NCBI RefSeq assembly: GCF_037042905.1 | Contig: NC_087245.1 | Location: 29,202,001 to 29,266,000, forward strand | Length of the DNA stretch: 64,000 nucleotides | Direction: 5' to 3' | Origin: Lytechinus pictus | Taxonomy: Eukaryota | Shown: piece by piece, positions 1 through 64,000 of the stretch | Numbering within the stretch: position 1 is the stretch's first letter | How the letters are laid out: the number at the start of each line of letters is the position of its first letter | The notes under the pieces: model-generated | Database searches by the model: none | Seen by the model: only the letters and a program-made list of their open reading frames with translations | What the model was told of the DNA's origin: nothing | Position numbers and translations under genes: made by a program

Positions 1-719
1 AAATAACGCCTCCATTCTCTCTTGAAGTTGGTCAACAGCATAAACTTGCTAAAAGCTTTTAAATTGAACACTAAATCAACTCAAGCCGGAATTCATTCTC
101 TTTAAAGTTTGATTTACTCTTATGTCAGTATTTATCTTTCCTCTGTCCGAAGTAAGTTGATACATTTACATGAATGGAGCTAAAGAGAGCATACTTAACA
201 GTTGTAAAAGTGTTTTATTTAAGTATACGACCACAGGCAGAAACAAGGGATACTAAAATGGCCGTTGGTGGAACATTGAGTATACCTACATGTTCGTTTT
301 ATGAATTTAAATTTCCTGTGGTTAAAGCGTTTTATTTGGTATGTATATGAATCTAGTCAAAGAATATTTATTCATTTTTATTTTTTGAAATGTAACATTG
401 ATGCAAGCAGAAGGAAAATCGGAATGAAAGGAATAAGAGAATACTCGAAAGAAAAAGAAAGGACCATATCGGCTCTTTGATTCTGGTTAAGGTACTGAAG
501 CCTAAACCTAAATAAAAACCAACAACAACAAAATATGTACATTTCTTCAATGATATTATTGTTATTATTGATTTACATTGATGGATTTCTGTACAGAATA
601 TTCATACTCCGTTTCCAGTTAATGTTTGTTCTTGTGATATTTAAATGCTTGTGACATGGTACAGTTACAATGTATGATTTCATTATTTTCATACCTTCAA
701 TTTTATTCTATTTGCACAG

Positions 720-3700
720 GACACAAAAAGTGCCGAAAGACAGACTATTCTTCCACCAATTGATGCGTAAGTATATATCACTAATTATTTTATAAATATG
801 CGATATGATATTATTTGTTTTAAATGGAAATTACAATGAAAAAAATGGCAGTCATGATAGGGATATCTTGATTTTAGATATTTATTATTTCTTCTCGTGA
901 TAACGATTCCACGAACACGAAAGTAGAATCTTCCACCAAGGAATATGTTTATAACTTGAATTAGATTATAATTTAATTATATTTTTATAATTTCAAAGTT
1001 TAATTAAATATATAGATTATTTTATAATCGTTATGAAAGTTATGCCTCGATTTATCTGGAATTCTAGGCTTTTGTCTATTAAAGCGTAAAATATCTGCTT
1101 TTGTCGCTTTACGCTCTAATGATCGATCCAAATGCGCTACCGCAGCACTTTAAAATTTTCATTTAAGAGAAAAATAAGTTGAAGGAAATAAAATTCTTAT
1201 TCTCTGACTTTTTAGAAACTTATCTGTAAAACGTAATTTCAATATAAATGCACAGTTTGAAGAAGAACATGTGGGCTTTGTGTTACAAAGATTGTCGATA
1301 GACTATGCGATATATTTTGAAATCTCAACATAGCGGGGTTTTTTTTGAGAGAGAGAAATGTTTCGAGAAATGTAATGTTCCGTATAGAGCCAGTTCCTGA
1401 CTTCCAGAGTATTTCATTTCAGACATGGCGGGAGAATGCCTCCTATCTTAATTTAAAACAAGCTAAGGTGATTGTGTTAGAGGCTGGTTCATACTTAACA
1501 ATCCTGAAATACATGTATATACAATTAGCAGGGGGTGAACACTGCAGTATCCCTTTCTTGTAAATGTTTGATATTTGATGACGTGTTTTGTAACGTTTTA
1601 AAAACATCGCATATAATGTACATGTGCAGGGAATGAACATGATACTGTCAATGTAAACATACATTTTGTTATTTCCATTTGAATACTCTCATGTTTGACA
1701 TTTGATAATGTGTTTATAAACATCTCTGGAAAAATAAGACGTATAGACATAAGTTATGAAAGCCGCCCGAAGAAAACTACACGGAACATTCATGGATGAT
1801 TGAAGAGTTGCTGAAAATAAATTTTCGTTTGTCACGGGAGCTGGTCATTCATTTTGTTCAATTGCCTTTGACAAAACAGGTGCATAGTTTTGCTGAAACA
1901 TCGTATTTCACTGCCGCTTTGTGGAATTACCAATTTAATTTAATTTTCAATTATTCAAAGATATGGAAGAAATCGATTTACCAGGCGGCGATGCCTGACT
2001 GTCGGCAGGTGGTAGAGTTTTTAGTCCTGCATAAGAAAACAAGATTCGATATACATGTTTGTTTTCATCAGTGAATGACGAACACCAAGAGGCGTTAGAG
2101 GGTTCATTAATTAATTTCCATGACAACAAGATTCTGGGGAGAACTGAGAGTTTATGTTCTAGAAGAACAGGATTGTTATAGCTTTGAAATTTTGGAAACG
2201 AACATACTGACGAGGCAATGCGAGTCCTGCTCGTGACGTTACTTATTGTATACATTTCATGTTAAAAAAAACACTGGATGAAAACGATTGCTTGGAGGAA
2301 TGATATGATTAATTTGAATTCATGGATTAGAACGATTTCTATCTTGCGAATAAGCGAATTATAACATCTTCCCCGTTAGCATAAGTACTTTTCAATCTTG
2401 GAGAAATTTAAATTTGGAATGTGATCTTCTTTCGGCATTTCACCGCTGTGATGAGATTTGTTGATGGCAATTTGATCAAGAATGGAATATTTGGCTATTA
2501 CAACAAAGAAAGGGAGTTACAGGACAGGAGACAGGAAAATGACAGAGAATTCACCAGAAGATATTAATAAACCAAGGAATGTCATTCGGCTTGAGCGGTA
2601 TTGCTGCCGCGCATTTGCTGCCTTCATAAAGAGAAGGGAATATTGGCAAAATCGCAAGGAACTTAAGCGTTGGGAAAGGTATATTCATACTTTTAGCAAT
2701 TTTGGACGAAAACGACTAAGAATATGACCCCCATTTACTCCTCCTAATCAAGGAGTTTAAACCCCTTACTCAATCGAGCTGCACATTTCCTACGTAGTAA
2801 TTATGTGTAAAATGCCTACGTTTTCTCAATCTCATTAAAGACGGTTTTTATATTTTTACGTTGTAATGTGTGCTGTGCAAATTTGTTCCGAACCCTTTTT
2901 AAGTGAGTGGCATTTATAATCCTTATACACTTCTCACAGCCCTTCTGTCAATTTATATGACAAAACGACAAATATGATTTTTGTCCGCCCATCCAAGCCT
3001 TTTGTTTTGTGGCAAACTATGATAGGATGGGTAAAACGCCTTAGCAGCTAAAGGGGATGACGATAAAAATATATATATCTAAAACGCATAAAACTTGACA
3101 AAGGTGTGGTTGATGAGGACACCCCTCCCCCTTAGATCCGCCACTAATGTATTGATAGTAAACTTTCAATTAACTAACAGAAACTGTCTCCGTTTCATGT
3201 CGTAGACTATACAACAGCCTCTTCGCCAACCTATCTGCCAGCTACCCTTCACATCTCTTGCGGAAACGATGGGAGTCGTCTGTGGCGGCGTCGTCGATGG
3301 GTGCGACATCGGTCTCATCAGACCTGAACAGCACCAGCTACCTCCCTTTTATCGGTACCGCTCGACTTCATCCCAAGGAGCTCACCCCTACAGTTCGGCG
3401 GGATGACAGTTCACAGCCTCCTAGTTTCTGCTACGGTTGCACGGCCGAGCTTGGAAATCAACCAGATATCAAAGTAAGAACTAAATTAATTTCTCTTCGT
3501 TTTATTTGCTCCATGACGAGGCATTTGTGTTATAAACAGGAAAAGGAGAGAAGTGCAATTTTTTTTAGTAGGAAGTATGGATGTATTGCAATACTCATAT
3601 AAAGTTGACACTTTTTACTTATTTTGTGGAAATTAGGATAAAATTTTACCCGAACAATTAAAACGGTGTATAAAATGAGAACTTCTAACTAAACTTGGCA

Positions 3701-4009
3701 GATAGAATAGTGACCTAGGGTCTGTTTACGGATTTCAATGTAACAGAAGTTGTGCATGTTCAATTGTCGGCAATCTCGACTTGATTCCTTCGTAATACTA
3801 CACAATTCCTTTTATTTCATATCCAAAGAATTTAAGAATTCATTCGAGTCGAGTTGATATCATTTTTTTCTCCATAATCACAACATAAATTTGTGTAAAG
3901 TATGTGCACCTTCAAAGAGGCTAGTATAACGACTCAACTCAACAGTATTTCATCATTGTTTACAAGCATATACGTTAGAAATGATACGTTGAAAAGCCTT
4001 AGATATATT

Positions 4010-4053
<44 letters not shown>

Positions 4054-7000
4054 ACTCAATGCCGTCTATCATTCTTCTTCCAATCCCCAGGCACCTCTGT
4101 TCTTTCTTGACAACCCAGGTGATAGCACGGATGATGACCGATTAGGCATCGAGCATGCGCAGTTGGTTCCACAAAATGGCCCCGCCCACCAACACGTTGC
4201 TACCACCCGAGTCTGCTACGGCTGCTCTCTCAGCAAACTACCACAGTAAGTTATGTTAAGTACATTATTTTATATTGATTTAGTTTCGAGCAAATTTCAA
4301 CCTGTAGTATTATACACGTATTATGTTTAAAGGGATCATTTTCGAAGTAAAGTTCTTATAAATATATTTGTAGTATCTTACGTTCTAAAGTTTTGACTGG
4401 ACTAGATTAATAATTATTCTAGGAATAAGTCATTTGCATATTCATATAATAGTCAGAAACGACATTGTTCATGATAAAATGCGACTAGACAATGATGGTC
4501 TCTCTAGTTGATCCTTTCATCTTGTCATCATTTTTTGCTCAATCTCTTATATTCTTGTATACAGTTTATATATATTTAGTTAGGATGTTTTAAAGTTCCA
4601 TCTACTTAATGAGGTGGCGAGACACTCTATCTTAAGTCGACTTATTAACTTTATAAGTTAAATGTATGGCGACATTTTTTCTCTCACTTTGTCGACTTCT
4701 AAAAAGTGACATGATACTATATTGACAATGTATCTTTCGAATGCTCAGACGACTTTCAATAAAGTTACCTGTCGTCATTGTGACATTTCTTGCTTATTCG
4801 ACTTTGTAAGGTAACTTAATATGTCGCCACTAACTTAGGGTTGATAAGTAGACACAAATCTAACTAGTTCACTTCATAATTTGTCTTGTTTTATCCATAT
4901 ATGTTTGATTTTCTGTATTTGTATTTTAGTGTTTTCTTGTTTACTTTCCTTCCATACTTAAACTGTTTTTTGTTTTTTTCTGGTATCTTTGTCTGGTCGA
5001 TTTTACTTTTCAGCTTGATTTAATTAACTTTGTGTATTCTTATCATCATTCTGTTTTAGGTCCAGTTCAAATCTACTCGACTTTTCTCATTCTTTATATT
5101 TGATTTGTTTTGAATTTCCATTTTCTTTGTTTTACACCTTTTTTATTTTTTTATTCTAGGTCTCTTTCAGCTTGATTCAATTAACTTTGTGTATTCTTAT
5201 TATCATTCTGTTTTAGGTCTAGTTCAAATCTACTCGACTTTTCTCCTTCTTTATATTTTGATTTGTTATGAATATCCATTTTCTTTGTTTTACACTTTTT
5301 TTTATTCTAGGTCTCTTTTCTACCATGACTAACCATCTATCTTTATTTCACCAGCTCAGGAAGATCAAGCTGAAGGCCCTCAAGACCTCTTTTCACCAGG
5401 ACAATTACAGATTTTATTCCCTTAATCGCATTATACCCACAGGCCTCCAACTTCATTGCACTCCCGGTCTCGGTACGCTCACACCTGAACTTCGCAAACG
5501 ATGGAACCAGACCTTACATGGAGCTTCAGTTCGATTAATTAACATCCTCTCTGAACAGTGTATTGCTTCTCTTGATTCTTTTTCAGCTGACATCAGTAGC
5601 CTGGAAGACGAACTACGTTCTTGCTGTACCCAAACCCAATGGCTTCAGTATAATGATGAAATTGAATCTGATCTCTCTAAACACAGGTCTCTCCTCACTG
5701 AACGCAGGAACAAGAAAATAGGCAACCTCACAAAGAAGCGACAACGGTCAAACAGATTTAGACGACATACCAACAACAATGATGTATCCCCCCATTTGGT
5801 TGTTAATCTCTCATCCTCCCCTCTCTCCCAAGCAGAAACCTCTCTTCTCTCTAAAGGTCTCAAGTTTTGCCCCACGCCACCAGAAGTTGAACAGATAGCT
5901 CTCAGCCAAGACCTCTCTACATTCTATCGCAGGATACGTCTCAAAGAGTTCTTTTTAGATGCACCCCCTTCTGATCCCGAGCCCTTCTACAAGAAAAGCA
6001 CATGGATTCCACCTAAGAATAGAGTTCCTTCCCTTGAAACTTACATCCAAGCTGTCTCATCCCAAGTTCGCTCCACAGATACCCTCGACACCAGAGCACA
6101 TGACAACCTTCCTCGAGAAGAACGCCAGGCTCTCTCATCACTCAAAAACAGGTCCGACATCATCATCAAGCCTGCAGACAAAGGATCAGCCGTCGTTGTT
6201 ATGGACCGCCAGCAGTACATCGATGAAGCCATGAAACATCTCAATAATCGATCTCACTATGCACTCCTCGATTCTGACCCTACTTGTAATTTCTCCCTAC
6301 AGATCCAATCGACACTGAATGACATGAAAGAACGCGAGTATCTCTCTGAGAAGGCCCACAAATTTCTCTCCCCTACTAATGCTAAACCTGCCCGCTTCTA
6401 TCTCCTCCCGAAGATCCACAAACCTGGCAACCCCGGTCGACCCATCCTCTCAGGAAATGGTTCCTCAACAGAGAACATCTCCCTTTTTGTTGATTACCAC
6501 ATTAAGCCCCTTGTCTCACGTGCACCCTCTTACATCCACGACACTCCAGACTTTCTCAGGAAACTAAATGACATCAAGGACCAGATACCCGAGACTGCGA
6601 TCATCGGCACTTTCGATGTTTCTTCACTGTACACCAGCATTCCCCACGACGAAGGTATCCAAGCATCATGTGAAGCCTTGGCCGCCAGTGGCCATTCCAG
6701 TCCCCCCATATCCGATATCAAATCTCTGATGTCTCATGTACTAACAAAAAACAACTTCACATTCATGGGCAAGCACTACCTACAGATATTCGGTACAGCA
6801 ATGGGCACCCGGATGGCTCCTTCATTCGCCTGTCTCTTCATGACGAAGCTGGAACAGCAGATGTTAGATTCAGCCCCCTGTCGCCCATGGATTTGGTGGC
6901 GTTACATAGACGACATTTTCTTCATCTGGACCAGGGATGAAGACAGCCTCCATACATTCATTGACCACATCAATTCCTTCCACAGGACCATCCAATTCAC

Positions 7001-10000
7001 TTCTGATTTCTCCCAACAGGAAACCCACTTCCTTGATGTTACAGTCCAGAAAAAGTCTAATGGTATCACCACTACCCTATACTCTAAACCCACAGATACC
7101 CACCAGTACCTCCACTCATCCAGCTGCCACCCCCGTCACTGCAAAACCGGCATCGCTTACAGTCAAGCTCTCAGACTTCGCCGTATCTGCTCCGAGGACC
7201 CTGATTTTTCCTTCCATGCCAGGAATCTGCAGAAACATCTCTGTGCTAGGGGCCACGGGGCCAGGGCAGTCCAACTGGCAATTAACAAAGTTCGTTCTCT
7301 CCCCAGATCTGAAGTTCTCAAACCAAAAAGTGACAAGGAGACCACCGACAGAATACCGCTTGTGACCACCTTCCATCCCAATCTACCCCCTCTCCGCAAA
7401 ATCCTGTTTGATAACCACCACATTTTACACACTTCTGATCGTCTCCAACAGGCCGTTCCCGATACTCCCCTTCTAGCATACCGACGCCCACCGAATCTCA
7501 GGGACCTCATTGTTCGTGCTGAAGTGCCCTCCCTCACTAACCATTCTTCTCCCATACAGCATGGCACCTTCAAATGCACCAGCAACAGGTGCATCATATG
7601 TGAAATACACCTTCACGAGGGCGATACTTTCACCAGCAACTCTACCAGCCTGTCTCACCAAATCAAGGGCAACATCACATGCACTACCACTAATGTTGTA
7701 TATCTCATCACTTGCAGAGTTTGTAGGGTACAATACATAGGGGAAACCAAGACCACACTCAAGAAACGATTCTACGGGCACAGATCCACCGTCAACACAG
7801 CAAAGCTGGACACTCCAGTTGGCCGCCATTTTAACCTCCCCAACCACTCCATCACTGACATGATGCTACAGGGCATCGAATCTTTAGGTACCCGTCCTGA
7901 CTCAGTCCGTACTAGCAGGGAGAAGCTCTGGATGAGACGACTTCGCACCACCCAACCTCATGGCCTGAACATCCAAGAGGGGAACGACTGATTTTTCTTT
8001 CCTATCCACTTTCAATTTATATATACATATAATTTTTCCCCTCAGCTCTTTTGAATAGTTACATTATAGTTTCTTACTCTACTTTCCTCCCATATCTCAT
8101 ACAAGCTCAGCTCCAATTTTTCCTTCCTTATTCAGGCGATATAATAATTATTATATATATATATATATATTTGTTTTTTCTCCACTCACCTCTTTTAGAT
8201 TTACCACATTTGCTTATTTACATGTATACTATGGTTTCTTCATAATACACCCCCTCTCTTCTATATTTGCTTTTACCTTTTTAGGCAATTTGCTTCCTCT
8301 TTTTCACATATACAGATTTTTTTCTTTCCTACTATATAGTCTTATGTTTTTTCCCGTCACACCTAGCGGATTACCATATCAGTTACACCATATGTGTATA
8401 TATTTATATATTTTTTCATATACATTTCTTTTTTGGATATATTTATATACATATCACTTATAGATACATATTTACACTTACCTTCTTCTCTTAGTTTGTT
8501 TAATGCTTTATCATATATACTTATATGTCTTTTGCACATTATCAGTTGTTCCCCATTCTTTTTCTTCCTTTTTTTCCCCCCACTCCTATGCACCAGTTTA
8601 TTAAGCCTTTCTTTGTAACCTGTTTGACCCACCTCTCACTAATTCTCTAGTTATTCATCCCTCTATCACTGTTTTGTTCCAGATCCTGTTTGATGTTGCC
8701 TGCCTCATTATCTTAATCCCTCTTGGCCTTACTTACACTAACTTCCCTTTGTGTCTGCCTACTCCTTTTCTTTCATCCCCTTCACTAACCTGATTGGTCT
8801 TCTCTACTCACTAATGCCCCTTTTGTCTCCTTGTTTCTAGTGTTGCTGTAGCTTGTTTGTGGTCTATATTATGGTTGTTCCACTTTATATGTTTGTCATT
8901 TTGCCTCCGACGAAGATTCTGCTAGGATCGAAAGCTTAGGCCCCCTTTTTTACTTTATAGTTCACTTCATGTGTGTGTTTTTTTAAATATATTTTCAGTG
9001 TGCATGTGACGAAGCCACGTCGAGTAGGTGGTGGATACACCATGGTACGCCAAGCTGTCGAGCCTTACAGCGGAGACAAACACAAAAATGGCGGTTCGCC
9101 CCCACCCTCAACATATATATCAGGTATTACGTCATACTCGCATAAATCAATACCTTTCATTTCCATACAATCATGGCTGAAGTATGAGTTCATTTTGTAT
9201 ACAATTACTCAACCTCTTGAATGTACATTCTTGGGTATGTCGTTTCACATATCATTCCATTCACTTAACACGTAAACCTACTTCAGAATGTATCATTTCT
9301 AGTATCTATACCATAGCTAGCTTTTTATTAGATTAAAACTACACATATCATTTCATGCCTATGTTTCTATCCATGTTATGTTGTACACATCGAGATTCTC
9401 TTCCATGAATAAACATAGTTATTCCAACTCTTCAATGTTCAAACGAATCACATTACGTTCTCCTCCAGGAAAAAAAATCATCGCTTCCTCTGTTACTCAG
9501 TTCTACATCTGACTTCTCTTTTCCCATTATATACATATTTTTCACTCAATATTGTTTCCAGAAAAGAATTCTCCCGTGCTCTCTTATTTCTCCGCGTCCA
9601 TTATCATCTCAACATCCCATCCATTCTATTTTCTCCTCTCACCTATGCCATAAATCATATCTAAACCCCATCTAAAGATGACATGTCTTCAGACGATGAG
9701 GACATCGAAAGCCACTTCGATGCCGTGATCGACGAAGAAGAAAGGGGGATTTTAGATTACATCAATGTCGCAAAGCTGGATGAGCCAACGCTCCCGCTCC
9801 CGTCAATCCCGCGGGAGAAACCACTCCCGATCCCACTTTGTATCATGGAAAAGATCAAAGCTAAAGATGTAAAGGCAGTCAGCTTGCATGAACGTAAGTA
9901 TTTCAACATGTTCAAGTGGCTGCAATGAACGGGGAAATTGTAGGCTCAAAGTGCCAAATCATTAAAGCACAGATGGGGCATTCAAAAAAAGATTGATCTT

Positions 10001-13000
10001 TTATAATAATGCAGTTATACCAAACACCGGGTTACAGATGGGGGGGGGGGGCTTTGGGGGCCATGGAGCCCCTAACGTTTACTGGACAAAGAAAAAAGGG
10101 GAAAAGAATAGGAAAGGAAAAGGGTGAAATGTGATATCATTTTCTGAATATTATGTCAAAGTCTATCACATACATAGATTTTTGTATTTAAGAAATCGTT
10201 AAAAAGATTATTAAAAAAAAATGAACTGAAAATATCATAAAATTTCCTCGCTTACTTCGCTCGCAGATTCCCTAATCCCCTAGTGCCATATCTGGCCAGC
10301 TCTTTTTTTTTGCTCATTACGCCGTTGGTGCCAAACACAGCCATCTCTTCGTTGACGGCTTTCACGTGTCATAATTTTTGATGTTATCAACCTGAGAAAC
10401 CAGTTATCAATTTTATAATTTGGCAGGATCTTATTTAGTTATTGCTAAGGTGTGAAGAATCATCAGCTTACGTTTGCGCTCAGCAATCCCAACACATTCT
10501 TTTTCTTCTGATATGTATTTTTTCCTCATTCATGCAATTTGTCAATCTTTCATTTTCTTCTTTCATTACATCAATTAATCAGGACATTGCTACGCTTGTC
10601 GCGAAGGTAAGCTTTTTCCCTGCTTCATATTTCTAAAACTATTATTATTACTATTGTTGTTATTATTATTATTATCATTATAATTATTTATTTGACCGAT
10701 AAAAAACCACAAATACATTGTCAAATCAACGATAGCTGAATAATAATGTAAAACTGATCATGATAATGTGGTTTATGGAAATCTAAACTTATCAGTGTAG
10801 TTAAATTTTTCTTCTGCCATTTTGATAAACCACTATTACGTAGTGCTTAATTCATCGCAATGATTCATTAAATTTGTGGAGATATATATATTATTTAATG
10901 ATGTTAACTGTACTCAGATTTATAAACATCATATAGACACAAGTCTAATTGTAATACACCTTTTGACGAAGATGCAAGTTAAAACTGAAATAAATAACTG
11001 AAAACATGAAAAAATAATTTCGTATAACTAGCAATAATCTTAAAATAACGTGTTGATTTTGTTTTCTCCTCCACTTTCTTTCCAACGTCCATCCTTTTTC
11101 CACGATCCATCATCATCATCATCATCATTATTCATGACGTCATCACAGCTCTCAAACACTATTGGCCGGAATACTTTACCTTGAGAGACGAATCAGATGG
11201 CTCAACATCCGGGGTCGGCACCTCTATCGGCTCAGAAGGTCCATCCACAATTCTTGTCATTTCACTTTTTTTCGCCCATAATTCTGATATCATCTCAGAT
11301 ATAAGATATGCCTTCATCTTCATCGAGTTCCTTTAAGTTCCAAATGTTTTCATATACATCTCACTCAGATATGTGAATTAACGTACTCTACTATTTTTTT
11401 TGTCAAATCCATCTTGTATGTACCTTTCATAATAAAGACCTGTTTCACAAACATTAAGTCAAATCTATTTCAATGGCACGAGTTATTCATTCCCCCTTTT
11501 TCTCATATCATGTTGTATTGTCTAGCAAAACAAGATGAATAACATTATTAAAAAACTGCAATAACTTTATAATCATATGGTTACATTGAGTAAACCATGA
11601 AACCCTATATGAAATATAATTTCATGCAAAGCATTACACCATTTGAATAAATATATAAAATTATAACTATTTTGATTTCAGTTCAGGCAATTGTACTATT
11701 TGAAATAAGTTGGATCCAAGTTGTCTCACAGAAATAATGACGATCTGTTTATCTTTTTTATGTCACAGCCTTGGAAGAAGAAGAGCGCCGCCAAGAGGAA
11801 AGAAAAAGACAGTTAGAGGAAGCACGACAATTGAGACGAGAAGAAGAGGCAAGGCGAAAAGAAGAGGAAGCAGAGAGAAGGAAAAATCTTTACAAACGTA
11901 AGTTACACATAAGTTTTTAATGAATTTCGTTATCAGCATGAAAGAAAATATATAATGTTAAACGAAAAAATGTCAACATTACAAAAGTTATTTAAAATGT
12001 AAATTGGTAAAATATAAAATAAAAGTATGTAGTGTAAAATGTAAAATGTAATATGTAAACTTTAAAGTTTAAAATGTTTTGCATATGCTTAATCATTTTG
12101 TTGACTTTGATGATAATGCTGTTTTTCTTCTGTCAGTCAGTTGAAATGAAATTCTGTTTACACAATTATATATCAAGAACACTATCACTCTTATATTTCA
12201 GCTCCTAAAGCATTCCAGCTGAAGAAGACCGACAAGAAAGAGATTGAATCCAAGGATCCCTTCTCGACAGATCGAAATCTGAACATTCCAAAGAGCGAAG
12301 GGTTCAAACTCACGAAAACCGAGAAGCAGACGACGAAGTTTATCGAGCATTCCCGACAGGAAACCGAATGGAAAGAGCCGAAGAAATTTGAACTTACGAA
12401 GACGGAACCGAAAACAACAAAAACGGGCTGGAAGCCTCCGGAAAGACTCGAAAGACTTAGACCTGCGACTCCGCCTACGCCGCCACCTCCACCGAAAGGA
12501 AAGAAACCCACAGTGCCCATCGAGCCGAAAAAGCGCGAACCTCCTCCAAAGAAACCCGATCCTCCAAAGCAGGTCGAAAAGCCAAAGCCGATTGAAAAGC
12601 CTAAACCTGTTGAAAAGCCAAAAGAACCTCCTCCACAGAAAAGGTATTTTTTATTTATTCAGAACCATTTCTAATCATCATCTTCATTCTAAGAGTTTCG
12701 TTTTTCCCTATAGGTTTTACGATTCAGCTGAGACTATGCGTAATGGCCATCGTTTTTTACCTTTCATGTTTCTTTTAATACAGAATATCATCTAATTTCT
12801 CCGATCTCTTGGTCTCAAAAGCCTTCTTCGTTCTTTCTAAAGTTCATTTTTATTCTACCACTTTTCCTAGTATTACGTTACTTTCTAAAGTAGTATTTTC
12901 CTCGCGAGTTAGAATTCATGTGTCAAAAGGCAGTAAATGCAACAATAACCATGCTTTAGCACAATTAGATTTATGTTGACGAGCCAAAAGCATCCCTTTA

Positions 13001-16000
13001 TATATTTTTTTTCAATTTTCAACAATACATCGTTTTCCAAGTCTCTTGATCATTGCCCATATTGTACATTGTAAGTTTAAGGTATATTATTTTTCTATTC
13101 TTTTGGAATGTGTTTCTGTGAAATATTTTTTCTAAGCACCATTCTGGTTTGAATCACATAAAATCACTCTCGTCTATGCGTTTAGCATCCGTTAGAGGCA
13201 ATGCTTTCCTGTGAAAAAAATACATTGAATTCATATACCGTTCCATCTGTAGTTATTGTTTATCACTTCTACATTATACTTTATCACATTCCATTGTTTT
13301 ACTTAGTTGTGTCTCTTAATTACCTTTAAATATTTTTATTTCTGCAACTAAAAACGCGTTTCAAAAGCATTATTCACCTTTAAAAAAAAATCACATTTAG
13401 TTTCTTCCTTTTCATGTCAATTGCATGTTCTATCGATCTGTCTTATTTCAAATGTATGACTTTCATTCCTAACAAAGAGAGCCAAAGCCTGAACCAAAAC
13501 CGAAACCGGCACCAAAACCTGTTGAAAAACCAGTAAAAGAACCCCCTAAACCGAAGGAAGTCCCAAAACCAAAAGAACCACCCACAGAGAAAGTGCAACC
13601 GGAGCCAAAACAGCGACCACCGAAGGAGCCTCCTCCCCCTCCCCCGAAGAAAGAAGTAACTAAGAAAGTTGAACCGGTCAAGACGGAGCCTCCAAAACCC
13701 ATTGAGAAACCGAAGAAAGTCGAAGAACCTCCTAGGAAGGAGAAACCGGAGAAGGAAAAGCCGAAACCGATCGAAAAGGAGAAACCCAAACCGGTTGAAA
13801 AAGAGAAACCCAAACCGGTCGAAAAGGAGAAACCCAAACCGATAGTAAAGGAGAAACCCAAACCGGTTGTAAAGGAGACAACCAAACCGGTGGTAAAGGA
13901 GCAACCGAAAAAGGAAATCCGACCAGTGTGAGTAAATCGGATGTACCCGAGTTATCCACAACCCACACGCTCGCACCCACTTACGCATTATACGCAACGC
14001 ACTCACACCACCCCTTCACCTATACTACAGATCCTGCAAAACCGAAGCAATATTACTAATTGCTATTATAACCTCCCCTTTGTACGTGCATTTCCTTTTT
14101 AACTTTCGCCATTAGAAAGTCCATTTGCCATCTAATTTTCACATAGTTGTGCTTTATGTGTTTTCATTTTTTTTTGCTGAAGCTTTACAAAAAATTAATG
14201 AAAGATTTATAGCATTTCACAAAAGCGTCGTGCTTTTTAACATCACATCTGCACTGTCACTACTTTGCTCTAATCAAATATTAATCATACCCATGATAAC
14301 GTCGCCCATTTCAATCCATCACTCTCAATCGAAAAAACACCTTATATATCACGCACTTTTTTGTTGTTGCTAACTGCGTTTTGTGTTGATTTTATGTTCA
14401 GTGTGCATGTGTATTCTAAGGTGGAGTAAGTTCAAGAAGATTTAGAATTTGTAAGAAATGACAGTTAAATTTGATGATCGCTCCGACTTGTACAGGTAAT
14501 TATACACTCTGTCTGATATCACCAATATTGTTTGCTAGTTTATCATCCGTCGTTTTATTGACGAACTTTGATATATCTACCTTTCAGCTTTAGAGAATTA
14601 CATTTAGCAACAGCGACATGGCTTCATGCCTGATTTGGATAGCTATGTATATAATATATAAAATATAACATAAAAATTTTCAATAATAATTATAATTACT
14701 AAAGACATGTTTCATGAAAAACAGGATTATGGTAACTTTGCAATATTATGTGTACCAAGTCAATGTAAGTAACCTTGATTGTGATTATTTTTGCTTAATA
14801 GCCTTATTCACATAATATTCATCGCAATGGCTAACTTACCACATTTGTATGTTCTATACATGAAACGGGTTCTAAGATTTGCAAACATAAGAAATGTTTA
14901 AAAGTTTACAAAGCTTGCATGTGGTCGTGGAATTCAAATGCTTGGAAATGATGAGGTGTATGAAGATGAAGACTATATAATATGTGGTATAACTTAAGAA
15001 GTTATACTATTTTCGTTGTTTGTTTGCTTTTCAATGCAAGTAAAGCTTTCCATCATGGTTGGTATTCATAATAAAGAAACAAGCCTGGCTTAACCCTGTA
15101 AATAAGTTTTTTCAAGCTTTCGCGGGTTACCATGTTCAAGCCTAATGATGCTTTATTCTACGATGTATAAAATCCATTGTAGTTTTTGATGAGTTGGTAA
15201 ATAAAATCAATCCATCAACTAACTAACCAAGCAATCAATCAATCGATATAGAAAAATATGAAATTTGAATACTTATGTTGTGATTTGGACCCTCGGCTCC
15301 CCAATTTCATAAAAATATCATAATATCACAATTTAGAAAACGATATTATTTTATGTAAAAAGAAACGATTCATGCCTGCCAATAATGACTTCAATCGTAC
15401 GGTCAAGTGTCGAGATACAGGGGACGGTGAGGGGGGGGGGGTGCTGAATCAGCAGCAGCAGTATTGTACCCCTTTTACTAGGCGCCAGAGTAGCACATTA
15501 TTTCTAGGTTTAAATCCTGACTAAACAAGAATTTGATTGCACACTCTCAATGAATTGAGGGAGGGGGTTCTCCTTCATATTCAACATCCATGACAAATAC
15601 AATGTATTGAATTATAAATATTAATTTAATCCATTTCATATCTATTTATTCATTATATATCTTCCCAATTCATTGCATTTTTTTTTTGTGTTACAACTTT
15701 CACTGCACAATTGTGTTATTTTACTAAACGAATGAGATTGTGATATGCACTTCGAAAAAGTGTGGTCTGATTTCATCTATAGTGCTCACACAACCAATGC
15801 AATGATAATTAATACACGTTTTTGCATAGTAACTGGGGGATGTTGCAGAATTCAGAATGAGTTGCAACCAAACACGATTTTTAAAAATATACACTGCTTA
15901 TAATTTTATCCAATCAGATGCCCGTATTTTGGACTTGGGTTTAATTCTTTGTTAATTGTGTTCAAATGTAATTCCTTCTTCCCACCGCCCCTGGTTCATT

Positions 16001-17227
16001 AAGCACTTATAATCACATCTCCATTTGTGTGATCAATATTAATCTAATCTTGCAAGTGTGAAGTGATCTATAGGCTTCGTAACATAAACAAATACAATCA
16101 ATTATATAATCATGCCTAACCGTTCGTCTATGTAAAGAATGTACACATAATCACAATTGGTTGTAAAATATTGATTGTACCTTTTTTATGTTACCGGGTC
16201 CTAGATCCCGTTTCATAAAGACTTGTTATAATAACAAATTCAAGATTTCTATAACAAATTTACTATCAGCCAATCAAATTGAAGGATTTCAGTAGCCTAT
16301 AACTGTTATTGTAAATTTCTTGTAACAAGTTATATGAAACGGACCCCTGATCTGATTACAGACCAAATCCATAAAAGTATAGATATCTGTTGCATTATTG
16401 GTGACAAATGCCTATCCTGAATCAAATGTACTTGAATTAGAAAAAAATGAATGGATAACGAGAGCGTTGCCATGGTATTCTGTCCTTTTACTAAAATTAT
16501 GTAACAGTATGACATGTTTAAAATTACGAAATACTCGATGAGGTTTTTTTTTAATAAAAATAAATAAGAAGTAAACGTATAGATTGAGTGGACAAAAAAT
16601 CATAAAATTTGTGGCAACAAAAATTGATTCATTATTATAAAGAGACGAGTCTAAAGGACTAAAATATACAATCTTATCATTCTGTTTCTTCAAAATTCAT
16701 TGTACTATTTTGTAATTAAGGAATATGACATTATTATTAATACGTTGGAAATTTCATTTTGTGAGAGCGTTTATTGATGTCTTATTTCATATTTTTATTT
16801 TACAGCAAGAAACAAGAGCCTCCGACGAAACCAGTAGCAGCAGGTGAGCTTTTTACTGAATCCGCTTATATTATTTGGCAAAAATTCTATTTCACATTTG
16901 TCGTGAAGTTGGTATATATCATGTTTAAAAAAATGGCATTTGATATAGTTTTTCACTTTATAGCTCCTAATTATCCAAGTGTGAACATGCACGTAATTCG
17001 GCTATACCACATAAAAATGTATCAAGTAATTTTGATGAATATTCTATTTCGGACATATAATATGAGAGCTTTGTGTCCCGAATATGTTTCTTTTCTTTAC
17101 TTTATTGGCGATTTTTGAGATGTATAGAGATTTGTCATGGTTCGTTCCGTAATAATCATGGGCCTAATGCAAATGATATTGATGTTGCTTCAGCTGCTAC
17201 AACAACACCGCAGCAACGACATCAACG

Positions 17228-17312
<85 letters not shown>

Positions 17313-20300
17313 TTGCTTCTGCTGCAGACATCTGATACTGCCACTACTTCTACTAATGCTAATGATAAATAATTTAATATTCTAACAGCTCCCAGTAATC
17401 GAGCACCGCCTCCCCCACGCAAACCCAGCCCACCTCCACCAAAGGAACCAACACCGCCTCCTCCCAAAGACCCGACCCCGGTACCACCCCCAAGAGACCC
17501 TACGCCGCCGCCTCCACCGAAGCCGAAGAAAGGTATACTGCATGTTTATTTTCAAATATCAATTTAATGAATGTCGAATAGTTTCATGCTTTATGAATTA
17601 TAATCTGAGTTGTTACATTCTTTCATTTATATTATAAATATCTATTAATTTATTATGAGATCTTAAGTTTTCAATCGTTTGTTGATAGTTGTTCTTTTCG
17701 TTTGTCTGTTTCATTTTTGTTCTTCAAGATTTTAATTCCCTTTTATAACGTCAGAAGTAACGGGGATTGCGCGGAACGGGTAGAAAGTGGGGGGGGGGGG
17801 GGGGGGGGCTGACCATGCAAATCTCAATCAGATGGTATTTTTAAGCCCCCCCCCCCCGCTCCGCCTCCAGTTTCGCGGCCCGATTAATTTGAAGTGAAAA
17901 ATCTTAAGGGCGGTCAGTTACATATATCAAACATTACCTAGTTTATCATTTCCCGATATATAAACTATTTCACCGTAAGGTTGAAGAATTCATAAATAAT
18001 GCTTGAATTATGAGTATTTCATGATTGAAACCTCACACACGCATTCAGAAATAAAACCTCCACCCGAGAGAAAGAAACCACAGAAACAGAAAAAGAAAAC
18101 TAAAAACAAGAAACAGGATGGTAAGTAATGTGTATGGTTATCTATCAGGTTTGAAAACTAACGTACAACAATGTAACCATGGTAACGGTTTGTCATCAAT
18201 GCCACTTTCCTAACATTGAAACTCTATGGTGGAATGGTAATAGGTAAAATCATTTTGTGAAACGTTACAAGATAATGACTATGAATAATATTATATATTA
18301 TTGATTTTGTTGCTATCGTTTACTTACAAAATGATTAAATCAGAAATACATAAAACATCCAGAACGCTACACTTTAACTTTGCTTAAAGGTCAATAAGGA
18401 CCAACTTGACTGACTCATATAGTATTAAAAAATGCTCATTCCACATGTTCAGGGAGGAATTTATCGTTGTTTCACTTGACAATGAGGAGAAAAATATAAT
18501 ATTCCACATTTCTTATAATAAAATACAAAAGAAATAGTGAGTGAGGGACATCATCGACTGTCTCATTTGAGTTGTGCATATCACTGTTTTGTGAAAAATA
18601 AGCAAAACTTTAAAATGTCATAACTTTCTTATTTTACATCCGATTTTGATGAAATTTTCAGCGTTTTGCTAGTTTGATTTTTCTCTATTTATTCAGATCA
18701 ACATTTTTCTGGGGTGGACTTGACCTTTAAATGGTTCACATATGGCCGATTCAATAATGCAGAAAGGATATTTTTACTCATCGAATGATTAACAATTTTA
18801 TCCACTCATAACTTTAACATTACGTTTGCCGGTAACATTATTTTGAGGTTTTACTTTGAGGTTTTTCGAAAGCTTGTGTAATATTTTTTCTTGGTAGCTT
18901 AGGTAATACTCCAGAATGTTCTGAAATGTCTGTTGAATAATACATTAGTTGTAAAATATAGACTTTTGTGTCATTCTAAATGTTAATATATGGTCAAGTT
19001 TGTGTAGTGTGCTTTGTGCATGTCATTTTAAGATTACTAAATAAAACTAATTTAGAAATAGTACTAACGCATGTTTATCCCTCAGTACGGTAAATAATTA
19101 CATTAGAAATCGATTCACTTTCGTTTGAAAAATATATTAAATTCATTATTCTTTTCAAATCATTTGAGAGAGTATAGTTTGGGGGATTACCTGTTCTGCA
19201 GTATGGATCCTACCCATATCTAGATTATTATGATAATGCACTTCAAAACTCCGGAAGCAGTGTTGTTTTCTAAAAATACTTGTAGACGAACACCATAATT
19301 ATTTAGCAATGGTACACAAATTTTCAGATTTTCCTCATTATCTTTCAAATTGCATCTTGCTTCCTTCTGAGCACAACACATGTCATGGGAAAATATAATT
19401 CACACCACATATGTCAAGGTCAGGAGGAGATAATGTGAAATACGTAGAATAAAGGGGAAAATCTGAAAATTTGTGTACAAAACAAATAGAGAGTTGTCCA
19501 CAAAATCAGCCGTTTTGAAGCACGTTTGCCAATTTGAGGATCCCCATAGAAAGTACAACAAGACTTTTTAAACGTCCATAACTTGCTTATTTCATAACCG
19601 ATTTTGATGAAACTTCATTTTACTCTTTCCAATAAGATTGCTTCTCTTCTTGGGTTTTGGTTTCCTTTAAGTTTCCTCTTACATAATTATTTATCCCCAC
19701 GTTGATTAGTAAGGGGGGACTCGAGTCTAGGGTGCCAAGCGATTATCCCCAATATCCCCCTATTTTCAACATCAACCCAACAACCTTATCTTCTTTCTTT
19801 CCAGCCAAATCATCCAAGGAATATGTCAAGATACCCATTATTCCATATAAGTCACCAGGTAATTTAAATTAAAGTAAATTGAAATAAAAAATCAATAAGG
19901 AATATAATGTGTTTAAGACCTTTTGTTCTATATTTACCATATAAAGTTTTATTAGTTTTATTAGAATATATTAATACATGCAGTAGTTTTGGAAGTGATT
20001 AGTCTACTTAGTTGGTGCAAATACTGTTTGCTTTAGTATGTTATAGATAACAATTATAAATTTGTCTACTTTCATGACTATTATGTATTTGTGTTTACAA
20101 TAACTAGAGTATTACAACAATATCTTAACTGTAGTATGAAATCGTATTTCATAGATTTGATGTAATTCTTTATACGGTGATAAGAAATGCATATCGCATC
20201 GTATCGAGCTATAAAATTATTTCTAAAGATATGTTTTTGTTACTTTTAATGGCCTTTTATACAACAATTTTTTTATTAAAGAAATTCATCATTCTAAATA

Positions 20301-23300
20301 TCAAAAGAGGAGCAACGGATAAGAACTAAAGAACAAAAAAATCGTTTGATTTGTTTGTCTCTGAATCAATTCACCTCGTACAATACTCCTAAACATTTTG
20401 ATAATATTTGATTTATAGAAAAAGATCGGACACCTCCACCGAAACAAGAGCTCCCTCCATCTCCCCCCGAAGAACCTGTACAGAAAGTTATCCCCGCCCC
20501 TGAGCCGGAGCCAGTGAAACCCGTCTCACTTCCAACCAAGGAAAAAGGTACGTCCTAAAATTGCTGCGGTCACACAGGTGGTGCCGACTCCAGACCGATC
20601 AAAGCTATTACGTTATATCCAATGGCTTATCATCGGTCGGTTTAGAGTCGGTTTCGTTGGTGTGACGGAAGTGTTACTTATAGAAACCATGGTCCCATAG
20701 ACCTACTCCTTCTACTTTCCTCTGACACACATTCTAATAACTGCAGAATTTGCACTGATCTTCATTTCCGTATTAACTAAGATATGTATATTTGAGTTGC
20801 AAATAAACTTGGATTGTTATTCGATCACCTAGCGTAACGATAAATACATGCATACTTACTGACATTTTGGTAAATCCCCCTTCATTTTATCAAATTCAAG
20901 AAGGGGGAGAGAAAGAAATAAAGTGGGAATGGGACACAGATTAAAGAATTCTAGATAGATTACAAATCCGATTATTCTCAGCTCAATTGAAACGAGCTCG
21001 TCCACCATAAAATCCAAAGAAACGTCATATCTTAGTGTTAAATGGCACGGCAGAGCGAGCATGCAGTAATGCTTGATTGATTAAATCCACGATGGACTAG
21101 AAAATTCAATGATAATAATTGGATCGATTGAAAGAAAGTCCAAAGACATAAGGGCGATGGCCGTCCTGCTAATTTCGAATTTATTTGACCCACGTTGAGC
21201 TAATAACGTAGTTACGTGTATTCGCATTATTAATATCATACTATAAAAACGTTTACTAGTCCATAGCGGCTTCAAAGTTTAACATTGAAGTGTGCCTTTG
21301 ACTATACAGTATATCTTCCCAGAATAATAGTATACGGTTGTATGGATTCCCGTTGTGGGCTTGTGGCATAGGGATTAAGATCAGAGCTTTTCTGCAAATC
21401 TTATCCAGCTGCTTAGAAGTCTAATAAGTGTGATGAACTACCGATTTGCAATGTCGATGGAATCATAATGTACGTCTGGATTGTATTGCGTGTATAGTAT
21501 CTGAAAAAGCGGTGTTATCACGAACATAATTGCCCTCTTGATCAAGTCACTAATTCATATATTTCTGTTGAATATTCGTGAATTAAACGTGATCAACATG
21601 ATAGTATATTAGTGATGTTATCAACCTTGATTTTGCCATCGCACTTAAAAGGCCCACTGCATTCAATGTCCATCTTATAGCCACTGTGATTTGTAATGGC
21701 GATTATTAGCAGCCTAGAATGGTTAAAAAGAGCCAATTGTTCGGTGGATAAGGAAGTGGTAATCGAAATCCTTACAAAAAGACGACAAGCGTAGGCCTTC
21801 TTGGTGTAAGGCTTTGAACTTTGGTATTTACAACTAAACTCACCTCGGACACTTTTGCATATCAACATGATCAAAGGACTTCAAAGAACAACTTTGTGGT
21901 GATTCTTAACACGACTGTCTTCGGCATTGCGTCTCTGATTTTTATCTTCTTCTTTGGTCCTGGTGCAAATTAGGGCTATTTGGGGAATGGTTCAGCTAAA
22001 ATGAAGAGAGGAAGAAGAGGGATAAGGCTTCGCATCATCACGAAGGGCAATTCCGTATAGATAACGCAGGCCTATCATCAATCCACCTGTAATCGTTGAA
22101 GTGTAATATTTTTTACCGTTTTTGTTTTCATTTTTATTATTATTCTCTAATTGTGCAGAGTCTAAGCCGAAGGTTAATCCTCCTAAGAAGAACCGACGAG
22201 CGAAGCTTCCTAAGCGGGTGAGGAAAGAAGTCAAACCCCTTGGAGTGGCAGCGCCTATGCCAGTCAGGGTGAGTAAACATAATGCTTCACTACATGATAT
22301 TATTTCACTCCAAATATTATGATTTATTAAGAAATACTCGAAACTATTAGGTGATGATTTAAAGGCGAATAATGTATTCATGACGAAGCTTGTAAGCACA
22401 TAATTTCGTTTTACGCTGGATCTTCATTTTATTTAACATTAATGATTTTAATGTGGTACATACATGTATAATTATAGCGCTTAATAATCATTTTCTCTCT
22501 GCGCGTCACAAATAAAATGTAGTTACATAAGACACTGAACGAATTATTACATTACATTACATTCTACTCATCACTTGAATCGACATTACACTTTATCACA
22601 ATATGAATTATAATGAATAAAATAATTTTTTCTGTGAAATTCCTACTTTCTAAATATGAAATTAATAAATCTTTGGAAGGTCGTCCGTTCGTAAAATGAC
22701 CCTAATAATTCGAAAGAATCGTTTGTTGGTTGACTTAAACTGTCAAATATTATAACGTGTAATTGATACAAGTTTTGACAAATAAATCAAATGCAGGATT
22801 ACTCAATTTACTAGAGATTAGTTGAATTAGTTAATGCTCAACTGTTTTATTCAACCAGCCACCGCCATCGGATCATTGGGAAATGCCCGACACTGGGCCA
22901 CGGGTTGCGGACATTTCTGTGCCTGCGTTCCCAGTGCCTGCCCCCGTAGAACCACAACTCCCACCTCTTCCTGAGATTCCTGTCCCTCAACCAGCCCCGA
23001 AGCCAGTCGAGGAACCCGTTCCTGAGCCCCGGAAACGACCTATGCCCCTGCCACAGAAACCCGAGCCAATCATGTGGAGGAGACGACCTGAATATAAGTA
23101 ATGATCATTTCTTTCTCGCACTTTGGAAACGATTAGTTCCTACTCAAACTCCTTTATGTCATGCCTGTATTCGATTCCTCCATTTGAAATATCAAAAAGT
23201 GTCATCATGATATCATGCAGGCTTGCTTCTAAAATATTCCACTCAAGTTGTTTTAAATCTTATTGACATACATAGCTATCCTGTTTTATCCGTAGGAATT

Positions 23301-26300
23301 TATTTATCATTGAATAATTCAATGTTTTGAAAATAAACTTAACATCTGTAATACCATATTGATGAAACCATTAAAGAAAATGGCATATAGCCCATCATGG
23401 AGAGACAATGGATTCAGGAGGGTTTATAGGATCGAGCCTAATATGGTATTTTAGATTCTCCAACTCATGTATTCCCTCCATCCCCCCCCCCACTACACAG
23501 ACCTAAGAAGAAGAAATGGAGGAAGGTTGAAGCCGGTAGCCCCCCTAGCAGCCCGGACCCAGCCGTGAGGGATCCACTCGACTATCTTGCCAAGTACTGC
23601 ATTGTCCAGTAAGTTCATTATTTGTCTTGTCTTCAATTAAGTACCTGACCTAGCACCAAAACGAACCAATGAAAAGGTGCACTTGTAAAAAGACAGAACG
23701 TAAGCACATAAATGTTACCAGGAAGAACATAATTTTCAAATAAGACTAAAAATATAAAAGTTTGTAAGGTTATGATCTTAGTCGTAAATATTTTTCAGAC
23801 TTTCTGTCTTACTATAATATCACTCTAAAAATGTTCTTCTGGACAGTGATACCAACAACCAGAATGTATTTTTACCATTTCTATACCCACGTTCTTTTAT
23901 AAATTCTACATTAATGACTATATATATGAATGGCGTATGAGCCATTACTTTTAAAATTAATTTTAAAATGAGACAACGTAATCATGGTAACAGGTCTATA
24001 CGGAAAAACGCATACTTCATTTTCGTGTGATATTTTTCATCCTTTCAGCAAAGAACGTGTGCCACATTACCAGCGCGTCTTCAACACCCAACTCCGGAGT
24101 ACGGGGATCAGCGTTGAAGATCGTACGTTAAGGCAATGGATGAACACGGCGTCTTCGGACAGGGCAGCGGGTGACCACGACATCGACGACCAGTCGGAGA
24201 CGGGATCGATGACCACGGAGCAGTCATCTGGATACGGAAGTGCAATAGTGAGGCCAGGCGAGGTCAATCTCGGGTTCAAGAGTGACTTGGAAGAGTTTAG
24301 TGCTACCTTTAAGACCACACCCATGGAGGTCAATGAAGACGACTATGTTAGTCCGATGAAACTGGACGATGTCGAAGGTGGAGGCGGTAAAGGCGATGTC
24401 AAAGATGACGATGTTGACAGCGGCAGAGCTGACAGCGCCTCAAGCGACGACCCACAGAGAATGTTGAAAGCAAAGATTGCATCTTATGGAATCAATGACA
24501 AAGTATGTTCATTTCATCAAAGAATTTAATGCAGACATAATTATATCCATTCTAACGATCGAATGCTCAAGGCGCCTAACAATTCAACATAAACAGTAAA
24601 GTAGAATAAAGAAAGAACATTATAATGAAATTCATAGGAAAAAGTTAACTAAAATAAAAGGGAATATTATGAGACATGGGATAAGAATGCAAAAGTATAA
24701 ACAAATACTATATTCACATCTACAATCGCTATCGTCAGGAACCAGAAAAGAAAGTCAATAAAATATTTGTTCTCGTTTAACTCTGAATAGTGTCATATGA
24801 AATGTGAAATATAATAATCTATTCATTTATTATTACCTTGGTGGCCATATTTTATTGATTGCCATTTATAATTTCAATGCCATCTGATCAGTCTTATTGA
24901 ACACTGAAAATAATTCATACTCAATACTGAATAACCATTCTCCGTTTTCCCCTTTTTTAGTTTGACGTCGAAGAAAAACTGGATAGGAGCCGCTTTATGC
25001 TAGAGAGACAAGAACAGAAAGTAGCCACTTTGAAGGAGAAAGTTTCGTACTTAGAAAGTAAGTTGACCAACCAAGATGGAAAATATCTCCAAGTGTTGAT
25101 AACTGTAACGTATACACTACTCAGGAAAATGTAAATCATCGCCATATTTGTTTCAAGACGAATAAACTGAAAGCCGTGATGTACCTTGTGGCGACAGAAG
25201 GGACCGTTTTCCATCGTTATATTCTGAACATTCCGTATATCTCTCCAAAAGGCTTTTATATATACTGTATATATTTAATGAACTCATTGCCCAACTTTCT
25301 AAACTCATTTGTATTTAATCCAATTGTTTCATATAAATTATAAAAGCATATATGGATACCTTTGTTATATTTTATGCGTTATTAAAGAACTGTAAACTAT
25401 TATAATAATTATTATATTATCTTCTGTGAAAAGTTTAATTTTTCCTTATTACGACGGTATTGGTAACCATTCATGCCCTCATTTATCGATTCTGTTACAG
25501 CTTCTCGGAACAAGGCGATCGCGGATATTGCAAGAAACGAGTTCCTTGAGATCTTCCGCTTTGACTGGGACCCAGATGCTGCAGCAGCAGCCGAGGCAAA
25601 GAAGAAGAAGGATAAAAAGTCAAAGAAGAAAAAGAAAGACAAAGGTGTGAAAAATTACAGATGTACATGTTTATTTGAAGTTGATTTCAGAGTTATTTAT
25701 CTCCCTTCCTTAATCGACAGGAACACTGCATGTCTCTTTTCAGTTCAAATGCATTTTATGTTTTTTTTTCAATTCCTTTCTAAATTCTAAGACAATCTCT
25801 AAATGAAAAGAAAATGGGTATTTGCCTCTCGAACATAATGTTTGTTATAATGAAGGAAAATATAATCTGCATCATCTTACTTGCTGAAATCATATACAAT
25901 TAAACAAATTGATTGTTGATGCCTTCTGAATGGGTTTCTGTGAGGGTCTGCATGCCTCTTGGCAACAGTATTGAAATTTACTATGTGATCCCTGACCCAT
26001 GGATAATTATGTTTACTCCCTTCACTTTCTTTCATTTTTAAAAACTTATTTGGATTCAATTAGTGAATTCATTGTATTTTTGGATTGTACGATATATCTG
26101 TTTGTATGGCCGAAAAGTAATGATAAAGTTCTCCATAATGAAAGGTTTCTTTTTTGTTTTGTTTTTCAACAGAATCCAAGACATCGGGACCAAAAAGTGT
26201 GATAATTGGCCATGCAGACACATCGTCAGCTTCACCACCACTGTCATCTTCATCGTCTACCAAACCAATAGAAACAGAAACAACGAAAATTGGCAGTTTG

Positions 26301-29300
26301 GGATTCCCTATCCTGAAAAATGGGACCGACGAGTGGGTCTTGAGCAGAATGACCGAAAAACAGGTTGCCATGGTGAGGGAAAATTAATATTCACTGGTGA
26401 ACAAGAATTTACAGAATGAAAATATGGAGGAGAGGAAAAGATTGAAAAGGGGGTGGAGAAGATGAAGTAGAAGAAGAAAGAGGAGGAGGAGGAGAAGAAG
26501 AAGAAAAAAAAAAGAAGAAGAAAAAATGAGAAGGGGAGGAGGAGAAGTCGAAAAAGTAAAATAATAAAGAAGAGGAGATGGAGAAAGAAAACGAGGAAAG
26601 ATGAAGATGAGAAATGGGAAAAAGAAAACAGGAGATTTAGACAAAAATAAGTTGAAATTCAGACGATAGCAACACTAAAAAGAGCAATAAACAAGGATCT
26701 TAAGATTTTTTTTTCAAAGCAAGCTTTGAATATTATCTGATAAAATAACTTGTTTGGTGATGATTTTGTTTTATCAGGCCGAGACTGATGCAGAGGTTTA
26801 CAGACTCACCGTTAGTAAACAAATCACGGAGGAGAGACTGGAAGCAGCGAATAAACAAGTCAGAGAACTAGAAGGTAAAATACTATTAGCCATTTCGATA
26901 CAACATTTCAAGTCAAATGTTCAAGATAATAAATATGATTTTCATTATGACTTATTCAATTTCGATATGATTTATTCCCAGCTTTAACATTTCCTTACAT
27001 TTCTGGAGATGAATCTGGTGTGTATTTGGTTATAAAAAAAAAACACGTTACCAAACTTCTCTAAGAAGTAGCGGGGAGATATGGGGACAGACATCAATTC
27101 TATTCACATATATTCTGCATAAAAACGTGCAGGTTAAAACTCACACTAGTTGGTGCCCTTAGAGGACCACTCCTTGATGTGTTAAAATTACACCCTAGAG
27201 CTTGAACATAACACGAAAGAGCCTAGAAGTAACAGCTGAAGGTGTTGTAATAACACCCATGGGATGTTAACCCTAAAAGGACTGGGCTATTTGAGATCTA
27301 TTGAGGACGGGGGGGGGGGCATGATGGCCCCCCTTCTGATCTCGGCCGCCGTTCGCGCGAACGCGCCGAAATTTGGCACGCACATTCCTTACCACATAAA
27401 CTACAAGATGGTGTAAAAAAAAATTCTGAAAATAATAATTTATTATGAATAAAATATGCAAATTTATCGATGAAAAACATTATTTGCATATGTAACACCC
27501 AATTTCTCTTCAAATTTTCTTCTTTTTTGCAGATCTCATCCTTTTTAATCTAATTCAAAGGTTTTCACAAAGAAAAATTGCGAAATCCAATTTTTTCCTT
27601 ATGTATTTCCTTGTTTTTTGAATTTCTTATGTATTTCCTTGTTTTTTCATCTTTTGTTTTTCATTGTTTTTTTCAATGGAAATTATTACAGACCATTTAA
27701 CAACTAAATAAAACCCTAAATTAATTAAGCAGACCTATTAGAACGAAAAATAATCACCCTTATATGAATTTCATCTCCCATAGACTTTGTACACAAAGTG
27801 TAAAAATGAGCCATTTTCAGCATGATATTGTCTCGTAAAAAGTCACGTGACGTCGCGATGCTATACCCGTATGTCAAAGAAAAGAGTCATAAAATTTTGC
27901 AGCGCTAACTTTTTGCGTTTCGGAAATATCGCGCGAAGCGTCGAGGGGGGGGGGGCATCATGGCCCCCAGTCATTTTAGGGTTAAACTTACGCTGTTAAT
28001 ATAACACCGGAGTTAAATGAATTGTGTGGTTCTCTATCTACACATTTTAACACTTCAATTTTTACTGTATAGAAACGTAGTGTGCAGTACATGATATTTC
28101 AACTTTGAAAAAAAAAAATTATTGCTTTGCAGGTGAAAAGAAGATGTTGGAGGATCTTGAAACGAGGATGAAAGACAATGAATCGTCCGATCGGATGGCA
28201 TCCAAACCAGAGTTTAGAAGGAAACAGAGCACTCTCTTCAACATGATGAACCAAGAACAGGTAAGACGAAAACAATACATTCTATAGATTTTTCCGACGA
28301 CACATGGGGGCGCTAGACGCAAAAGTTCAGAATAATTTAGGTGCAATATATTCGGACAGGCAAATTATATGAACTATGAGCATAACAGGTAGATAAGTTA
28401 ATTATTGACTTGAATAATTTTGTCTTTTTATAAATTCCCAATTTCTTCAGATTTCTCAATTACATATTATCATATTCTGCCAAAGAAAATGTATGATATC
28501 AATAAATGAAGCTCCTGAGCATTTTGTATTGTTAATGGAAATTGTGTTTGTCTATTCTGCAATATCACATCTCCCTCCCTTTCTACCATGTCCACGTTCA
28601 GGTGCCAATTTAATGACACACAGTAATCTTTCTCATGCAACCTCTTTATCGCGAATAAATGGGACCTTCCTTTCCCTGTTACATTATATCCTCATTCTTC
28701 CTCATTCTAGTGAATACATTTTTATTATTGAATTGCATCATGCCAGCCTGACCTAGCTCGAAGGCTCGTTAGAGGTGTGAGAATTCATAATCATGCATTT
28801 TTAGATTTACATACTAGGACACCGTACTAGGAAATGATAAAGGATAGGACTCGAAGCATGAATGCTCTTGTCTTGGAGGATTCCTAATTTATTCTCATTA
28901 TTGTATTCATTATCACTAATTTAAAAAGAAATCAATTGATGCGAGATAACCACTATCCTCTTTAATACCATTTTTTTTGCACAGCCGTTCGAAATCGAGA
29001 CGGCGAATGTGGAAAGCCTATTGCAGAGAGTCAACAGTCATTTAATATCAGAAAAGGAATGCCAATATGTGTACCACGTAAGTACCACATTTTAATCTTT
29101 GTTCGGTTGCAGTTCTTTATGCAATTGTGATTTTTTTATAGCAAACGAGACTGGAAGAAAATATTATTCACTCACACATTATTCACTTCCTCAGGTTATG
29201 ATAATGGATAGATAACAATGAATGAGAACCAAATTATCAATCTGATTTAATTTTTAAGAATCGCACAATCCAAGTCTAAATTATTTAGGTTAGAGCACAA

Positions 29301-30939
29301 CGATTATCTGGCAAAACGAAACCATTATGAAATTAAACAAAATGGGGAAAATGACGGCTATAAGCTTAAAAGGTCAACAACATGGAGACCGAAGTACGAC
29401 TTTGCTTTGAATTTGAATGTATGGAGATAATTTTATGATGGACACTATGTAGACGCATCTAATTAGCAACACCTATTCTTTTATTGAGAATTAGGAAGCA
29501 AGACATGTGCAATTTGTTCATGGACCAATAATCTTGAATTTATCAAACTTTGAATTTCAGGTTCTTGATTTACCTCAGCGTCATCGAATCGATTTTAAGC
29601 TCTTCACCATCGTTGCAGCTTTGTCCGAGAAAATATCAAGGCTAGAGTAAGTACATTCTGGTATATAATTTTTCCTTCTTTTATTTTGCATTATCTGCCC
29701 TGTCCCTAACGAGTATTTCAAAATAAGATATTGAAATGAAGGCTCTGCTTTTATTCTGTAGATAGAATCAATCGAAATTTATAAACATTATTCTTCCCTT
29801 GTTACATTACTTTATGACAAAAATAAGCTTATCTCTATACCAAATACGAAATATATTTTCATCTAAGCGCATTCTCTCATCGAATATTTCGGAAACAGAC
29901 ATACTTTGTTTATATTTGGCATAGATGTTTACATTGCATTCTGCACTCCACATTCTATATGTCAATATAGCCATACGTAAACATAACAGACACATTTTAG
30001 AAACGCCTAAAAACCGTTTCAACGCCCACCAAAGATTTTGTAACTCTGTATATATACTGAGTTACAGGCGTATTCTTAACTTTCCCTTTCATAACCATGC
30101 TATCTCTTCTCTATCTTTACACCCCTAGCCCCTTTATCAAGAAACTGATCAACAAGATCAACTTTGAGGCTCTAAATGTGAAGATGGACCGAGCCAAGGA
30201 GTTGTTCTATCTCCTAGAGGACGAGGAGGAGCATGGTTTTCCTGGTGAGGTTCCCGTCAAGAACCTTCAGGTTGAGCTGGAGGCAGGTGGCCTCCGGAAA
30301 GAGCATGTTGATCTGGTGAGTTTGAAAAAAAATTATTACTATAACATGTATAAGCGTACTGTATAAAACATAAGATCATGAACAAGGTTAGGTGACACTA
30401 TAAACATATCTCACCACACGAAGCATTGTTCACACAACTGCGAAAGTTTCCCCTTTTCATAACAAACGTGCCGTAAAGGAAATTATTCCTGTTAATAAAA
30501 TTGCTATCGGTATGTGATTCGATGTCTCTTCGATGTTTTTTAATAACATGAATCTTTACTTTTATTTCATTCCTTCCTTATTCATTTATTTCGTATATGT
30601 ACCCACATCACAATGTGTTCGGCCTCTAACAAAATTCGAAAAGTTACTAGTTACTGACGATATTCTAGATCAACAATCTCAAATTCGAAATGACTGTCAT
30701 CGACTCTTATTCGTATTTTTAATACTCCCGTGTTATCTCTTGAAAGAAATGAGTTTTAATCCAAATTATCTCCATATTGCCTGACCTTATATTTTTATAT
30801 AATTCAGGTGATGACAAAGTTCACTCGAGAAGGGAAAGCAACGGTGGACTTTCTGGACTTCTTGACCTACATCCCCCTCTTCATCGACCTGCATGAGAAC
30901 ATTGTCTCAGATCCTCTCTACGCTACCAAGGACCTGTGA
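720..30939 (+). CDS. Large multi-exon gene (at least 28 coding exons, at least 1485 aa, 5' end uncertain): uncharacterised PEVK-like/coiled-coil protein with C-terminal EF-hand-like domain
   Basis: Hand-spliced exons with GT-AG ends and matching phases: 720-766, 3206-3473, 4091-4245, 8999-9123, 9678-9893, 10583-10606, 11149-11238, 11769-11897, 12202-12643, 13478-13927, 16806-16843, 17389-17532, 18049-18120, 19805-19858, 20419-20547, 22159-22268, 22859-23097, 23501-23608, 24049-24502, 24961-25057, 25501-25644, 26173-26372, 26778-26874, 28133-28260, 28985-29077, 29561-29646, 30129-30315, 30808-30939 (TGA). They sum to 4458 nt, a multiple of 3. C-terminus is ...ELEAGGLRKEHVDLVMTKFTREGKATVDFLDFLTYIPLFIDLHENIVSDPLYATKDL*. 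A tentative further exon at 258-338 (AAAATGG ... TTG|GTATGT, phase 0) could be the start. Confidence 0.85.
4013..4051. repeat. (AT)n microsatellite
   Basis: Perfect dinucleotide run. Confidence 0.95.
5008..5315 (+). repeat. Tandem duplication (2 copies, about 155 bp) in the PLE 5' leader
   Basis: TTTCAGCTTGATT(T/C)AATTAACTTTGTGTATTCTTAT...TTATTCTAGGTCTC at about 5008-5164 and 5165-5315, with few differences. Confidence 0.92.
5268..7991 (+). CDS. Penelope-like element polyprotein: reverse transcriptase + Cys-rich linker + GIY-YIG endonuclease
   Basis: PLE RT motifs IIIKPADKGSAVVV, FYLLPKIHK, GRPILSG, FDVSSLYTSIP, GTAMGTRMAPSFA, RYIDDIF, FLDVTV, LYSKPTD..YLH..SCHP. Linker CTSNRCIIC. Endonuclease VYLITCRVCRVQYIGET...RFYGH...HF...REKLW...GLN. 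No stops or frameshifts. The true start may be the ATG at 5325 (ACCATGA). Confidence 0.96.
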   Translation: MNIHFLCFTLFFILGLFSTMTNHLSLFHQLRKIKLKALKTSFHQDNYRFYSLNRIIPTGLQLHCTPGLGTLTPELRKRWNQTLHGASVRLINILSEQCIASLDSFSADISSLEDELRSCCTQTQWLQYNDEIESDLSKHRSLLTERRNKKIGNLTKKRQRSNRFRRHTNNNDVSPHLVVNLSSSPLSQAETSLLSKGLKFCPTPPEVEQIALSQDLSTFYRRIRLKEFFLDAPPSDPEPFYKKSTWIPPKNRVPSLETYIQAVSSQVRSTDTLDTRAHDNLPREERQALSSLKNRSDIIIKPADKGSAVVVMDRQQYIDEAMKHLNNRSHYALLDSDPTCNFSLQIQSTLNDMKEREYLSEKAHKFLSPTNAKPARFYLLPKIHKPGNPGRPILSGNGSSTENISLFVDYHIKPLVSRAPSYIHDTPDFLRKLNDIKDQIPETAIIGTFDVSSLYTSIPHDEGIQASCEALAASGHSSPPISDIKSLMSHVLTKNNFTFMGKHYLQIFGTAMGTRMAPSFACLFMTKLEQQMLDSAPCRPWIWWRYIDDIFFIWTRDEDSLHTFIDHINSFHRTIQFTSDFSQQETHFLDVTVQKKSNGITTTLYSKPTDTHQYLHSSSCHPRHCKTGIAYSQALRLRRICSEDPDFSFHARNLQKHLCARGHGARAVQLAINKVRSLPRSEVLKPKSDKETTDRIPLVTTFHPNLPPLRKILFDNHHILHTSDRLQQAVPDTPLLAYRRPPNLRDLIVRAEVPSLTNHSSPIQHGTFKCTSNRCIICEIHLHEGDTFTSNSTSLSHQIKGNITCTTTNVVYLITCRVCRVQYIGETKTTLKKRFYGHRSTVNTAKLDTPVGRHFNLPNHSITDMMLQGIESLGTRPDSVRTSREKLWMRRLRTTQPHGLNIQEGND
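8903..8941 (+). ncRNA. Minimal type-I hammerhead ribozyme of the Penelope-like element
   Basis: GCCT-CCGACGA-A-GATTCT-GCT-AGGATC-GAAA-GCTT-AGGC. Helix I is GCCT/AGGC; core CCGACGA is CUGANGA with U4>C; helix II is GATTCT/AGGATC (one G.U); then GAAA and a palindromic AAGCTT in place of a stable helix III. It lies 16 nt before the element end. Confidence 0.8.
12202..13927 (+). CDS. Two large Pro/Glu/Val/Lys-rich exons of gene 1 (12202-12643, 13478-13927)
   Basis: Open frames encoding PPKAFQLKKTD...EKPKPVEKPKEPPPQK and EPKPEPKPKPAPKP...KEKPKPVE repeats, flanked by AG/GT sites. Confidence 0.9.
16195..16349. mobile_element. Short palindromic Harbinger-like MITE
   Basis: CCCGTTTCATAAAGACTTGTTA ... 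TAACAAGTTATATGAAACGGACCC inverted ends. Confidence 0.65.
17231..17312. repeat. Compound (ACT)n(GCT)n microsatellite, intronic
   Basis: Direct inspection. Confidence 0.95.
18388..18726. mobile_element. Internally deleted copy of the same TTAA MITE family as 58302-58903
   Basis: TTAA|AGGTCAA...GGGGTGGACTTGACCT|TTAA; shares AAAAGAAATAGTGAGTGAG.GACATCATCGACT.TCTCATTTG and the downstream sequence with 58690-58903. Confidence 0.8.
27271..27981. mobile_element. piggyBac-type MITE
   Basis: TTAA|CCCTAAAAGGACTGGG ... CCCAGTCATTTTAGGG|TTAA (16-bp TIR, 1 mismatch; CCC/GGG termini; TTAA TSD). Confidence 0.88.
28985..30939 (+). CDS. Last four exons of gene 1 encoding the globular EF-hand-like C-terminal domain
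   Basis: PFEIETANVESLLQRVN.../VLDLPQRHRIDFKLFTIVAALSEK.../PFIKKLINKINFEALNVKMDRAKELF.../VMTKFTREGKATVDFLDFLTYIPLF...; the IDFKLF and VDFLDF segments resemble EF-hand exit helices. Confidence 0.8.
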
Positions 30940-30993
30940 TGAGGGTACCTACAGTGAGTCATTCACATCAATTAGACTTGCGATGGACTGGTC

Positions 30994-31155
30994 AGGGGAG
31001 CGGTTTATCAACATTTTTGTCCCAACAAGTTGTCAGATCTGACAACTTTCCTTGGTGTATATTGGCTAAGAATCGGTGTTACTATGGTAACGGTAAGATA
31101 AAATGGGACTTTTCGGATAAACGTCCAACAACCCCTTTCACGAAGCGCTTCCCAG
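30994..31155. mobile_element. Degenerate MITE in 3' UTR of gene 1
   Basis: GGGGAGCGGTTTATCAA ... TTCACGAAGCGCTTCCC inverted ends, with internal palindrome AAGTTGTCAGATCTGACAACTT. Confidence 0.5.
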
Positions 31156-34001
31156 AGGAATGCAAGATGACGAGGATGCACATCAAGTCGCTCGAAAGTC
31201 GCTCGAAGGAGTTAGATGGAATTGTATCCTACCGATGCCATAATAATTCCTTGAAGAACAAGGAAACTAATAACACCAGAGAAGTACATCACAGAGGGTC
31301 TTCCTCTTTAGCGCTAGTAGTGAATCTCCAAGAATTAGAAGACAAAAAATTCAATCTATTTAGAGTCCATTAATTGATTTAAAATTGAACTCTGTAAAAA
31401 TTTCCATTCTGGAGTGTGTGCGTCAAATATGAAACCATAAAGTCTGTTAAATGTAAGTGCTATCATTGTCATAATTGTAGATAATAGTATTATATATATT
31501 TATTAAGGCACTTTTGTAGGTTGCTGAACAATTATACAGCAATTAAGGGCGAAATAGATTGTGATATTAAGTATTTCAACATTCATTTTTTTCAATTTCA
31601 CTATCAATATTCGATACTTCTTTCTTTTACTGTAAGAGCTACTGGCATGACTACGATTTTGTTTATTATACCGTCCAACAAATATAACATTCAAGTTATT
31701 CAACAAATAATGCAGTATTATTCTTCACTAATACGAATCCAGCATTAGTAGTATTGATAGCATTTCGTTATGCCCTATCTAGTGCTAGTGTCTGCTTTAA
31801 ATGATATTTAAATAAGTGTTGCAATTAAATGCCTTGTAGCAAACATACTCTTTTCTATTTCTTAATGTTAAATATGATTACTATAGCATACTCATATTGT
31901 ACTCAACCTATGGCAATCAAGTAGTGTGTTTAGCTTTGATTTAGAATACAAAGTTTCGTGTAAATAGGGTTCATTGGTTTACATGTACATACACAGAAAA
32001 CTATCTAGAGAATGTGAATTTATTCATTCTAGTTTTTTAAGTGTTTTCTCTTCTTTTGTATTGTTTGTGTATTATTTTCCCTTCGCATTTATCCATGCTG
32101 TCACGTTCTTTCGCTCCATTTGTTTTGTTATTCCTACATGTGCATGTTGCTTGAAACCTGTAAACGATATCAAGACAATGGATTTCGACACTTTTCATAC
32201 AATTTTTTCCTTTGACAGCCCCTCCCACTTCCCCTCTGTCACGCTCTTCTTGAAAGATTTGTTTCTATTACCGGTTTTGTGCTTCTCTTCACGTTATACA
32301 GTGATGTAAATCGTGTGAATAAGCGTGCAATCCCACGATATATATTCTTGGTATATTTGTGGCGCCATGATACATACTTATCCAATATTATTATTCAAAA
32401 TTGTTTACTTGGTGTGATCTATATATTGGGGTAAAGAATAAGGCAATCGTATGTGTTACTGAAAGCAATGAACGAATTAGATATACAGTGTATTTTTTTA
32501 CCTCACGTTTTGTCATGGTAACCTTAAAATGGTCTTTCACCACTAAGACTATGACGTCACAATGCTTAATTCGTGTATACTGCCTAACGTGTTAAACATC
32601 ACGGTTGATATATATGTGTAGTATAGGCTTATATATTTGCATTAATGCTCGCATATATCGAATTATTACAAATGTACAATTATTTATTATTGACTTGATA
32701 TGAACCGTCACATTTACTATAGTGTCTTAAATGTAGTGTAGGAACATTTCATCTTGCCATCGTGTTTTAAAGAACGCTGTGTATTATTTTAAAAGTAGGT
32801 ATAAGATAAGGGAAACATTGAAACATAATTGAAACATTGCGCTCTTAAATGTTCTGAGATGTTATTTTTTATTTATCATTTTAACAGAATGCATCCGTTT
32901 GCATAGAACTACATGGTATATAGAATTCGGAATCCAAATGTAGATGAAGTGTTATAAATTGTATCGAATTTATATTACCACAGGTTTCATGTTAGATTAG
33001 TAAGTAGACTGAGAAACATGTGTACCAAACTAAATGATTAACTTGACATAGAAGGGGGAATACTTATGTATTTGGTATATGAATTCAAGATAACTTGACG
33101 TTATAATGTGCAATGCTAACAATAATTAACTAATTTGCTATGGCGTATAAACCTGCTGGGTTATTACATGAAGCAATAAAATATAGATTAATTTACACAG
33201 AATTCCTTCGTTTGCGTAATGATTTATCCAAGAGACCTTTGACGTGTTTTGTGATTGGCACTTGTCTCTCTACTTTCTTCGCTCTCTTGTTTTTGGCTCT
33301 TTTCCTCTCTCTCATTCTCTCTCCTCCTCTATCCCTCCTTGTCTCCGATGCCATAAATACTTTACTTCAGTTGTCTCACATTTGCTCACTATCTTGAATC
33401 GCACTACCCTTCCGTGAATCAGTAATACGATGCACACCAAATTCCTACAAACAAAACTTTAAAATGACTTGTAAAAATGAAGTCTGTTTTAAACATTCGT
33501 TTATGCAAAAACATTATTTATTCATGCATTCCGTTTTTTCTTAAGTTTCATAACATTTGCATATTCTCGTTATGTCAGCCCGTTTTAGCAACACAACTGA
33601 AACATTGTGTACAAAGTCTATGGGAATCACGGTTTTCAACGGGTAAATACATATTTGAGCGAATTGAGCCAATAGGTAAACATTCATTTATACTTCACTC
33701 TTTGCAATCCTCACCGATTATAAGTTGGGTAATAAGAAAATGTCCGATGTCAGGTTTGTAGTCTCTAAAATGTCGATTTCTTTGAGCATTCCAAGCTCAC
33801 ATCCTGTGTAACATTACACAAAGAACACGAAGCAGTACTGTAGTCATATCAATTAAAACAAAATACATCAATTGACATCTCTAATGTGTCCTTATAACAA
33901 GAAAACTTACAAAAGTGTTATCATACAAAAAGACAATTAACTATATCACACATCTGCAGCACGTTGTATTCTCCCCTTTTCAAATATGCAGCGTTATACT
34001 C

Positions 34002-36782
34002 TTAGACTTTTTTTTCACCAACAAGTGGGTCCTGAGCTGAAGACACAGACTCGTCGACCGTTTCATTTTTTATCAAGCTTGCCGATTCATCAATCACTGT
34101 ATATGGTTGGTAGTCCCGTATGGCCCAATATTGAAGTTCGACTGTGCCGAAGATGACAAAAGTCAAGCCGCCGAAGCAATAGATACCGGCGATGGTCCAC
34201 ATCACCTTCTGCCATCCTGCAATATCGGTCTGGGTAAGAGAACGTTTATACAAGAGGAGAGTGAGAGGAAAAAAGAAAAGAGAGAGGGGGATAGGGAGGG
34301 AGGGATTGAGATGGAGAAGAATGGAGAAAGGGGGAGAGGATACATGATCACAGCAATTTACACTCTTCTTATAATTCGGCACATTGGCATCGTTGACATA
34401 AGGGCTGATAAAGTATATCCCACGTGACTTTTATTCCCTTTCTGACACAAACCCAATAAAACCACGTTTTTATTCCACAGTATTAATATTGGCTTTCTGC
34501 AAAAAAAAGTCACTCTAAAAAAACAAATGAATAAATATATCCCCTTGAAAGTAATCCATATTTCAGAATCTGCCATTTTGCAAACAAGTTCCATCCTGTT
34601 TCCCACATTTCAAGCTGATCAGCAATCTGCAACTAATAAGAACTACCTATGTATTGATTGAGATTTGTATCAAACCTGTATTTCTGTAAGAACGCCGACA
34701 ATGTATGGTCCAACGATGCCGCCCAGTGTACCGGCCGTGTTCATCATCCCCATGGCAAAACCAGCAAACGGACCGGCGATGTCTAGTAACGCCACGAAAT
34801 GACCAGAGAAAGACACACCAACCCCGCCCATGGCAAGGGTCACAAACGTCACAGACAGGGCCGTGTTGCACCGCGAAAAACCAGCAAGGATAAGAAAGAG
34901 GGCACCCGATCCGAAACCTAAATGGTAAGAAATATTATATGAAAAAAATGCATAAATATTATAAACAAGTATGTCAGGATATTAGCATTAATTTATTAGA
35001 AATAATTTCCCCGTGTTACTGTAGGGCTACTGAGGACCGACGACACTTTCAAATATACAGTGACAATTGAATGTGTTCCAGACCAGACGGGGCAGTGTGA
35101 TGATGTTATTATGATGGTTTTGATGGTGTTTTATTAAATGAATCAGCTGATATCATTATTTTTCTTTTTTTAAATAGTTTTTATACGGTTTTCATGATTT
35201 TGATCAGCAGATATTATTGATAGATTCTGACCCTAGGAGTTTCTACTCAAAGAATGATATCCCGACCATGTAGGCATTTATATTCATGTAAAATTGTTGT
35301 TTGGTTAGGGGTGACAAATAAACTACTATACCGAAAGCAAGGCGTCATTAATACGTAATTTACGCGAAGTGTCCTGCCAGAAAAAAAATGTCCGATTCAT
35401 TTTGTAAACATGGTAAAGGAGGGTTCAGAGCAACAGACAGAATGCTTACCTATAAATGACATAAGTTTCCTCGATGCCTTTTTAGACAGTATCTGCCGAG
35501 AGACGAGGCCATCAGATATAAAACTGGTGACCAGCATGGTGAAAAATTGAAGGACGTAAGGGAGAGCCGAATATACACCTGCCTTTCATATGAAATAAAA
35601 TAACAATTACAAACAAAACCATTTATACATCAACATGTACTTGTCAGATATGGCAACAAGTGTATCCTGAAAATGAGACACAAAACGGCTGAATATTTAA
35701 AATGACATTAACAAAGTTAAACTCACACTGACCTCTCTGACCAACCAGGATAATTCAAAGCATTAATAATCATAATTTCACTGGTCGTAATTTGACTTGT
35801 AGGTTCAGTGAAAACGTGATATAAACTTTGTTTGTACCCCCTCCCTCTTTCTTTTCGCTCTTAAAACATTTCTCTCTTACACACATCCGCAACCCTCACA
35901 CATACACCCACACACTTGCACACCTTCACCCCCACAAAATCCACATACACAAACCTTGGCATACACCGTCACACACCCATACCAATACAACCCACATACA
36001 CAAACCTAGAAACACCCACACATAACATAACAAAACTAGGAGATTCCGTTTATAGGGGATCCACCTGTTCTGCATAGAGGAAACCGCCTACAAGAGGTCT
36101 TGTGGCTTAGTGGATAAGTCTCTTGACTCTGAAACACAAGATTCAGGGTTCAATAATCCTATGTAAATTTTGTAATTGACTTTAATTTGTTACAATAACA
36201 ACAGAATTAACCCCCCCCCCAAAAAAAAAAATACATCCGGGGGTTCCAAACCAACCGCAGCACTCGCATCCTCTCGCAAGGCGTTTATCTACATTTGCCA
36301 CTTTCTACCTAGGAGTAGTAAATGGGTACCCAGAATAAAGGAATTCCTTGAATGCTCGAGCGCCGATCAGGCAGTCAGAGTAGCCGCGATTAAGCAGTGG
36401 TAATGTTATGCAGCGTTTAGTAAAATTGATGATATGTTGCACAGTCTACTAATATTTCATTAATGGTCACTATTCATCAACTTATACGACACATGGACAG
36501 CACTGAAAATTTACCAGTTCTAGGGAAACATGGAGCCCTTCACTGAAGTACAGCGGTAGGTTGACGAGGAGGGTAAATATCCCAAGCGTGTGCGCGAAAT
36601 GGGTGAATACTTGGCACCACATAGCAGGGGACTTGATGATTTGTTTCCATGGCACGGAAGGTCTTAGTGTCTAGGGATAAACAGAAAAGAATGGTAACTG
36701 TGCACGAAAGTGAGTCATGTTTTGGTTCAATAGTAATATGTAAAATAATCATTATTTCTATTATTATTATTATTATTATTAT

Positions 36783-36829
<47 letters not shown>

Positions 36830-39800
36830 AAAGTAGTAGTAACAGAAGAGGTTGAAGTAGCAGCAGCAGTAGGAGAAGAAGTAGTAGAAGTAGCAGCAGC
36901 AGTAGGAGGAGAAGTAGTGGTAGTATTAGTAGAAGTAGTCGTTGTAGTATTGTAGTGATAATATTATTAGTAGTAGAAGTAGTAGCAGTAGTAGTAGTAG
37001 TAGTAATAGTTGTTGTTGTTGTTGTAGTAGTCATGAGAGTATAGTTGTCGTAGTAGTAGTAGTAGTAAAGTAGTACTTGTAGTTGTAAAGTTACTCTTAC
37101 AAATTCGAAGGGCACTAGCCCCTCCTTATGCCATATTAATAATTGGTCGCCTGTAATTATATACGTTGGATAGAGTGTCAAGGATACCAGGATCTTGATT
37201 TTAGGACCTGTCAAGGGAATATTTACATTAAACATTTAATATGAAGAGAAAATCCTGAATGATTCATACAATTTAATAATGATGGTTTATCATTAACATG
37301 CTTCTCTCACTGTACCGGCAAGGGTAAATGATGTGTGACCTACGTTAGAATGTCTAAGACCGTCTTCGAGATATGCACGCTCTTCTGGGGATATCCAGGG
37401 GTGTTCTCGTGGTGAACTGTAGGCAGCGAAGATCCATAACAAGAACCAAAGACATCCTATTGAACCTGTAAGATGTCATTAAAAATGTATTTTTTCGTCA
37501 ACATAGTCATTAATGCGCACACATTCCATCAATGTACATTGAACACCTGGAGACCGAAGGCTACTCAAGGGTTCATCTAACAAACGAAGATTTGTTAGGC
37601 TAAATAAGCGGTTGTTAAGTTAAAATGCATCATTCAATTGGTTTAACGGGTGAAAGTTCGGCTCGCCATTACTTCTGCTGTACCTGGTTAGACCAAACCA
37701 ATACATTTACGTCCAAGACTGTGTGAACCTTGTTCGTTCAGTTGAATACAGACGAAGATTATTCTAGAAGGTATGTTTGATGAAAGATCAACAAATATCC
37801 ATCGCGACCACACCATTTCCTATGTGTTTTTTCCTTCTAAAAATTAAATCAGTTTCTTAGATACAGATACTTTTGCTTATACAACATTGCATTAAACCAG
37901 GCTATCTTGTGTCAGTAAAAAGCATACCACCCCCTTACAGATGCGGTAAACATATTACTTTTAACTCACAGCTTCCATTTTTAGAATTGAAACAGCTTAA
38001 AGTGATTGGTTAACATTGGTTTGACTTTTAAAAAATCTGAGCTAGAAGGTCACACTTGTCACCTGTGTCTGTGATATGTTACAAAAATGAAGCCCAGAAA
38101 AAATTGCGTTCGAAAATAATTATTTAGTGCTTCAAAAATTGAAATATAAAGTGACCGAAAACACCATCTTAATTTCATCCCATACACTTATGTGTACTAT
38201 TTAGGCGTCTATTAGACGCCTATTTACAAAATCGGGGTTTGCCTTGTAGTTTTAGCTTTTCATTCTCAATAATGGTTGTTTTCAGGGTTTATTAGTTCTA
38301 ATACATGCACGTGTACACATGTTTTATCTTGGTTTGAGAATTTTTTAAATTGGCTGCTCACAAAGTTAAACAATACCTTTAAGTGGCTTCCGACGAAGCT
38401 GTTAATTTTAATAGGTCATCGTATTCCTTTTGAAAAAAAAAGTAGTTATCACGAACCGAATATGTAGAAAGGAAGAGGCCATCCACCTATCACGTTGAGG
38501 TTTATGAGATATCCTGTTAATGCGTTACCCAACACATTTCCAAAGTTGAAACCTGAGCAGTTTGGAAAAGAGATAAAACAGAATTACTCAAACAATATTC
38601 TGTCAATGAAAGACAGGGGAAAATTAAATCCTTAAATAAAGCTTATCGCATTTTACTATTTGAATATTTTGTTTGAGATCGCACGTTTCAATTCAATGGG
38701 TAATAAGTCAAAAGAGTGTTATCATTATCGTGCGTGTATCTATTTAAGCTGTCTGAATTTAAAAAAAAATCTTAATTATATTCTAATTAAGGACATATTG
38801 ACATCTACCTTAGATCCAATATTTCCTATTGCTATTACTCTGTTCTTGGAGATGATGTGACATAACAATACCAATAAGAACAAACTTGTAATAGGAAGAT
38901 GAGCGATTACAGATAGAACTTATTATTGATAGAATACAAGATGAAGAAGAGGTGAGTGGCGTCGATGTCGAAGACAACAATATAGGTTGTAGATAATAGT
39001 AAATAGTGAGATGGTCTGAATACCATCGTGACCAAGGACATTTTTTTAAAACTTAACTTCACTAGCATAATAAAGTAAATAAATTCGAAGTATATGAAAC
39101 TTTAAGGGTGACTTTTACCTACAAAACCGATGACACTAAGACTGCTTCTCTCTTCCGGGTGTGCCCATTTAGACCACATGGCAAGCATACTAGGGAAAGA
39201 GACACCCTGAACAATGAATCACATTGGATGCAACATGGTAATTGAAATGGTGCAAATGGCGCTGGTTTGCATGAAATGCATGAAAATCCGGATCAATCAG
39301 GAAACTTCAGGGGACCAATGATCACCTACCAAAGCATTTTTGTTTAGAGAACCCAATGCAGGTTCTTATGCAGGTTAAAGAAACGTTAGCAACAACCTGT
39401 TTTCCCTGGATCATAGACATGGCTTTTGCTTTTGAGAAATTGTTGTCATGTCCAACCATTATTCAACAGAAGACATTTCTCTTTAAAAGTGAAGAATATA
39501 AATGTAAGATCTGACCACTTGTCGGACGACAAATGTTGATGACATTCTCTTCTGGAGTCCGTTTCCTAAAAATTTAGTTATCGTGACTATGGCAACTTTC
39601 GACTGTGACAAGTACAATGGAAACATAGAATGTATTTGGCTGTTGACCCCTGGTACCATGGCAGTTAACACAGTTATAATTGTAAATTTACAACTGTTGT
39701 AAGTCAGGCGCAGATCCAGGGGGTGGCTTGTCCTTTTTTTTAAGACAAATTCGCTCCCCGTACAGGCCTGACTCTGGATCCTCGTCGGTCAGTCCTTTAT

Positions 39801-42014
39801 GAAACGGGCCCCAGTTCTATGGTTTTACTGATCCTTACCTCACCGAGACCACTGAAGAATCGTGTGACGAAATACCACTCCGTTCCAGCATAAGCTGCCA
39901 CAGGTCCTAGGAGAGTACAAACACTCGATAACAGAAATCCAGAACCAAGGATCCATTTCATACCAAACTTGTCCGACAGCCAGCCGCCTGGGAGTTGGGT
40001 GAAGATGTACCCGTAAAAGAAGCCCGCGAGGATCAGTTCTTGTGTCTGTGCATCCCAAAGGAAATCACCGGATCTCTGCCAAATGTTACCATCATATACA
40101 TAATCAGGGTAAAAATACATCATACTAAGGTGATATCTGGATTCACCTAAACATGCTAAATTAACCTTTCACACTTAGGCATACCATTCGTGTGATCGGG
40201 TAATACTACACAATTAATATTAAGCAGTTAAGACTGTAGAATACCCTATGCTTTCTTGGTGGATTAGTTCTTGTGGTATCTTGGGCATATTTGTTTATTT
40301 TCATAATGATGAATACTAAATTCTAAGTTTTAACTTACCAGTACACTTCCTATATACAGAACTTCATTAGAATGTCCTAACCCCCCCCCCCCCCCCCACT
40401 TCGACAGAATTTGAATAAACTGTTTTTTCGTTTATGTGGGCTTTTTTGAGCTAATGCAGGTTGTCAGCCAATTCTGGACGAGAAATTTGTACCGTTGGTG
40501 ACCTCTGATTTTTTCTTGCGGGTTGATACACAATTTTTGACAGGTTAAGTCTTTGACCTGTTTTGAGGGTGGGGGGGGGGGGGTTGTCAGAAAAGTTTGC
40601 CCCTCGAGCATTACGAGGTTGTCACGTAGATGGTGTAGTCTGCAGGCACAGACCCTGATTGAAACTTTGATCAGCATGTGTGTCTCCACGCAAAGACTAG
40701 CTCATAGAGGGCCTTCAGTACACAAGGCATGAGTAGGCTGCACATTCAGATCCTTAACTCGAGTGAAGACTAGATGGTGACGCGTCCTTGCCAGGGGCCG
40801 CGGAAGCGGGGGGCTGGGGTGGGTTTCAGCCCCCCCCCCCACTTTTTCCAAAACCGTGTACAAAAACGTAAAAATGACAATATGATTGTGATTTTTGCAT
40901 GGTAAGCCCCCCACTTTTGGCTCAGCCCCCCCCCCCCCCCACTTTGAAAACCATTCTGCGGCCCCTGCTTGCTGTCAAAGGCCACTTTACGTTAATTATT
41001 TCTAAGATGTATTTCATCCTTTAAGAATATTACAAAAGTAGCAAAGTAATAAAGCTAACCGTCTGTTCAGCACTGGAGTTTGCTGTTGGAGAAGCTGCGC
41101 AGGTCTCTATGCCTTGCTGAGTCTCGTTCCCGATTTGATCGTCGTGTGTGACGTAGGACTCATTCACCATTGCAACCATGGCAACGCTTACGTTTTGCCG
41201 CATCGCGCAGACGGCAGTCATCCCAAGGAATATTAATATTGCCATCTGATGGCGAACTTGGATGAAACCGGGAACTTCAGGAAATAAAGACAAACATAGA
41301 AGTCAGCTTTGAATACCAAACGTTTAATAATCAATAAGTGAAAACCATACAGTGGGAGCATGGGCGACGACCACCCTATGATTTCTCAAGTTGAGGGGGA
41401 AAGGGAGAAATTATAAAGAGGAAGAAGAGGAAAGAGACAAGACTGTCCTAAAAGATGTGTTCGAATACCAAGAATACCCACGTTATTCAAGAGGAAAAGG
41501 GATCTTTAAGTCGTCCCCCCCCCCATCGAGATACCCCTGCGTCACTCCCGATTCTATCCATTGTCCTCTCGGTAATCGCCCACCATCTCTTATTACACGT
41601 CTTAGGTCTATTTTCCTTCCTTTCCCAGGTTTCCATCTCCTCTGTCATAAATCATTCACCATATTATACATACATGTATATCATATGAAGTGGAAAGAAA
41701 ATGATTAGAAAATATACCCTCTTCTTATTTTAAAACAAATATATCATACATGTATTCAAAATTAGAAACTGGTTATATAAAATTTATCAGGCCAATATCA
41801 GATTTCACTCACTGTTCTTCCTGGAGGGTACCAATGGTGGTTTCGTCTCCTGACGACTGCCTTCAAGACGTAAAGAACCATACTGCATGGTTTTCAAGTC
41901 ATCCCTCTGTTTAGCCATTGCCTCTGATATCGATGGATATCGAGACGGAATGGACATCGAGTTCGACGTTGACATGGACTCATCCGTGATCTGCTCCCCG
42001 TAACTCTTGGTCAT
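34002..42014 (-). CDS. SLC17 family MFS anion transporter (sialin/VGLUT-like), 10 exons, about 572 aa
   Basis: Exons (-): 42014-41813, 41274-41060, 40075-39839, 39206-39119, 38552-38457, 37465-37344, 36670-36515, 35582-35450, 34917-34676, 34229-34002 (1719 nt). SLC17 motifs MRQNVSVAMVAM, FLWDAQTQELILAGFFYGYIFTQLPGG, RFFSGLGEGVSFP, WAHPEERS, GWPLPFYIFG, SPREHPWISPEE, VPWKQI, LDIAGPFAG..MG..NT, FG..ELQYWA. Orthology to SLC17A5 is not established. Confidence 0.93.
36094..36450 (+). mobile_element. tRNA-derived SINE (degenerate)
   Basis: tRNA-like head GGTCTTGTGGCTTAGTGGATAAGTCTCTTGACTCTGAAACACAAGATTCAGGGTTCAAT (A box TGGCTTAGTGG, B box GGTTCAAT), followed by a core CCTAGGAGTAGTAAATGGGTACC; no intact acceptor stem. 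Confidence 0.65.
36760..37080. repeat. Compound (TAT)n(TAG)n / degenerate trinucleotide array, intronic
   Basis: Direct inspection. Confidence 0.9.
38001..38378. mobile_element. TTAA-flanked MITE (Kolobok-like)
   Basis: TTAA|AGTGATTGGTTAACATTGG...AAAGTTAAACAATACCT|TTAA, imperfect TIRs. Confidence 0.65.
40792..40967. mobile_element. Small G/C-run MITE
   Basis: CAGGGGCCGCGGAA ... TTCTGCGGCCCCTG; CTTGC on both sides. A degraded relative lies at about 17760-17882. Confidence 0.7.
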
Positions 42015-42311
42015 ATCGTATTTCGGTATTGTTTTTAATCCTCAAGAAATACGCAATATTTCGACTCCAAAATTCAATTCTGTAAATCATGTAATTCAGA
42101 GCGCGGTTTAAATCACGTTATCATTGTCATTGAAATAGACAATGTAAAGTGGGTAGGTTGCCTGCAGACCTGATTCTCCTTGTGGTATTCAAAAAGGTAC
42201 ACATGAAAACTCTGTTTAAATTTTTTTTATACAACTATGTTTACTATATGAAAATTACAGTAGGTGTTTAACAGCTGAACAGTTATTAACAGTTTAAACG
42301 ACCATGCTTAA

Positions 42312-42910
42312 AGAGGTATTCCAAGCTGATAATATGATTTGAACAGATTAAGAAAAATCAGACAAGCAAAACACTGAAAACCTGAGCATAATCGGACAAT
42401 GAATGACAAAGTTATGGCATGTTAAAGATTTGCATTATTCCAGGGAAACAGTTCAATGCATGTCCTCATGAATATTCAATAAGCAAACTGATGATTTTAT
42501 ATCCCCACTTGTTCTTTTGTATTTTAATATATGAAATAGATTTATTTAAATATTTTCCTTCAAGAACCAAAAATATTGGAATAACAACTGATTACGTGCA
42601 TTGGATATTGCTGCAACTTATTTAATTACAAGGGAGACATATCATTCACACATGTATATGAAAAAAAGGAAACAATGAAGATTTCATGTAATAACATAGG
42701 AAAAAGGAAGATGGGGATATGACATCATCAGCCCATCTAATGATTATTCATGATGACGTGCATATAACTCTTTTCACAATATATTGCTAAACTTGAAAAT
42801 TCCATAACTCCGCTATTTGTTACCAGATACTTATTAAATTTTCAGCATTTTGCTCTGTAAATTTTACTCTATTTATTTAGATATAAATATTTTCAGTCCG
42901 GAGCATCCCT
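42312..42910. mobile_element. TTAA-flanked Kolobok/T2-type MITE nested in an older MITE (42240-42991)
   Basis: TTAA|AGAGGTATTCCA...GGAGCATCCCT|TTAA; the outer element ends are TTTACTATATGAA...TTCTTATAGTAAA. Confidence 0.7.
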
Positions 42911-44593
42911 TTAAGTTATTAAGAATTAACAACTTTGTTGTTTAACTTGTTTAAACTGTTTAAACAACTACGGTAAGGTTCTTATAGTAAACGGCATTGA
43001 ATAAAAACTCTAAACAACATGTTCACTGTGTAATGTAAAGTATGAATGAAATAAGAAAAGCAAAAGGTGTGCTATTGACACCCATAGTCAAGATAGTCGT
43101 GATTGTTTGAGGCCGATATTTTAGTGACCTACATGACAAAGAGTATTATTGATCTTCTGTGTATGCCAGCTTTATTGATTCGACATCATGCAGTCTGGCG
43201 CATATATACTTTAGGTGTCACGGTCATGATGGTCAAATATAATCTGATAATTAAAATATAAAATACAATGCGAATATAACCTTAGGAAGAATATAACGAT
43301 TCAAGGGATTAATACTACTCTCTGATACTTCATACTAAACAGCCGTCCCATATTCGATGGAAAGAGTAAAGTTGCTGCAGTATATATATATACCTATGTT
43401 CCCTCGACATGGTATTTAAACACCGTAAAATCGGTTTGTAGTTGTTTAAAAAATGGACAATAGCTATTTCCTGATTCCAAAAGTTTTTGAATGTCTAAAT
43501 AACTTAATTAATTTGTTTGCAATAAATAAACATGTAAATTGGACTCTTTCTACCTCGATGCTTCTTCGCTTCGCATACATACAAGCTTTGTTAAAATAGC
43601 TGATTCATCTGAGATCGAGACCTATAAGTTGATAGTCTTGAGAATTTGTGGTAGGTCCCTGTCCACGGAACGAAATGCTTTCACGACTGCTTAAAGAGGT
43701 GTCTCCCATCCCCGCTAGGGTACTAATTCGAAGTACTTAGAGATATTTCCAAAAGGTCCTATATAGTCTATCCTGTCTTCAACCAAGCAATGACAATGCG
43801 AGTTAAAACTTTTGTGATGTTGGATCTGCTATCAACAAGGCAAGGGTCATCTCGGTCACGGTAAAACGAGGCTGATCAATATCAGCAATGACTTCTGCAG
43901 CGTAGAAATCAAACAATCCAAAGTACAAATGCTCTACTTCAATTGAATGTGTAATAGGACTTCCAAATTTGCGAAATTCATACCAGCTGCAGAGTTACTT
44001 TTTTTCATGACTTCACTAACTTTGTTCATGAATGTTTCGTTCAATCATATTCTAGTAGGTTCTATGGTTCAATTCAAATTATCATCGTCTATAAATAACC
44101 ATATTTGATAAGACGGTTCCACCCCACCAAATGAAATTTATATTAATATCCATGAATATACAAAATGCAGTAGCCTAATGAAAGTTTACAACGAGAACAT
44201 ATTAAATGCAAACAGCTTACCACACGTGCAACCGAATATAATATTCATATACATGTCATATTTTTTACGATCGGCCTTTGAATATTGCACAAACAAACTT
44301 GTAATAAAAAGGGAACTATACGTTTCACAATAAATTATATGATTTCAGACGAGGTCCATGGTGCATGGATGATAAAATAGTATGAAATTATTTGCATGTC
44401 TGCAATGTGTATTATGTACGAGTAGATTTTGTATCTAAAAGTACTAAACCTACCTTCAATTAAAATGCACATTATCCATCCCTATGCCATTCTGTGAGAA
44501 AAAGGTAATAACAATTCTTTTTTATGAATGAAGAGAAAACATATATAATTTTCGCAAGCTCATGGGTTCTGTTTTATGAGAGGACATGTAATA

Positions 44594-44749
44594 CAGGGGC
44601 CGCTTCATAAAGCTGTTCGTAAGTTAATAGCGACTTTAAAAACGGCTGGTGAACCTTTCTTACTAGCTATTTAAGTGTATACTATTTACCACAAGAAAGT
44701 GACACCAGTCGTTCTTAACTTACGAACAGCTTTATGAAACACCCACCAG
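44594..44749. mobile_element. Short palindromic Harbinger-like MITE
   Basis: TTCATAAAGCTGTTCGTAAGTTAA / TTAACTTACGAACAGCTTTATGAA perfect inverted repeat. Confidence 0.75.
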
Positions 44750-45128
44750 GCATAGCTCCATGCACCAGGTATCACAAGATTTATGCCATGGATGACTCTG
44801 AAGAATGAGTAAAAAAATATTTTAGTGTTCAGAGGAGGAGGGGATTGTGGCAATAGTGCATACTTGTTGTATCCCACCGTAGAGGAACTGTTTTTTTTTT
44901 TTTTTTTTTTGGGGGGGGGGGGGCGGGCGCCATGAAAGTCCCTGTGTGACACGTTAATCGACTCGATAATCAACTTCTTAGGCAATAAGGGTGTGAAAAT
45001 GTACTATTTTCACGACGTTATCTGATAACGATGCTTTCATTTAATAAGGTATTACTATGATCTTCCATTGTAGTTATTTTTTCCAGTAATATTCCTTGCA
45101 TTTATTTCATATACCACGACCTGAATAT

Positions 45129-45366
45129 CAGGGTCCTGTCTTACAAAGAGTTACAATTGATCTGATCATCTTAAACTATATAGGAAATCCAACGATGTCA
45201 TTTTTTTAACTCCGGGAAATTGGCATGATGTCCTTTGTAAAAAAAAAGGAGCACACCAAGTTTTCAAGATCACATCTAGAAAACATTTTGAACAAACATG
45301 TATTTGTTGCTGGCTTTCCATAATTGTGGTTGATCGGATCAATCATAACTGTGAGAAGGGGCCCAG
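45129..45366. mobile_element. Harbinger-like MITE
   Basis: GGGTCCTGTCTTACAAAGAGTTACAATTGATCTGATCA / TGATCGGATCAATCATAACT..GAGAAGGGGCCC imperfect TIRs. Confidence 0.55.
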
Positions 45367-48300
45367 ATCTCCATGCTGTTAAGTATGACAAACTTTAGCT
45401 AACATTGTTGTATTGAAAAGAAACAGGTACTAGTGATAAATATCTCCGTGGTTAACAAGCGTGGTGATTATAGACATTCTGCACTCATACGGTGATGGCG
45501 GAATTTCTTGTTCGTTTATCTTCAGATTTGTTTTCCCTCATTCTGGACTGGCATACCGGGAGCCATCCACTTCCAAGTATCTGTCCTTCATCACCAAAGC
45601 CAGATCATGGAGCAATATCTACATGGCCAGATATTGCATCTTCCACTGGATTTGCGTTGTGACCCTAGAAGATTTGTTTTATACAAAACATGTCGCTCAT
45701 TATGCATTATCATGATTATCATTGTAATTACTATCATTAATATTAAAATATTGTAAATCATGCCCTAGCTGATGTATTGATAGATGCACTAAATTGACAA
45801 AACAATTGTGTATATTCAAAATTCATCCCATATAAATCATGAGCCATACACAAAATACATAGTAGTGCAATGCCGCGATATCCATTTATTACTTGCAAGA
45901 GTGGTGTATTATGTACAAACAAACTTCAGAAATGTGCACTATTCCTCTAAACATGATAGAGCTAAATTTGGATTTAACAAATTCAAAATGAAAGTTTAAA
46001 AAAGAAAATGCTGGTGATCATATGAACTTAATATAAACACATCCGAAAAATAAACGAAACCTTTCACTTACGTGATCCTTTCATTAATTTTTGTGCCAAA
46101 AAAATGTTTTTTTGCATCAATTCGTGCAGAATAGTTATTACCACATTATACTAATCAATTATCTTTGTTTTATTTACATAATTTTTAATTCACATGTTTT
46201 ATGCTATTGATTTTATATAACCTAAGCACTAATCAATTTGTATATCAAACCTGAAAAAATTCAAGCATAGCCCGACGCACGACCGGAACTGTACAGACAA
46301 AAAATGAAAAGAAAACCAGCAATTTAGCTTATCTTTTTATCCTGTATAACTATTTTCTGATAAATAAATAAATATGCATAACAGGATTCATCGACCCTTA
46401 TAAACACACTATAAACGCACTAAACGTGTGTGACGTGAAGTTCCATAAAATGACGAAATAATGGCAAAAAAATGATTTAGATGCTGCCATCTTGGATTAT
46501 GGGTCAGCACATTTCTTGGACAAAATGGAATTAATAATCCTGTTCCCAGAAGTAAAATCACGGAATGTGGCATTTTGTCCACCAAATACCAAATGTATAT
46601 CGTTTTCAGTATTTTATTGAATATGTAAAAAAATGATCATATATAGGTTCTAGAAAATGATATGAACCTTATTTACGGTCATAATTCTTGGGGCTAGATG
46701 AGTAATGAAGAGAAGGTGGTGCTGGATATACCTATACCCTATGACTACACGATAAGCACACGCCAGTTTATCGCCAAAAACACGCAAGAAGAACGTTGGG
46801 TGTGTAAGAGACCCCTTCAGCATTCGTTCAGCTCGCTGCATGTACAGTTGGATGGCAAAGCGTCTAAAGCAGTATGCGTGCGCTGTGTGAGCGCTAGTTG
46901 TTCGCCGCCGAACTTGCTACGAATACCAAACGTCCGCCCGCGTTTGACTGGCGTTGGTCCAGTGCGCTCTGTGCATGTCTGGTGTTCTTTTGGCGTGTAT
47001 AGTCATAGGTCGAGCGTCATGCGTCGAGCTTTGCGCACATTTTTTAGCATTCTAAAAAAAGAGAAAATTCAGACGGTTTGCGTTGAACAGAAAACGTTGG
47101 TCTAACGCGCTCGACGAACGCTTAACAATGACGCACATCTAGCGAATGACAACAAAATGACAAAAACTACAAAATTTGCGCCCCTCGTGCAACACACGCG
47201 TCACAGGAAAGCGGTGAGAGGCTGGATTTCGTAAAATGGTCTCTAATCAGTTCAATCACAACTTATGGGATAGAGAGAATTTGTCTTTGAAAAGATACAG
47301 CACTCTACATTTCGATTATAAACTTGTATTAGCATAAACTACGTACGATTAAAGGCATAATGGTTTGCTTTGTGGATGATCGATCTCTATCGTGTATATT
47401 TTCACTGGGAGCTATTAGGAATGGGTACACAATTATAACACGATCATCACCTCTAAATAAACATATCACTCGACTGATCCAATTCGGTGCTCAAGAGTGT
47501 GAAATTATTTTTAAAATGTAATGTATAATTTCAAGGACGTAGTTAGGACTTTTCAAAAGCGGTGTCGTGAACGAAGCTAGTGACCAAGTGATGAAGGGTG
47601 TAGATGGTGGGAAGCCACTTCCCAAAGGAGAACGCTTTTACTATTTCCTCAAAGGAAACAAGGCTGTACACAGGTTTGTGAGGGTGTTGTGGTTGGGGGC
47701 CATACTACGCAAAATATTCGAAAACACAAGACAGCAGCTCGGGAAGTGGCCGAGCTTATCACCATGGTGTTTTACATTGGGGATCGACAAGAAACAATTT
47801 GCTGCACATTTTTTTTTTCGAAATGTAGGGGTGAAAGAGTAACTGCCCAAAATTCTTGTTGCGTATAGACATGCATGGGAATGTTTGTCTTTATTAGTTA
47901 GACCGATCGTCACATTATTTACTTCTTATTAAGAAAATAAGTATTTCCTTGCTTTATTGGGCCTCGATTGTCCCGGAATCGTTTGTGGATCCACCCCGAG
48001 ACCAAGGCAACGAACATTACGTCTGATGTCCTCAAAGTCAGATTCATGGAGCACAATACTGATAACAATATGTTATAGTATTTCATTTATGTTTTGTCTC
48101 TTTTGAAATTGAATATGGACAAATTATATCAACATAAATATATAGTAGTTAACACGAAATGCAATCCTCAGCTTTAATAAAATAACGGTTTCGGAGAACA
48201 AAGGGGCTCGTCTAATAACATGTTCATATGGGAACCTCTGGAATGAGCCATCATGAGAATAAATTATGCTATTTGATTATACATGTACAGATAATTCAAG

Positions 48301-48459
48301 TTAACTGACACATTTGATAGGTTCTTTCATATTTGGCAATATATAATCATTAAGGAGATTTATAATTTCCTGAAAAGGGGAATCGGTCGAGATTTTGTAT
48401 AGCAGGTGGTGTCAATGACAGCAGATGCGGTTCAATCCAAAACCCAGACGTCCACCCAA

Positions 48460-51400
48460 TCATATGGATGTATTTCGTACAGAGGTCGTCGTCGTCCTAT
48501 CCTTGATCCGCTGAGAGGAGCCATGCAGGCTGGTACCCGACGAAACCTTGCCCATCACTAGGCCACGCCACAGATCGAAGACTCTGCGGGTAGCAGCGAA
48601 AGCCAGAAATATGTAAACTCCTTGGAGTGAGTTGATGATGATAAAAACATACCAGACAGCTTGCTGTTTGCTGAAAGCAGCTATGAAGCCGAACATCCAT
48701 GTGAAGCCCATGAGTGAAGAGATCTTTAGTAAAGAGGATGAAATATGACTTGATCAGGGTGGTGTTTCACATCTGACCAATGCTGTCATGCCTTTTATAC
48801 CGCGCGCAACTAGGCATTTAAGTGAGACTCTAAGTCATACTTAAATATTTGTGAAACACCCCCCTGGTTACAGAACGACACTCATCCCATGCAAAAAAAT
48901 CCCATTACTTCACTCTAGGTCACCATCAATGTGGCCCCTCTCCAATTAAAAAGGAGTCGCAACAAGACATTCAACATGCATACAAAAAAAAACTTGCAGA
49001 ACCATGCAAATCCTAAAACAAAAGCCAGTAACTTCTAGTTATACGTTTTCGCGTAACAAACAGTTTGGCATACTTTTGTTTTTTATTATTTTGAATTCGA
49101 ACGTTTGATACATTAAGAGAGAAGTAAAAATATACATACTCTACACAAGGAACATGTTTGTATCCCCCCTCACACATTTTTTGTCAAGACCCATGTTTTT
49201 TTACAGCATGGATAATGGCATTTTCATCTTGGTATATTCCTACCTTAACGGCAATTTTGAAGAGTTCCTGGTGGTCCTTCTGGTTTTCTGTTCCCTCTTG
49301 CAAGGTCTTCCTTTCCCTCTTGCTCTTCAATATGCCACGCATCGTATCCAAGAAACAGGAGAAATTGAACGCCAGCAACACAAGGACTGGGACGCCGAAT
49401 GCTATGAGGTTAGCTTGCCCTCCGCCAATCCAACATGTTTGTTCATCGCCGTAATGCAAATCAATGCCTTCTACGAAGAACATCAGGGCCAGACAGGTAG
49501 CCACAATCAGCAGAGGCAACCCTGCGGCTAATGATAAGTAAAATATGAGGACTTTGCGATTTGTTGTCAATACCCTGATCGTCTTGCTGAATCCAAAGGT
49601 TCGACGGAGATCGTATGCGATTGAAGAAGACAGGGTGAATGTAGTCAACCATAAGAAGTGCGATATTGCCGCTAGAACGCTGCACAGGCGTTCAGACACC
49701 GAGCTCGCCATACCGCCAAACAAGAGTAGGCACTGTGCCACTAGGAGGGTGCCACAAAAGATCATGATGAGCTGGTTGCTGACGAGCCGACGAAGAGATG
49801 GAAACGTGATGTAACAGACGAGCGTTGTGAATAGCGACACTAGTGACAGGGTTGTGCCTACAAGGCTAAGGGTTGTTTGTATGGACGAGTAGTAGAAGAA
49901 AAAGTCCTGCGTTGTTTCATTAAACGTGCCATTTTGACTCAGGAACTGACACACTCGGATCGTGTCACTATCAAGTAAAACGTATTCGCCAGGTGAAATG
50001 ACATCACCAGATGGCACGTATTTCAACATGCCACTGTCTCCAAGACGGATAAACAGACTGATGTTAAATACGTAGCTGGGACATAAGAGCTCGTCGGTCG
50101 CGGGGATACATCTGAACGTTGACATGTTCTCAGTGGTATCATTTCTATTGGGTATAAAGTTATAACTTGCTGTAAATACTTTAAATCCGTAAGTGGAACG
50201 TATGTTTGGGGCCGTGTTGAAGGGTTGCTGGTCGCCTCTCGGGGCAGAATTATTTCTTAGATCCGTAAAATTTGTACAGATACAGTCACCATTACCAAGC
50301 AGTGCACATCTACTTGATATGGAAAAAGAGGAGATTCGACACTCGGTGTTGTTTGAAGCGTTAAGAGATAAATCAGTAATCATGCTACTTATGTCGTCGA
50401 AATCAGAATCAAGGCATTTTTGGTTTAATTGCCATATGAGAACTGTTTTGTACTGACCACCAAAATCATTCTCTTCGCATTCTATCAAAGTTTGGTTTTT
50501 CATAGTGATCAGTAACCGCGCGAAATTACAACTTTCATGTATCAAATGTAGACTTTGGCACAGTCCTTGGTCACTTGTAATCATAGTAGCCGTGACCACT
50601 TTGCTTTCGTATGATTCCAGGAGACGGCAAACTGAATCATCTGCTGAGACATCTTTGGCACATTCATCTCCGATCATTTCGTAGCCATCAGAACATGATA
50701 GTCTAAGACATGAGCCAATGTATGGATCGAAAACCTCTCCTGACTGACACGCAACTGTTGTTTCAGAAATAACCGTGTTTTCTTGAACTACTTTGATCCC
50801 ACTCTCAGATGAAAAATCAAAGAGGATGGACAAGGGACTTATAAACGATACAGTTCCAAATCCAGGTCCTCCAGAACATTCAGGGGGACACATTCGTCGA
50901 CCGGGCGGAAACTGTCCGACGTTGCAGGCGTAACAAACAGGGTTTTTATACGAAACACAGTCTCCATATCTATTCTCCAGGATAATATGCGCGCTAAAAG
51001 ACGCGCATGCCAACTGAAGTGCCATGTCAGAGAGGGGTGGACATTTTTCTACGTAGTTTACGGAATCCCCAATGCATATTCTCGCCGCTGTTTCCTCTGA
51101 AGAAGGAACCACGGAAAATAGACATAACATGTCACGAACTATTTCATCTACTGTTCGCGAGTGGTTTTTCAGGTCTTCAACGACATCATCAGGACAGTGA
51201 AGTAATACCTTCCACGGTGTTAGTTTTAAGAGTTCCACTCCGTTACAAATCGCGCAGTATACATTCCTATAGCTTAATATATCATCCAGAGAAAGTGGAA
51301 TATACTCATAATTGAGTGATCCTAAATGAGCAGATGGGGATTCACATTTCTCCCTCATTTGATCGCTAACAGATGCATCAGAACATTTTGAGATGAGATA

Positions 51401-52757
51401 GTAATAGGACGAACTTGGAGTTTTTTCTATTCTTTCACAGCTAAAGTAAGAACGGTCGTATCCGTACAAAGTGGAATTGTTGCTGGATTCTCTTGGGTGA
51501 TCTTTGGACGCAGCCTTAGGGCAGCAGTCACCGAAGAACTGACAAAATTCATCACAAGAACATCCTCGATTACCATCCTCATTTACCATACAAGATTTTT
51601 CTGGACAACTGTGCCGGTCGGGGCAAATCGGAATCGTCAAATTTCCTATCGTGACATTCAATGGACCCTCGGATAAATCTGCAGTTGGAGAAAATGAACG
51701 CAGAATTGTTGAAATGAAGTGATTGGTAAAGTCCAGTTATTTATTGTTGTTAACATTTGTTGAACGAGTCACCCTCGTGAATCCACTGTATTAGCATAAT
51801 CATTATCATTAAGATCACTACAGCCACTATTGTTATCCTCCCCGTCGTCTGCGGACAGTCATGCACTTACAAGGCTTTTATCTACATGACCATGATCATC
51901 TCGAGATTAAATACTCCTCATCCTCCTCCTTCTACTACTCCTGCTGCATGCTACTACCACTACTACTACTATCATAAATTACTGCCAGCACTTCTTCTTC
52001 CACTGATCATGCTGCAGGGCCCTAGGAACTATTTTTTGACTGGGGGTGCTGATGTCAATTTGACAAAAAAAAGGTCATTTTCGTCCCGAGAAATTTGACG
52101 AGCAAAAAAAATGGGTTTCTGAAAAAGAAATGTTGGTCATTTTGGGTACATTTCTCAATTTTGTCATACCGTCCAGAAAAAATAGGGGTGTTGCCTTTGG
52201 AAAATAATCCACGCTGCATCCCCAAGGAAAAGTTTAGGGGTGCTTCAGCAACCCCAGCACACCCACTTCATAGGGCCATGTGATGCTGCCACTAATATGA
52301 AAAAAAAACCAGCTGTTCTTGTATTATATGACATAGTGATATAACGTCTCCATACGCTTCGAGAGGACTTTGTTGCTGCTGCTGCTGCAGCTGCTACTGC
52401 TATTAGTACCAAATGATCAGTGTGAGAGCTTTAACCCGCAACATATTATATTCTTTATTAATTACAAAAAATAAAAATGATTTCATTGTATTTTCTAATT
52501 CCTAGGAAAAAGAGAAGTGTCGATGCTAATTTATTTATTCGAGAAAAATAATAACACTACTTACTTTGAGGTACCTGATGTGATTGTTCTCCACAATCTA
52601 TAGCTTGACTATTCATGTCCAGCCCAGTTGAGGACAGAGATGATTCCGTGGTCTCTTGGGATACAGGAGTCACCATCGTTGACGCGATGAGAGTCCTCGT
52701 CGTCAATAACAGGACTATCACATTCCGGATGGTAGGTAGATGTTTACTCCAGGCCAT
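48460..52757 (-). CDS. Class B (secretin/adhesion/Methuselah-like) 7TM GPCR with N-terminal somatomedin-B-like and Cys-rich ectodomain, about 963 aa
   Basis: Exons (-): 52757-52565 (signal-peptide-like), 51678-49244, 48723-48460, phase-consistent (2892 nt). SMB-like CSCDEFCQFFGDCC; 7tm_2 motifs LSLVSL..TL..Y, CSVLAAISHFLWL, YGDEQTCWI, FGVPV, LMGFTWMFGF, NSLQGVYIF. Confidence 0.92.
52015..52280. mobile_element. hAT-type MITE in GPCR intron 1
   Basis: CAGGGCCCTAGGAA ... TTCATAGGGCCATG; near-perfect 8-bp TSD TCATGCTG / TGATGCTG. Confidence 0.7.
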
Positions 52758-55090
52758 TATCACTCTGAAATTCTTGTAGAATTAACGAATAATTTGCATA
52801 TATTGAAGAAATGTGATTGAAACTATCCTGATAACGTTTTTTTTTTAAATCATTATGTTCACTGCAGCATTTAATTAGCAGCATTGGGTATTTCCTGACA
52901 CTATTCAAGTACTTAACAGCAAAATCAGAAATACTGTCCAATCTTGGATATCACGAAGTCTGTAAAAGGGTACGTCATCGAATCATTATGAGGTTGGATC
53001 TCGACATCATCTTCAGTCCTAACAAAGTGGGAAGGGGCATTCACATGAAAATGGGCCAACTGTCTTTCCTTCATACGGGATTCTGTGACTGGAATACTTA
53101 TGTTTAATATATAAATCAATAAAAACAATATTTTCATTCTTGAATGAAATATCCCTCCCGTTTTGATGATGATAACAATACTAAATTACATTGAGTGAAA
53201 CATACCTTCAAAAGCGGTGCTCTTCTTCTACATTCTCTGCATTCAAATCGATGAAGAAGTTTAACTGATAGACCACTGAGCAAGATTATAATTTATAATT
53301 AAACACCGGGAAATCTGCAACGGTACAATGTTTCATCGATTGACAAGAAGGGAAATCTGATATATTTAAGTAATTTCTAAGAATGGATTCTCAAATTCTT
53401 TTAAGAAGAAAAAAACCTGAGAGGCTCCACTGTATGTCGGTCGCTATAACTGCTTTCGAAGTTTAATGCAGGCCATCATCAACAAACCGCCTTTTAATAA
53501 GCATCGGGGTTTCAGAGGCAAACGTTGTAAATCAACTGCCGACATGGCAGCGCCGCGACGTGTCGTTCCGCCTGCTATGATTACTTTCATTGAGATGCAT
53601 CAGCCTTGTGAACTTCCAAATCATTTCAAGTATAAACATCGATATGTTAACCCATAATTTATGCATAATCAGGGAAACGAAGCAGCGATGGTAAGCTCGA
53701 TGACCAATAGGCGGCTAGAATGTTCAACTACAGTATGTTACCAACCTGAAGTGTATTCGTTATTTATGCCCAGTATATTATAGTCACCTGTCTACATGGT
53801 ATATATTTCTTTAATATTTCAAAATGAACATAAAACATTTGCCAGTTTGGAGGGGTTTTTAAATTGTGGAAAGAGTCATATATATCTTGATCAAGGTTAT
53901 TTTGGTGTTTTTAATGCCATCAAACTATTGTGATGTTTAGTTCCTTCTCAATTATTATTTTCCTATACTAATTTATTTATTGTTGTGGTGGCTGTCAAGA
54001 CAAACCCTCTAGGGTTTTATACAGAAGCCATTTTCCATTTTTGATCATGTAATTTGATCTAAATCATTGTATTTTGATGACCATATTTTTACCTGTTGAT
54101 GTAACTTTTTATATAGATAGAATGGAATAAAATCATATTGAATTGATTGAACTGATTGAAAAATATACTTCATGCCATGCTATCATCGTTTTATCTTTAA
54201 TAACTTGAAACATATTATTTTAACAATGACGCCCAGTCATTAAGAATGTCAATGAAAGCCATTAAAAAACAAAATCTTAACACGCTAAGGCAAGGTAAGA
54301 GGTAAGGTGAATGTTAAGAACACTTTACTGTAAAAACGTTGTTTAAAATTTAAAGCGCGTTGTTTAAGTTTAAGCCCGCCACTTTAACAACTACTGCTTA
54401 AACTTTTAAACAACTGTTTAAACCTTTTAAACAACTGTTAAAACTTTTGTTTTAAGTTGTTAAAAAAGTTTTAACAACTTGTTGTTAGAGTGAAAGGTTA
54501 TACATCGTCCTATTTTATTTCTATGAATTTCACGTTTCGAAGGTTGCTAGGTATCTAAAAACGCTGCACTACCAATGATGAAGAAAGGAAAAAACTATAA
54601 ATTAATGCGACCAGTATTATATTTACCGTAAGCTCTGGCCGTAATGTAATCTATTCCTCTCTATTTATATGGGTTAATTCTGCGACAATAATTTTTTTAA
54701 ACACCGGAATTGAACCTCCATGGAAACAGCAACGCGATATGGCACCAGGGGAAAGATGGCATTCATGCTGCTTATTTTTAATCAAACAGAGACATCTTCT
54801 CGAATCTCTGAGGACCGGGTTTCAAAGTAAGGCTTTCTATGCCCTACAGTTCAATTATGGTAAAGATTGAAATATGACGGTGGTGGTAAGCAATTGTTTA
54901 CACATTCATCGAATTTTATCATCTGCCCTCGCATCAACGAAATGGATGATTTAATGCAAGACGAAGAAGAATGGGCGAAGGAGAGGAGATGGTTATTCAG
55001 TAACACGGTTTGTTACGTTTTCCTTTTCCATGACCTTCTTGACATTTGATGGTTCGTTGAAAATGTTATTAGACCATACAGGAGCATAGC

Positions 55091-56433
55091 TAGCCTATAA
55101 TCTACAGCGGAGGCTGCAGTTGTTGTCTTTGCTGTTATGCTGAACGCAATCGATACGTCTGATGTGGCAAAGACTCCGAACTGCGTCTTGCTTTGGATGT
55201 TTGTTTTTTAATTATTATTATCGACAATGAAATGACGCCAGTTTTTCGTACGAGAACTTCTCATGTATAATAATAATGAATAAGAAATCCGACCAATCAA
55301 AAATACGTTGGAAAGAAGAAGCTAATGATATCTAATATGTAAGTCATGTGACATTGCATCACTTTCTTCATCCAAAATGGCGAGTACGAGTACACGCGAG
55401 AAACTTCTGCGAGAAAGTTTGGATCCCGAGTTTGGATTATGCTGCCGATAAACTCGGCATTCCTAGTGGGAAATTCTGAGACCTTCAAGAATCTGCCATT
55501 CGTAGCGTTATTGACGACGGGAAGAATATATCTGTTGCTTTACCAACAGGATATGGAAAAGGGCACCAGGCAACCAGGCAATCCCTTTGTTTTACGATTA
55601 TCTTCGCGATCACGGCTGTTATGATGGAGATGTCTCAAGTCGTTGGCACACGACCAGCAATACAGGAACCGGTCCCGGTACCACCACATGTCAAACGGCG
55701 AGATCATGGGGAAATACGAATTGATAATCGTTAATTTGACGTCAGGTCTTTCAAATATACTTGAAAATTAAAGTGTGTCGAAATATTTAATATATTATAT
55801 AACGGTTGTTTAAAAACATTAAAACGTTATTTTTGTAGATATTGGCCCGTCTTTTGAAGTCAGGTTTAACTTAGACCAAGGTCTAACTCTGTACTAAAAT
55901 TATAGGGAGCCAAAAAAAGTTTATATTGTATATTTCTTATGTTTACTATTTTGTTTCCTTTTGTTTTCATAAATGAAGAAAAGTACTTCAGTTATCATTC
56001 CCAGACATTTATGAACAATTTTGGTGTCATGTGAGTTAAAGAATTAGATGTGTACTGTAAGGGATTTGTGCCCCAATTGGCTCTCCATAGTTAAACCACA
56101 ACTTTAAACCAGGGTTTAATTTAAACCCGACTTCAGATTACGGGCCATTAAGTAATATGTATTCCTATCTCTTATCCCCATTAAATAATGGACGAGCGGA
56201 ATCTTTTTCTTTGCGACTTCCTATATCTGATTGGTCGAACGTAACTCCGGTCTGCCGTATTTGGCGCGGTTGTTGAATTATACATAGATCCGCAATTTTG
56301 AATAAACATGAATATTGATTAGGCAGACAGGAGTGTATAGGCGGTGGTTGTAGTCTTTGCCACACCAAACGTATATATTGCGTTAGCATAACAGCAAAGA
56401 CAATAACTGCAGCCTCGCCTAGACTGTAGGCTA
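55091..56433 (+). mobile_element. Non-autonomous Academ (AcademH-type) DNA transposon with RecQ-helicase remnant
   Basis: About 58-bp imperfect TIRs TAGCCTA(T/C)A...GAGGCTGCAGTT.TTGTCTTTGCTGTTATGCT..ACGCAAT with TAG...CTA termini. Flanks GAGCATAGC (55082-55090) and GAGCATATAGC (56434-56444). Internal 55480-55560 reads DLQESAIRSVIDDGKNISVALPTGYGK (SF2/RecQ Q-motif + motif I). Confidence 0.8.
55844..56146. mobile_element. Harbinger/Tourist-like MITE nested in the Academ element
   Basis: TIRs GGCCCGT...TGAAGTCAGGTTTAA / TTAAACCCGACTTCAGATTACGGGCC; ATT on both sides. Confidence 0.7.
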
Positions 56434-57486
56434 GAGCATATAGCGGGCTTTTTTTTGGGGGGGGGTAAAAATAAGAGTGATGGTCTTGAATAGAATGGTG
56501 CAGCTTTGCTTTAGCATCGATCAGAGATCAAGCCTCGATGAAGAATGTTTTGAATTAAGAGTAACTGCAGGAGGCTGGAATATATAAGTGATCTCGACGC
56601 ACACCACTAATGGGATCCGGCAAGTAATGGTTGGAAAAATATTCATATAAAATCAACGGTGCATATCTGAACAATTTTTTTCATATGGACATAGAGAGGG
56701 ATTACTACTGGATCTGTTCAGTCCCATGGGAGAGCAGTAATTTGTCAATGCTGGATTTTTGGGGAACTTAATTAGTTGCCCAAGAAACCATGTGAGCACT
56801 GTGACTGCAACCAAGTTTGCAAACTTTGCATGTAGTCTTGGTTTGAGCCCCTGTAGCGCAAAAAAATACTCGAAAACCCCTTTTCATATTTTTAGCGTTT
56901 GAAGGATATTGGATGAACTAGCAAATCATAAAGGTGTGGATGATGTCATTTTTAAGACTTATTTTTGGCGATTTTTTCAAATCTCATTTTTTTTTAACAC
57001 ATGAGTCTATGGGGGAAATAGTTAGTGGTGTGTGCCCTGAAGGAACCTTGCTTATTTTTGTTGCGGATAAAGAATTCCGCATACTTCGAACGTACGCTCA
57101 CACACACTCGCGCGCGCACCCCCACACACATGCCCTCTCACACATATAACCAGCAAATTCGATTCAATTCGTTTACATGCAGAATGCAAATAAAAACACA
57201 GACAGAAATGCATACAGAAATATACAAGCAAGATTTTATTCCGAGACAGTCACTTAATAATTAACTTTCATTTCAAATACCGATGAAGAGCTTTGCGTAA
57301 TTACGAGATGGGCGCACGATGATTTCCAAACAAAATACAAGTTGGTTACCATCACCCGTACACACTTTTAAGCACATATATTTTCAATTAGATTACGTAA
57401 AGTTTCTTCTGCGGAATTGAATCTCGTGCTGAAAATGCACTAATCCCACATCTAGTCTATATATTATTCAATCGACGCTGTACGTT

Positions 57487-57810
57487 CCCTGATAGCAGAC
57501 ACGGTCGTAATGACGTCATAATCTGGTCATAAACTGGTAATACTGGTCGTACGTCGTATGTACGACGTCCTTACGACGTCATTTTGACGACTTTGAACGG
57601 CAACTTTATTTTGCATTTTTGTATGACCAGATTATGCCGTGATTACGACGTCATTTACTGACCAATCTACGACAAGTAAATTTGCATCTTTATCTGACCA
57701 CATTATGACGTGATTATGACATTTATTTACCAATCAACGACGATGAAATTTGCATTTTCATACGACCTTATTATGACATGATTATTTGCGAATCAACGAC
57801 GAGGAAATTA
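57487..57810 (+). repeat. About 58-bp tandem repeats following a CCCTGATAGCAGAC end (probable EnSpm/CACTA-like subterminal array)
   Basis: Three to four copies of TTTGCAT.TTT.T.TGACC..ATTATGACGTGATTA.GAC.T.ATTT...ACCAATC.ACGAC. Confidence 0.6.
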
Positions 57811-58301
57811 ACAATTTTATTTTCAAAGCGCATACTATTTTTTTGCTATTTTTTTCAACCTTGTCATGTTAGCAAGGCTATTTTATATTTAGAAAGGAAA
57901 AATATAAAGAATTATAGTACAGAAACAAAAATTAGGGAAATAGAGCTATGATCATTCTTCAAAGAAAAAAAAGCTCCAAAAGCAGAGGCAAAAATAGTAA
58001 TTTCTTGACTGGTTGCCTACCAAAACCAAATAAGAAGAAGAAGAAGCTTTTTATGTCAAAGAAGTTCGTATCTACTTGTAAACTTATTTCTTACTTGATA
58101 TGCAGACCCCGACTCACCCCACCCCATCAAAATTCCTGACTCCGCAGAATTCGCCGGGTGCGACGTACGTGCTGGTGGCGGGCTTGCGCATGCGCACTGC
58201 AACCGCCAAGTCGCCAACATTTGAAAAAGGTATTCCCTATTATTGCCGTTTATCGAACGAGAAGTGCGACGGAGAAGGCCGTTAATAATTCAACTACTTA
58301 A

Positions 58302-58903
58302 AGGACAAGTCCACCCCAACAAAAAGTTGATTTGAATAGAAAGATAAAAATCAAACAAGCATAACACTGAAATTTCATCAAAATCGGATGTAAAATAAGA
58401 AAGTTATGACATTTCAAAGTTTCGCATAATTTCACAAAACAGTTATATGCACATCCTGTTCGGTGTGCAAATGAGGGAGCCGATGACATCACTCACTCAC
58501 TATTTCTTTTGTATTTTATTATATGAAATATGAAATATTTTTATTTTCTCTTCACTGTCATGTGAAACGGAGTTTCATTCCTCCCTGAACACATGGAATT
58601 CCATTATTTTAACATTTTGTGGTTCAAACAAGGAGGTCCTAATTGTCAAACTCGTAAAAATTGAAATATTGTATAATTCAAACAATAAAAAACAAAAGAA
58701 ATAGTGAGTGAGTGACATCATCGACTCTCTCATTTGCATATCACTGAGTTGAGCATAGAACTGTTTTGTGAAAAATAAGCGGAACTTAAAAATGTCATAA
58801 CTTTCTTATTTCACATCCGATTTTGATGAAGTTTTCAGCGTTATTCATGTTTGATGTTTCTATATTTATTCAACTCAACTTTTTTCTGGGATGGACTTGA
58901 CCT
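58302..58903. mobile_element. TTAA-flanked Kolobok/T2-type MITE with long TIRs
   Basis: TTAA|AGGACAAGTCCACCCC...GGATGGACTTGACCT|TTAA; inverted similarity extends about 200 bp (AAATTTCATCAAAATCGGATGTAAAATAAGAAAGTTATGAC and its reverse complement). Confidence 0.85.
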
Positions 58904-59524
58904 TTAAAGAACACGGGTCAGATTTGGACAACGTCTTCGAAGACATTCGCAGTAAATTAGATAACCATTTTCTATGATTTTCTTTTCGTAATTTGTTAAA
59001 TGGCGGGGCTTGCACGAGGTTTCGTCACTGACACTGGCAATCCCATCCCGTCCGGCGCTCGCTCGGCCGGCGTGGCTGCGCCGAGCACCCGCTGTGGACA
59101 ACTGGCCGGTGGGCCTGGTCAAGTCTGCACACCTAACCGCTATAAAGATTTGAGTTAAGATTTAACATAAATTTATTTTCATTTCACAAAATCTTTCAAT
59201 TGATGATGTTCCTTATATTCTTATAAGTGTGCAAAAAATCTCATAAAAATTGAAAGAAAAAAAATGATTTTCCGGAAAAATTTTCGGTCATGCCTCATGC
59301 TACATCATTCCAGAGTCATTTTCAATGTCAGATTTAACAAAATGATTGATAGTAGCAGTGCCCTATGACTTTGTCTGCACACCCATTCACTTAATTTACA
59401 CACGATGCGAGGATTTCGATGAGAAGGGCTGCATTTTGAGGCCGTCACGTGATAAAATGCCCTAAATTCATTATTTTCCAGCATTTTGATTAAGATTTTT
59501 AATGAATAGATCTGTTTATGACAT

Positions 59525-59722
59525 TTCAGGAAAAAGAGAGGGAGACCCAAAACCACCTGTACCGGCGACACACATGGGGAGATGAGGAGATGAAGTCGGT
59601 GAATATGACCTGGCCCGGGGGAGTTTCCAGAAGAAGGCTCAGAATCGCCGGATGCCAGGAGTGGAGATCCTTCGTAGCTGCCCTACATGCCAGGAGGCAT
59701 CGGGCAGTAGGTAAGTAAGTAG
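59525..59722 (+). mobile_element. 5'-truncated RTE-clade LINE 3' end
   Basis: Frameshifted GK.R.GRPKTT...EEMK...TW...AQNR...WRSFVAALHA, ending in a GTAAGTAAGTAG tandem tail, as in RTE ORF C-termini. Confidence 0.7.
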
Positions 59723-60363
59723 GCTACTTCAGGTGTACGTAGCCTGGAGGCTCCTGGAGAGTAAAAATCATTCTACTATACGTGAGCTTACTCTCCGCGG
59801 AACCTGGGACGGGATGCCATTGCTCTATGCGCACCGAGTACTTTAGAGACAGCAATGTTGCTCCAAAATACTCGTTTTCTTTAAGGTGTTGAGCCCAAAC
59901 TTATGTAAATGGGCTAAAGGTATATTTACCCCGCATGCACTAATGGTGCGTGTATTTATTCCAGTAAATAGGGAAAAATTAGAAAAATAATTAAGAACAC
60001 GAGCATTTACTTACAGTCTGTTATTGTTGCCATCTTGCCGTCTTTGTTATCGTAGCCTAGATATACAAGACGCGTAAAGAGGGCGACAATCCCGACCTTT
60101 CGTTTGAGGACGCGCACGCTTATTTACCACGGTAGGTGATTTTGGAAGAGACTTTTTGGGCCCCTCATCATGGTCGTAAAACTCTGTCCTGCAATGCAAA
60201 TTGTGTGACATGAAATTTTTTTTTCGTGTCGCATCTGCGACGGAAACATTCAATATGCGCTTCGTGTGCAAAATTCTGGTTGCTACTATGGTAACAGCGA
60301 TATATCCGATTGAGGACGACTTTCCAAAGCCACATTTGACTCCTCCTAGAGCTCGAGAGGCCG

Positions 60364-60661
60364 CCCGGGGGGCCCACTTCCATTGATTAGTGGATACCAG
60401 GAGCGACCACGCGTAAAAGGGAACAGAGTGGGCAAGTACGTTACGTATAGGCCTATGTAACGTTTTAAGGGTGTCAAAACGATGTTTAAAATGCTGAAAA
60501 AGGGATATATATCCAATACTTATAGGGTTTCACAAGCCAAATATTTGTTAAGAGATGCATTTTCATAATCTGGAAAAGACTTGCTTCCCTTGTTTAGGGT
60601 ACTTTTCGAAACCCCATGGTCGTGCCTGGTATCCACTCATCAATGGAAGTGGTCCCCCCGG
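60364..60661. mobile_element. MITE with about 50-bp TIRs
   Basis: CCGGGGGGCCCACTTCCATTGATTAGTGGATACCAGGAGCGACCA / TGGTCGTGCCTGGTATCCACTCATCAATGGAAGTGGTCCCCCCGG. Confidence 0.8.
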
Positions 60662-61109
60662 AATTTGAATCTAATCCCCCATTTCTGGGGAAAGTAAAAC
60701 ATAATGCCCATTAAATCGTGTGCGAGAGGCATATCGTTTGTGTAGAAGGAGTAAACAATAGAACAAAGAAACCCGTAAGTTCAAACGTATTGCATATGCT
60801 GTGTACAGAAATGGTTTCGGCTAGAGAGGTTGATCTGACCCATGAAATCAATTGCCAGTGATCCACCAATAATCCACATTAAATGCAATATCGATTCGAT
60901 GGACTGCAATGATCTATATCTAAGCCTTCATTCAGTAAGTTTTTCATCACTCAATATGTACTCGATTTGTTTGAAAAACCACTTTCTTATCCATGTCATA
61001 ATCTATTTAGGTCCTGCATTTCGAATATCTCCAGCCATTAGTCGTAATATACATGTATGTATGGTGCGGGTGTCGCGGGAAAGGATTTTGCACACGAAAA
61101 GCAGATCTG

Positions 61110-61255
61110 TAGGGCCTGTAATCCCCCTGTAACACAAAGCTTAGCATTGATTGTAAGAGCAGTTTTCTACGTTTGATTCTATTGACTATAATGTACAATC
61201 AATCTTAAAAATCAAGTGTATGATTAAGCGTTAACTTTTGTGTTAGGGGACCCTA
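61110..61255. mobile_element. Short palindromic MITE
   Basis: TAACACAAAGCTTAGCATTGAT ... ATTAAGCGTTAACTTTTGTGTTAGGGGACCCTA. Confidence 0.55.
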
Positions 61256-61852
61256 ATATTAGCGTCCGTGAGGATTGCGAAAGGTCCCAAATATCATGAG
61301 CAGTGCCAACTTAGATTTAAAAAACTTGCATCGGCCGATAAATATTGTCTTTTTTGCAGCCCTGGTAGAAGCATCATCATCAGATGCATTAGATCAGCTT
61401 TGATCTTGATACCATCATTCAGACTCTCAGCTGTATCGTTATAGATGGATAAAAAGAACAATATTCATGCAGATTAAATCGTGAGTACAAATTCATCCTT
61501 TTTGGAAGGGATTTGAATATTATTTTATTATTTTTATTATATACATATGCATGAATATGAGATGCCTGTTTGGATGTAGTTTCCTATCACACACAATTTC
61601 TGCAAATCATGTCTTTTGTAAGCCTTAGTGGTGAAAACACATCACAAGGCTATGGTAAAATTACATTTAGTAACCACACTTCATTCGTCAGCATGTTGAA
61701 CTAATGTTTGGAATATATTTGAAACTTAGTTACCCAGGTAATGCCAAACAGTAAACACCATTTGATTTTTGTGAGTCCACTCTGAAAAAAAAGTTAAGTA
61801 ATTTTAATTATGTAACCACTCTGATACAAAGCTTGTCTAATGCTCTTACAAG

Positions 61853-62086
61853 CATGGGCGGAAATCCCGGGGGGGGGGCGTGTCCCCCTACTATTTTGTA
61901 TTTTTTATGATGGAGAAAAATTCATTATTCACAATCAAAATAATACATGTTTTTAGGTCCAAATGATCTTACATCTCGATTTTTTTTTTAAATGACCTCA
62001 CACTTTGTGTGATAACCTTTTTTTTTTGCTTGTCAAATTTTCCAGCCCCTGGTCCCCCTACATTTTGGGACAGATTTCCGCCCATG
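61853..62086. mobile_element. hAT-type MITE
   Basis: TIR CATGGGCGGAAATC / GATTTCCGCCCATG; perfect 8-bp TSD CTTACAAG (61845-61852, 62087-62094). Confidence 0.88.
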
Positions 62087-64000
62087 CTTACAAGGTTCAT
62101 GCTGTTGTCAATTCAAACATAATATATAGGCATAAGGGAAACATCATCACTTAACACGTGCATTTATAATCACATCAGAATTGATCTTCACTATGTGAAA
62201 TTGGCAACTTGTAATTACTTATTTAAACTGATGGAATTACCCCATAACCATTAAAAACACATAAAAAAGCATGAATTAAAATCGTATTTACAAAAAAAAA
62301 AAAAGTGTTTTTTTTTTCAAATAAATTGTCTCTAAAATTTCCTTCCTTATACAGAGATGGTTTAGAGGTCTTGAGGGCATCATGCCCCCCCCCCCCTGGC
62401 CCCTGGCTCTGGCCGTACTTGCCTTTTATTAAATGTCTGTGATCATTACTTTACCACGCACCTACATAATTAAGTACTGGTGATGCAGCTTTCTCCTCTA
62501 CTGCTCCAAGGCCATGGAATTAGCTGCATCCTCTCCTCCAATTGTCAACAACCTTGGATCAATTCAAATATAATTTGAAAACCTACCATATTCGTGCTCA
62601 TCTTTGCTCGTGTGCTGACTAGGATGGCGTCTCAAAGCGCTTTTTATCTCGCAAAAAACTTCGTTGTGTAAATGCGAACAGGCATTGAGATCAAGCATAA
62701 GGGTAACCATGGATATGGCTTTGATTACTTTTTTAACAAAACTGACAAATTCATCAAAATAGGACAAGGAATAATAAAGTAATGAATGACATTCTAACCT
62801 GAGCATTATTTTGGTGAAAGAGCTCTTAGCATATGCAAGAAGCAAGCTGATGATGGCATACACGTATCCCCAACTTATTATTTTGTAATTCATCATATAA
62901 TATAATTGCTGAGAAATGAGCAAAATAAGCATGTAATTTTATCAAATGTCAGGTATTTTTTTAATCAATTATAATACACTGTCCTGTCCCACATGTGCTT
63001 TTCTGTATTAGTGATCATCAGAATTATCAATTTTAAGTTAAACATTTATGATTTTACAAAGATACAAGTTTACATTAATGTACCAGATCTACATCATGTA
63101 CACTATTTTGACAATTAACCTCGATTTAAAAGACTTTCTCAAGAAATAATTGTTTGCTGCAACTACTGTCTTTTACCTCTAAGTGAAAGTGTAATACAAC
63201 CACAAACTTTTCATCAGAATTAATGTACATGTATGAGTATTTCACCCAAATGCAAGCTTTCATAAATCCTGAAATCTTTGCATCTCGGGTATTTCATTTT
63301 TTTACTTACAGTATATTTTTACCTACATTACATAGCTGTCTAAAGTTAAAGGTATATTTAATTACACTTTCAACAAGAAAGCCATATTCTTGGAGATCAT
63401 TATTATTCATAATGACTCTGTTATATATTAATGTGTAATTGTTTCATTCCTTTGACCCTAATACTGCATTTTAGTAGAAAAGTGTGCTTTTTATAATCTA
63501 TTTAGAGTTTTTAAACTTCAGTTTTTTCCTTTTTTGCTGGTAATGTCCTGTTATACAACTTTTGGCAAAGTGCCTTATATGATTATTGCTAGATGGAATA
63601 TTTCATCGCAAGCAGTTTCTTTGTTTACACGATAAAACTCTATTTTGAAATGGTAAAGATCGTTCTCCTTCCCATTTCAGTTATTAAAAGTTATAAGCCC
63701 CATGCTTTTAGAAATGTATATTTCAGAAAAGTTTGATTCTTCTTGATAAACATTCATTATATTAAAAAAATATTGCTTTCAAATCCAAGTACTATTTAAG
63801 CATATTTTGGCTTTACACGCATTGAATTAGTGACTTCTAAAGCATTCGTGGTTTTCTACTTCACTGAGCATCGTTAGTTGATTGATAATATTGAATATGA
63901 TGTTCGATGCTGTACGATGATGTCATCAATGTCATGAAATGAAATAAATATAAGCATTATTCATGCAATACAATCCGATTATATTCGTATTCATTATGTA

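Follow-up and report, generated by a model that had tools for sequence, protein, structure and literature searches.

The interval 4878-8957 of a 64,000-nucleotide stretch of the Lytechinus pictus genome (contig NC_087245.1; hereafter "the window") very probably represents a single, very recent insertion from a canonical, currently active Penelope-like element (PLE) family, a Neptune-like one with a C-terminal endonuclease (EN) whose copy here would have arisen by target-primed reverse transcription and is 5'-truncated. Taken alone, the copy is of a known kind, an ordinary young retrotransposon insertion, and both its target-site duplication (TSD) and its missing pLTR are ordinary for the family. 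The features of the insertion and its surroundings, all on the forward (+) strand, are as follows:

4865-4877, +: upstream copy of the TSD, TAGTTCACTTCAT (flank single-copy in the assembly)
4878-8957, +: Penelope-like element copy, 4,080 bp, 5'-truncated, without the 111-bp linker and pLTR (from family matches genome-wide)
4878-5324, +: retained part of the 5' UTR (447 bp) with a 157-bp tandem duplication (5008-5149 and 5165-5306)
5325-7991, +: single open reading frame (ORF), 888 aa plus stop (conserved ATG at 5325, stop at 7989-7991)
6177-6185, +: DKG motif of PLE reverse transcriptases (ADKGSA, aa 284-289; definition in PMC8557442)
6540-6989, +: reverse transcriptase (RT) core, Pfam RVT_1, aa 406-555 (E = 1.3e-8, above the gathering score)
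6903-6914, +: YIDD within the RT core
7575-7601, +: Cys-rich linker C-x4-C-x2-C (CX2-5CxxC type) in the RT-EN interval (CTSNRCIIC, aa 751-759)
7695-7970, +: C-terminal GIY-YIG EN, aa 791-882 of 888 (motifs and a weak Pfam match)
7992-8957, +: 3' UTR, 966 bp, with an internal (TA)n tract near 8140-8185
8903-8941, +: minimal hammerhead-like motif, predicted cut after 8937 (own descriptor)
8958-8970, +: downstream copy of the TSD, TAGTTCACTTCAT (flank single-copy in the assembly)
8999-9123, +: downstream host exon, not part of the element (acceptor AG at 8997-8998 and donor GT at 9124-9125, read from the sequence)

Coding capacity and clade placement

The reading frame is open from 5268 (907 aa) or from the ATG at 5325 (888 aa). 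The ATG at 5268, upstream and in frame, is not a conserved feature of the copies, and five intact copies begin only at MTNHLSLF. The initial annotation had described an intact RT and GIY-YIG frame in a Penelope-like element, and the open frame with its RVT_1 and GIY-YIG matches bears this out. The Pfam GIY-YIG match (E = 0.0014, 19.3 bits) falls below the gathering cut-off of 22.6, and the EN call leans on motifs too: the EN core VVYLITCRVCRVQYIGET at aa 791-808 has two cysteines between GIY and YIG and is followed by GHRS and GRHF (the H, R, E, N region). The closest Atlas clusters show the architecture of animal PLEs, with HTH_animal, DUF8422, RVT_1, and GIY-YIG.

By its sequence motifs (DKG, CX4CX2C, and two cysteines in the GIY-YIG domain), the element is a canonical EN+ Penelope-like element with a C-terminal EN, and is Neptune-like. 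This assignment uses published diagnostic motifs, and the Cys linker fits Neptune and Nematis alike; a CX2-5CxxC linker is diagnostic of these two clades and is missing in Penelope/Poseidon (PMC8557442). An earlier label of "Neptune/Naiad-type" stands in its Neptune half only, since the EN at aa 791-882 of 888 and the DKG motif rule out a Naiad identity. The Penelope/Poseidon clade does not fit an element with a Cys-rich linker at 7575-7601. The Hydra clade (no CCHH in the EN, DKT, and a CxCX5C linker) does not fit one with CC in GIY-YIG, DKG, and CX4CX2C.

Among characterized elements, the Neptune clade is a close counterpart of the family (Arkhipova 2006; Craig et al. 2021, PMC8557442). Both have a single ORF in which the RT is followed by a C-terminal GIY-YIG EN, with DKG, a CCHH-type EN bearing two cysteines between GIY and YIG, and a CX2-5CxxC linker. 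At the family level, both also show pLTRs from partial tandems, truncated 5' ends, TSDs of variable length, head-to-head inversion (here in L029), and a 3' "tail," and the pLTR region here has a minimal hammerhead-like motif where Neptune has a minimal hammerhead. The family differs from Neptune in the length of its tail (61-66 bp vs. the 30-40 bp described) and in a hammerhead core with C rather than U at position 4 in every copy, and the 4878-8957 copy itself differs in lacking a pLTR. Penelope of Drosophila virilis and Poseidon resemble the present family in retrotransposon type, TPRT-like insertion, variable TSDs, and pLTR architecture, with more-than-unit copies thought necessary for activity; in contrast to the present element, they have no Cys-rich RT-EN linker. 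Naiads have an N-terminal EN, a CxC motif, DKA for DKG, IFD, and no canonical hammerhead (PMC8557442), whereas the present element has a C-terminal EN, DKG, and a hammerhead-like motif. The two share an EN type (CCHH plus the CX2-5CxxC linker), and Naiad ENs are reportedly almost indistinguishable from Neptune ENs. The family, with this copy included, is also comparable to 5'-truncated LINE (non-LTR) insertions (variable 5' truncation, staggered-nick TSDs, and 5' junction microhomology), yet it belongs to another RT lineage, uses a GIY-YIG rather than an APE or REL endonuclease, has no poly(A) tail, and forms tandem or inverted pLTRs and tails.

Insertion boundaries and the host intron

A search of the 64-kb window that tolerated one mismatch finds TAGTTCACTTCAT at two places only, 4865-4877 and 8958-8970. 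Both 13-mers adjoin the ends of the family homology: other genomic copies align within 4878-8957, and no alignment of another genomic copy was found to enter the flanks of this locus. The 13-bp duplication reported initially is thus real, being exact at both edges of the family homology and set in single-copy flanks; exact identity over 13 bp at both boundaries rules out a chance origin. Its length is slightly ambiguous. The family 3' end reads ...CTTTATAA, so the leading TA of the downstream 13-mer may be element sequence, and the T at 4877 equals the final base of the linker in the family; this puts the true length of the duplication at 10-13 bp. Insertion at this exact site is read from the duplication and the family boundaries.

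The 13-mer is one draw from the family's variable stagger. TSDs of about 6-15 bp, with 5' microhomology of 1-5 nt, were found in 12 other copies (L005, L006, L007, L011, L014, L015, L017, L022, L023, L024, L028, and L030). Two expectations attached to the duplication consequently fall away. A frequent lack of clean TSDs in PLEs, the first of them, is not supported, since short, variable TSDs are the documented rule for PLEs (PMC8557442, PMC3846280) and at least 12 other copies here carry them, and a stagger that ranges from about 6 to 15 bp is not the "clean record of cleavage geometry" that had been proposed.

No empty site or alternative haplotig was found in the assembly, where the flanks 4250-4877 and 8958-9600 match this locus only, apart from four further weak matches (70-80%) of the left flank to a short unrelated repeat inside it. 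In four read runs compared with 4400-9400, no joint skipped 4878-8970; the intronic flanks have no coverage in these runs, so this result is not evidence of fixation.

The element lies in a host intron in the sense orientation, and 41 nt separate its 3' end from the start of the downstream exon (8999-9123). The exon is expressed: positions 1159-1283 of a 1,322-nt contig of run X1 match 8999-9123 exactly, and the contig differs from the window on both sides of the match. Through the TSD, one 13-mer would stay in front of the exon, together with everything from there to the acceptor.

Family age, 5' ends, and the origin of the copy

A genome-wide match of 4878-8957, recommended in the initial annotation, returned more than 1,000 fragments (1,145-1,749 candidates at first look); scored copies are 95-100% identical, full-length matches elsewhere in the genome are 97-100% identical, and TSDs measure about 6-15 bp. 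With age measured only by pairwise distances and private-substitution counts, the 4878-8957 copy has a single private substitution in 4,080 bp and lies 0.1% from its nearest relative. The ORF is intact in 12 of the 21 ORF-bearing copies and is under purifying selection across the family, with pN/pS between 0.15 and 0.5 in 10 of 11 comparisons and no nonsynonymous change at all in the eleventh. Transcription is seen as a 3-kb contig of the element body in one RNA run and as thin coverage of the body, in both directions, by raw RNA reads. The view of the insertion as young is upheld by these observations, and its family is transcribed.

Most near-full-length copies (11 of 17) have, upstream of position 1, a pLTR (an upstream partial 3' end) and a conserved 111-bp linker. 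A tail of 61-66 bp is present at 8 of 27 loci and at 26 of 40 scored 3' ends. Within 4000-10000, no direct repeat joins the 5' region to the 3' end; the sole long direct repeat is the internal 157-bp tandem duplication of the 5' UTR, which is common to all copies that extend to this region. The copy thus lacks a pLTR, as first noted. It is not "unit-length," though, because the family unit runs on upstream through the linker and pLTR; with these present in most full-length copies, the 4878-8957 copy is an ordinary 5'-truncated one, short by about 170 bp or more.

Were an internal promoter instead to start a unit-length genomic RNA at position 4878, the copy would be a complete form without a pLTR. 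Such a reading gains from a start upstream of the ORF, with 447 bp of 5' UTR retained, and from three other copies (L002, L004, and L005) that also have no pLTR. It is nonetheless very improbable. Family 5' ends vary, as truncation would have it, falling at element positions -40, -25, -18, +8, +98, +111, and so on to +1163; the first six of these are the starts of pLTR-less copies, and no other sampled copy begins at position 1. The sole cluster of 5' ends, with 9 of about 19, lies some 170 bp further upstream and maps to element 4014-4032 in the preceding pLTR.

Nor is the missing pLTR readily explained by events after insertion or by the assembly. Solo or rearranged pLTRs made by recombination have been reported for PLEs (PMC3846280), but loss of an inserted pLTR by later deletion or recombination is extremely improbable here, as a deletion would not put a perfect 13-bp duplication right against the new 5' end and one private substitution allows little time for secondary events. 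In favor of a collapsed tandem junction or a misplaced repeat copy, the tandem and inverted structures of PLEs are known to trouble assemblies (PMC8557442), and neither junction is spanned by any read of the four runs on 4400-9400. The perfect TSD and the uniqueness of both flanks speak against such an artefact, as do the copy's own variants at its 3' end (CCCCCTTTTTTAC vs. CCCCTTTTTGAC in the family), which argue for a real individual copy; an artefact is accordingly very unlikely.

The strongly favored account remains target-primed insertion of a 5'-truncated copy. In this mechanism, the GIY-YIG endonuclease would nick TAGTTCACTTCAT at its left edge on the bottom strand, and the freed 3'-OH would prime cDNA synthesis at the usual short 3' end of the element RNA (...CTTTA/TAA), possibly via a 2-nt TA overlap. 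Reverse transcription, or 5' joining, would then halt before the full 5' end of the family was reached, some 170 nt short of it; a cut in the top strand 10-13 nt further on, with filling in of the stagger, would give the duplication. We infer the order of the nicks, the priming overlap, and the missing promoter of this copy. Since the whole ORF is kept and the linker and upstream pLTR with its hammerhead-like motif are gone, the copy is coding-competent and probably not self-sufficient as a source, with the family's transcription start taken at its inferred position. Its sense orientation in a host intron means that it could still be transcribed.

The hammerhead-like motif and the ends of the element RNA

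In the motif at 8903-8941, helix I is GCCU/AGGC and the core is CCGACGA; a bulged A, a helix II of 5 bp that includes the G10.1-C11.1 pair, GAA, and a palindromic AGCU complete it. Every copy has C in place of U at core position 4. A bulged base, a G10.1-C11.1 pair, and a palindromic helix III characterize the minimal PLE hammerhead (PMC4209133), and all are found here. Rfam had no match at E values up to 10, either for 4000-10000 or for L014:900-1700, a complete tandem junction. Because minimal PLE hammerheads escape Rfam models, a custom descriptor was used; in the element it picks out this site alone, and 2,000 shuffles gave no hit. Across 29 copies the motif is conserved; five of them each carry a single private change (three in the core or helix II, two in the loop). 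Read by eye, neither the sequence after 8941 nor the linker shows a convincing stem-loop like the 3' signal of histone mRNAs.

A tentative and rather doubtful proposal is that the family's genomic RNA has discrete ends and is terminally redundant, starting about 3-7 nt upstream of the variant-core hammerhead in the upstream pLTR (element ~4019-4023). If so, its 3' end would lie some 20 nt beyond the predicted cut of the hammerhead (element 4079-4083), or else 61-66 nt farther downstream. The pLTRs of about 50-67 bp, the "solo hammerhead" stubs of about 60-67 bp (which are abundant), and the cluster of pLTR starts would all mark one RNA 5' end. The ribozyme would then set neither end of the inserted DNA, and the 4878-8957 copy would be a dead-on-arrival truncation.

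If the insertion segregates in the population, it would offer a natural test of its effect on splicing to an expressed host exon. More broadly, the copy belongs to a very young, high-copy PLE family whose insertions, nearly identical and numbering in the dozens, have sharp junctions, with a clustered 5' end and two discrete 3' ends. The family is well suited to study of the poorly understood PLE integration cycle, including the origin of the pLTR and tail and the role of the hammerhead.

Element structure and clade

The Penelope-like element (PLE) at 4878-8957 is a real, very young insertion with a genuine target-site duplication (TSD). In the 64 kb, searched with one mismatch allowed, TAGTTCACTTCAT has two exact occurrences, and these bracket a 4,080-bp insert. 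In a repeat search of 4000-10000, the 3' end did not recur at the 5' end; a 157-bp tandem duplication in the 5' UTR was the sole long direct repeat. The initial annotation was correct in reporting the bracketing 13-mer, an uninterrupted open reading frame (ORF) for reverse transcriptase (RT) and GIY-YIG endonuclease (EN), and the missing 5' copy of the 3' end.

Features of the element and neighboring exon (window positions)
4865-4877 and 8958-8970: the two 13-mers
4878-8957 (+): PLE insert
5008-5149 and 5165-5306: units of the 5' UTR tandem duplication
5268 to stop at 7989-7991: single ORF, EN C-terminal
6177-6185: DKG motif of the RT
7575-7601: CX4CX2C motif, within the RT-EN linker
7695-7748: EN core VVYLITCRVCRVQYIGET, two Cys between GIY and YIG
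8903-8941: hammerhead-like motif (helix I GCCU/AGGC; core CCGACGA; bulged A; 5-bp helix II closed by G10.1-C11.1; GAA; palindrome AGCU; predicted cut after 8937)
8999-9123: expressed host exon (acceptor AG 8997-8998, donor GT at 9124)

The upstream ATG is absent from five other intact copies, whose protein begins with MTNHLSLF; the conserved start is therefore at 5325, for a product of 888 aa. The non-conserved ATG (5268) sits in the second unit of the 5' UTR duplication (5008-5306), whose units are ~90% identical in gapped alignment and occur in every copy reaching the region; one locus (L019) has an apparent extra partial unit. The Pfam match to RVT_1 (aa 406-555, E = 1.3e-8) is over the cut-off, and that to GIY-YIG (aa 791-823, 19.3 bits) is weak and under it.

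Clade criteria were those of Craig et al. 2021 (PMC8557442) and Arkhipova et al. 2013 (PMC3846280). Naiad and Chlamys are excluded, as these have an N-terminal EN and DKA, whereas the element has a C-terminal EN and DKG. Penelope/Poseidon, which lack the linker motif, are excluded by CX4CX2C, and the Hydra clade, with DKT and no CCHH, by the two-Cys EN core and DKG. The element is accordingly called Neptune-like, with Neptune or Nematis remaining, a placement made by motifs. Of the Neptune/Naiad-type family suggested earlier, Neptune is compatible with these motifs (DKG, CX4CX2C, two Cys in the EN core), and Naiad falls, given the position of the EN and DKG. The nearest ESM-Atlas clusters have the architecture usual for animal PLEs.

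Family copies, 3' ends and target-site duplications

The assembly searched comprises 811.7 Mb in 368 contigs, with the window at 29,202,001-29,266,000. The 4,080-bp insert returned 1,145 first-look candidates and 3'-end queries about 1,740; 30 loci were retrieved for comparison. Scored copies are 91-100% identical (95-100% for those of at least about 3 kb). Their 5' ends are dispersed (element positions, counted from window 4878, of 8, 98, 111, 131, 318, 356, 530 ... 1163) and their 3' ends coincide, a pattern that reads as target-primed reverse transcription (TPRT) with 5' truncation.

In 11 of the 17 copies reaching position 1-131 (L003, L007-L014, L016, L017), a conserved 111-bp segment (TAATTTACTCC...CCTCCTTATCT; for example, L014:1389-1500 and L003:1391-1500) lies directly 5' of position 1. 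It is preceded by a partial element 3' end of 50 to about 1,200 bp with its terminus at 4079-4080. This arrangement is the classical PLE pseudo-LTR (pLTR) from a partial tandem, followed by a 111-bp linker. Copies L002, L004 and L005 start within the linker (L002 40 bp, L004 18 bp and L005 25 bp before position 1), and locus L029 has a classical inverted PLE arrangement, in which an inverted 5'-truncated copy (L029:1-1502) is head-to-head with another truncated copy (L029:1501-4635). On either side, the window copy is bordered by non-family sequence that occurs only once in the assembly. The window copy had been proposed to be a unit-length insertion; because the family unit continues past its 5' end, as linker and pLTR in those 11 of 17 copies, it is simply truncated there. 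In sequencing runs X10-X20 (organisms C and D), 19-32% of sampled 31-mers of the stretch are present, so related species probably carry a close relative of this PLE family, at roughly 95% identity.

The 3' ends fall into two sharp classes. The first, at element 4079-4083 (...GACTTT[A/C]TAA), includes the window copy and 19/27 loci; the second ends 61-66 bp further, within the linker (8/27 loci; 26/40 scored 3' ends). This extension is the PLE "tail", about twice the 30-40 bp described for other PLE tails (PMC8557442). It consists of the first 61-66 bp of the linker, sharply ended, in the 3' flanks of L002, L004, L008, L010, L014, L019, L024 and L025. The extreme 3' end of the window copy (8940-8957) differs from all other copies (CCCCCTTTTTTACTTTA vs CCCCTTTTTGACTTT[A/C]) by an extra C, an extra T and G>T; the copy is elsewhere almost free of private changes, and these may be errors from the start of reverse transcription.

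TSD lengths in other copies, scored after outer boundaries were defined (bp)
L005: 9
L006: 7
L007: 10
L011: 11
L014: 6-8
L015: 10
L017: about 15 (one mismatch)
L022: 9
L023: 7
L024: about 12
L030: 11

The window 13-mer lies inside the family range. Since the family 3' end reads CTTTATAA, the first TA of the downstream 13-mer is ambiguous, and the T at 4877 is the same base as the last linker base; the true duplication is therefore 10-13 bp. The first bases of the element share 1-5 nt with the target in L005, L015, L023, L028 and L030. Variable TSDs have been attributed to differing spacing of the first- and second-strand cuts (PMC8557442), and for rotifer PLEs 8-10-bp TSDs and 5' junctions formed through microhomology are reported (PMC3846280). 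The claim that PLE insertions often have no clean TSD was overstated, variable TSDs being found in many family copies and in published PLEs. Nor is the window copy a privileged record of GIY-YIG cleavage geometry, as other TSDs range from 6 to about 15 bp.

Age, selection and transcription

In a 17-copy alignment, the nearest relative of the window copy is L002 (0.1% difference); over its 4,080 bp the window copy carries one private substitution, the lowest count of all (others 3-90). The ORF is open in 12 of the 21 copies containing the region. Values of pN/pS are 0.15-0.5 in 10 of 11 intact-copy comparisons (in the remaining one, L026, nonsynonymous changes are absent), which indicates selection on the propagating lineage.

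A 1,322-nt contig of run X1 matches the window only at 8999-9123, an exon bordered by AG and GT, so X1 must be RNA. Its 3,026-nt contig spans 5146-8139 with 3 differences, and in two raw RNA runs from 2026 coverage is thin over the element body and heavy over its last 400 bp or so; the family is thus transcribed. The proposal of a young copy from an active family is borne out by these observations. The assembly contains no alternative haplotig for the locus; in four runs aligned to 4400-9400 the intronic flanks are without coverage, and no read skips 4878-8970.

Possible RNA start, hammerhead-like motif and host exon

Among 5' ends within the last 119 bp of pLTR plus linker, 9 of about 19 fall at element 4014-4032 (window-equivalent 8891-8909), a short distance 5' of the hammerhead-like motif, and six of these at 4019-4023. 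The nine come from L003, L008, L011, L016 and five more places in the genome. Numerous RNA reads have loose ends at 8895-8905, and the sequence upstream of those ends is heterogeneous. Together, the cluster and the loose ends suggest that the RNA has a discrete 5' end here, or that switching favors this point. If the cluster marks the 5' end of the family RNA, as is presumed, a complete copy would comprise about 60 bp of pLTR, the 111-bp linker and the 4,080-bp body. The window copy would then lack some 170 nt, among them the presumed start site and the predicted 5' hammerhead; it keeps its protein-coding capacity and is unlikely to be a self-sufficient source.

Rfam gave no hammerhead match. 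The motif at 8903-8941, within the last 55 bp of the element, has a minimal type-I hammerhead architecture with the traits listed for PLE min-HHRs (PMC4209133). With C or U allowed at core position 4, the descriptor matches the element only there, and 2,000 shuffles gave no match. U occupies this position in the canonical core, C in the predicted family motif (29/29 copies).

The element 3' end (8957) lies 41 nt upstream of exon 8999-9123, in sense orientation, and the insertion point (the downstream edge of the 13-mer) 28 nt upstream. The downstream TSD copy, pyrimidine tract and AG are intact 5' of the exon. TTCAC in the downstream 13-mer is a plausible branch site, some 34 nt ahead of the acceptor (-34), so that the duplication may have preserved splicing signals.

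A clean TSD and a missing pLTR, as in the window copy, are what 5'-truncated TPRT ordinarily produces; for the rest, the family shows textbook pLTRs, tails and inverted copies.

Follow-up and report, generated by a model that had tools for sequence, protein, structure and literature searches.

A minimal hammerhead motif with a C4 core at the 3' end of an intronic Penelope-like element in Lytechinus pictus

An intron of the sea urchin Lytechinus pictus harbours, close to its 3' splice site, a 39-nt motif that in all probability represents the 3'-terminal minimal hammerhead ribozyme (min-HHR) of a young Penelope-like element (PLE) inserted in sense orientation. The C at position 4 of its core is shared across the sub-family, and the module is likely to be an inert passenger at this site. 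PLE min-HHR modules are already a known kind: what sets this one apart is the C4 core shared by a Lytechinus sub-family. Judged from sequence, membership of the hammerhead class by descent is clear, whereas membership by consensus fails at one base, C4. The locus on its own is an ordinary intronic transposon insertion, with no evidence for regulation of the host gene. All coordinates refer to the window, that is, the entire 64-kb stretch of DNA that was analysed.

Anatomy of the motif, the element and the host intron

The minimal type-I hammerhead module spans 8903–8941 on the plus strand and is delineated by sequence, descriptor, alignment, covariation and a covariance model. Read directly, its 39 nt open with GCCT (8903–8906), which forms the 4 bp of helix I with AGGC (8938–8941). 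The core CCGACGA (8907–8913) carries C at position 4 (8908) as well as at N7, and is followed by a bulged, unpaired A (8914) located between core A9 and G10.1. Helix II pairs GATTCT (8915–8920) with AGGATC (8924–8929) across a GCT loop: it consists of 6 bp, including one U-G wobble, and is closed by G8915–C8929, the G10.1–C11.1 pair. GAAA (8930–8933) leads into G15.2 and C16.2 (8934–8935), then U16.1 (8936) and H17, which is U at 8937, and the predicted scissile bond lies at 8937/8938. The hammerhead core consensus (C3 U4 G5 A6 N7 G8 A9, G12 A13 A14, A15.1–U16.1, H17) is matched except at position 4. The helices, core, C4, extra A and location described in the initial annotation were all found. 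AAGCTT, put forward there as the palindrome, was rejected for helix III, as it would pair A14 with H17, a pair that does not occur in hammerheads; the palindrome required by the fold is AGCU (15.1–16.1, 8933–8936).

The extra A before helix II had been regarded as a departure from the norm: it is present, but as a characteristic feature of the metazoan PLE min-HHRs already described rather than as a variant. Cervera & de la Peña (2014, PMC4209133) describe these ribozymes as having an extra unpaired nucleotide, a short helix I, a long helix II and a palindromic helix III. The likeness extends to the type-I arrangement with 4–5 bp in helix I and 6–8 bp in helix II, the unpaired nucleotide between A9 and G10.1 together with the G10.1–C11.1 pair, the reduction of helix III to a palindromic 15.2–16.2, and a location in the terminal repeat (pLTR) region of elements encoding reverse transcriptase (RT) and GIY-YIG endonuclease, with many solo copies. 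The U3–A8 core covariation reported in the same source is seen here in relatives L003–L010. The difference lies in C4 for U4, fixed in one sea-urchin sub-family; the comparison is one of text, and PMC4209133 mentions 'exceptional core changes'.

The element itself is a full-length PLE of 4080 bp (4878–8957, plus strand), a single unit bounded by a target-site duplication (TSD) and devoid of a 5' pLTR or hammerhead. The 13-bp TSD was read directly as TAGTTCACTTCAT at 4865–4877 and is repeated identically at 8958–8970, 28 nt upstream of the acceptor. The 5' UTR contains two ~157-bp tandem repeats (5008–5318, plus strand; blastn self-match, 90.7%), a repeat present in ~4 units in the Lytechinus variegatus locus L012. 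The intact ORF (5325–7991, plus strand) encodes an RT and GIY-YIG endonuclease of 888 aa from an ATG at 5325, the mechanically called frame beginning at 5268. Pfam recognizes RVT_1 (E 1.3e-8) and, weakly and under the curated cut-off, GIY-YIG (E 0.0015); the protein is 65–88% identical to echinoderm PLE proteins with PF00078 and, in part, PF01541. The motif is found 912 nt past the stop codon and 16 nt before the TSD-defined 3' end, and a 20-nt terminal segment (8938–8957, plus strand), established by comparison of copy ends, separates the predicted cut from the end of the insertion. The ORF, the TSD and this 16-nt distance confirm the earlier placement of the motif at a PLE 3' end. The 5' end of the element aligns to position 3997 of L012, ~110 nt past the upstream hammerhead of the tandem. 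The signature of PLE insertion is thus complete, with a TSD, a defined 3' end with optional tail, and tandem copies elsewhere. The family is young and active: its ORF has remained intact, over 2995 nt of the ORF region an RNA contig shows 3 substitutions and one gap, and word depth in the DNA rises from 25 on the ORF to 127–144 on the 3' module.

The entire PLE is contained, in sense orientation, in a GT..AG host intron of 4753 nt (4246–8998, plus strand). A 1322-nt RNA contig (run X1) joins the upstream coding exon, 4091–4245, straight to the downstream one, 8999–9123, both on the plus strand, and a donor GT follows at 9124–9125. This spliced joint, 4245 to 8999, bears out the proposal that the motif lies on the sense strand of the host intron, ending 57 nt before the acceptor at 8998. 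Frame 0 is open through both exons (93 aa), and a Pfam search of the two-exon peptide returned no family; two raw RNA runs have zero depth on these exons. The larger ORFs of the window were considered as the host gene and dismissed: the one gene they yielded, of the 7tm_2 family, is unrelated and lies on the opposite strand. The amniote intronic hammerheads HH9 and HH10 (de la Peña & García-Robles 2010) are reportedly canonical and efficient, show deep conservation at orthologous positions and are recognized by Rfam. The present motif resembles them in its position on the host intron sense strand; unlike them, it belongs to a recent transposon insertion and has a minimal variant core.

Recognition, covariation and the spread of C4

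A relaxed minimal-hammerhead descriptor, which accepted either pyrimidine (C or U) at position 4, three types of 3–8 pair, 0–1 inserted nucleotides and a helix II of 4–9 bp, matched once in the 64-kb window and in 0 of 300 dinucleotide shuffles. A search with hammerhead models, advocated in the initial annotation, was blank in Rfam, where neither the gathering threshold nor E ≤ 10 gave a hammerhead match at the motif (Hammerhead_1, _3, _II, HH9, HH10). A covariance model built for this analysis, trained solely on U4 relatives outside Lytechinus, scored 8900–8944 at 65.9 bits (E ~1e-14). As Rfam likewise misses relatives with a canonical core (Diadema, Tara contigs), the lack of a match is to be put down to the minimal architecture rather than to C4: the Rfam hammerhead models do not cover min-HHRs. 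Rfam gave no histone stem-loop at this locus either, and none was visible on inspection. A weak covariance-model match at 53486–53522 (minus strand) lacks helix II and GAAA and was set aside as chance. Neither a further module nor a 5' pLTR was found within the window, which contains a single copy of the PLE, and a motif scan of viral contigs gave 0 matches.

Could the motif itself be a chance hammerhead-like string, unrelated to ribozymes? The blank result in Rfam would suit such a reading, as would a fold no more stable than that of shuffled sequences (z = +0.56), a measure that says little about a minimal motif. Its probability is nevertheless vanishingly small in view of the shuffle result for the descriptor, the covariance-model score, the equal invisibility of canonical-core relatives to Rfam, and the positional homologs in four echinoderm genera, which display covariation.

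These homologs adjoin relatives of the element in Lytechinus, Diadema, Asterias and Apostichopus, as well as in contigs from marine metagenomes. L002 has the organization pLTR-ORF-pLTR, Diadema L015 consists of three tandem units 4.07 kb apart, and motif homologs adjoin PLE ORFs also in L012 and L016–L023. Tandem copies occur in L012 and L015, and L013 holds two C4 modules 189 nt apart. The unpaired A equivalent to 8914 is invariant in 17 of 17 aligned relatives, and 98.6% of helix cells are paired, in part by construction for those relatives that were recovered with the helix II pattern or with a descriptor demanding pairing. Both-sided changes affect helix I (C-G/U-A), the core 3–8 pair (C-G, U-A, A-U), helix II (U-A/C-G) and 15.2–16.2 (GC/CG), and the covariation score was reached by 0 of 500 shuffles. 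Relatives with ACGU instead of AGCU preserve the palindrome through such a both-sided change. Covariation in helices I and II among family copies, whose absence, together with a lack of cleavage in dimeric constructs, the initial annotation would have held against its own proposal, is therefore present. The comparative record indicates that the hammerhead structure is under selection in the family, and selection acting on the element would maintain the fold.

Judged from assembled copies and one high-depth contig, C4 is found in the window copy, in all five L. variegatus copies and in one Asterias copy; the contig, 304 nt of DNA with a word depth of 131, is identical across the motif, C4 included. 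The relatives that retain U4 are Diadema, L001/L004, L002, L003–L010, L016–L021 and Apostichopus, the closest metagenome relatives being among the U4 carriers. To the question of whether U4>C is family-wide the answer is that the change is not confined to this copy and is fixed in the Lytechinus-lineage sub-family, but is missing from Diadema, sea-cucumber and most metagenome relatives. Within the C4 lineage variation falls at the free N7, at H17 and at a G-U wobble in helix I. The module would go back to a hammerhead that PLEs have preserved in sea urchins, starfish and sea cucumbers; a master copy in the Lytechinus lineage probably fixed U4>C, and the sub-family would have gone on amplifying with C4. 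One of its members presumably entered the intron of the sea-urchin gene in the sense direction, 28 nt ahead of the 3' splice site.

The same core change has a natural precedent in a replicating RNA lineage. Perreault et al. (2011, PMC3088659) relate, after Ambrós & Flores (1998), that a natural viroid hammerhead with U4C is less active in vitro, yet biologically viable. That hammerhead has full helices and tertiary contacts, whereas the window motif is minimal, dimer-dependent and part of a retrotransposon. That the viroid variant stayed infectious suggests that C4 could be tolerated in a min-HHR scaffold.

Cleavage of the element RNA and of the host intron

Four independent retrocopies (the window element, L013, a minus-strand copy in L012, and L004) end 20–22 nt past the predicted cut, and one retrocopy ends at ~+75–80 nt from it. 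As retrocopies extend 20–22 nt beyond the cut, the RNA that served as template would have been uncut at the hammerhead; copy ends further suggest that cDNA synthesis starts 20–22 nt downstream of the scissile bond. In RNA reads pooled over all family copies and both orientations, at a depth of ~500, ends do not accumulate at 8937/8938 in a test that registers a site once a fifth or more of the molecules start or stop there. A back-joint, as expected of circular RNA, was not seen in the RNA reads. Much of the family RNA is apparently of the opposite strand, an assignment that carries some uncertainty.

Published biochemistry adds to this picture. According to PMC3088659, U4C "considerably decreases activity in vitro". 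Single mutants of the CUGA turn all display low activity. PLE min-HHRs are poor cutters even as cis dimers, according to PMC4209133, and ribozyme-dead mutants of the Anolis PLE still insert in vitro (PMC11167929).

It is possible, though doubtful, that the C4 hammerhead still works as a dimer. Tandem or closely spaced modules, as in L012 and L013, would pair via helix III and cut, and the reaction would trim read-through transcripts or generate unit-length, possibly circular, RNA; the window copy would then be silent only because it is single. The family-wide covariation of the catalytic 3–8 pair and the preserved 15.2–16.2 palindrome speak for this reading, as do the confinement of C4-lineage changes to N7, H17 and the helix I wobble, the C4 modules in L013 and the L012 tandem, the viability of the viroid variant (PMC3088659) and the dimer model published for PLE hammerheads (PMC4209133 and PMC6765202). 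It is countered by the 20–22 nt retained beyond the cut in retrocopies, the absence of RNA read ends at the site at the one-fifth threshold, the poor cutting of PLE min-HHR dimers (PMC4209133), the normal in vitro insertion of ribozyme-dead mutants (PMC11167929) and the low activity of CUGA-turn mutants. As far as comparison of sequences goes, the conserved 3–8 pair and helix III palindrome point to catalysis or dimerisation being important for the family, which fits uneasily with a purely structural role of the hammerhead.

The fold may serve dimer-dependent processing of tandem transcripts, provide a 3' structure used by the RT/endonuclease, or do both. Tentatively, the C4 lineage might amplify with a crippled U-turn and keep its hammerhead mainly as a folded, perhaps dimeric, handle for the RT/endonuclease, with self-cleavage being dispensable in vivo. 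This reading brings together the intact ORF, the high copy number, the conservation of the other core bases, the 3–8 pair and the palindrome, and a cDNA start that would always lie 20–22 nt beyond the scissile bond.

For a lone copy the energetics are unfavourable. Dimerisation yields a net gain of −2.5 kcal/mol for the 4-bp AGCU helix and at most −4.3 kcal/mol for a 6-bp AAGCUU helix; the computed Kd implied for an intermolecular helix of 4–6 bp is ~1–20 mM. The initial annotation anticipated that a lone monomer would barely cut, and the analysis agrees: little or no cutting would be expected without a stable helix III and with a U-turn weakened by C4. Whether low cutting also explains host tolerance is less straightforward, as the insertion is young and selection may have lacked the time to act.

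The initial annotation went further and envisaged a switch dependent on transposon RNA: the intronic monomer would be activated in trans by family RNA through the palindromic helix III, and cleavage of the intron would report the level of that RNA. The motif does occupy the sense strand of a genuine intron, module RNA is abundant (depth ~290, versus 1–10 on the PLE ORF) and dimeric hammerheads exist (PMC4209133 and PMC6765202). The switch is nonetheless very improbable and finds no support. Pairing over 4–6 bp is millimolar-weak, with a Kd far above cellular RNA concentrations; cis dimers are already feeble (PMC4209133), and C4 adds to the weakness. Opposite-strand family RNA would form a duplex of at least 50 bp over the module, masking rather than activating it. 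Moreover, the 64-kb window lacks a second module, the cut site shows no pile-up of read ends at the one-fifth threshold, and ribozyme-bearing PLE derivatives are reported to be depleted from vertebrate introns. The apparent tolerance may simply reflect too little time for selection, given the perfect TSD and intact ORF. The preferred reading is that of a module essentially inert in host pre-mRNA, being a lone monomer with C4, no stable helix III and no partner within 64 kb: a passenger, as expected, and not a regulator.

Known systems and significance

PMC6765202 cites Lünse, Weinberg & Breaker (RNA Biol 2017) for small hammerheads that accompany PLEs and reportedly cut when dimeric; the window motif resembles these in the PLE association, the missing or short stem III and the dependence on dimers. 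A further counterpart is Poseidon of Anolis (PAc), a PLE for which internal RT initiation and a 'tail' have been described (Frangieh et al. 2024, PMC11167929). As in PAc, the hammerhead lies upstream of RT start sites, copies terminate at set positions and form two classes, tailed and tailless, and RNA-seq ends are absent at the cut site, catalysis being unnecessary for insertion of PAc in vitro. Unlike in PAc, the RT start is deduced here solely from copy ends, at +20–22 and ~+75–80 nt; the PAc hammerhead, in turn, overlaps the ORF start and its RT start sites are further off, a layout not shared by the window element (PMC11167929).

Analogously to non-LTR retrozymes, which are non-autonomous PLE derivatives (Cervera & de la Peña 2020, PMC7229834; Li et al. 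2026, bioRxiv 10.64898/2026.07.22.740005), the terminal module greatly outnumbers the ORF and short solo copies occur. The window copy differs in being an autonomous full-length element and not a tandem retrozyme, and retrozymes have canonical type-I hammerheads and give rise to circular RNAs, in contrast with the lack of a back-joint here (PMC7229834; 10.64898/2026.07.22.740005).

A strictly conserved core base, U4, can evidently be replaced, and the replacement fixed, in a retrotransposon lineage that is still active, a result that bears on the purpose of PLE hammerheads. The 3' end shared by independent retrocopies, 20–22 nt past the cut, speaks for transposition of an uncut RNA, in agreement with the in vitro work on the Anolis PLE. 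Lytechinus C4 and Diadema U4, set in an otherwise identical 39-nt scaffold, constitute an inexpensive test pair. Should the hammerhead indeed be kept mainly as an RNA handle, the Lytechinus sub-family would represent a natural experiment on the need of PLEs for their ribozyme.

The element and its host intron

An open reading frame at 5325–7991 (mechanical ORF from 5268) matches RVT_1 and, weakly, GIY-YIG, and is 65–88% identical to proteins of Lytechinus variegatus, Diadema antillarum, Asterias amurensis and Apostichopus japonicus, which places the source of the window among sea urchins close to Lytechinus. The Penelope-like element (PLE) that harbours it measures 4080 bp (4878–8957) and is bounded by a perfect 13-bp duplication (TSD), TAGTTCACTTCAT, at 4865–4877 and 8958–8970; neither a second PLE copy nor a 5′ pLTR was found within the 64-kb window, which is free of N runs. 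The 5′ UTR contains two units of a ∼157-bp tandem repeat (5008–5318) as against ∼4 in an L. variegatus contig (L012, 3997–4814), and the repeat number therefore differs among elements. Microsatellites of the (TA)n type lie in the PLE 3′ UTR (8139–8174) and in host sequence (4003–4051) upstream of the exon at 4091–4245.

A 1322-nt RNA contig from run X1 is spliced straight from this exon (4091–4245) onto 8999–9123, skipping 4753 nt with GT..AG borders on the + strand, and the two exons are in a common open frame. The PLE thus sits in sense orientation within a real intron. The initial annotation had placed a hammerhead on the sense strand of a host intron, and the spliced contig bears this out: measured back from the acceptor at 8998, the end of the motif is 57 nt and the predicted cut 61 nt away, and the PLE 3′ end follows 16 nt after the motif. 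Insertion took place 28 nt before the 3′ splice site. A branch-point-like CTTCAT forms part of the TSD, whose downstream copy keeps the final 41 nt of the intron whole, this motif included, and may preserve the branch site and the polypyrimidine tract. Elsewhere in the window, an 825-aa single-exon ORF at 49184–51661 (−) with a secretin-family 7TM domain (7tm_2, E 6e-14) looks like an adhesion-GPCR-like gene, unrelated to the hammerhead.

Comparative support for a minimal hammerhead

Direct reading of 8903–8941 (+) agrees with the motif as initially annotated. In hammerhead numbering, helix I pairs GCCT (8903–8906) with AGGC (8938–8941); the core from C3 to A9, CCGACGA (8907–8913), has C in place of U at position 4 (8908) and is followed by an unpaired A (8914). 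Helix II (GATTCT/AGGATC, loop GCU) has 6 bp, with G10.1–C11.1 as first pair and one U–G wobble. G12, A13, A14 and A15.1 (8930–8933), G15.2 and C16.2 (8934–8935), U16.1 (8936) and H17, here U (8937), lead to the predicted cut at the 8937/8938 bond. A palindrome is present as had been proposed, but dimerization needs AGCU (15.1–16.1) rather than the 6-nt AAGCTT, because in the latter A14 would pair with H17, outside the hammerhead fold.

The motif is a known PLE minimal hammerhead. Metazoan PLE hammerheads as described by Cervera & de la Peña (2014, PMC4209133) have a helix I of 4–5 bp, a helix II of 6–8 bp, G10.1–C11.1, a palindromic 15.2–16.2 and U3–A8 covariation; solo copies are numerous, and activity in vitro is very low, dimers included. 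Against that description the build is identical and C4 is the sole departure. The A before helix II, initially listed as a variant, is instead a family hallmark, since the published motifs conserve a nucleotide between 9 and 10.1.

The same module occurs on contigs encoding close relatives of the PLE ORF: on both sides of the ORF in L002, upstream of it in L001, between two tandem units in L. variegatus L012, in a tandem array of three modules spaced 4.07 kb in Diadema (L015), and about 250–310 nt past the stop codon in the P0010 family (L016–L021), Asterias (L022) and Apostichopus (L023). A metagenome scan with the helix II pattern added nine further loci, and every module found sits where a PLE terminal region is expected. 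On metagenome contig L011 (3366–3451) two modules stand head-to-head a few bases apart, one of them lacking 2 nt where helix I meets the core; the pair looks like inverted PLE ends.

Covariation in helices I and II, the absence of which the initial annotation had made part of its refuting condition, is present. Standard pairs occupy 98.6% of cells in a 17-sequence alignment, and slid registers reduce pairing to 18–55%. Both-sided changes comprise C–G to U–A in helix I, U–A to C–G in helix II, C–G, U–A and A–U at the core tertiary pair 3–8, and GC to CG in the 15.2–16.2 palindrome. The covariation score was reached by none of 500 column shuffles, although relatedness inflates the counts and several sequences were retrieved by a pattern or descriptor that presupposes pairing; the metagenome pattern did not cover helix I or positions 3 and 8.

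A loose descriptor (C/U at position 4; 3–8 pair C–G, U–A or A–U; 0–1 inserted nt; helix I 4 bp; helix II 4–9 bp with a 3–8-nt loop; palindromic helix III 0–6 nt) matched once in the 64-kb window and never in 300 dinucleotide-preserving shuffles, and a 24-nt piece of the motif has a single occurrence in the window even when three mismatches are tolerated. Rfam returned no hammerhead for the motif, either at gathering thresholds or at E≤10. Relatives with a canonical core, CUGACGA in Diadema and CUGAUGA on a Tara contig, escaped Rfam as well, and its silence is therefore due to the minimal architecture, not to C4. Trained solely on ten U4 relatives from outside Lytechinus, a covariance model recovered 8900–8944 at 65.9 bits (E about 1e-14); its second-best match in the window (E 0.76) is not a hammerhead. 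The fold is present in the MFE structure, whose stability does not exceed that of shuffles (z = +0.56): support for it is comparative, not thermodynamic.

Distribution and expected effect of C4

U4 forms part of the CUGA U-turn. In a viroid, a natural variant with U4C “considerably decreases activity in vitro” and is still infectious, as reported by Perreault et al. (2011, PMC3088659), and in comprehensive mutagenesis every single mutant of the CUGA turn was low in activity (PMC9901934). C4 is thus expected to weaken cutting further in a scaffold already poor at it.

The initial annotation had asked whether the change is family-wide. It is lineage-wide rather than family-wide: C4 is found in the window, in all five L. 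variegatus copies found (three on L012, two on L013) and in a 304-nt DNA contig (8664–8949; word depth 131.5) from organism B. This contig departs from the window in two places, an 18-nt insertion at 8723 and one substitution that the variant table puts at 8945, and therefore carries C4. Most other relatives have U4, namely Diadema, the closest metagenome relatives L001 and L004, L002, L003–L010, L016–L021 and Apostichopus. In Asterias amurensis (L022, 6103–6141) a single copy combines C4 with U3–A8 (TCGAGAA core), and may represent a second, independent U4>C. Members of the C4 lineage differ at N7 (A/C), at H17 (U/C) and by a G–U wobble in helix I, the exception being the clearly decayed copy L012c. 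Several features mark the sub-family as young: an intact ORF, a perfect TSD, an RNA contig that differs from the window ORF region by three substitutions and one gap in 2995 nt, and a DNA word depth of 25 for the ORF versus 127–144 for the 3′ module.

Transcripts, copy ends and cleavage

Raw reads from two rRNA-depleted RNA runs bearing the same species label were mapped onto 4000–9300. Depth is 1–10 on the ORF versus about 290 on 8779–8955, and zero on the host exons in both runs. Between 73 and 75% of mapped reads continue into unlike sequence, their loose ends gathering just before 8895–8905 and just after 8944–8949; as these ends flank the hammerhead, the block common to many transcripts is the hammerhead itself. 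Read starts or ends do not pile up at 8937/8938 at a threshold of one-fifth of local depth, which low-level cutting would escape. In the Anolis PLE, no RNA-seq ends occur at the cut site and ribozyme-dead mutants insert normally in vitro (Frangieh et al. 2024, PMC11167929).

At 7665–7914 reads carry 6–17 differences, clustered as A>G when the first mate is on the minus strand and T>C when on the plus. ADAR-type hyper-editing of sense as well as antisense PLE transcripts would leave this pattern; diverged copies could mimic it. A few reads link 8722 to 8918 (195 nt skipped) or switch strand at 8724/8787, and the 18-nt insertion after 8723, which the organism B contig also has, is common in RNA reads; other copies of the family appear rearranged near 8722–8724.

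That RNA from other copies might pair with the intronic hammerhead and trigger its cleavage, as initially proposed, is very improbable. In a double hammerhead the helix I strands are only swapped between molecules, and the net gain of dimerization is therefore the shared helix III. Computed energies of −2.5 kcal/mol for AGCU/AGCU and −4.3 kcal/mol for AAGCUU, with its non-native A14–U17 pairs, translate into a Kd between about 20 mM and 1 mM, which exceeds the concentrations of RNA in cells by many orders of magnitude. Reads occur in both mate orientations (about 2:1), and opposite-strand family RNA, if these carry their usual meaning, would form a long duplex over the module instead. No cis partner module lies within 64 kb. 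Host tolerance, earlier ascribed to a barely cutting monomer, needs no special explanation, because the insertion is recent and has left the final 41 nt of the intron intact. A recent preprint reports that ribozyme-bearing PLE derivatives are depleted from vertebrate introns, a depletion that would be in keeping with mild selection against them rather than with co-option. A regulatory interpretation of the intronic hammerhead is unsupported.

Sequence downstream of the cut site was aligned across tandem and solo copies. Homology to the tandem unit is lost 20–22 nt after the cut in four independent insertions (the window, L013, the L012 minus-strand copy and L004), whereas one copy, L012c, extends to about +75–80; the stretches concerned are window 8938–8957, L013 13628–13650, L004 2795–2820 and L012 1141–1225. 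These two classes of 3′ end recall the optional “tail” signature of PLEs and the two RT start sites located internally in the Anolis PLE (PMC11167929). Every retrocopy retains sequence past the scissile bond, so the reverse-transcribed RNA was uncut at the hammerhead. Relative to a tandem unit, the PLE 5′ end in the window (4878) falls about 110 nt beyond the upstream hammerhead, a position that fits a linear transcript begun inside the terminal region. What is new here is that an active sub-family carries U4>C as a lineage-fixed change and that its cDNA start is sharply defined, 20–22 nt past the cut; both bear on whether the PLE hammerhead acts through cleavage or offers the transposition machinery a folded handle.
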